Position numbers and translations under genes: made by a program. DNA of 63,825 nucleotides, counting the filler, from Octopus bimaculoides (Eukaryota), in NCBI RefSeq assembly GCF_001194135.2. It is 9 parts of 8 records of this genome, joined end to end, with 100 filler letters (N's around TTAATTAATTAA, not from the genome) between each part and the next. Parts side by side here need not be neighbours in the genome. Positions count along the whole stretch, not along the records: positions 27,007 to 37,239 come from NW_026382286.1; 8 more parts are not named here. One strand, 5' to 3'. The notes under the pieces were generated by a model. It saw only the letters and a program-made list of their open reading frames with translations. It was not told the DNA's origin and searched no databases. Position 1 is the stretch's first letter. The number at the start of each line of letters is the position of its first letter. Positions 1 through 63,825 of the stretch are shown here, piece by piece.

Positions 1-12662: not shown

Positions 12663-12922
12663 NNNNNNNNNNNNNNNNNNNNNNNNNNNNNNNNNNNNNN
12701 NNNNNNNNNNNNNNNNNNNNNNNNNNNNNNNNNNNNNNNNNNNNNNNNNNNNNNNNNNNNNNNNNNNNNNNNNNNNNNNNNNNNNNNNNNNNNNNNNNNN
12801 NNNNNNNNNNNNNNNNNNNNNNNNNNNNNNNNNNNNNNNNNNNNNNNNNNNNNNNNNNNNNNNNNNNNNNNNNNNNNNNNNNNNNNNNNNNNNNNNNNNN
12901 NNNNNNNNNNNNNNNNNNNATA

Positions 12923-13410
12923 TAAATCCAATGTTTAGGCAGAATGGTATACATAGCAGATTCCAATACCTTGTGAGTAAGATTCAATTGTTTTTAACGA
13001 CCAATCTTAAAAACAATTGGAACTTACTCACAAGGTATTGGAATCTTTTATGTATACCATTCTGCCTAAACATTGGATTTACAAATACAATATCCCTCCA
13101 TTCACTCTCTATTTCCTATCTTAACTAAACTAACTATTGCTTAATCATCCTCTCACACCGTCTCCGATCAAAGGATATAATAAATATCCTGGAAACAGCT
13201 GTAAGACATTCTATTTACAAGTGTTCTATATTATACACACCCTTGGTCTTTTATCTGATTACGAAAAGTAAATCCTTATATTCACACGCTGATATATGAC
13301 CTACGTTTGACCCCTTATTCGCATAACCACCGAACCTGGAGCTTAACTGTTGGCTATCCATAGCACTTACTCGGCATTACCTGAAACCTCTGGGTTTAAT
13401 TGACACCACC
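12923..13410 (+). mobile_element. Penelope-like terminal fragment (fold-back plus hammerhead remnant)
   Basis: 74-bp inverted arms at 12923-12996 and 13008-13081, followed by a hammerhead-like fold at 13160-13207. Confidence 0.55.
13160..13207 (+). ncRNA. Degenerate minimal type I hammerhead ribozyme
   Basis: GTCT-CCGATCA-A-AGGATAT AATAA ATATCCT-G-GAAAC-AGCT-GTA-AGAC. Stem I GTCT/AGAC, 7-bp stem II, palindromic ACAGCTGT stem III. The core has two substitutions relative to CUGAUGA. Confidence 0.6.
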
Positions 13411-13460
13411 ANNNNNNNNNNNNNNNNNNNNNNNNNNNNNNNNATATATATATATATATA

Positions 13461-13615
13461 CGGTGAGCTTCTTTCAGTTTCCGTCTACCAAATCTATTCA
13501 CAAAGCTTTGGTCGGCCCGAGGCTATAGTAGAAGACACTTGTCCAAAATACCACTGGATCTGAAACCATGTGGTTGGGAAACAAGCCTCTTACAACACAG
13601 CCATGCCTGTGCCTA
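13461..13615 (-). mobile_element. SINE family A, 5' half
   Basis: Matches 10535-10690. Confidence 0.85.
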
Positions 13616-14521
13616 TATATACATATATATATATACACAGTCAAAATATATAGTATTATACATCCATTACAGCCGATCTTCTCAATCGGTTTCGATCTAT
13701 GATACTATATAATTTGAATAATATACACGCTCTGTTCACAAATATACGAGTATACTTTTTTCTAATAGATTCCTATTAGTGAGTTTATGTGTGTTAGCGT
13801 GTGTGTGTTGTATGTGAGTATTTGCTGTGTGTATGTTGTGTGTGTATATGCTTGAATGTATGAATATATGTAAATGCGTATACATGTGCGTTTATAGTTA
13901 TAATATCTGTAGGAATCGCAGTTGTATCACAGCCGCCGTATTCTCTTCCAGTATATTTAAGACTACATCCCTAAATTGAGTAAATTTTCCCTATTGCCCC
14001 GAGCTGTAATGATTCTGCAGCATGCAAAACAAGATATTCTTCAAAGAATAAATCAGTATTTGCTATTGATTTCAGTTTAGCTACTGATTATAACTGATGA
14101 TTGTTTTTTTTTAACCCAAGGCTATCTTGATCGAGCGCAACAATGATCAAACAGCTCCATCCAACTTTTACCAAGCACAGCAATGCTCATACTCATTCTT
14201 TCGAGTATAGTGTCTCTATGTCACTATAATGTCATGTGTCCATTTTTAAAACAGTATAAAGTTATGTGATTGGGAATTGTTGGCTTCTATTACTAATAAA
14301 TCGAGACATCACATAACTGCTTCCTCGTTGCCTACAAATGACTTGTTGACCTTATATGCTGCGAAAACTTATGTGTGTCTCATTTCAAGCTCACCCAGCA
14401 CTTCCGTGCTCCAAGTGTTAAAACCCAGAATCCCCTTAACGCTTACAATATTTTCTTTATCAAATTGAATCTTTGACTCATGTTTGCGGCTAAAACTAAT
14501 CGCAAATGAAGTTAATCTCAC

Positions 14522-14614
14522 CAGAGCGGTAGAAACCACCAAGATAATAGTTATTACACCTTCCTTCGTTATCTACCATAAAATATCGAGAAATGGTGTT
14601 AATAATATTTTTAA
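14522..14614 (-). CDS. Candidate internal exon (phase 1-1, 93 nt)
   Basis: Pyrimidine-rich acceptor CTTCCTTTCGTTTCCTTTCGATATGTTCATAG, donor G|GTGAGA, open frame KNIINTISRYFMVDNEGRCNNYYLGGFYRS. Confidence 0.45.
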
Positions 14615-14870
14615 CTATGAACATATCGAAAGGAAACGAAAGGAAGTGAATTGTCAATAGATATTTTGTTGACAATGCGGCACTGCAAAAGTATGTCATC
14701 ATTCCACTGCCCTATATATAATAATAGCACAAGCCTGTGTATTACTCTGATTTATTCGTGTGTTCTTATATCTACAATTCTCCTCTCATCCCCTTCTCTC
14801 TATCAGTTTGTCTTTGTCCGTCGCTCTCCCCTCTTAAATAAATCTTTGTGTATTCATATGAACACACGTC

Positions 14871-14875
<5 letters not shown>

Positions 14876-14916
<41 letters not shown>
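14876..14916. repeat. (GATA)n microsatellite
   Basis: Direct sequence. Confidence 0.95.
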
Positions 14917-14917
<1 letters not shown>

Positions 14918-15099
14918 TTATACATACATACTTACAGAAAATGGTAGTTGAAACGATTAGACGTTCAGAAATAGAAACAGGTCAAACCCTGTATTTCTGT
15001 TCAGGATATATAGAATATATAGAATACAGATATATTACATGAATGTAATTATTTCAATATGTGACTGTATTTTTTCGATTGTCGACTGTTTTCAGTCAT

Positions 15100-15137
<38 letters not shown>

Positions 15138-18100
15138 ACGTGTATGCGTGTGCGCACGCACGTGCGGGGGTGTGTGTATGTGTGTGTGTGTGTGTGTGTG
15201 TCCCCGTCTGTGTCTGTGTGTATGTGTTAGATATGCGCGCGTGGAGATAAAGGAGGTTCTGTACAATAGTTTCAGTCTATTTCATCTCGATCTTGAAAGT
15301 ATTCTCATACGGCTACCTTCTAAGTATTAGCTCATCGTCGTCACACGGCAACATTATCTACATATCTCTCATCCCTTCTCTTTCACCGCTCTCCCACCCT
15401 CTTTCTCTCTTTCTCGCTTCCTGATCCAATCTTTCTTCTTTTTCTTCCTCCTATAGAACTCTTTGATATTCAAAATACGAAATCATTAACTTCCAGTGTT
15501 AACACAAACTACGTTTACACACAAACTACTACAACTACACTCAATCTGGTTATTACCTTAACTCTATTTCTTTCATTTGGAAATATCTCAATGTGTCACT
15601 CTCTTGTTGTATACCACCTGTTATTTCTTTTTTTTTTTTGTAACACCATGTTTTTAGCTGGCGTTTTTTTTTATATATTTTTTTATAAATTGAAGTTTTG
15701 CTATTGCTTTCTCATTCATCGTCATTTATTATATGAATCATATATTCTATATAATCTCAACCTAAAATATATATATATATATATATATANNNNNNNNNNN
15801 NNNNNNNNNNNNNNNNNNNNNNNNNNNNNNNNNNNNNNNNNNNNNNNNNNNNNNNNNNNNNNNNNNNNNNNNNNNNNNNNNNNNNNNNNNNNNNNNNNNN
15901 NNNNNNNNNNNNNNNNNNNNNNNNNNNNNNNNNNNNNNNNNNNNNNNNNNNNNNNNNNNNNNNNNNNNNNNNNNNNNNNNNNNNNNNNNNNNNNNNNNNN
16001 NNNNNNNNNNNNNNNNNNNNNNNNNNNNNNNNNNNNNNNNNNNNNNNNNNNNNNNNNNNNNNNNNNNNNNNNNNNNNNNNNNNNNNNNNNNNNNNNNNNN
16101 NNNNNNNNNNNNNNNNNNNNNNNNNNNNNNNNNNNNNNNNNNNNNNNNNNNNNNNNNNNNNNNNNNNNNNNNNNNNNNNNNNNNNNNNNNNNNNNNNNNN
16201 NNNNNNNNNNTATATATATATATGTATATATATATGTATATGTATATGTATATGTATATATGTATATGTATATCAATATGCGTTTAGTTTAATCTGGTTA
16301 TGCGACTGTATTTAACCATCTTTGTAATTCTTTCTTTGGTTTTGTTTTACAAAGTTAATGAATTTCGCCAACTGAAAAAGATAATGAGCCCGTTAGATAT
16401 ATCTGTCATTAAAATACTATTAATCTAAATTACTTACTAACATTGTTAACGTGGATCTAGTCACATGTGAAACTTAGCCAAAATAGTGATAAGATATCGA
16501 TTTATTAAGTATACCAGATGTTTACGGACAATACAGAGTTAGAAAAATATCAGGTTGCTGGTCACCTAATGGTGTATCAGAGGTATAGCTCAGTGTTTTT
16601 GCTAAATAGATTTCAGTATTATTGTTACTCAATAGCTAGTCATAAACAAGTATCATACAATGTATTTTTTTAATAAATTTCTCAAAGCCACAGGGAACTT
16701 AAAGTATTGTTTGAGGCGTTACCATGATATAATATAAATCTTATAGCAACTAAATTTCATGTTTAAGAAGTTAGCATGATGCACTAACATAAATCCTCGT
16801 CTGAAGTTGACTACCAGATATTATGTTAGGGTCGTTAACATGATGTAATATAAATAAATCTTTATTTGAAGTTGACTACCAAGGACTTAATATTTGTTTT
16901 GCCAGGCTAACATGGTGTGAAATTAATCTTTATCTGAATTTAATACCAGAACATTTCATTAAACAGATGCATTATGTTACAACTTAATGAAGGAGTACAA
17001 AAAATTAGTCTGAGGATATCCAGAGATAGAACAGGACATCAGCAATGGATTTCTAGCCATACAAATTGAGTCCAGCGTTTGATAATTGTGTCTTCAATAA
17101 ATAGTGAAGCAAGATAATGTTTGGTGTTGTAAATTTAGGAGTTATTGTGATACAATACATTGATTGGCTCACATCGTGTCGTGAGTAAAATCAGGCGTAA
17201 GAGCCTCAAATTCTCTCTAGGGAAGAAAGTTTAAATCATAATCATTTAATGTATTGAATCCTGCGATAAATTCTAAAACATCACGAAATTATTTAAAAGA
17301 GCCTGTTGATTGAAGAGAAGTTCAAAAACATATGGTGAATCAGTGGATGTTTAGTTGCAATGGAATAAAGACATTTTTTTTCTTCTTTTTATGTTATGGT
17401 GTACAGAGCGATTTTATTTTCGATAGAAAGAAGTCGTTTTAGAGAAATACAACCAGATAGAAAGAAATCAATCTTAAAACGATATTTGTAAGTTATAGTT
17501 ACATTGTGATAGTAACCATTATAATAGTTCAGTATCTAAACCGATTTCTTTACCACCAGGAATCTTTTTGTTTGAAAGCAGAACATTACTTATAAGGTTT
17601 ATATAACTCGGTCGCTTTGAAGTGATTCCGGTTTAAAACCAACAACTTGCCAAGCATTGTACTAGGTCTGATAATAAGAAGAGGCTAGTCAAGATACAAT
17701 CGACATTGTAGGCTAAAACTGTCTCGCAAATGTGTGCTCGCCTAAAAACAAGCTGAATGCGTCAACAGATATTTTCCACTTACATCCTTCGTTGAAAGTG
17801 AAAAAAAATCGTACCAGCCAACAAAATACTAGCTGAGATAGTGTCTGAAAGTTTCAGAAATCAATATAAACTTTCTATAGATGGCTTTTTCTTCAACAAA
17901 TCATTCGTCAGTAATGCTTGATAATATCATCTTTTTCTGTAATATATTCTATTTTAGCTTGATATTTTTCATATTTCGCATGTGTTTTTAAACTTTTTTC
18001 TCTCTTATACGTTAATTTTACTCCGTTCTTCATAGAAAGAGATAATCTAAATAGCTTTTGCCGCCATACTACCGTTATTTTATGTTTAACTGATGCTAGA

Positions 18101-19029
18101 CATTTATTTTCTCAAAGTCCATATATCTGTATATCAGTTGTATATAGCTAGTTGATTTTGATGACCTTAAACAAGTATTTGCTTTCTCTTTAAGCTTCAT
18201 AATTTCAACGAAGACGAATAGCCAAAAATGTTTTACGAAAATATTTCAGGAGAGAAAATCGACGTATATACATAAGGTTTAGATTGATACTTGTTGATAC
18301 ATTTTAAAAAATATCTGCCTAAAGTTCGACTGACAAGTTTATACCCATCTACGCTAATAAAGCAGTTTTGTTTTTAATCTATGTATGTAATTATTTTTGT
18401 TTTTTTTTTATATTTATTTATGTACTTATTTATATTCATATTAATCTAAGATTAAAATTAATACTTTCACCTGAATAAATAATTTGTATTCTAAACCGCG
18501 TCAAACCGATAGTTGTTTGGTAGGTTATAAGGGTTTCACTTCCCAAATAGACTTCTATTATAAATACAGATAACTATGGCTTCTCTCCTATCTCCAATTA
18601 TTACCCCAGCTCCAACTAAACGTACATCATTTTTATGTATCATTCTTCACTCAGCAACATTTCCATTACCATACTGTAAATTAAAACTGTCAACTAATCC
18701 ATTTTCCTCAGAATTGCATACTGTTGTAAAGAATTAATTTATCTTGTTTTGGAAACTGCAATCTAGCCAACATGTAATATATTTGTGAGTTAATCACACA
18801 ACTTGAATTATCTTTTAGTGTAAAATATTCGAATAAGAACATATAGAAATTGTTGTCTGCGTATAAGAGAACCATGCGTGGTCTTTTTTAGTCATTGCAA
18901 ATAACAAGACTCTGAAGCGAATTGATGTCATATCAAAATTAATTTGGCAGGGCAGGGCGAAGATTGTGGACACAATGCGCACTGACAAACATACGCATAC
19001 ACATATACCTACAAATGTATATGTGCATG

Positions 19030-19470
19030 TTATTTAGATTTTTTTCCAGGTTTCTCGCCAATAGAGAAGGAACCGGACTTTAATCTAGGTCTCAAGTTCC
19101 TCCGGTGGAATTTCAGCAACATCAGTAGTACATTTTGTGCATGAGTGTGTTTTTGTGCAAGTATTTTGAGTTAGTGCATGTGAAAATCTGTATTTATTGC
19201 TTTATTTATGTATGTTCATGCATATAGTTGCGTGCCAAGACGTGTGCATATATACTTATGGTGCACTCTGGAAACTTTTACAAATTTTACCAGTCCCATT
19301 GCTGGCTTGTACCTGTAGGCTTCTATTTAGGTTGTTCCTTTGCGGTTATGATAAATCTAATTTCTCAAGAGTAGTACTGAGGCAGTTTGTTGCCTATCCT
19401 AGGCACCCAATGATTCCTGGTAAATTAAAAATTATAATCCGGGTGGAGTTGTAGTAAATTTCTCATCAGT
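19030..19470 (-). mobile_element. R4/Dong-like family B, short 3' fragment
   Basis: IIGCLG...LEKLDLS...LQVQASNGTGKICKVFQ plus a 3' UTR like 8500-8700. Abuts (TATG)n at 19486-19515. Confidence 0.75.
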
Positions 19471-19519
19471 TCAGTCAAGGTGTTTTATGTATGTATGTAT
19501 GTATGTATGTATATATGTT

Positions 19520-21110
19520 AACTTATATTTTTAGTTACTTGAAATATCTTCTACGGAAAGTGCTGGTTTCTAACAAAATACAAATTGCCATCTCTGGAAT
19601 GTTGATAACAAAAAGCATAAGTCGAGCATACGAAAACTTTGGCCTATTTTTACTTGTCCGCTTACAGATTGTATTTGTATTGTTTGAGTTAATTACTTGA
19701 TTTCTTTTTCTTAAAACTGTTAACTTATCAAGGCTGTAACTTAGAAATTTATTCCGAAATTTAGGTGCACCAGTTATTGATGTAAATGTGAATTTGTAAT
19801 CTGAATATATAAGATAAATGTTTCGGAGCAATTGTCCGTAGTTATCCTCTTTTTTCTTTGACTTTTCTAAGTGATATTCATATCAGACATCTATGTCAGA
19901 ACATGGTTTTAATTGTCTGTCCCAAACACTTATATTCGGGCTATTATGTTTACATTTGATTGAAGTTTTTTATGAGAAATGTATCACCAATATTCCTTAT
20001 ATTGATGCTTACGTACGTATTCAAAAGCAGGTGGAGGTTCTCTATATTAATCCCAGAACCGTCTTTTTAACAGATAACATTGTATATTATATTAGCAACA
20101 GTATCGTGTGACTTTGAGAGGTAGTACTTTGGTGACATTTTAGAATAGCAGCTGATCACATGTGTGAACTCATCCACAAAAATGTGACATAACCTACATT
20201 TTCGGTTGCATTTTGGGGCTCGAATGGCTTCACTTTTTCTTTTGTTTATTAGGTATTTTATAGGAATCTCTTGTCCTTGGATTGCAAATACATAGCTTTT
20301 GAAGAGTTGTTTGATGAAAATGTCTCCGGTCCAAGAGAGACTGCAGTTCATGTTGATGTTACTTTCGTTTTCAAATCCTGAGTAAACATACCCGACTCTC
20401 ATCTTTTTTCTTCGGTTTATTGAGCGTTTCATATCCTGGTCTTCTTTCAGGTATGTTAGTCTAGGTCATCACGAAGAGAGTACTTCCCGAGGAGGTCATT
20501 ACAGATACGATGGATGCTCTCTTCCCTTTTCAGTGTTAGATTTATGTATTTGTTTCTACAGCCGTTGTTTAATTGGTGCTGCCTCAGAGAGACTATACGA
20601 AAGTCGAAGGTTGTCTCTACTGATCTCAAAACTCTACCCACTTCGTCTCTTCTTAGTTAGAACATTTCAGTATCACTGTTTCTGTTGAAAGTTCCAGTCG
20701 ATATCAAGATCTTCCTGGTTTTAATGTCTATGCAGTGGAATTCCTTTAGAGACCAGTTCAGTATCCCAAGTGTCGGTATCAGTACTAGTACTGAAAATGA
20801 TTTGTGGGATATTGTGTTGTGGTAAGAGAACAGTTCCGACTGGTATGTTTTTTCTAAGTCTGGTTTGATATTCTCGGGTTACTCTATTCGTTATTTGGAA
20901 GAAGATGGATCGAAAGACCATACACAGGTTTTGATTGTGCAGAGCTGATTTTCCATGTTCAACAATGAAATGCGAACTCGTCTGTTGTCCTCATACCATT
21001 CCTGTGATTTTGGCTTATTAGTCTTAACATTTTTAGCATAGATATTCATGTCATCCGCAATTAAAATATATGTCACATTAGTAGTTCCAACAGTTGCATA
21101 ACATAGTATG
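19520..21110 (-). mobile_element. R4/Dong-like family B, heavily degraded longer copy
   Basis: YILIADDMNIYAKN (RT), CRLCHIFVDEFTHVISCYSKMSPKYYLSKSHDTVA (CCHC knuckle), YSDYKF. The 3' end lies at the (TATG)n tract. Confidence 0.8.
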
Positions 21111-21219
21111 TAGATATTGCATTTTTAAAAAGAAATTATAATGCATTTAATGCCAAAATAACAGAATTACAGAAAGAATATTACCTTCAATATTCCGTAT
21201 GTAATATATATAACATCAT

Positions 21220-21436
21220 AAGGCAGCGAGCTGGAAGAAATGTTAGCACACTGGGTGAAATACTTAACGATATTCCGTCTGTCTTTACATTGTGTTCAAA
21301 TTCTGCTGAGGTCGACTTAGCTCTTCATCCTTTCTGGGTCGATAAATTAAGTACCAGTTCCGTGCTGGGGTCGATATAATCGACTGGTCCCCTCCCCCAA
21401 GATTTCCGGCCTTGTGCCCAGAGTAAAAGAAAAATA
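21220..21436 (+). mobile_element. tRNA-derived SINE family C
   Basis: AAGGCAGCGAGCTGGAAGAAATGTTAGCAC ... GTTCAAATTC B box. Copies at 24288-24495, 46910-47130 and 57750-57920. Confidence 0.8.
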
Positions 21437-22779
21437 TATACATGACATCATAGATGATTGTTGCATTATCAATTGTAAGAAATATGCCCTCAATGAAATA
21501 GTTCATTCAAGGTATACTTCACCAGTATACATTTATCATTATTACTCCAATGATCATTAGGGTTGTGACTGCTAATTGTTAAGTGGTAGAAAAACAATGG
21601 TCTGTTGCCTTAGCTTATACTATAGTCTTACTGACGTATAGCACGATGTCCGTAGGAAAGCCATTAACTGTGGAAGCAGGTGTTCTAGAGGAATAATTGT
21701 TCACGATTCTGTTTACACAATTTTGGAATACAATTACTTTTATCTCTTCCTTGGATAAAGTCACATTCGTTAATTATCTTCCTGAGTTCAAAAAATAGTG
21801 TTTGTTGACATAATTGTTTAGCTGTAAAATAATTCAAATCTGCGTGCAACCCACCTCCAGTGTATTTTTAATCTATTCATACCTAACAGTGGGGTTTTGT
21901 TTTGTCCTTTTATAGCAATGAAAGAAATCATTTTTTAGTTCATACCTTCAAGAAAAATGCCTTTATATTTAGTTTCTTTTATAACTAGAAGTAAAGCGAG
22001 TCAGTTTACCTCGAATAATGTTTAATTTTTGTTCAAGATATTTCCGTATTCAGACATGTTATTTGTCACAAATCATTGCGTTGTAAATTCCACTATGAGA
22101 GTAAAATCACTCGGATTTTGAATACAAGCCTCCTTCCAGTGATTGTAAACGGTTGTAAGGAATCCTCATTTCTAACTTCCAGCTGTCGGAAACTTTCATC
22201 AATTATTATCTTCTTCATCCTCCGTACGTCCATTTCCCTTCTCACTAATCAGTAGTACAGTTTCAATAATCCTTGCCTGCCTGCCAGAGAGAGACTTATC
22301 CACGTCGCATCTTATCGCATCCAGAACGTTGAGAAACGGTGGAAACATTTTTTCTTCACCAATGAAGAAACATTTGATTGTTAAACATGGGAAACACCAG
22401 TTAAGTTTCTTGGTTTTTGGTTCCATCTAACTTATTGGTATTGTGGTTCAATCTAACATAATTTCCTGGAGATTGCTGTTTCACTATTTGCAAGATTTAA
22501 ACCACCTTCATCATGTCTTGTGTAATTAATACTTTAAGTCTCTCACACACTGCAGTTCATTAACAACACATACTTCGATACAGATGATACAACCCTCTAC
22601 TAATCTTTAATAGCTTTGATATTTGTGTCATCAAAATACAGCCTAGAAATCAATATTAATTCTTGGAACACGTGCCTGGAAAATATGAAGACATTGTTTT
22701 ACGGTAATAACAATGTATCTCATTCAACAGCACTAAAACGCGTTTACTATGCATACAAATAAACATATGAACAGGGCAC

Positions 22780-23440
22780 ATTCCCCTCAACAAACTAAAC
22801 TCGCCAATTCATTACATGACTTCCTTCAATATTACGGATTTCTGACTGCGTTCCTGAAACTGTATCTTTGTCTTCTGGTTTTTATTGTTTTCTTCTTTCT
22901 TTTATTCCATCTTTCAGGTTTTATGGTGATCTACTATTGTTAAAACTGTATCTCTTGACTAAACTAATTCAGAGAGGATATTTCGTCCTTCTATCAAATA
23001 CGAATCTCATTGGAATATTGACTCTATCTAGCACAGATTTATTTCAATGCACCCACCAAATATTACACAAGCTTTATACATCCAAGTCTACACCAAAAAT
23101 GGACATCTATCTGATATACTCAACAGTACACTGTAACAAAAATCCAGAACACATACGGTCGTCTTTTCGAGGTCAGCTTCTAAGGTTTTGCACTGCTGTA
23201 GTAATACTTACCCTTTCTGTATTACCATTCCATTCTCTTGTCAAACGTTTAGTAAAGTCTTTGCTCAATACCCCTGCATGAAAACGTTTATCTTTTGAAT
23301 GTTGCAATGCTCCGTATTTATCCTACAACTATCAGCATAAAGAAGAGTCTCAAGTACTAATTTTCTTTCTCCATTTTAACCCCTCTTCTTCTCTGACAAA
23401 TTAAAGAATATGTTATCCTCAGATAAATATGGGCAGGGTG
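22780..23440 (-). mobile_element. Degraded LINE reverse transcriptase fragment (clade uncertain)
   Basis: Minus translation LETLLYADS (YADD-like), followed by thumb-like decayed sequence with many stops. Confidence 0.45.
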
Positions 23441-23491
23441 CACTTTCGTTGTAATTTGTTACCGATATATATGTATGTGGGTGTAGTAGTA

Positions 23492-23541
<50 letters not shown>

Positions 23542-23544
<3 letters not shown>

Positions 23545-24250
23545 ATTGAAACTATAGACCACCTAATCTCAAGGTGTAGAGTCTTAGTACCTGTAGAATA
23601 TAAAGCAAGACATGACAGAGTCGGCCAGGATTTACACTGAACAATATGTCGGCATTATAAAATCAAAACCGCAGACAAATGGTATAAATACCATCCTGAA
23701 GCTGTGACCGCGGGAGAAAATGTATCGATTCTCTGGGACTTCCCCGTACATACCGACAAAACTATAAAAGCTAATAAACCGGATATTATTATAAAAGATC
23801 AGACAAAAAAGATGTGTTTATTGATTGACATGAGTATTCCTTGCGATCATAATATAGCGGCGAAAGAATTTGACAAGATCAATAAATATAAAGACTTGAT
23901 AATAGAAATTGAAAAAATGTGGTACCTCAAGGCGACCACCGTACCAGTGATTGTAGCATCTCTAGGAATGATAAAAAAAAAAGGTACTGAAACCTATTTG
24001 AAAATGATACCAGGCTTACCATCCCTACAGGAAGTGCAAAAAATCGTGTTAACTGGAACGACTCATGTACTGAGAAGAGCATTATCGCTGTGAAAGGAAC
24101 ATCCATTCATGAATTTATTCATTTATTAATTATTTTTTAAATACATATTTTACCTGTGAATTTGCGTGTGTAAACTGAGATTGCATCCAATGAGCTTCTC
24201 TGCCCTAGGTGTACGGAAAACACTTGGCGAGAAATGGAAGAAAAAAAAAC
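23542..24250 (+). mobile_element. R4/Dong-like RLE retrotransposon 3' fragment in (AAT)n
   Basis: ARHDRVG, WYKYHPEAV, ILWDFPVHTDKTIKANKPDIII...LIDMSIP...KEFDKINKYKDL...VPVIVASLG (RLE). AAT tracts at 23490-23541 and from 24252. Confidence 0.9.
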
Positions 24251-24287
24251 ATCATAATAATAATAATAGTAATGATAATCATTTTTA

Positions 24288-24495
24288 TTATAGCCATTAG
24301 GCCTGAAATTTGGTGGGAGGGAATTAGTCGATTAAATCGATCTCCAATGTTTCACAGGTACTTAATTTATCGACCCCGAAAGGATGAAAGATAGAGTCGA
24401 CCTCGACGAAATTTGAACTCAGAATGTAGAGGCGGACAAACTGCCGCTAAGCATTTTTTCCTGTGCGGTAACAATTTTGCCGGATCACCGCTTTA
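24288..24495 (-). mobile_element. SINE family C
   Basis: Reverse complement of 21220-21436. Confidence 0.8.
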
Positions 24496-24515
24496 AAATA
24501 ATAATGATAATAATG

Positions 24516-24547
<32 letters not shown>

Positions 24548-24936
24548 NNNNNNNNNNNNNNNNNNNNNNNNNNNNNNNNNNNNNNNNNNNNNNNNNNNNN
24601 NNNNNNNNNNNNNNNNNNNNNNNNNNNNNNNNNNNNNNNNNNNNNNNNNNNNNNNNNNNNNNNNNNNNNNNNNNNNNNNNNNNNNNNNNNNNNNNNNNNN
24701 NNNNNNNNNNNNNNNNNNNNNNNNNNNNNNNNNNNNNNNNNNNNNNNNNNNNNNNNNNNNNNNNNNNNNNNNNNNNNNNNNNNNNNNNNNNNNNNNNNNN
24801 NNNNNNNNNNNNNNNNNNNNNNNNNNNNNNNNNNNNNNNNNNNNNNNNNNNNNNNNNNNNNNNNNNNNNNNNNNNNNNNNNNNNNNNNNNNNNNNNNNNN
24901 NNNNNNNNNNNNNNNNNNNNNNNNNNNNNNNNNNNA

Positions 24937-25366
24937 AATTAAGGCCAATAGACCAGATATAGTTGTCAAAGATCATGAAAGAAAAAAATGTTTTCTAATT
25001 GATGTATCAATACCAGCAGATGACAACGTTTCCCTAAACGAAATGGAGAAACTTTCAAAATACAAAGACCTGGAAATAGAGGTAACTCGAATGTGGTATC
25101 TAAAAACAGAAACAATTCCTATCATAGTAGGTGCCTTAGGCGTAATAAAAAAATATTCAGACAAATACATAACAAAAACGCCAGGACTTACAAATATATA
25201 TAACATGCAGAAAATTGCACTACTGGACACTGCACACATCCTACGCAAAACACTTTCAATACAGTAACCATAAGAGCATCACAGCAAACCACAGCACATA
25301 CCCAAGGCACACAGAGCTGCGCTCGGTAGTGAAGTGAAAGCACGTTATAAAAATAAAACTACTGAA
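24937..25366 (+). mobile_element. R4/Dong-like RLE retrotransposon 3' end
   Basis: NRPDIVVKDHERKKCFLIDVSIPADDNVSLNEMEKLSKYKDLEIEVTRMW...IPIIVGALG. The 3' UTR ends in AAT/GAT repeats. Confidence 0.9.
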
Positions 25367-25377
25367 TAATAATAATA

Positions 25378-25436
<59 letters not shown>

Positions 25437-26735
25437 AAGGCAATTGAACCTCAATCCAGTTATAAATACCAGGGAATATTTGAAGCAAATGGAATTAAAC
25501 ACAATTATATGAAAGAAAAGACAAAGAAAATGTCCCTGCGGTGAGTGAGATAAAATATTGGCTTCAAAGCTCAATGCCAGAAACATAATTTCGGCAATAA
25601 ACTCACGCGCGGTCGCAATATTTCGATACGGTGCCGGAATCTTGAAGTAGAGAAGAAATCTCCTAAAGATGTATGGAGTCCATCATCCACATGCAGACAT
25701 TGATCACCTATACATGAGGAGAGTAAATGGAGGAAGGGGACTGATGAGTGTGGATGACTGCGTACGTATCAAACTCAGGAGCTTAATGAGATACCTATCC
25801 CAAAGTAATGAAACCTTGCTAGTCTCAGTTAGGAATAAAGGAGTATTGAAAGCAGAGAAATATGGAAAAACAAAGTAAGAAGTACAAAAAGGGCGTGAAG
25901 AAGTATTACGCAGCAAGAGACTACACAATCAATTCCATATAGCAACAACAGAATTTGCTGGAAAACTTAGGTGGGATTGGCTCAAGAAAGAAACATTAAA
26001 AAAGAGACAGAGAGCATTATAGTGGCAGCGCAAGACCAAGCTTTGGCCACGAATTGGAAGGTCAACATTAGGAATAAGCAAGTGTCTCTACTGTGTTGCA
26101 TTTGTAATGGAATGGATGAACCGTTGCCCATATCACGATTGAATACCCTAGACTTGCCCAAAACCACACCAATTTCTAACGACATGATAAGGTAGCAAAA
26201 GTGCTACATTGGAAACTGAGCGAAAAGTGGGGGCTAGAGAGAGGCAAGACGTGGTATGATCACAACCCGCAGAGAGTGGTGGAGTCGGAAACTTGCAAAC
26301 TCCTCCGGGATTTACCAATCCAAACAGATCAGGTTCTAGAGCATAACAGACCGAACCTATTGGCGGTCGACAAGATGCACCACACTTCTTATATAGTTGA
26401 TGTTGCGTGCTGCTTTGACCCACGGATAGTTAAGAAGTCGAAAAAATATAAATATACAATCCTCTTAAGTACGAAAAAGTCCGGATAAGGATAATGAAAA
26501 AGGTGAAGATAGTGTCAGTTATTTTTGAGTCCTTGGGGAAACAATCTGAAGGCATCAAATGGAATATAAAAGAAATTGGAAAAGAGTGCCCCGTAGAACT
26601 GCTAGAAAATGTTTGCCTCCTCGACACGGCCAGAATAATCAGGAACGAATTAGATAGTTGAAAAGAACAAATAGCATGGTACCGTAGGCAAGCCTGCTAC
26701 GCATGCATGACTCCAGGAGTTCCAACAAAACCTGC
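25437..26735 (+). mobile_element. R4/Dong-like family A, 5'-truncated, disrupted
   Basis: YKYQGI, HPHADIDHLYMRRVNGGRGLMSV, KETESIIVAAQDQAL, RHDKVA, LLRDLPIQTD...NRPNL. The 3' end runs into (AAT)n at 26736-26906. Confidence 0.9.
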
Positions 26736-26757
26736 GATAATAATAATAATAATGAAG

Positions 26758-26830
<73 letters not shown>

Positions 26831-26844
26831 TGATAATGATATTG

Positions 26845-26906
<62 letters not shown>
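26736..26906. repeat. (AAT)n microsatellite
   Basis: Direct sequence. Confidence 0.95.
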
Positions 26907-27019
26907 NNNNNNNNNNNNNNNNNNNNNNNNNNNNNNNNNNNNNNNNNNNNTTAATTAATTAANNNNNNNNNNNNNNNNNNNNNNNNNNNNNNNNNNNNNN
27001 NNNNNNAATAATAATAATG

Positions 27020-30000
27020 ATTTCATTTATTTGCCACCAGGGTGAAGGATGAGGGGAACATTACAGAGACAAACATAAAGTATGGGGGTTTACACATAAT
27101 AATGAAATGATAAAAAAGAATTTTTTAAGTATACACTGGAAAAAAGACACATACATAGCATACAAAGGAAAAACAAGAAAGGTGGTGGGGGAGGATGGCT
27201 CTCGTGATACAGGAACACCTCTAGGGATAATCGAAGAACCCAATTGTCCAAAATGTTCCTGAAACCCTAGGAGCAAGTGCCCTCTCCTATTCCTTTTCTC
27301 CGACTCACAGGTCTACACTTAGAGAGGTACCATCCACTCTTGCCATTTTCGCATCTTCCACCCACCTTTCAATAAACTTACTCGAGGACAGCACTTCTCT
27401 CTCCACTCTCAATTTCCTTATCAAGTGAAACTTGAAAAAGTCAGTGAGAGCTCTACCAAAGAGGAATGTATCAGTCCTCATGCCTTTCAGCCTTGACCAC
27501 CAAACAATCTCTTTTGCCACTGCCACCACGCAAAAGAAAACTGCCTTGCTTGCCCAGTTGAAAGAGGGTGGCGGTCCAGTTATCACTACAGACTCGGTTG
27601 ATAGATGGATCCGTCCCACACATGACAGCAGCTGTTCAACATAACCCCACAAGGCAGCAACGGCCAGACAGTGAACGAGGCTGTGCAGAACGGTTTCATC
27701 ACTGCGCGCACCTCATACAAGTCCGTCTGACAACACATCTGTGCCTGTAAAGTTTGTCTTGAATCAGGCCAAAGAAAGCTGGAGATTATCCATGATAGTT
27801 CCCGACTGGAATGTCCTCCGCAACAGACAAGCTAGTTCATTCTCATCGGTACCCAGAGTCTCCTAGAGAATGTCATCGTACTTCCCTGCCACTAATCCTC
27901 TATAAATTTCTAAAGCCGAAGATTCACCGATCCCATTGCTCGACTGGTAGAGGGTTATGAGTGCCTGATGATATTCTACGTGCCAGGTGCCCAGTCTCTG
28001 TCTTTTCTTCACCCAAGACTGCAGCTCTGTCAAGGAGATGAGCTGTGGAAAGATGAGCCTCACAAACGGGGCCTACACATGCTCACCATCCAGAAATCGT
28101 TGCAGGTGGCATAATCTAAGTACGTGTCTGCACATTAAGAGTCACGTCATACGTAATCCACAACTCAGAGGATGCTGGCAACAGACTACCACCTGACCAT
28201 TGGAACGAGTTCCTTCCACAAGAATTTAAATAAGAGACACTCTAACCTGGTCAATCAGTAACCGGGTCAAGGCACAACGGTCAGGCGATAAATGATAACG
28301 GAAGCAATGTAAGCATTCACCATCTCTACTCGACCTTTCAGGGACAGCTTTCTTTCAGCCATTTCTGGGTAAGACTGGCCACTCTGTCTGCCACCTCGTC
28401 CCAGTTCTTATCAAGTTGGAATTCGGGACCAAACCAGACCCCGAGCACTTTCACTGGTCCGTCAGTCCAGTGTCCAACGTTGCTATCTGATGGCATCGTC
28501 CTGCCTCCCCAGGAGCCCAACCACAAACCCTGCAACCGACTCATTTCAGAGGAGTCTGACACCATGACGGTGACATCGTCGCATATGCTGACACTGCCTT
28601 TCCTTGTCTCAGTTCGAAAAGGATGCCCCTTAGCTGTTCCAATTTCTGCAACAGTGGCTTGAATGCCAATACATATAGAAGAGGTGACAGTGGGTAGCCC
28701 TGATGGACCAAACGTGCAATGCCAAATGGCTTCGATAGGTGGTCATTTACTTTGACCACAGAACAGGTGCTGCTGTGCATGGCAGTAATCCAGCCTCTGG
28801 AAACGGGTCCGAAACGGTCTGCTTTCAGGACAGCTTTCAAGTAGTGATGGTCGATACTTTTGAATGCTCTTGCTTGATCCAAATGAATCAAGCACCCCTG
28901 AAGCCAGCTGTGGTCTCAGCCCTCTCTATGATGTACCGCATAAGGTGGAGGTTGTCGTGGATTGCGAATGTTTGCACTTCCCTGACCAGGCTACCGACGA
29001 CTAGTGCCAACCTTTTCACTAACACCTTGGCCAAAATCTTAAACTCTGTATTTAGCAGAGTTATAGGCTGAACATTCTCTAGTATGTCCCTATTGTTGGC
29101 ATCCTTCCTCAGCTGAGTCACCACACCTCTGCTAACAGCACTAAGAATTCTCTCGTTCTGTTGCCAGTTGCAGTAGACATGTGCCAAGAGGTTGCCAAAC
29201 AAATCTGGCAATGAATACATAAGGCAGGCCATCCAAACCAGGCGATCTGCAACTTGTGCAATTGATCATCACCTCCCAAATTACGGTGGCTGTTATTGGC
29301 ATTACACATAACTTTGCGTCAGCTGCCAAGAAATGTGGCAAACCATCCAGGTACAAACTAAAGTCCAGTACTGTCATCAGTCCATTGCCCTCTCCAAACA
29401 GCTACGCGAAGTGCTGCTGAAAAGCCACACACACCTGCTCAGAATCGCGTAGCACGCACCCATTCCGATCCGTCAAAGACCTGATCATAGTTTTGTTTCC
29501 AAGTCGTGTCTCCATCGTTTGAGCCCATCAGACAGCTGTGGTTCATTCCTGTTTGAGTGCATGGGCCTTAGCTTTAACAGTGCAACCTTCGTGTTTCGCT
29601 TCGAAGAAATGATCAAGGATCATTCTTGCCGCTAACACATCAGTCGCAATACCTTTTTTAATCACCTCTTCTAATTTGCTAACTATTTCACCCTCTAATC
29701 TATTCCTTTCTATTGCTAGCTCTTCGCTAAATGCTATCAATTCTTCTCTAATCTCAGTCTTCAGGGTGGTCCGCCACCGATTGCTGACGATTACCTCCGT
29801 CAACTGCTGCTTAACTAGTTTGCTAATCCGGTCTCTGTAATTTTTTCGAGCTGGAAAGGATGCGTTCAACTTCCAGTAACTGGGTCTCTATCTACGAGTC
29901 CTATCTAATTCGACTGTCAAGATCACAAACTTGTGGTCTGTGTAGCCAATCAACTTAAATTGTGGACAACCTATACTATACCTGTCCTCTGACCTAACAA

Positions 30001-30345
30001 ATATTCTATCTAGATACCATCTGGATGACTCATTGTTGTTGCATCATGTCCATACTAGCACATCAGGGAAATCCAGTCCATACCTATCAGACAATTGGAA
30101 GTCTCTGAGCAGGTTTTCAAGGTTTTTGCATCCCCTTCATCTGTGTACTATCCCCACACAGTCCTTCCGGGCATCCAAAATCCTGTTCCAGTCCCCTACT
30201 AGAACTAAACTGTGAGACATTCCCAGGAAAGTTTCTAGACACCTGAAGAATTCTGGCCTTCCAGCTCCTGTCATAATATCTCATAGTCATTGAAAATGGG
30301 CGCCAATGCTTGTGCATTAGAAATCCTTGTCTCACTAATTGCAGC
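27020..30345 (-). mobile_element. L1/Tx1-clade non-LTR retrotransposon ORF2 remnant (APE endonuclease + RT), pseudogenised
   Basis: APE motifs GDWN, YLDRI, TDHK, YWKLN. RT motifs GLDGLPY, PITLLNTEFKILAK, DQARAF, HQGYPLSPLLY, VKVLGVWFG. C-terminus ...LSVDL*, then AATAAA and an (ATT)n tail. Confidence 0.9.
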
Positions 30346-30352
30346 CATATAT

Positions 30353-30385
30353 GTTTGTCTGTCTGTCTGTCTGTCTGCTTCCCCC

Positions 30386-30439
<54 letters not shown>
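30353..30439. repeat. (TGTC)n(CT)n(TA)n compound microsatellite
   Basis: Direct sequence. Confidence 0.9.
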
Positions 30440-30441
<2 letters not shown>

Positions 30442-30464
30442 TCTATTAGCTCTGTGCTTTTTTT

Positions 30465-32600
30465 TTTGTCACTATCAAGGTGGTGAGGAGCAGAGCACCC
30501 ATCACCTATAAAATGCTCCAGTGGCCTATGCAAAACCTGTCTCCTGACAGTCAAGCCCAACTTCTTCGCCAAACCAACAGGAGAAGTGTGGTAAAAGGTG
30601 AGTGTCTGGTGCCTTCAAATAACCAGTGCTCCGAGTAGGCTGTACTCATTTGCCTTGGGTGGCAAGCAGCCTAAGAGAAAGAAGACTCTGAGTCCAAAAC
30701 CAGAGGAGCAAGGACCCTGTCGCCTTGGCATACTATCTTGATAGAGATGGTGTTTTGGTAAAAATACTGGTTTGTAGTAACCCAAACACACCTCATTTCT
30801 TTTAGTGAACATGCCAAGCAAAATAAATGACGATAACATTGTGAACGGGACTGGAACCAATGGGGAAGGTGCCATACCCGGCAGGTACTCCACTGTGCAT
30901 CAGGGTGGGCCCAGTCATAATCCCTCAACTGCTATCCATACTACAAGGCATAGTACTTGTACTGGTCAAAATATGCAACGTGCTCACAAACGCAAGTGGT
31001 CTGTGATATGAAACAAAAGGCGATCCAGTGCCATGAACAAGCCTTGCTAGACAAGAACAATGGCAAATGTAAAGCTGACGGAAAAAGATCATTAGAACTT
31101 TGGAACCACCTGGGTATGTTCCAGATTATTGAAAATGGACTCATGAATCAGGTAAGAATAATTCGGAAAAGAAGCTTTCTTAATGAGACCCAGGTTCAGA
31201 CAGTCAGGAAAAGCCACTGTAGTGGTGATAATCTCGAAGAGAATAATATAGGTGAAGATCAGTGAATGCTTAGCCAAGGAGAAGTTGTAGTGGAGGAGAG
31301 GCTAGCCAATCAATATAATGTAGAAAACCCTGAAGTACAAGAGGATATGACTGAAGAACAGAGACACCTCAGGATAAGACTCGAGCAAGTAATAATTACA
31401 AGAACAGAGACCAAGCCGGTGAAGTTAAGAAACTTCGACCGTAACAATGTGAAACGTGCAACCCAAAAAGTTGATGAAATTATGAAATACATTCTGACAA
31501 AAGATCTGATCTGCTTCAATTTTTGTAAGTAAACTGGTTAGTAAGAAAGAGGGGAAAGTAGACGAACAGAAAGAGCCATGGTGGAAGCAGAGAATTGAAA
31601 GCATTGTTCTAACTTTGCATAAAGATCTGAGCCACATAGAAGAGTGGTCCAAAGGACAATGGAAAAATGGGAAAAAAATGCAAGAGTATATGTTGACGCA
31701 AAGTATAAAATAGAAAAGAAATTGTTCAAAATGGTTGTCGAAACCCTAAATGCTGGCAAAACATTAAAGATGTAGTGCTACATTGATCGCATATCGCAGT
31801 TCCAGAAAAACAGGTTATTCTCAAATATCCAGAGGCAGTTTTTTTTAAGGGCCTAGGAGGAAATACAGAAGATAATACGGTTCCTGAAACAGAAGAAACC
31901 CATCAATTTTGGGGTAACATCTGGGGGCAAGAAATTTCCCACAACCACGGTGCTGAGTGAATTAATTCCATGAGATCCAAACTCCACCACCCAGAGGCTC
32001 CATGACAGGCCTATGTGCACATAACAATAGAAGATGTCATTGCATAGTTATCAAAACTACCAAACTAGTTAGCGGTGGGACCAGATGGAATTCAAGGCTA
32101 CTGGCCTCAGAGGTTAATGTCAACACACAAGAGAACTGCTTACAAAGCAGTGCAGTTCCGGAGTGGATAGTAGAGGGAAAAACAACATTGTTAATGAAAG
32201 ATCGGTCGAAGGGCAATGAGGCTGGCACTTACTGACCCATTACTTGTCTTAACCTCCTGTGGAAAGTATTAACAGGTACCCTCGCAAGGAAAATATATAC
32301 GTTCCTTGAGGAAAACAATCTACTGCCAGTAGAACAAAAGGTATGTAGAAAAGGACCGAAGGGCATCAAGGACCACCTTGTGATTGGCAAGGGTATAATA
32401 GGCAAGAGTGTAATAGGCAAGGGTATAATGAAAAACTGTAAACGGTATCAAAAAAACTTATGCATGGCCTGGGTAGACTTCAAAAAAGCTTACAACTTGT
32501 TGTCGCATTCATGGATTTGGAAACACTCGACATGTGTGGAATAGCTGAGAACGTGTGTGCACTGATCAAGAACAGCATGCCTAGTTGGAAAACACGTCTT
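30465..32600 (+). mobile_element. R4/Dong-like retrotransposon 5' portion (leader, N-terminal domain, start of RT), disrupted
   Basis: ORF start MPSKIN..., KRKWS, NQVRIIRKRSFL, KYIDRISQFQKNRLF, WIVEGKTTLLMKD, PITCLNLLWKVLTG, EQKVCRKG, AWVDFKKAYN. Truncated before (AAT)n at 32645. Confidence 0.85.
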
Positions 32601-32645
32601 TCCATCGGAATTTGAACTCGGGACGTAGCGGCAAACGTCCAGTGC

Positions 32646-32684
<39 letters not shown>

Positions 32685-33919
32685 NNNNNNNNNNNNNNNN
32701 NNNNNNNNNNNNNNNNNNNNNNNNNNNNNNNNNNNNNNNNNNNNNNNNNNNNNNNNNNNNNNNNNNNNNNNNNNNNNNNNNNNNNNNNNNNNNNNNNNNN
32801 NNNNNNNNNNNNNNNNNNNNNNNNNNNNNNNNNNNNNNNNNNNNNNNNNNNNNNNNNNNNNNNNNNNNNNNNNNNNNNNNNNNNNNNNNNNNNNNNNNNN
32901 NNNNNNNNNNNNNNNNNNNNNNNNNNNNNNNNNNNNNNNNNNNNNNNNNNNNNNNNNNNNNNNNNNNNNNNNNNNNNNNNNNNNNNNNNNNNNNNNNNNN
33001 NNNNNNNNNNNNNNNNNNNNNNNNNNNNNNNNNNNNNNNNNNNNNNNNNNNNNNNNNNNNNNNNNNNNNNNNNNNNNNNNNNNNNNNNNNNNNNNNNNNN
33101 NNNNNNNNNNNNNNNNNNNNNNNNNNNNNNNNNNNNNNNNNNNNNNNNNNNNNNNNNNNNNNNNNNNNNNNNNNNNNNNNNNNNNNNNNNNNNNNNNNNN
33201 NNNNNNNNNNNNNNNNNNNNNNNNNNNNNNNNNNNNNNNNNNNNNNNNNNNNNNNNNNNNNNNNNNNNNNNNNNNNNNNNNNNNNNNNNNNNNNNNNNNN
33301 NNNNNNNNNNNNNNNNNNNNNNNNNNNNNNNNNNNNNNNNNNNNNNNNNNNNNNNNNNNNNNNNNNNNNNNNNNNNNNNNNNNNNNNNNNNNNNNNNNNN
33401 NNNNNNNNNNNNNNNNNNNNNNNNNNNNNNNNNNNNNNNNNNNNNNNNNNNNNNNNNNNNNNNNNNNNNNNNNNNNNNNNNNNNNNNNNNNNNNNNNNNN
33501 NNNNNNNNNNNNNNNNNNNNNNNNNNNNNNNNNNNNNNNNNNNNNNNNNNNNNNNNNNNNNNNNNNNNNNNNNNNNNNNNNNNNNNNNNNNNNNNNNNNN
33601 NNNNNNNNNNNNNNNNNNNNNNNNNNNNNNNNNNNNNNNNNNNNNNNNNNNNNNNNNNNNNNNNNNNNNNNCTACCCTTTCAGATATACTTTCATTGTGA
33701 TTTCTGCAATGTGGTGCATAAATTGTCAAGTAAATGAGACGCATCTTTGCCTCCACTGATTCACTTGCAAAGTGTTGAGTAAAATTATTTCGTTGCAGAC
33801 CTCCTTTGGGTCTTTTTATTATCACTGCGACACACATAGTCCCCAGTTGGTAACATTGATTTCAAGGCCCTCCTAGATGAGAGACTGGCATTCCACTTAA
33901 TGTCTATGTTCCATGCTGG

Positions 33920-34051
33920 CATGGATTGGAGAGTTATTAATGTAGAAATATGGTATCGTAGCTACTAACAGTTGAGGGTTGCGTAGTCTAGACGGCGTTT
34001 TTAGATTTCATTATTCTCTTTAACCCGGGCAAAGCCGGGTATTTCTGCTAG
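33920..34051 (+). mobile_element. Helitron 3' terminus (5' boundary uncertain)
   Basis: GC hairpin ACCCGGGC AAA GCCGGGT (34023-34040), then 7 nt, then CTAG (34048-34051) followed by T. This is the canonical Helitron 3' end. Confidence 0.65.
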
Positions 34052-34470
34052 TATATTATAATTTTTCTATCAATAATTAGGGAGACAATCCATTGACTTA
34101 ACCCTTCTCCTTTGACAGTGCATTCAACAAGTAGCTGTGGGGTCTTTTCCCCCCCTCCATTTTGATGAGAAGTTATAGGACACTGACCATTAGGGTTTGA
34201 AGAAACGCTGTAAAGGTAAGCGCTCTATGAATGTAAAACCCAGGGCAACCCCATATACCAGTCATAACTATCTTTACCTAAGTACTATACTGCTCTTTCG
34301 GATTTATGATTTAATGACGATATGTGTGTGTGTGCGTGCGCATGCGAGCATGTGTGTATGTGTGTGTGTTCAACATTTTCTCATATATTTAACTATTATA
34401 CAGTGTTCTTATTAACCATTAATGCATAATAAATCCGATGTAATTATATCAGAAAACAAACAACACTTAC

Positions 34471-34654
34471 CAAGGAAACCATTCTTGTTACATAACCTCT
34501 CAGTACAACAAGTAACACAAGAAGGGCCATTAAACCATCTATGGCATGTAAAGATATTGTTCTTTGCAGCATCAATGCATTTTCTGTATGTACTGCAGGA
34601 TCTTTCAAACTTCTGAGTAACACCATTCATTGTTGACATGTACTGGCACACAGG
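34471..34654 (-). CDS. Exon of Ly6/uPAR (LU, three-finger)-like protein, C-terminal part of domain
   Basis: Acceptor TTTTATATTTACTGCTGCAG, donor G|GTAAGT, 184 nt, phase 0 to 1. Reads PVCQYMSTMNGVTQKFERSCSTYRKCIDAAKNNIFTCHRWFNGPSCVTCCTERLCNKNGFL, with the CCxxxxCN LU hallmark. Confidence 0.85.
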
Positions 34655-35691
34655 CTGCAGCAGTAAATATAAAAGTCATTTACTACTACTACTACAACTA
34701 CTACTACTAGCAATGATAACAACAACAACAACAACAACACATGTAATGCTTAACATGCGAGAAAATAGAATCGTTGCTCCAAAAATTATCCAAAGAACAA
34801 CAAATGAAAGGGAAGTGTTGAAAGATATCTGCGTAAGCAATCTCTTTTAAAATTTATTGATGTTTACCACTTACAAATAATACAGAGTCCAATGTTTTCA
34901 TACCACGAGTAAATATGACAATCGAAGCACAACGCATATGAACATCACACGTCTCTTTCACCCACCGTCAAAACCAAAGTTTCTTAATTGTGGAATGCAC
35001 ACAGTGAATTTTTGGCATAAAATGTACACAAAATTCCCACGTACACACTTCATCTGTACCAGAAACTAACACAACTGTACCTGTTGTAAAGGATGATAGT
35101 CTAAATACATTGTCAGACCCAAGTCTTCAGGTCTTGCAAATATAACAGAAAATGCATAAATGGCACAAGAGGAATATATTGACCTTGGCTGGCGTCCCAT
35201 TAGAAATTAGCATGACTACATCAATGAGAATGGATCTCCAACTAAAGGTATCTCGCATGGCAAATGTCTCCACTGCAGTTGTAACGTCTGCCTTTTTCAG
35301 TTGAAATAATTTCCTCTGATATTGCACAACTGACATGAGGGAAGGTTTTGTCGACTTTGTAATCAGATATACATAATTTTACTCTTTACTCTCGCTCCTG
35401 CATTGCTATTTGGTTTCACAAACTGATGATCCAAACTGAAAGGATCATCCGAAATGATCATACGAATTGCAATTCGGTTTTAGGAAATGACTATCCGTCT
35501 CTGGCTTCAATTGTCACAAGCTTTTTGTTCCACTGAGTCAAGGATAGGAAGACAGAGGGGATATCTATATCTACATAAGCACCAAAAACAATTAGCAAAA
35601 GCCCGGTACAAGCTACTTGATCATACTAGCTTGCGAGTGACAGATATGGATATATTTTAACAGAAAGGAAGAAAGTAACATTTCAGTTTAC

Positions 35692-35783
35692 CTCTGCTCC
35701 TGAACAAGTTGTCACTTCTGAAGCATTGCACATCACTCCTGAACATGTTTCACACAGCAAATTCCGTTGAAATAAGGAGTAAT
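35692..35783 (-). CDS. Exon of Ly6/uPAR-like protein, N-terminal part of domain
   Basis: Acceptor TTTACTTATACTCTGTAG, donor GAG|GTAAAC, 92 nt, phase 1 to 0. Reads YSLFQRNLLCETCSGVMCNASEVTTCSGAE and joins in frame to 34471-34654. Confidence 0.8.
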
Positions 35784-35904
35784 CTACAGAGTATAAGTAA
35801 ATATCCATATTTAGAAACCAAATTGTGTAATGTTCAGCAATAACAAGTAAGATTTACTTTGTTATGTAAAAGAAATATATACGTGTTAGTATTGGAATCA
35901 ATAC

Positions 35905-35962
35905 ATGTTAGACATACAAGACAACAAATTCTAAGGAAGATTATAAACATTTTTATTTTCAT
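35905..35962 (-). CDS. Candidate first coding exon (signal peptide)
   Basis: ATG at 35962 gives MKIKMFIIFLRICCLVCLT plus 1 nt. Weak donor T|GTATTG and a 121-nt intron. Phase matches exon 35692-35783. Confidence 0.35.
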
Positions 35963-36144
35963 TTGGAAATGTTTCCATTATGACACATATTCAACTAAGA
36001 AAATGATGAAAGCTACTTGTTACCCGTTTCCCTTAATATTCTGCTCTCAAAAATATGTGAAAACTGTGGAACAACTCAAAACATAGACTATATTATTAAA
36101 ACAGAAAGAACACTGTAGATAATATAATCTTCGAAAATCTCAAT

Positions 36145-36232
36145 CGAATGCCTGATGGTCACAGCTGGAATGTTCATGATCATAAGCTGGCCCAATCAAG
36201 GCTCACCTGAGACTAAACAAACAGCTTTGATA
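36145..36232. mobile_element. Short interspersed repeat D (LINE/SINE 3' end with AAC tail)
   Basis: Reverse-complement match to GTTTAGCCCCAGGTCAGTCCTGATCCAG...GTTCCAGCTGTGACCATC copies at 38712-38800, 39622-39815, 42445-42530 and 56845-56945. Confidence 0.6.
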
Positions 36233-36519
36233 TTAAAAATATTTACAAGTCCCATACATACATACATACATACATATATATATTGTATATATACATACGT
36301 ATATATAAATGCGTAAATCTATCTATTGGCAGACATACATATACACACAGGATATTATGGTGTGTATATATGCACAACAAATAACCAGTTATAGTAGTGT
36401 TCAATGTATCATATTGCATTAAATTCCCCAAATCAAACGTGAAATGCATATAAATGTGCAATGATGCATATGCATAGAGTTTGAAATAGACTGTAATACA
36501 TGAACTGAGCAAAACACAT

Positions 36520-36780
36520 TTGAAAGATATCATAGTAATTTCATGGATTTTTTCTTTCCAGAATCCCATTACTAGTGTTGCGAAAGTTGGTGCAACTTTC
36601 GTTCTCATTTCCATGACCAGTATCTGCATGCATTAATGGTTATCAAAAGTGATTTTCTAACATCATTCATAATCCTTCAAACATAAATGAATTGTTAAGT
36701 CTACACATAACATCCAAAGGTACATCTTTTTCCCTCTGATGAAATTATACTCATATCACATAAATGTAAATTTAATGTAC
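36520..36780 (-). mobile_element. Penelope-like RT fragment
   Basis: MQILVMEMRTKVAPTFATLVMGFWKEKIHE resembles the PLE RT motif QxxGTAMGTKxAPxYAxLxMGxxE. Confidence 0.65.
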
Positions 36781-36895
36781 AAATTTGTTATTAAAGTATT
36801 GAGTACCAATTGAAATGGCTGTAAGAAGTGAAGATGATCAATTTGTTGTTAATAATAAACAATTATTAACTTCTTAATCTCCGTTTTCTTTTCTT

Positions 36896-37239
36896 CAGAG
36901 AATGAATGGGAGAAAGAGAGCCTGCCGTATGTCAACCCAACAGAGGGACCAGCTATCCGAGTTGACAGTACCAGGGTAGATAAAGCAATTAAGAGTATGA
37001 AGACAGGGAAAGCCCCCGGCCCATCAGGAATCACTGCAGAGATGCTCAAAATATCTGGCAGTGTTGGTTACAGCCTAGTCACCCGTATTACGAACCAGGT
37101 GATACACGAAGGAGTCATACCTAATGACTGGTGTAGCAGCACCATAGTAAACTGCTACAAAGGTAAAGGTGACGCTTTAGATACTAATAATTACAGAGGC
37201 ATCAAGCTGTTAGATCAGGTTATGAAAGTTACGGAGAGG
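36896..37239 (+). mobile_element. RTE LINE RT fragment (subdomains 0-2)
   Basis: KAIKSMKTGKAPGPSGITAEMLK...IPNDWCSSTIVNCYKGKGDALDTNNYRGIKLLDQVMKV. Confidence 0.9.
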
Positions 37240-37499
37240 NNNNNNNNNNNNNNNNNNNNNNNNNNNNNNNNNNNNNNNNNNNNTTAATTAATTAANNNNN
37301 NNNNNNNNNNNNNNNNNNNNNNNNNNNNNNNNNNNNNNNGAGGGGGGATAAACGGGGGGGAGACGAGGGGGGATGTAGTGAGGGTTGGCGCCGGTGTAGG
37401 GTACTTTTACTCATTTGAACAGTAGAATATTGGGCCACTTTCATAGATAGTAACTTTACACCCATGCCCATCCATCCTCTACTACTCCCATACTCAACA

Positions 37500-49407: not shown

Positions 49408-50885
49408 CAGAGTGTAATGGGTCCGGTGGCACTGGCAATGATCATGCTCGAATGGTGCCTTTTACATGCCACCGGCACGGGAGCCAGTCGGAGGCCCTGG
49501 TAATGATCATGCTCAAATGGTGCTTTTAACGTTCCACTGGCATGGGTGTCAAACAGGTGGCACTGTCATCGGCCATGACAACGATTTCACTTGCCTCAAC
49601 AGGTCTTTACAAGCATAGTTTATTGTCCAATGATTAAAGGGTACTCTTAAATGGGCTTGTTATATGGCACTGACATAGGCCACGGTTATGATCTCACTTG
49701 GCTTGCCGGGTCTTCTCAAGCACAGCTTATCTCCAAAGGTTTTGGTCACTTCTCATTGCCTTGGTGAGGCTCAATGTTCAAAGATCATACTTCACCACCT
49801 CATCCCAGGTGTTCCTAGGTCTAACTCTTCCACAGGTTCCCTCAACTGTTAGGGTGTGACACTTTTTCACACAGCTGTCTTCATTCATTCACAATACATG
49901 ACCATACCAGAGCAGTCATCTCTCTTGCACACCACATCTGATGCTTCTTAAGTCCAACTTTTCTCTCAGGGTGCTTACGCTGTCATGTATGCACACTGAC
50001 ATTACATATCCAGCGTAGCATATTAGCTTCATTCTTTGCAAGCTTAGACATGCCCTCAACAGTCATGGCCCATGTTTCACTGCCATGTAGCATGGCTGTT
50101 CGCACACATGTGTCATACAGTCTACCTTTTACTCTGAGCGAGAGGCCCTTCGTCACCAGCAGTGGTAGGAGCTCTCTGAACTTTGCCCAGGCTATTCTTA
50201 TTCTAGCAGCTAAACTTTCAGAGCATGCACCCCCACTACTGACTTGGATCCCTAGGTAATGGAAGCTATCAACTACTCATAGTTTTTCCCCCAGAAATGT
50301 GACAGAAGCTGTTCTCTGCACATTTTCAGTGTTTATTGCTCCTGAGCATTTACCACACACAAAAACTATCTTCCCAGTTATCCTTCCTTTGATATTGCTG
50401 TACCTCTTATGTGTCCATAGCTTACACTGGGTACATCTTATAGAGTTTCTACCTATGCCTTTTCTACAGATTGAGCAGGGTCATCTACCTGAAGGGATTG
50501 CCTTCTTGCTTATTAAGACTTTGGCATTTGCTAGGTTGACTCTAATCCTTCGATTCTAATCCTTGCTTCCACACCTGAAACTTTTCCTCTAGTTCTGATA
50601 GTGACTCAGTAATTAGAGCAAAGTCATCAGCATAGAGGAGCTCACAGGGGCATCCTGTCTTGAATTCCTACAAAGGTAAAGCATCACCTTTACCTTTGTA
50701 GCAGTTGACTATGGTGCTGCTACACCAATCATTGGGTACGGCTCCTTCATGTATCACCTGGTTAACTATATGGGTGACTAGGCTATAGCCGACACTGTCA
50801 GATATTTTGACCATCTCTGCAGTGATTCCTGATGGGCCGGGGCATCCTGTCTTGAATTTCTCTGTTATTTCCTGGAGGACTATGA

Positions 50886-50888
<3 letters not shown>
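49408..50888 (-). mobile_element. RTE LINE, 5'-truncated, disrupted and internally rearranged
   Basis: ELLYADD at 50623-50640, a PHD-like insert, VVDSFHYLG, YDTCVRTAMLHGSETWA, LWYGHVL, RPRNTWDEVV, and a 3' UTR like 39000-39420. Confidence 0.9.
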
Positions 50889-50932
<44 letters not shown>

Positions 50933-51689
50933 TTACATACATGTATGTGTGCGCATGCGTGTGTGTTGCATATGTATGTATATATGTCTTTATATGGACT
51001 TCAGCTCTTCTGTTTAGATTTCACTTGCAAAATATTGGTCAGTCCAATACGATGGTAAAAAATAGTTGTTCAAATTGTCATGTCGTTGCATTGAACCTAA
51101 ACTACTGTATATATGCTTATACCACCACCACCACCACCATTTTATGTCCATTTTCCGCTCTGGTGTGAATTATATGAAATGGCTTTGCAGCAGATGTCAT
51201 AATTTATGATATCGACGTGTATGACACCCCATGTAATCTTTGATAATGACTAAACTCTACATGATATAAACTTAAATGACGACTGTGAGATATCATGGAA
51301 AACACTTAATGACACCTATTGAAAAATTGTAATGCAAATTAGTAAGATAACTATCAGTGAGACGTGAGCTATCTTTTCTATGTTGAACATTTGTAGTAAC
51401 TCTCTCTTAGCTTAAATAAATATAATAGTATACACACCACACACGTGTGTACTCATATACACACATTCTCTTTCTTTGTCCTCTAATCTCCTATTTTCTT
51501 TATAGACTTCTCTTTTTGCGAGATAATAACTATGTGATAGATAACAACTATGTGATTTGTGACTTGTATAAAGTAAACTTGGATAAAAGGAACTTTAGTT
51601 GTGGTATTGTGGTTGATCAGAAGCCTTCATGCTCTTGACTTTCTACAAACGTTGAGCTGTGTCTCTTATTTCTAATACCATAAACTACA

Positions 51690-52025
51690 TATATATATAC
51701 GGCACTCCATCGGTTATGATGACAAGGGTTCCAGTTGATCTGATCAATGTAACAGCCTGCTTGTGAAATTAATGTGCAAATGACTGAGCACTCTACAAAT
51801 ACATGTACCCTTAATGTAGTTCTCAGGGAGATTCAGCAAGACACAGAGTGTGACAAAGCAAGCCCTTTTAAATACAGGTACAACTCATTTTTACCATCTG
51901 AGTGAACTAGAGCAACATGAAATAAAGTGACTTGCTCAAGGGTACAATGCATCGCTGGGAATTGAACTCACAATCTTATGATCATAAACCAAGTACCTTA
52001 ACCACTAAGCAATGCTTCTTCACAG
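51690..52025 (-). mobile_element. tRNA-derived SINE (head + core 1 + tail E)
   Basis: Core as in 62-387. Tail as in 58560-58683 and 42878-42937. Confidence 0.8.
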
Positions 52026-52084
52026 CCATAAACTAAACTGCATTTTATTCAAGTCCACAGGATTCACTTCCTGGTATCAAATGT

Positions 52085-52505
52085 CTTGATTCATTCTAAA
52101 TACTTTTCATTTTTAATTGTTTGTCATTGGACTGTGGCCATGCTGGAACAACAAGTTGAAGGGTTTAGCTAAATGAATCAATTTTAGTGCTTATTTTTTG
52201 GAATCTGGTACTTATCCTATAGATCTCCTTTACTGAAGTGCTGGGTGAAGGAGACGTAAACAAACAAACTCTGGTTGATAAGTGGTGAGGAGGCAAAGAC
52301 AAACACAAAAATGCTCAAATACTCACTTACACACACACACACACACACGACCTGCTTCTCACAGTTTCCATCTGCTAAATTCACTTATAAAGAACTGGTA
52401 GGCCAACGACTATAATAGAAAAATACTTGCCTAAGGTATCACACAGTGGGACTTAACCTGAGACCAAGTGGTTGTGAAGTGAACTTCTTTAACCACATAG
52501 CCATG
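52085..52505 (-). mobile_element. SINE family A, diverged full-length copy
   Basis: Colinear with 10283-10690, with an internal (CA)n in place of (TA)n. Confidence 0.75.
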
Positions 52506-53007
52506 CTTTTTTAATCTTTTCTTCTATCTTTCCAAGAACTACCTTATCCTAGAACTTTTTTTCCTTCATTTCTCCCCTCAGTGACTAATCTTCAACAACT
52601 TAAAGTGAACATTACTGCCAACCTCTTTTCCATAGCTGGATAATCTGGAATGGGCTGTGGGCACTGCGCATCCTCCTCAGATTAACAAGGGAATTGAGGA
52701 TTGCCTTTAGTAAACTACTTAATTGTATATGAATGATTTGAGTAATTCCTTATGACAGAAAGTGTGTAATTGGTTTTAACTTTTCAGTATATTGAATATT
52801 TCAGTTAAATTGGAATATTTCCAATGATATGCAAAAATTTTTACATAGTATAGATAGCAAAAAGTGAGGAATTTTTCAATATTTCAAGGGTATGTCATAG
52901 TGGAATGAATTTTAAATTTTATGTAATGCCTTGTGAGCTGAAATTTGTACAAAGAAATGGTAGAAAAGGCCATCATATATATACATACACACATGCACAC
53001 ATATATA

Positions 53008-53205
53008 TCATCATCATCATCATCGTTTAACGTCCGCTTTCCATGCTAGCATGGGTTGGACGATTTGACTGAGGACTGGTGAAACCGGATGGCAACACCA
53101 GGCTCCAGTCTGATTTGGCAGAGTTTCTACAGCTGGATGCCTTTCCTAACGCCAACCACTCAGAGAGTGTAGTGGGTGCTTTTACGTGTCACCCGCACGA
53201 AAACG
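53008..53205 (-). mobile_element. RTE LINE 3' tail
   Basis: Reverse complement of 12250-12444. Confidence 0.9.
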
Positions 53206-53305
53206 NNNNNNNNNNNNNNNNNNNNNNNNNNNNNNNNNNNNNNNNNNNNTTAATTAATTAANNNNNNNNNNNNNNNNNNNNNNNNNNNNNNNNNNNNNNN
53301 NNNNN

Positions 53306-53339
<34 letters not shown>

Positions 53340-53344
<5 letters not shown>

Positions 53345-53582
53345 GTGTGTGTGTGTGTATGTATATGTTTGTGTGTCTGTGTTTGTTCCCACCATCATCA
53401 CCTGACAACCGATGTTGGTGTGTTTACATCCCCTTAACTTAGCGGTTCAGTAAAAGAGACTGATAGAATAAGTACTAGGCTCACAAAGAATAAGCCCTGG
53501 GGTCGAATCATTCGACTACAGGCGGTGCTCCAGCATGGCCACAGTCAAAATGACTGATACAAGTAAAAGAATAAAAGAATAG
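53340..53582 (+). mobile_element. SINE family A, 3' half
   Basis: Matches 38035-38274. Confidence 0.85.
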
Positions 53583-53599
53583 ATTGATTTTGTGCATGG

Positions 53600-54200
53600 A
53601 TAGCTTAACTGTAGTAGTATGTCAGCCAGAAATAGGAATGTTTTCTGACTACAATGGAGAAAATACAAGAGACGTCCAAGGGTTATTCTATTCTATTGAT
53701 GCAAAATCTTAAACACAACAAAATCTGCAAATTATATGCATATAACATGATATCCCTAAAAGAACTCTTTTGGCAGCAACAAAGCAACCAATTACAAGGA
53801 AGTTAGTGAAAAGAATATTCTGTTCTTTTCATTCACTGGGATGCTAAAAGAGTATCAAGATACATTTGTTTGTTCAGCCACTTGAATCAATTCTCTCAGA
53901 ATGTGGAAGATGTCACTGATGAACAGGGAGAAATATTCCACCAAGTTATGAAGGTAATAGTGGAGAGATATCGAAAGAGATGAGATGTGAATACAATGGT
54001 CGATTACTGTTGGAGTATAAAAGAGGGATGCCCAAAGCTAAAACATTCCAGGATGCCTAAGAAACAGAGCTTTCTTCCTTCATACTGATATTTTACATTT
54101 TCAGGGGTTATCATGTTTTGAATACAAATGGCTGATTTTATTTTGTTTAAAATCTTGTATCAATAGAATAGAGTGACCCTAGGCCACCTTTTGTATTTTC
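53600..54200 (+). mobile_element. DNA transposon remnant, probably CMC/Chapaev3-like
   Basis: Frameshifted NYKELVK...SIKIH...SHLNQFSQNVEDVTDEQGEIFHQ...MVDYCWSIK, matching a eukaryotic transposase motif (HLDxFPxNxGxxSDExGERFHQD...ADYCW). The superfamily label is from memory. Confidence 0.6.
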
Positions 54201-54669
54201 TCCATCATAGGCAAAAAACATCACCACTTTTAGCCAAAATCTTACTATAATTAAACTATCTGTGCACAAAATCAGCTACATTCATAATTTTAGTTTATTT
54301 TATGCAAGGGGGTAGAGTGACAATGAAGTATTTTTCACACTTTGGCTCTCTGCTCCAAAGTCAGATCAAACTAAATTTAATAGTGAAAAACCAAGGTAGT
54401 GTGTATACAAACATTTTGATGTAATTGGTAAAAACAAATAACATATCTGGATTTGGTACAAAAAAGTGCTTCATAAACACTTGTCTATACAACAGAAAAC
54501 TTTCTGTTCCAAAATTCTGTAGACTTGTGTAATTATCATCATCATCATCACTGTTTTAACACTCACTTTTCCATTCTTGCATGGGTTGGACAGAGTTTAT
54601 TGAGCTAGATTTTTCACAGCCAATAAAGAAAGAATTATTATCATCATCATTATTTTTATAATTAATTAC

Positions 54670-54758
54670 CTTTATTATTTCATTCTGCAACTGTACTATT
54701 TTCTGTTTGTAGTTGTTCAACTCATTTGTCTGACTAATCATCTTCAACTTCAATGTAG
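54670..54758 (-). CDS. Host gene exon encoding a predicted coiled-coil segment
   Basis: Long polypyrimidine acceptor TTTCTTTCTTTTTTTCTCTTTTTCACTTTAAAG, donor AAG|GTAATT, 89 nt, phase 1 to 0. Reads TLKLKMISQTNELNNYKQKIVQLQNEIIK. Confidence 0.65.
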
Positions 54759-54789
54759 CTTTAAAGTGAAAAAGAGAAAAAAAAGAAAG

Positions 54790-55270
54790 AAACAACAGTT
54801 TATTCTTGCTATTCATTACTTCTATGTACATGGAAGTGAGACATGGTGTCTGAGGGAAAGCGAAATGGCAATTTTGAGAAGGACCAAGAGAGCAATGATA
54901 AGAGCAATGTGTGGTACGAAACTATTGGATAAAACGAGGGCTGAGGACTTGATGGGGATGCTGGGGTTGAAGGAATTGGTGGAACAGCTGGCGAGGGTGA
55001 ATGTAGTGTGATGGTATGGTTATGTGTTGAAGAGGGATGAGGATTGTGTTCTGAGGAGAGTGCTTGAGTTTAAAGTGAATGAACCTCGAAGGCGAGGTCA
55101 ACCAAAGAAAACGTGGAGGGGACAGGTGAAAGAGGAGATTGGGAGGGTTGGCCTGAGGAGGGAGGATGCCCAAAACCAGGTGAGATGACGAGATGGTGTG
55201 AGAGTGGTTGTTGTAAGAGTGAGGCAGATCCAGCTACCCCCGTTAACGGGGACAAAACCGGATTTAACAT
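54790..55270 (+). mobile_element. RTE LINE 3' fragment, second family
   Basis: YVHGSETWCLRESEMAILRRTKRAMIRAMCG...WYGYVLKRDEDCVLRRVLEF...RRGQPKKTW. Confidence 0.85.
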
Positions 55271-55419
55271 ATTGCAATTCATTCATATATACAGGAAAGC
55301 ATTTAATGGCCACATTTAAATACATTGAATATATGTACATTTCCTGTAAATATACAGGTTGCATTTTACACCCACCTGCACATTCTCTTACCTCTCTTAT
55401 TGGTTTCACATGCTATATA

Positions 55420-55657
55420 TTTATTCTTTTCAGTCATTTGATTGCGGCCATGCTGGAGTACCGTCTTTAGTCAAACGAATCGATCCCAGGACTTATTCTT
55501 TGTAAGCCTAGTATTTATTCTATCAGTTGCTTTTGCCAAACCACTATGTTATGGGGACATAGACACACCAATATTAGTTGTCAAGCAATGCTGGGGTGAC
55601 AAACACAGGCACACAAACATATATATATNNNNNNNNNNNNNNNNNNNNNNNNNNNNN

Positions 55658-55689
<32 letters not shown>

Positions 55690-55833
55690 TATACGACGGT
55701 CTTCTTCCAGTTTCCATCTCCCAAATCCACTCACAAGGCTTTGGTCAGCCTGAGGCTATAGTAGAGGTGCCACATAGTGGAACTGAACCCAGAACCATAT
55801 GGTTGAGAAGCATGCTTCTTACCACACAGCCAC
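55420..55833 (-). mobile_element. SINE family A, full length
   Basis: Colinear with 10283-10690. Confidence 0.85.
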
Positions 55834-56219
55834 ACATCATAAAGTGAGGTTGTCTGTTTTCAGTCTTTAATGAAAATATACCTAGTCATGAGGGAATATT
55901 ACCATGCATGAAAACAGGAGAGGGTTGGTGACAGGAAAGCACCCAGCTGTAGATTTCCTGCTTCAATAAATTTCATGTGACTCATGCCAGCATGGAAAAG
56001 TGGACATTAAATGATGAAAACAATAATGGCGACAACAGCAATGATGATGATATGTATGTGACACGTATGCATGTGACTGTCTGCTTTTCGTGATACCAAC
56101 AGTATCATTCATTTCCAGCCAAGGGGAAACATTACTATGTTTGGAAACAGCTGAGGGTTGGCAACAGGAAGGGCATCAGATTGTAAAAATCTAAATGGAT
56201 TCTGTTTGACCCATGCTTG

Positions 56220-56445
56220 CATGATGGTGGTGGTGGTGGTGGTGGTGGTGGTGGTTTTGGTGGTGGTGGTGGTGGTGGCGGCGGCGGCGGCGGCAATGAT
56301 GATGATGACGACGNNNNNNNNNNTGGTGGTGGTGGTGGTGGTTTTGGTGGTGGTGGTGGTGGTGGCGGCGGCGGCGGCGGCAATGATGATGATGACGACG
56401 ACAACGATGATGATGATGATGATAATGGTAATGGTGATGATGATA
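56220..56445. repeat. (GGT)n(GGC)n(GAT)n compound microsatellite
   Basis: Direct sequence. It is duplicated across a short N gap. Confidence 0.9.
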
Positions 56446-57749
56446 TACATTCCTACATTACCTGTAAACACTCTTCATGCTTGAATGGGCCCTAATGGCA
56501 AATATATGATAGTATTATTCGTTTATTTTCTTTATTTAGTGTTATGAAGAGTTGGCAAAAGGTAGAGCTTAATCTTGTTTACAAAGGAAGTTCAAGTCTA
56601 TCTTTATTCACGTACAAGTAAAACTGCCATTTAGTTTCTGAGAAAGAGAAAATCCTCTCAAAAGTTTCTTTTCAAGCCGTCTCTATTGTTATATTTCCAT
56701 AAAACCTAAATGACACCAGAAGCTATTGAAATAAACGTCTCTGATTTTTCATAGGTGATTGGATTCCCACTAAAGTGTTTGGCTCCATACAGGGCATGGA
56801 GGACAAATTAGTTTAGTTGTATCTCTGCCCCCACATGAGGCATTTGTTGTTGTTGTTGAGCCTCAAGTCAGCTTAACTGAGCTAACCTATGATAAAAGAC
56901 ATTGCAGCTGTGACCATCTCGTCTTTTTAGTGAATGTCTAGCATTATATTATCAAATGTGTTCTTTTCTTTTCTAAGATTGTAGACAGGCTATGATTTGA
57001 GAGAAGTCTGGCTGGTATTTCCTGCAAGTTGGTACTGTCTTTTATAACTGACAATTTCCGGTATGTAGTGTAAGCAAGATGAAATAAATAATTAGGAAAT
57101 ATATCTATCTCACACATTCATTTTTGCTAAGAGTTTCTCACAGTTCTTTTCCATAGTTCAGACTATGAGAAGCTGGCAGACTTATCTTTAAAGAAGATTA
57201 TAACACATATGACTAAATGCTGGGTTTTTGTAATAATGCTACAAGATTGCAGCATAATATTACAAGGTGCGAATATCCAGCAAAGGGTGCCGATAGAATA
57301 AGTACTAGTTTTAAAAAAATAATAAGTACTGGGGTTAATCTAAAAGACTAAAAACTCTTCAAGGCAGTGCCCCAGCATGGCCGCAGACTAATGACTGAAA
57401 CAAGTAAAAGATAAAAGATAAAATGCTATGAGCTATTGCAAACAGGAGACATTTTTTGCCATTTCCAATCTCTAAATATGTCCAGTTATTTAATTTAAGG
57501 GTTGTCAGATCAAAGTATTTCTAGTTCAACTTAGATTTTTTTTTTTTTTTTGTTTTGTATTTTCATTAAAAGAAAGAACCCTGTATTAAAGTAGGACTAA
57601 GAAATTCAGAGATATCCAGGGACACTTTAAACCATACAACTCTTACAAATCATTATTCATTTTATTGGAAATAAACATCCTATTTACAACTGATTGTAAT
57701 TTGTTATAGACTATAATATTTGTCATGTGTTAATACACTATACTAAATT

Positions 57750-57920
57750 AAGGTGGCAAGCTGACAAAAGCATTTTGTCCTTCTGAGTTCAAATTCTGCC
57801 AAGGTCAACTTTGCCTTATGTCCTTTCATGGTCAATAAAATAAGTGCCAGTCAAGCACTGGGGTCAATGTAATCAACTTAATCCCTCCCCCAAAACTTGA
57901 GCTAAAATTTGAAACCAATA
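57750..57920 (+). mobile_element. SINE family C, diverged
   Basis: Similar to 46910-47130. Confidence 0.7.
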
Positions 57921-58366
57921 TACTATACTAATTTCAGTTTTTGCTTACTCATAGCTAAACTTTTACTGTTTAACTTTTTTTCATACTACTAAGAATTGTT
58001 TTAGCTAGTCATCCATTTCAATATTTTCTGACTCATCGGTATTCTTGAGAATAGAAATATATTGTGTAGAGATGTTTCTAGAAGTTCAGATCTTTGACTT
58101 CGGTTATTTTTTTTGGGGGGGGGAATACTCTTTTGCTAAGCTTTCCAGTTGTTACATAAGACCTAGGCTGAAAAAAGAAGGCCATAATAATGAGCAATCA
58201 GAATGGGAGATTTTCTAAGCAGAATGGGAGATTTTTAGGGTATCAACATCACTGTAAGGTCACTCATAATAAATGCTCTTAGTAAACAGCCATTGAGAAC
58301 TCAGCAGATTGTTGGCAGCTTGTGGATACACACATCTACTTTCATGTGTGTGTATATATATATATT

Positions 58367-58683
58367 GTGGAGGCGCAATGGCCTAGTGGTTAGAGCAGTG
58401 GACTCGCGGTCATAAGATCGCGGTTTCGATTCCCAGACCGGGCGTTGTGAGTGTTTATTGAGCGAAAACACCTAAAGCTCCACGAGGCTCCGGCAGGGGA
58501 TGGTGGCAAACCCTGCTGTACTCTTTCACCACAACTTTCTCTCACTCTTACTTCCTGTTTCTGTTGTGCCTGTAATCCAAAGGGTAAGCCTTGTCTCACT
58601 GTGTTACGCTGAACATCCCCGAGAACTACGTTAAGGGTACACGTGTCTGTGGAGTGCTCAGCCACTTGCATATTAATTTCACG
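58367..58683 (+). mobile_element. tRNA-derived SINE (head + core 2 + tail E)
   Basis: GGAGGCGCAATGGCCTAGTGGTTAG...GGTTTCGATTCCC. Core as in 41577 and tail as in 51690-51870. Confidence 0.9.
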
Positions 58684-58783
58684 NNNNNNNNNNNNNNNNN
58701 NNNNNNNNNNNNNNNNNNNNNNNNNNNTTAATTAATTAANNNNNNNNNNNNNNNNNNNNNNNNNNNNNNNNNNNNNNNNNNNN

Positions 58784-58849
58784 GGAATCGAAACCACAAT
58801 CTCACGATCATGATGCTGACACCCTAACCACTAAGTCACACGCCTCCAC
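58784..58849 (-). mobile_element. SINE head (tRNA-like), cut by gap
   Basis: GGAGGCGTGTGACTTAGTGGTTAG...GGTTTCGATTCC. Confidence 0.8.
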
Positions 58850-59294
58850 TGGTGTCATCAAGTACTTGCAGAAAAAGGGTTTATCCCTCAAAGACACTCT
58901 TACTGATATGGTTGTTATTTGCTGTATTAAAGGATGACGCGCCAGATTTGTCAATAGCGCAAAAGTTGGCAGCTGAATTCAGGAGGGGAAGGGAGAGTCT
59001 TGAAGATGACCCAGGGTCTGGACGCCCTGCAACTGCTACCACCGAGAAAACATTGATCGTGTTCACCACATGGTGATGGATGACAGGCGACTGACTATAA
59101 ATCAAATAGCCAATCCTATTAGCATATCCTATGAGAGAGTTGAGAATATTCTGCGCAATGGACTTGGTATAGCGAAGGTTTTCTACTCGGTGGGTACTAC
59201 ATTTTCTGACACCTGATCAAAAGCGCAGCAGGCTGATCACATTACAAGAAAATCTGATATTGCCTGAGGAAGATCCAGCAGGTTTCCTTGAACG

Positions 59295-60067
59295 TATAGA
59301 CGGTCAAGGTGATGTGTAGTGTGACTCATATCAGAAGGCTGAAATAATACATGTAATGTACCAGTTAGAAAGAGAGAGACACAACAGCGTAGAATGCTTA
59401 TGAAAGATTTATTGATATATCTACATGTATCTCCGTCGGTTGTATGTTTGCTGTTAACCATGGTGAAGTAGTTCACGAACAGCGCTATGTTAGAACTTGT
59501 GCAGTGTTGCTGGTGTTGTGTACGTAGAGATGTTATTGACGACGTTGATGAGAGACATGACGGCGGTGACGAAGATGAAGGTCGCCATGATGCTGTTGGA
59601 CGGGTGCTGTCTGGCGTCATCACTAGAACTGGTTGTGTCGTGTGGTCAGTGGCTAGACCTTAGAAGGTCTGGAACCAACTTCAGACGAGAAATTGAGTTT
59701 TTATAGATAACAGAAGGCTCAAATTGGAGTTGAGAACAGACTGTCTCACGTGTTCTTATTTAGGGACTCCGATTGGTTGGGTTGCATATTGGTGCGATAG
59801 AGTAAGAGACAAATTGCACCAATACCAACCAATCAGAGTGATGAGCACAACGGAGTCCAAATAGCGGCCAAAGGCTAGCTGTTATGTGCTACGTTCGTAT
59901 ATACAGGGTGTCCACAAGGTCTAAGTACATGGAGTAGATAAAATCATAACATAAACAATTAAATATAAGAAATAATAATTTCTTAAAGTATGTGTTAATC
60001 CCCATGTACCCAGACTTTGGGGACACCCTGTATAATAAAGAGGAATTTCACTCGAGTGTACGCTACA
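59295..60067 (-). mobile_element. Solo LTR (LTR retrotransposon)
   Basis: AACG 4-bp TSD (59291-59294 and 60068-60071). Termini TGTAG...CTA[T]A. CCAAT motifs, TATAAAA and AATAAA in order on the minus strand. Removing it restores the mariner frame. Confidence 0.75.
59904..60030. mobile_element. Tc1/mariner-type MITE, 127 bp
   Basis: 31-bp imperfect TIRs CAGGGTGTCC...GTACATGG with a TA TSD. Confidence 0.85.
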
Positions 60068-60786
60068 AACGTTTTCTTAACCAGGATAAGTGTTCGGTTC
60101 ATCACTTTGAAGGGCCACACCATTAATGCTGGGATAGTAACGAAAGGTTATCAAGATCAGACGCCCAGGAAAACTGACGAAAAGGATCTTGTTTCATCAG
60201 GTCAGCACTCCAGCACACAAGTCCATGGTTTCAATGGCTACTGAGCGTAACTGCCGCTTTGAACTAGTTGATTACCCTCGATATTCTTTTGATTTGGCCC
60301 CATCTGGCATCTGTTACCCAACATGAAAAAACATTTGGATGGAGACCAGTGTCGCAGTGATGTTGACGTCATATCTGCTGTTGACGACTTTGTTGATCAA
60401 CAGGACGAAAGCTTCTTTACCAATGGGATCCAAACACTGCGACATCGATGGAAGAAGTGTATGCACTGCAAAGTGAGACAATGTTGAAAAATAAACTTCA
60501 TTTGGTCATATCATATGAGAGTATCTTGGTCAGCGACACTCGTGTATGATGGAAGGAAGTGAGAACTTCAAAACAATTCGAAATCAGGAAAAGTTGAAGA
60601 GGGATGCTAGAAAGGATGTTGACGTGGTATTTCCAGGAAATATACAGTACACACACACNNNNNNNNNNGGGTGGAACTTTTCCAGCCGGCACGTGACATG
60701 CAGTCTTTGGTGCAGGTGTTACATACATGATTGCCTTCAACAATCAGGAGCCTTTCATGATTGGGCTAAATTGGAAGAAAATGATA

Positions 60787-60999
60787 CGAGAGTGGGCTGA
60801 AAGGTTTACAGGCTGACTATGAAGGATGATACTAGAGCTGTGAAATCTTGCATGCATTAATTTCAACACTTCTTATTGATAACTGCATTTTTCTTTCAAG
60901 GTAAACTGACATCTGACTGTTCAAAGAAGACTTCAAATAAAACTAGTAGCGACTTCTCTTTAAAAGAGACAAAATTAGGCATCGTGGTGTTATCAAGTA
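60787..60999 (+). mobile_element. Mariner left end (TIR, 5' UTR, first codons)
   Basis: TA-CGAGAGTGGGCTGAAAGG TIR, then DKIRHRGVIK, the sequence that precedes GVIKYLQ at 58851. Confidence 0.8.
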
Positions 61000-61105
61000 A
61001 ATAAATGCGCCCTTTTAAAACCTAGCCAGGCTCATGGGCCCGGTTTCCCGGTTTCAATGGCGTATGTGTTCCCCAGCTGGACGGGACGCCAGTCCATCGC
61101 AGCGT
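61000..61105 (-). mobile_element. SINE 3' tail (same tail as 41770-41885)
   Basis: Reverse complement match GAGTAACGCTGCGATGGACTGGCGTCCCG...AAAAGGGCGCAT. Confidence 0.85.
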
Positions 61106-61225
61106 TACTCATTTTTGCCAGCTGANNNNNNNNNNNNNNNNNNNNNNNNNNNNNNNNNNNNNNNNNNNNTTAATTAATTAANNNNNNNNNNNNNNNNNNN
61201 NNNNNNNNNNNNNNNNNNNNNNNNN

Positions 61226-61261
<36 letters not shown>

Positions 61262-62529
61262 ATATCAACATGTGTGTGTGTGTTATGTACTCTCATGCCA
61301 CAATACTATGAACCTCCCTTTAATGGATTTTGGAAGCAGCGGACAAAATTTTGGTATATCAACATCACCTCTTCACCATGCATGGCAAGTCTGATTTTAA
61401 GTTAAAAATGTTGAATTTACTGAATTTTTGTGTATATTTACAGTGTACAGGAATTTTACATTGTCAGATTGGATAGTGTGTTTAATTAAAAGTATAGTGT
61501 GCTCTATTTATTTCTCTGTCTTTCATAATGTAATTGTTGATATTAGCCACTCCCAACGTAACCTAACCTTAGTATCAGTACCTATGGACAATCGGCTGCA
61601 TCAGACTGGTGTTCCCGCCTTTTAGTGCATGGTACTGAAGCGTGAGTACATTTATCTAGATCCGTGTTTTTACTTATATCTATTTACGGTCAGCATGACA
61701 TTTGATCAGCAGTCAGAAAGGTGATATTGTCTGATATTACCTATAGAATGTTCTGTGTGCGCTTAATTCATGACTTGGCAAAGGAAGATAAAGCTTATTT
61801 CTTTTCTTTTTTTTCGTGCTTCATTTTCTTATGACTTTTTTCATAGCAATATATACTTTTTCACACTTTTTAAGGCTAAATTATTAATAACAATATACTG
61901 TATTTGCCAGCTTATTGAATGCCCCTTCACAGCTGAAGATCCCCTTGATAGAATGGCCACGTATCACGTCATTTGATTAATTTAGATACAAATACACTGT
62001 ACCTTCTATCTTTTATTCCTGTTTTCAATCAAAGCTCTATAATTAGTATAGCAGCATCTATGTATATTTTACACATACACACACACACACACTCCCCCCT
62101 CTCTCTTTCCCTCACTCGCTGTATTGAATGTATACAGCAACAAAGACAAAAAATGGAGAACATGGTACACAATTACAAATACAAACAACAAGAAATAACA
62201 ACAGGTGTCTTTTGACTATATGAAGTGACAGCCTACAGGCAGGAACATAGGAGATGGACATGAGGTGTTGGCAGTTGGCAGTCAGGCCAAGAAAGAAAGA
62301 TCATGGCTGGCTGGACACCGGTTACATCGAAGGAGCAGAGAGAGGTAGGGAACAATGAGACTGAAGGATTAGAAAAAAAATCAGAGACAAAGGGAAAGGT
62401 ACAGGGGAGATNNNNNNNNNNNNNNNNNNNNNNNNNNNNNNNNNNNNNNNNNNNNTTAATTAATTAANNNNNNNNNNNNNNNNNNNNNNNNNNNNNNNNN
62501 NNNNNNNNNNNTATCCAATTCTAAACGTT

Positions 62530-62830
62530 GCTTGCTTCTTGCTTCATTTACTTGCCTCAAGGGGCTGGGGTCATCCCAGGTTAGTGCTCCCAGAGATATC
62601 ATCATGCTGAGAACCGACCTGGTTCACCTGTGCTCTCCATCACTTGTGTTCTTATGCCAGCCACTTTGTATACTCTAAGATGACGTCCAGCCCCTGGCGA
62701 TCTTCCTTGGTCACGTCCAGCCATCTAGTGCATGGCCTGCCACGAGGCCTCTTCCAGCCAACAGAGTATCTAACATATTATGCATCGTATCCTCGTTTAG
62801 GTTTAGCCACTTATGTGCGATTTGAGGGAG
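62530..62830 (-). mobile_element. RTE-like LINE 3' end, third family
   Basis: VGWKRPRGRPCTRWLDVTKED, followed by a UTR and (GCAA)n-like tail. Confidence 0.6.
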
Positions 62831-62935
62831 AAGTGAGTTGTAATTTATGATGGTCAGATACAGAACCGAAGCAGTCATGCTCTTACCGCTGGGTATCTGT
62901 ACTTGAGAGTGTAAAAAGTAGGAATATATCACAAA

Positions 62936-63073
62936 TCACAAGGCAATCAATAATGAGAGAATTAGTCTAAATATTGATAAAGTCTCTTGAGTATCTTTTG
63001 GCAAAGGTGTTGTGGTTGGTGGTGTTAAAATGAGCGACGGATTAATGCTACCACCCAAGATTTTGGCGTGAAC
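62936..63073 (-). CDS. Weak candidate terminal exon (Thr/Pro stalk + hydrophobic tail)
   Basis: Acceptor ATTATTGATTCTATAG. Reads VHAKILGGSINPSLILTPPTTTPLPKDTQETLSIFRLILSLLIAL*. Confidence 0.25.
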   Translation of the reverse strand, partial: VHAKILGGSINPSLILTPPTTTPLPKDTQETLSIFRLILSLLIAL

Positions 63074-63179
63074 CTATAGAATCAATAATTACTGAAGTAC
63101 AGTTGAAGAATGTACCAGAAAAGTTGAAATAACTATGGTGTTGGTGCTGAATATATATGTAAGCATGGATGATAGCATG

Positions 63180-63500
63180 TATGTAAGTATGTATGAATGA
63201 ATGCATGATGTATGTATGTGCGTATATATGCGTGTATATATGTATTTATGCTTGTATGTATGTATGTGTGTATGTATGTGTGTACGTACGCACGTATTTA
63301 TGTATGTACATACATACGTATGCATGTATATATGTATAAGTGCGTATATGTGTGTATGTCTGTGTGTATGTATGGATGGATGTATGTGTATATGTATGGA
63401 TGTATGTATGTATGTGTGTATGTATGTATGTACGTAGGTACGTGTGTACGTACGGATGTATGTATGAGTGTGTGTATGCGCATGTATGTGTGTATGTACG
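63180..63500. repeat. Degenerate (TATG)n/(TG)n tract
   Basis: Direct sequence. Confidence 0.9.
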
Positions 63501-63825
63501 CTCAGATGCATGTCGGATTTGCTCTGCGCAACTGTACTAACAATAGGCTTTTAAAAGAAAAGTCATTGAACGTTTCGAAGAAGCACATGATGGAGTATAA
63601 ATAGATAATTAAGGAATCTGCTGTGAGTACTTGAGTAGTCTTACATTGCGACTCAATGGAGTGGTGCCTCCATGACTCGGAACGTTTGATAGCTTGGCAG
63701 ACAATTTATTCCGCACACGAACATCAACGCATACGCACACACGCGCAAACACATACGTATACAGAGAAAGAGAGCAAATAGATTTATATTCAAAGATGCA
63801 TACAAGCATATGTGTGTGTGTGTGC

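Follow-up and report, generated by a model that had tools for sequence, protein, structure and literature searches.

Two minus-strand exons of Octopus bimaculoides encode a 12-cysteine domain of the Ly6/uPAR (LU, three-finger) type. This domain is probably a module of a mollusc family of LRR adhesion GPCRs, with the annotated gene LOC106878889 being a fragmentary model of one paralogue. The exons lie in a window of 63,825 nucleotides, the whole stretch of DNA that was analyzed, within the piece derived from NW_026382286.1 (positions 27,007 to 37,239). The outcome at this locus is mainly corrective, as the "hidden Ly6 gene" of the first-pass annotation appears to be an already modelled, and mis-modelled, fragment of a receptor gene.

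Exons, coding evidence, and existing gene models

The features of the locus are listed below in window positions, which are converted from L002 positions as 50210 minus the L002 position.

L002 10001–10150, outside the piece and about 4.3 kb upstream of exon A: LRR-cap exon, encoding MMCACHLPALVNYMNKTYNKAVNVKGECRTGLSNNQTKAIPILAYSQCN
37239–35784, minus strand: 3' part of the intron of about 4.3 kb between the LRR-cap exon and exon A
35962–35905, minus strand: candidate signal-peptide exon, encoding MKIKMFIIFLRICCLVCLT plus 1 nt; phase-compatible only
35783–35692, minus strand: exon A, the first LU exon, encoding YSLFQRNLLCETCSGVMCNASEVTTCSGAE with Cys1–4; ends in phase 0
34655–35691, minus strand: intron between the two LU exons, GT...AG, 1037 bp
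34654–34471, minus strand: exon B, the second LU exon, encoding PVCQYMSTMNGVTQKFERSCSTYRKCIDAAKNNIFTCHRWFNGPSCVTCCTERLCNKNGFL plus 1 nt with Cys5–12 and CCxxxxCN; ends in phase 1
34470–34412, minus strand: GTAAGT donor and intron sequence, read through in the NCBI model as the tail GKCCLFSDIITSDLLCING and a stop
34411–27007, minus strand: from downstream of exon B to the contig end, with reverse-transcriptase fragments and an assembly gap
32685–33671: the assembly gap, 987 bp
28541–28891: RVT_1

Both exons, with canonical splice sites and matching phase, are found exactly where the first-pass annotation had placed them. Exon A is bounded by an AG acceptor (35785–35784) and a GT donor (35691–35690); on the minus strand it is preceded by ...CTCTGTAG and followed by the donor GTAAAC, and its first 2 nt complete the codon opened in the upstream LRR-cap exon. 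Exon B, which is preceded by ...CTGCTGCAG and followed by the donor GTAAGT, starts in phase 0, compatible with the phase-0 end of exon A. The joined translation includes a 79-residue peptide harboring the 12 Cys that had been predicted. Each exon was matched in tblastn by P0001, the NCBI protein described below, and by 10 family members, and CCxxxxCN is found a single time in the window, versus 0.03 expected occurrences.

We compared the locus with the closest locus in O. sinensis. Exon A shows 79% nucleotide identity to L001 5811–5931, and the boundaries of exon B are the same in this species (L001 7658–7843). DNA alignment of the two species is confined to the exons and short flanks of exon B, with the intron flanks near the shuffled background and the 1037-bp intron aligning only over its last ~78 nt. 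Across the LU exons, dN/dS is 0.27 over 91 codons (Fisher p = 1.2e-5), indicating that they are under constraint, and the corresponding value for the cap exon is 0.37 (p = 0.02). These comparisons confirm, far beyond chance, that the two spliced exons are genuine.

NCBI P0001 (LOC106878889, Octopus bimaculoides, "uncharacterized protein") matches the joined peptide with 100% identity. The splice junction is thus already present in a public gene model, and the description of the gene as "hidden" is wrong. The peptide is 66% identical to the O. sinensis protein. Because P0001 is equally similar to the O. bimaculoides paralogue P0003 and to the O. sinensis protein (67% in both cases), orthology of the two octopus loci is uncertain.

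Both ends of the public models bear on their completeness. At the 3' end, the donor that P0001 reads through is used for splicing in the O. sinensis model, and relatives splice after exon B to an exon starting (G)WTNSFVFHL... (WT.SFVF); the tail at 34412–34470 in the O. bimaculoides model is probably non-coding intron read-through. At the 5' end, the 160-aa models of both species splice the cap exon to exon A. An acceptor, ACAG/T, is kept upstream of NCBI's ATG in both octopus species, and the frame, open from this acceptor to the ATG, reads DLRDNND or DLKGNND, matching IDLRNNKNM in relatives. Judged from these sequence features, NCBI exon 1 is probably an LRR cap preceded by a conserved acceptor, which would make the 160-aa models fragments. 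For both octopus species, the public models are best regarded as incomplete.

A three-finger domain with six predicted disulfides

Several lines of evidence support the assignment of the two exons to a Lynx2/LYPD1-type LU (three-finger) domain. The spacing between successive Cys residues of the peptide is 2, 4, 7, 6, 16, 5, 10, 8, 2, 0, and 4, followed by Asn. It thus has C-x2-C near the N-terminus, a CC-x4-CN end, and no fewer than 8 in-register Cys. The pattern is conserved, with all 12 Cys retained in 25 of 28 family modules. When the family profile (A2) was searched against the PDB, it matched LYPD1 with E = 3.4e-5 (profile positions 8–86, chain residues 2–86), and the other matches (15/15) were all three-finger proteins.

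Structure prediction also yielded the three-finger fold. The AF2 model of the LU module (pLDDT 77.8, pTM 0.68) retrieved only three-finger proteins among its top 50 Foldseek matches (50/50), the best being Lynx2 (TM 0.64/0.67, rmsd 2.8 Å); the E-values of these matches are weak, at least 0.07, as is usual for small domains.

The LU fold was detected only with the family profile and not with the single peptide. HMMER searches of the spliced peptide, which the first-pass annotation had proposed as a check, placed no LU Pfam model at its gathering score: against Pfam, the window peptide gave nothing significant (Activin_recp, E = 2.8; Toxin_TOLIP, E = 8.3). Among 19 family members, none of the Pfam LU models matched confidently, with best values of 7e-4 for Activin_recp, 4e-3 for Toxin_cobra-type, and 0.014 for UPAR_LY6. 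A phmmer search of the single peptide against the PDB returned an amoebapore match (E = 0.47) that we discarded as spurious.

By homology, the 12 Cys would form six disulfides: four in the core, one in loop I, and one in loop III. In the numbering of the 79-mer, the putative core pairs are C3–C26, C19–C43, C49–C72, and C73–C78, and the putative extra pairs are C6–C11 and C60–C69. The first-pass proposal that 12 Cys imply an extra disulfide holds, although the layout is already known from Lynx2/LYPD1 and LYPD6 (also LYPD6B). Six disulfides have been described for Lynx2, together with an unusual helix at Ser51–Gly61 (PMC7582953). From Cys5 onward, the octopus module has Cys spacing identical to that of human LYPD1 (Lynx2, PDB 6zss), namely x16, x5, x10, x8, x2, CC, x4, CN, and a helix directly after the sixth Cys is predicted in the AF2 model as it is present in 6zss. 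The two differ in loop I and the head, which are shorter in the octopus module (spacings of 4, 7, and 6 versus 8, 8, and 7 in Lynx2), and sequence identity to the 6zss chain is only ~18% (Foldseek). They also differ in context, as Lynx2 consists of a single GPI-anchored domain and carries a signal peptide of its own, whereas the octopus module has neither and resides inside a multi-domain ectodomain.

TGF-β/activin receptors offer a second comparison. Like the octopus module, their three-finger domains have a CCxxxxCN-like end and reside within the ectodomain of a signaling receptor, and sub-threshold Activin_recp matches occur in 6 of 19 modules (best 7e-4). However, their Cys layout is different, their match is weaker than that of LYPD1, and they are borne by a single-pass kinase receptor rather than a GPCR.

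A molluscan family of LRR adhesion GPCRs

An exhaustive profile search recovered 35 relatives of the module, all of them molluscan; a word-indexed protein search yielded only 2–4, so that the exhaustive search was needed. Most relatives (proteins of 268–1283 aa) align over profile positions 1 to ~155, with cap and LU as a unit, and in most of them the LU module directly follows the LRR array and Cys cap. Full-length relatives continue after the LU module with an α/β domain, HRM, GPS, and 7tm_2. Pfam annotation of the relatives accordingly shows LRR_8 arrays, LRRNT, HRM (weak), GPS, 7tm_2, and Death domains, and the matches of the module to proteins with GPS and 7tm_2 range from E = 1e-78 to 1e-24. 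Names of relatives from O. bimaculoides, O. vulgaris, and Argonauta include adhesion GPCR G6, GPR126-like, A3, and chaoptin X4, and further relatives are hypothetical proteins from gastropods and bivalves. A Logan contig from run SRR21372857, intron-free and 4.2 kb long, carries the whole architecture in a single ORF of 1155 aa.

In full, the family's architecture runs from a signal peptide through an LRRNT, an LRR array, a Cys cap, the LU domain, a ferredoxin-like α/β domain, HRM, and GAIN/GPS to the 7TM, with a C-terminal Death domain in one paralogue. The position of the cap and its four-Cys pattern fit an LRRCT, and distant members read NPLKCNC and NRIVCDC; the Pfam LRRCT model gave no match to the cap at E up to 10. 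The domain that follows the LU module spans ~110 aa (AF2 pLDDT 82). Foldseek returned only generic ferredoxin-like matches for it (MscS cytoplasmic domain, aIF2α), and a search of its profile against the PDB returned nothing. Its assignment as a SEA domain, made from position and topology, therefore remains a guess.

The vertebrate receptors ADGRA2/ADGRA3 (GPR124/GPR125) and ADGRG6 (GPR126) share a class B2 7TM, GPS, and HRM with the mollusc family, and NCBI labels paralogues of this family "A3" or "G6". ADGRA receptors also begin, like the mollusc family, with LRRs closed by a Cys cap. In ADGRA, an Ig domain follows the LRR cap, and ADGRG6 contains CUB, PTX, and SEA domains; the mollusc family has the LU and ferredoxin-like α/β domains where these receptors carry others.

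In octopus, the family corresponds to a published expansion. Ritschard et al. 2019 (PMC6408891) described "group 3" as an octopus-specific expansion of adhesion GPCRs by rapid duplication, and this group was reported to show enrichment in axial nerve cord, suckers, and skin. The supplement of that paper assigns UniProt A0A0L8GYR2 and A0A0L8FLR8 to group 3; these two entries fall in the P0018 and P0019 clusters, and one has SSF57302 at residues 136–215, the other a Death domain. Group 3 includes members homologous to the window module, LRR-bearing and Death-domain ones among them. The paper covers LRR, GPS, 7TM, and Death domains; LU is not discussed and appears only as one SSF57302 line, within a table of the supplement. 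Because its gene model is a 160-aa fragment without 7TM, the window locus would fall outside the dataset of the paper. Our literature search found no description of an LU domain in adhesion GPCRs.

We lean toward the view that a Lynx2-type LU domain forms a fixed and conserved part of the ectodomain in this mollusc family, set between the LRR cap and the α/β-HRM-GAIN region. The LU module may serve as an extracellular surface for binding ligands or partners between the LRR array and the GAIN/7TM unit, and such binding could be passed on by the usual adhesion-GPCR route, in which engagement of the ectodomain leads to exposure of the tethered agonist. If this is true, a fold best known from free toxins and GPI-anchored receptor modulators has been incorporated into a GPCR to recognize ligands, possibly in contact chemosensation or neural adhesion. 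The stretch of ~90 residues that had been left unannotated in the octopus-expanded LRR adhesion GPCRs is an LU domain of the six-disulfide Lynx2 type, which provides these orphan receptors with a candidate binding module that is defined and expressible. It is also a third deployment of three-finger domains, beside free or GPI-anchored proteins and kinase-receptor ectodomains.

Flanks of the locus and alternative readings

The O. bimaculoides contig is 28.7 kb long and ends 7.4 kb downstream of exon B, and retroelement fragments are abundant around the locus. Over the 10 kb upstream of the cap exon, motif scans and ORF reading revealed no LRR exon, a search that a divergent exon could escape. 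In the 7.4 kb downstream, no post-LU exon was found by DNA alignment to the O. sinensis exon, three-frame reading, tblastn, or the downstream-domain profile, nor was GAIN/GPS or 7TM found before the contig end. Since the contig is short and gapped and ends so soon after exon B, the missing flanking exons are weak evidence. As a positive control, the same downstream-domain profile identified five collinear exons in O. sinensis. These exons (L001 8114, 9204, 12638, 14440, and 14970) are collinear with the family profile and reach the HRM-like region, after which the contig ends; upstream, L001 has LRR exons at ~133–303 and 3040–3123. The O. sinensis exon after the LU module (L001 8114–8205) has an apparent frameshift, reflecting either an indel in the assembly or a true lesion. 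A search for tandem LU paralogues, as suggested in the first-pass annotation, gave one CCxxxxCN match per locus and no extra match at either.

The first-pass annotation had suggested a signal-peptide exon at 35905–35962 and, as speculation, a role in modulating nicotinic-type receptors or ion channels. Together with the two LU exons, this would give a small, stand-alone protein resembling Ly6/lynx proteins, secreted or GPI-anchored. The 58-nt exon is indeed phase-compatible and has an ATG start and a hydrophobic N-terminus, the closest solved structure, Lynx2, is a modulator of nicotinic receptors, and Babylonia P0036 (114 aa) contains little beyond the LU module, although it may be a fragment too. 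Candidate exons of this kind are, however, common. When we counted pseudo-exons with an ATG, 15–30 open codons, a phase-1 GT donor, and a hydrophobic stretch, this piece yielded 9 qualifying ATGs over 18.5 kb of strand, or about one per 2 kb, which predicts about 2 for the 4.3-kb intron. In O. sinensis, the intron shows only a TA-rich simple repeat and nothing corresponding to 35905–35962. The proposed exon thus does not exceed chance expectation and lacks conservation; most likely, it is plain AT-rich intron sequence. What precedes exon A in the models of both species is instead the conserved and constrained cap exon, and in all relatives that extend N-terminally, the LRR C-terminal cap stands before YSLFQRN, with no signal peptide directly before the LU module. 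On the other side, exon B ends at a conserved phase-1 donor with no stop soon after CN, relatives run into the ~110-aa domain, and neither a GPI-signal exon nor a conserved hydrophobic terminal exon was found. We consider a stand-alone protein very unlikely and assign the domain to the ectodomain of LRR adhesion GPCRs. That the exons are chance ORFs with a coincidental Cys pattern would agree with the lack of a significant Pfam match for the window peptide alone, but this reading has virtually no probability left: it is refuted by the pattern kept across 35 homologues, by purifying selection on the exons, and by profile and fold searches that both match LU domains.

The more serious alternative takes the locus for a partial, truncated duplicate or a pseudogene in decay, in which only the cap and LU exons persist among retroelements and no receptor is made. 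Such a copy would be in keeping with the 160-aa models, the only ones in both species, with the absence of an LRR exon 10 kb upstream and of a later exon 7.4 kb downstream in O. bimaculoides, and with the reverse-transcriptase fragments on both sides. The frameshift in the exon that comes next in the O. sinensis relative, the rapid duplication of the family (PMC6408891), and the absence of the exact protein from Logan transcripts point the same way. Nevertheless, PacBio-type indel errors could account for the frameshift, and we regard this alternative as unlikely. Under the preferred reading, in which LOC106878889 is a partial model of a receptor paralogue, this copy would be now, or would recently have been, part of a full-length receptor gene. 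The O. sinensis relative retains collinear LRR and downstream exons, and at the O. bimaculoides locus the 12 Cys and the four splice sites are all intact in exons with a dN/dS of 0.27.

The LU module and its exons

Joined translation of two minus-strand exons, with phase 0 at the end of exon A and at the start of exon B, recovers both the 35692/34654 junction proposed in the first-pass annotation and its 79-residue peptide with 12 Cys. The window has a single CCxxxxCN match, where chance would predict 0.03. The exons discussed here are as follows (L002 is the O. bimaculoides locus record).

35783-35692, minus strand: exon A, preceded by ...CTCTGTAG, then GTAAAC
34654-34471, minus strand: exon B, preceded by ...CTGCTGCAG, then GTAAGT
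L002 10001-10150: NCBI exon 1, encoding MMCACHLPALVNYMNKTYNKAVNVKGECRTGLSNNQTKAIPILAYSQCN, ~4.3 kb upstream of exon A and outside the piece

The gene had been described as hidden, but a protein entry found by searching a large collection, "uncharacterized protein LOC106878889 [Octopus bimaculoides]" (P0001, 160 aa), already models the spliced part with 100% identity; the same search gave the O. sinensis protein LOC118760947 (P0002, 66% identical). The NCBI O. bimaculoides model departs from the first-pass model at both ends, starting from the distant exon 1 and reading through the GTAAGT donor after exon B to a stop at 34412. In the O. sinensis model this donor is used, with splicing to one more exon.

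When the two octopus loci were compared using blastn, exon A, exon B, and short exon-B flanks were the only parts that aligned. Flanks of 80-100 nt show 56-74% identity, compared with a shuffled mean of 60% and a maximum of 68%. The LU (Ly6/uPAR three-finger) module is under purifying selection (dN = 0.19, dS = 0.72, dN/dS = 0.27 over 91 codons, Fisher p = 1.2e-5), with 12 of 12 Cys identical between the proteins of the two species, and the upstream NCBI exon 1 has dN/dS = 0.37 (p = 0.02). Because the O. bimaculoides paralogue P0003 and the O. sinensis protein are equally similar to P0001 (67% each), strict orthology of the two loci is not established. Simple repeats flank exon B on the minus strand: a (CA)n-rich microsatellite just downstream (about 34310-34370) and a (GTT)n(AGT)n run just upstream of the acceptor (about 34685-34735), which O. 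sinensis partly keeps (74% identity over 78 nt).

The window peptide alone gave no significant Pfam match, and single family members matched Activin_recp, Toxin_TOLIP, and UPAR_LY6 below threshold. A 19-sequence profile of the LU module, A2, matched human LYPD1/Lynx2 (PDB entry 6zss) end to end with an E-value of 3.4e-5. Its other 15 matches are all three-finger proteins, including LYPD6, LYPD6B, snake three-finger toxins, ACVR1, SLURP-1, TGFBR1, and Lynx1. An AlphaFold2 model built from the alignment (pLDDT 77.8, pTM 0.68) was compared with the PDB using Foldseek; all 50 top matches are three-finger folds, with weak E-values of at least 0.07, and the first is Lynx2 (TM 0.64/0.67, rmsd 2.8 Å over 81 columns). 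The proposed LU fold is thus supported by both the profile match and the Foldseek matches.

The likeness to Lynx2 extends to details. Cys spacing is 2,4,7,6,16,5,10,8,2,0,4 in the octopus module and 2,8,8,7,16,5,10,8,2,0,4 in 6zss, identical from the fifth Cys on, and the model places a helix directly after the sixth Cys, resembling the unusual Ser51-Gly61 helix of Lynx2. According to Paramonov et al. 2020 (PMC7582953), loops I and III of Lynx2 each hold one disulfide in addition to the four of the core. By alignment, the octopus core bonds would be C3-C26, C19-C43, C49-C72, and C73-C78 in 79-mer numbering, and the additional bonds would be C6-C11 and C60-C69. The earlier suggestion that 12 Cys imply an extra disulfide was correct, but this LU subtype is already known, and NCBI already names a fragmentary paralogue "ly6/PLAUR domain-containing protein 1-like".

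A probable module of a mollusc adhesion-GPCR family

An exhaustive HMMER search with a two-sequence profile found 35 relatives. In most, the alignment covers profile positions from 1 to about 155, so the two LU exons are conserved as a unit together with NCBI exon 1; the matching part is embedded in proteins of 268-1283 aa. Direct reading of these sequences reveals a signal peptide, LRRNT, and an LRR array whose last repeat ends ...EDGAFLFLPSI..IDL.NN, followed by a C-x-C...C...C segment corresponding to NCBI exon 1, YSLFQRN, the 12-Cys module, and a ~110-aa segment starting WTNSFVFHL. In long relatives this is followed by a Cys-rich, HRM-like segment, then a GPS motif and seven transmembrane helices. 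Pfam detected LRR_8 arrays, LRRNT, HRM (weakly), GPS, and 7tm_2, as well as a Death domain in P0019. The LU module always lies between the LRR array with its C-terminal Cys cap and a ferredoxin-like α/β domain (model pLDDT 82, generic fold matches only), after which come HRM, GPS, and 7TM. In run SRR21372857, a Logan contig of 4.2 kb carries the full architecture in a single uninterrupted 1155-aa ORF, so the complete architecture exists as mRNA.

Source names of the relatives include adhesion GPCR G6, GPR126-like, and A3 or chaoptin X4 (from O. bimaculoides, O. vulgaris, and Argonauta hians); more distant relatives come from the gastropods Nucella and Babylonia and the scallop Mizuhopecten. 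P0019 (O. bimaculoides, 1283 aa) carries its cytoplasmic Death domain at residues 1203-1277, after the 7TM and a long Ser/Thr/Gln-rich repeat; PMC6408891 notes this Death domain too. The 195-aa relative P0005 has a partial LU copy (the exon-B part) ahead of a complete module, which may reflect an internal duplication of the exon or an artefact of modelling.

The relatives' clusters include UniProt entries A0A0L8GYR2 and A0A0L8FLR8, one of which has a single match to SSF57302, the "snake toxin-like" superfamily, at residues 136-215, exactly over the LU module. This match appears in the supplementary table of Ritschard et al. 2019 (PMC6408891), where both entries belong to group 3, and is absent from the paper's text. 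Group 3 is described there as an octopus-specific adhesion-GPCR expansion with LRRs present in 5 of 22 members, a single Death domain, enriched expression in axial nerve cord, suckers, and skin, and indications of positive selection (PMC6408891). What remains new is a fixed LU domain in a mollusc LRR adhesion-GPCR family, which we did not find discussed in the searchable literature.

The first-pass interpretation holds for the fold and the splicing, but not for a hidden gene, a signal-peptide exon, or a stand-alone Ly6-like modulator. Nothing in the analysis connects the module to nicotinic receptors, whose modulation had been suggested. The LU module may form an extracellular recognition surface of an adhesion GPCR. 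Together with the LRRs it could bind a partner, whether carried by another cell or present in the matrix or environment, and the signal would then pass via GAIN and the tethered-agonist mechanism usual in adhesion GPCRs.

Extent of the window gene

The 160-aa models of both species are probably fragments. An ACAG|T acceptor upstream of the NCBI ATG is kept in both octopuses, and the frame from acceptor to ATG is open (DLRDNND in O. bimaculoides, DLKGNND in O. sinensis), matching IDLRNNKNM and VDLSGNKDM at the end of the relatives' last LRR. Using tblastn and a profile of the downstream domains, we searched L001, the O. sinensis contig with the closest locus, and found exons that share one strand and follow the order of the family.

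L001 about 133-303 and 3040-3123: LRR exons, upstream of the LU exons
L001 8114-8152, 9204-9260, 12638-12790, 14440-14643, and 14970-15140: later-domain exons, downstream

In O. bimaculoides, motif scans and ORF lists alone revealed no LRR exon within 10 kb upstream, and no further family exon was found within 7.4 kb downstream, up to the contig end (contig LGKD02087416.1, 28.7 kb, whose end forms this piece of the window). A truncated duplicate at this locus is a real alternative that we consider improbable. The assembly has a 987-bp N run at 32685-33671, 0.8-1.8 kb downstream of exon B. In O. sinensis, exon B is followed by post-LU exons at distances of 0.27 kb and ~1.4 kb, and by this spacing the second would fall in the gapped interval. 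A fragmentary model of a longer receptor gene remains our preferred reading.

The candidate signal-peptide exon at 35905-35962 is phase-compatible with exon A, as proposed, but carries little weight. Within this piece, 18.5 kb of strand contains nine ATGs that begin 15-30 open codons with a GT donor in phase 1 and a window of equal hydrophobicity, so about two such pseudo-exons are expected in the 4.3-kb intron. The O. sinensis intron, a TA-rich simple repeat, has no counterpart. Neither octopus locus has a conserved GPI-signal exon. By eye, a phase-1-compatible reading at 34173-34209 (minus strand), after an AG at 34209-34208, would append AFLQTLMVSVL and a stop to ...CNKNGFL; this short hydrophobic tail recalls a GPI signal and is without counterpart in O. 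sinensis.

Repeats and retroelements around the loci

The O. sinensis intron contains six repeats of a 141-bp unit with 98% identity (L001 6842-7687), explained by either recent tandem duplication or an artefact of assembly. Each copy includes the acceptor of exon B along with the exon's first ~33 nt (PVCQYRLSMN), and only the last continues into full exon B, leaving five decoy acceptor sites. The exon after LU (L001 8114-8205) reads GWTNSFVFHLIF in one frame and FKGFMKNLAENISRAV, then GTGAGT, in another, where the family consensus is uninterrupted: GWTNSFVFHLIFKKFNEYKISAENISRAM. This apparent frameshift, at which the NCBI O. sinensis model consequently stops, could be an indel in the assembly or a genuine lesion.

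Reverse-transcriptase-type retroelement fragments on both strands fill the stretch downstream of the gene (27007-32684), with one Pfam match:

28541-28891, minus strand: RVT_1, E 9e-8

The ORFs at 28888-29232 (minus) and 30957-32235 (plus) gave no Pfam match, nor did one at 36997-37239 (plus), which starts MKTGKAPGPSGITAEMLK...NNYRGIKLLDQVMKVTER, is cut by the piece edge, and by eye resembles the N-terminal region of a LINE-type reverse transcriptase. The ORF list of L002 is empty before 2750. From about 2750 to 9700, upstream of the LRR-cap exon, retroelement-like minus-strand ORFs are dense (e.g., 7279-7953), accompanied by long (ATT)n-type and poly-Leu/Ile/Tyr-coding simple repeats.
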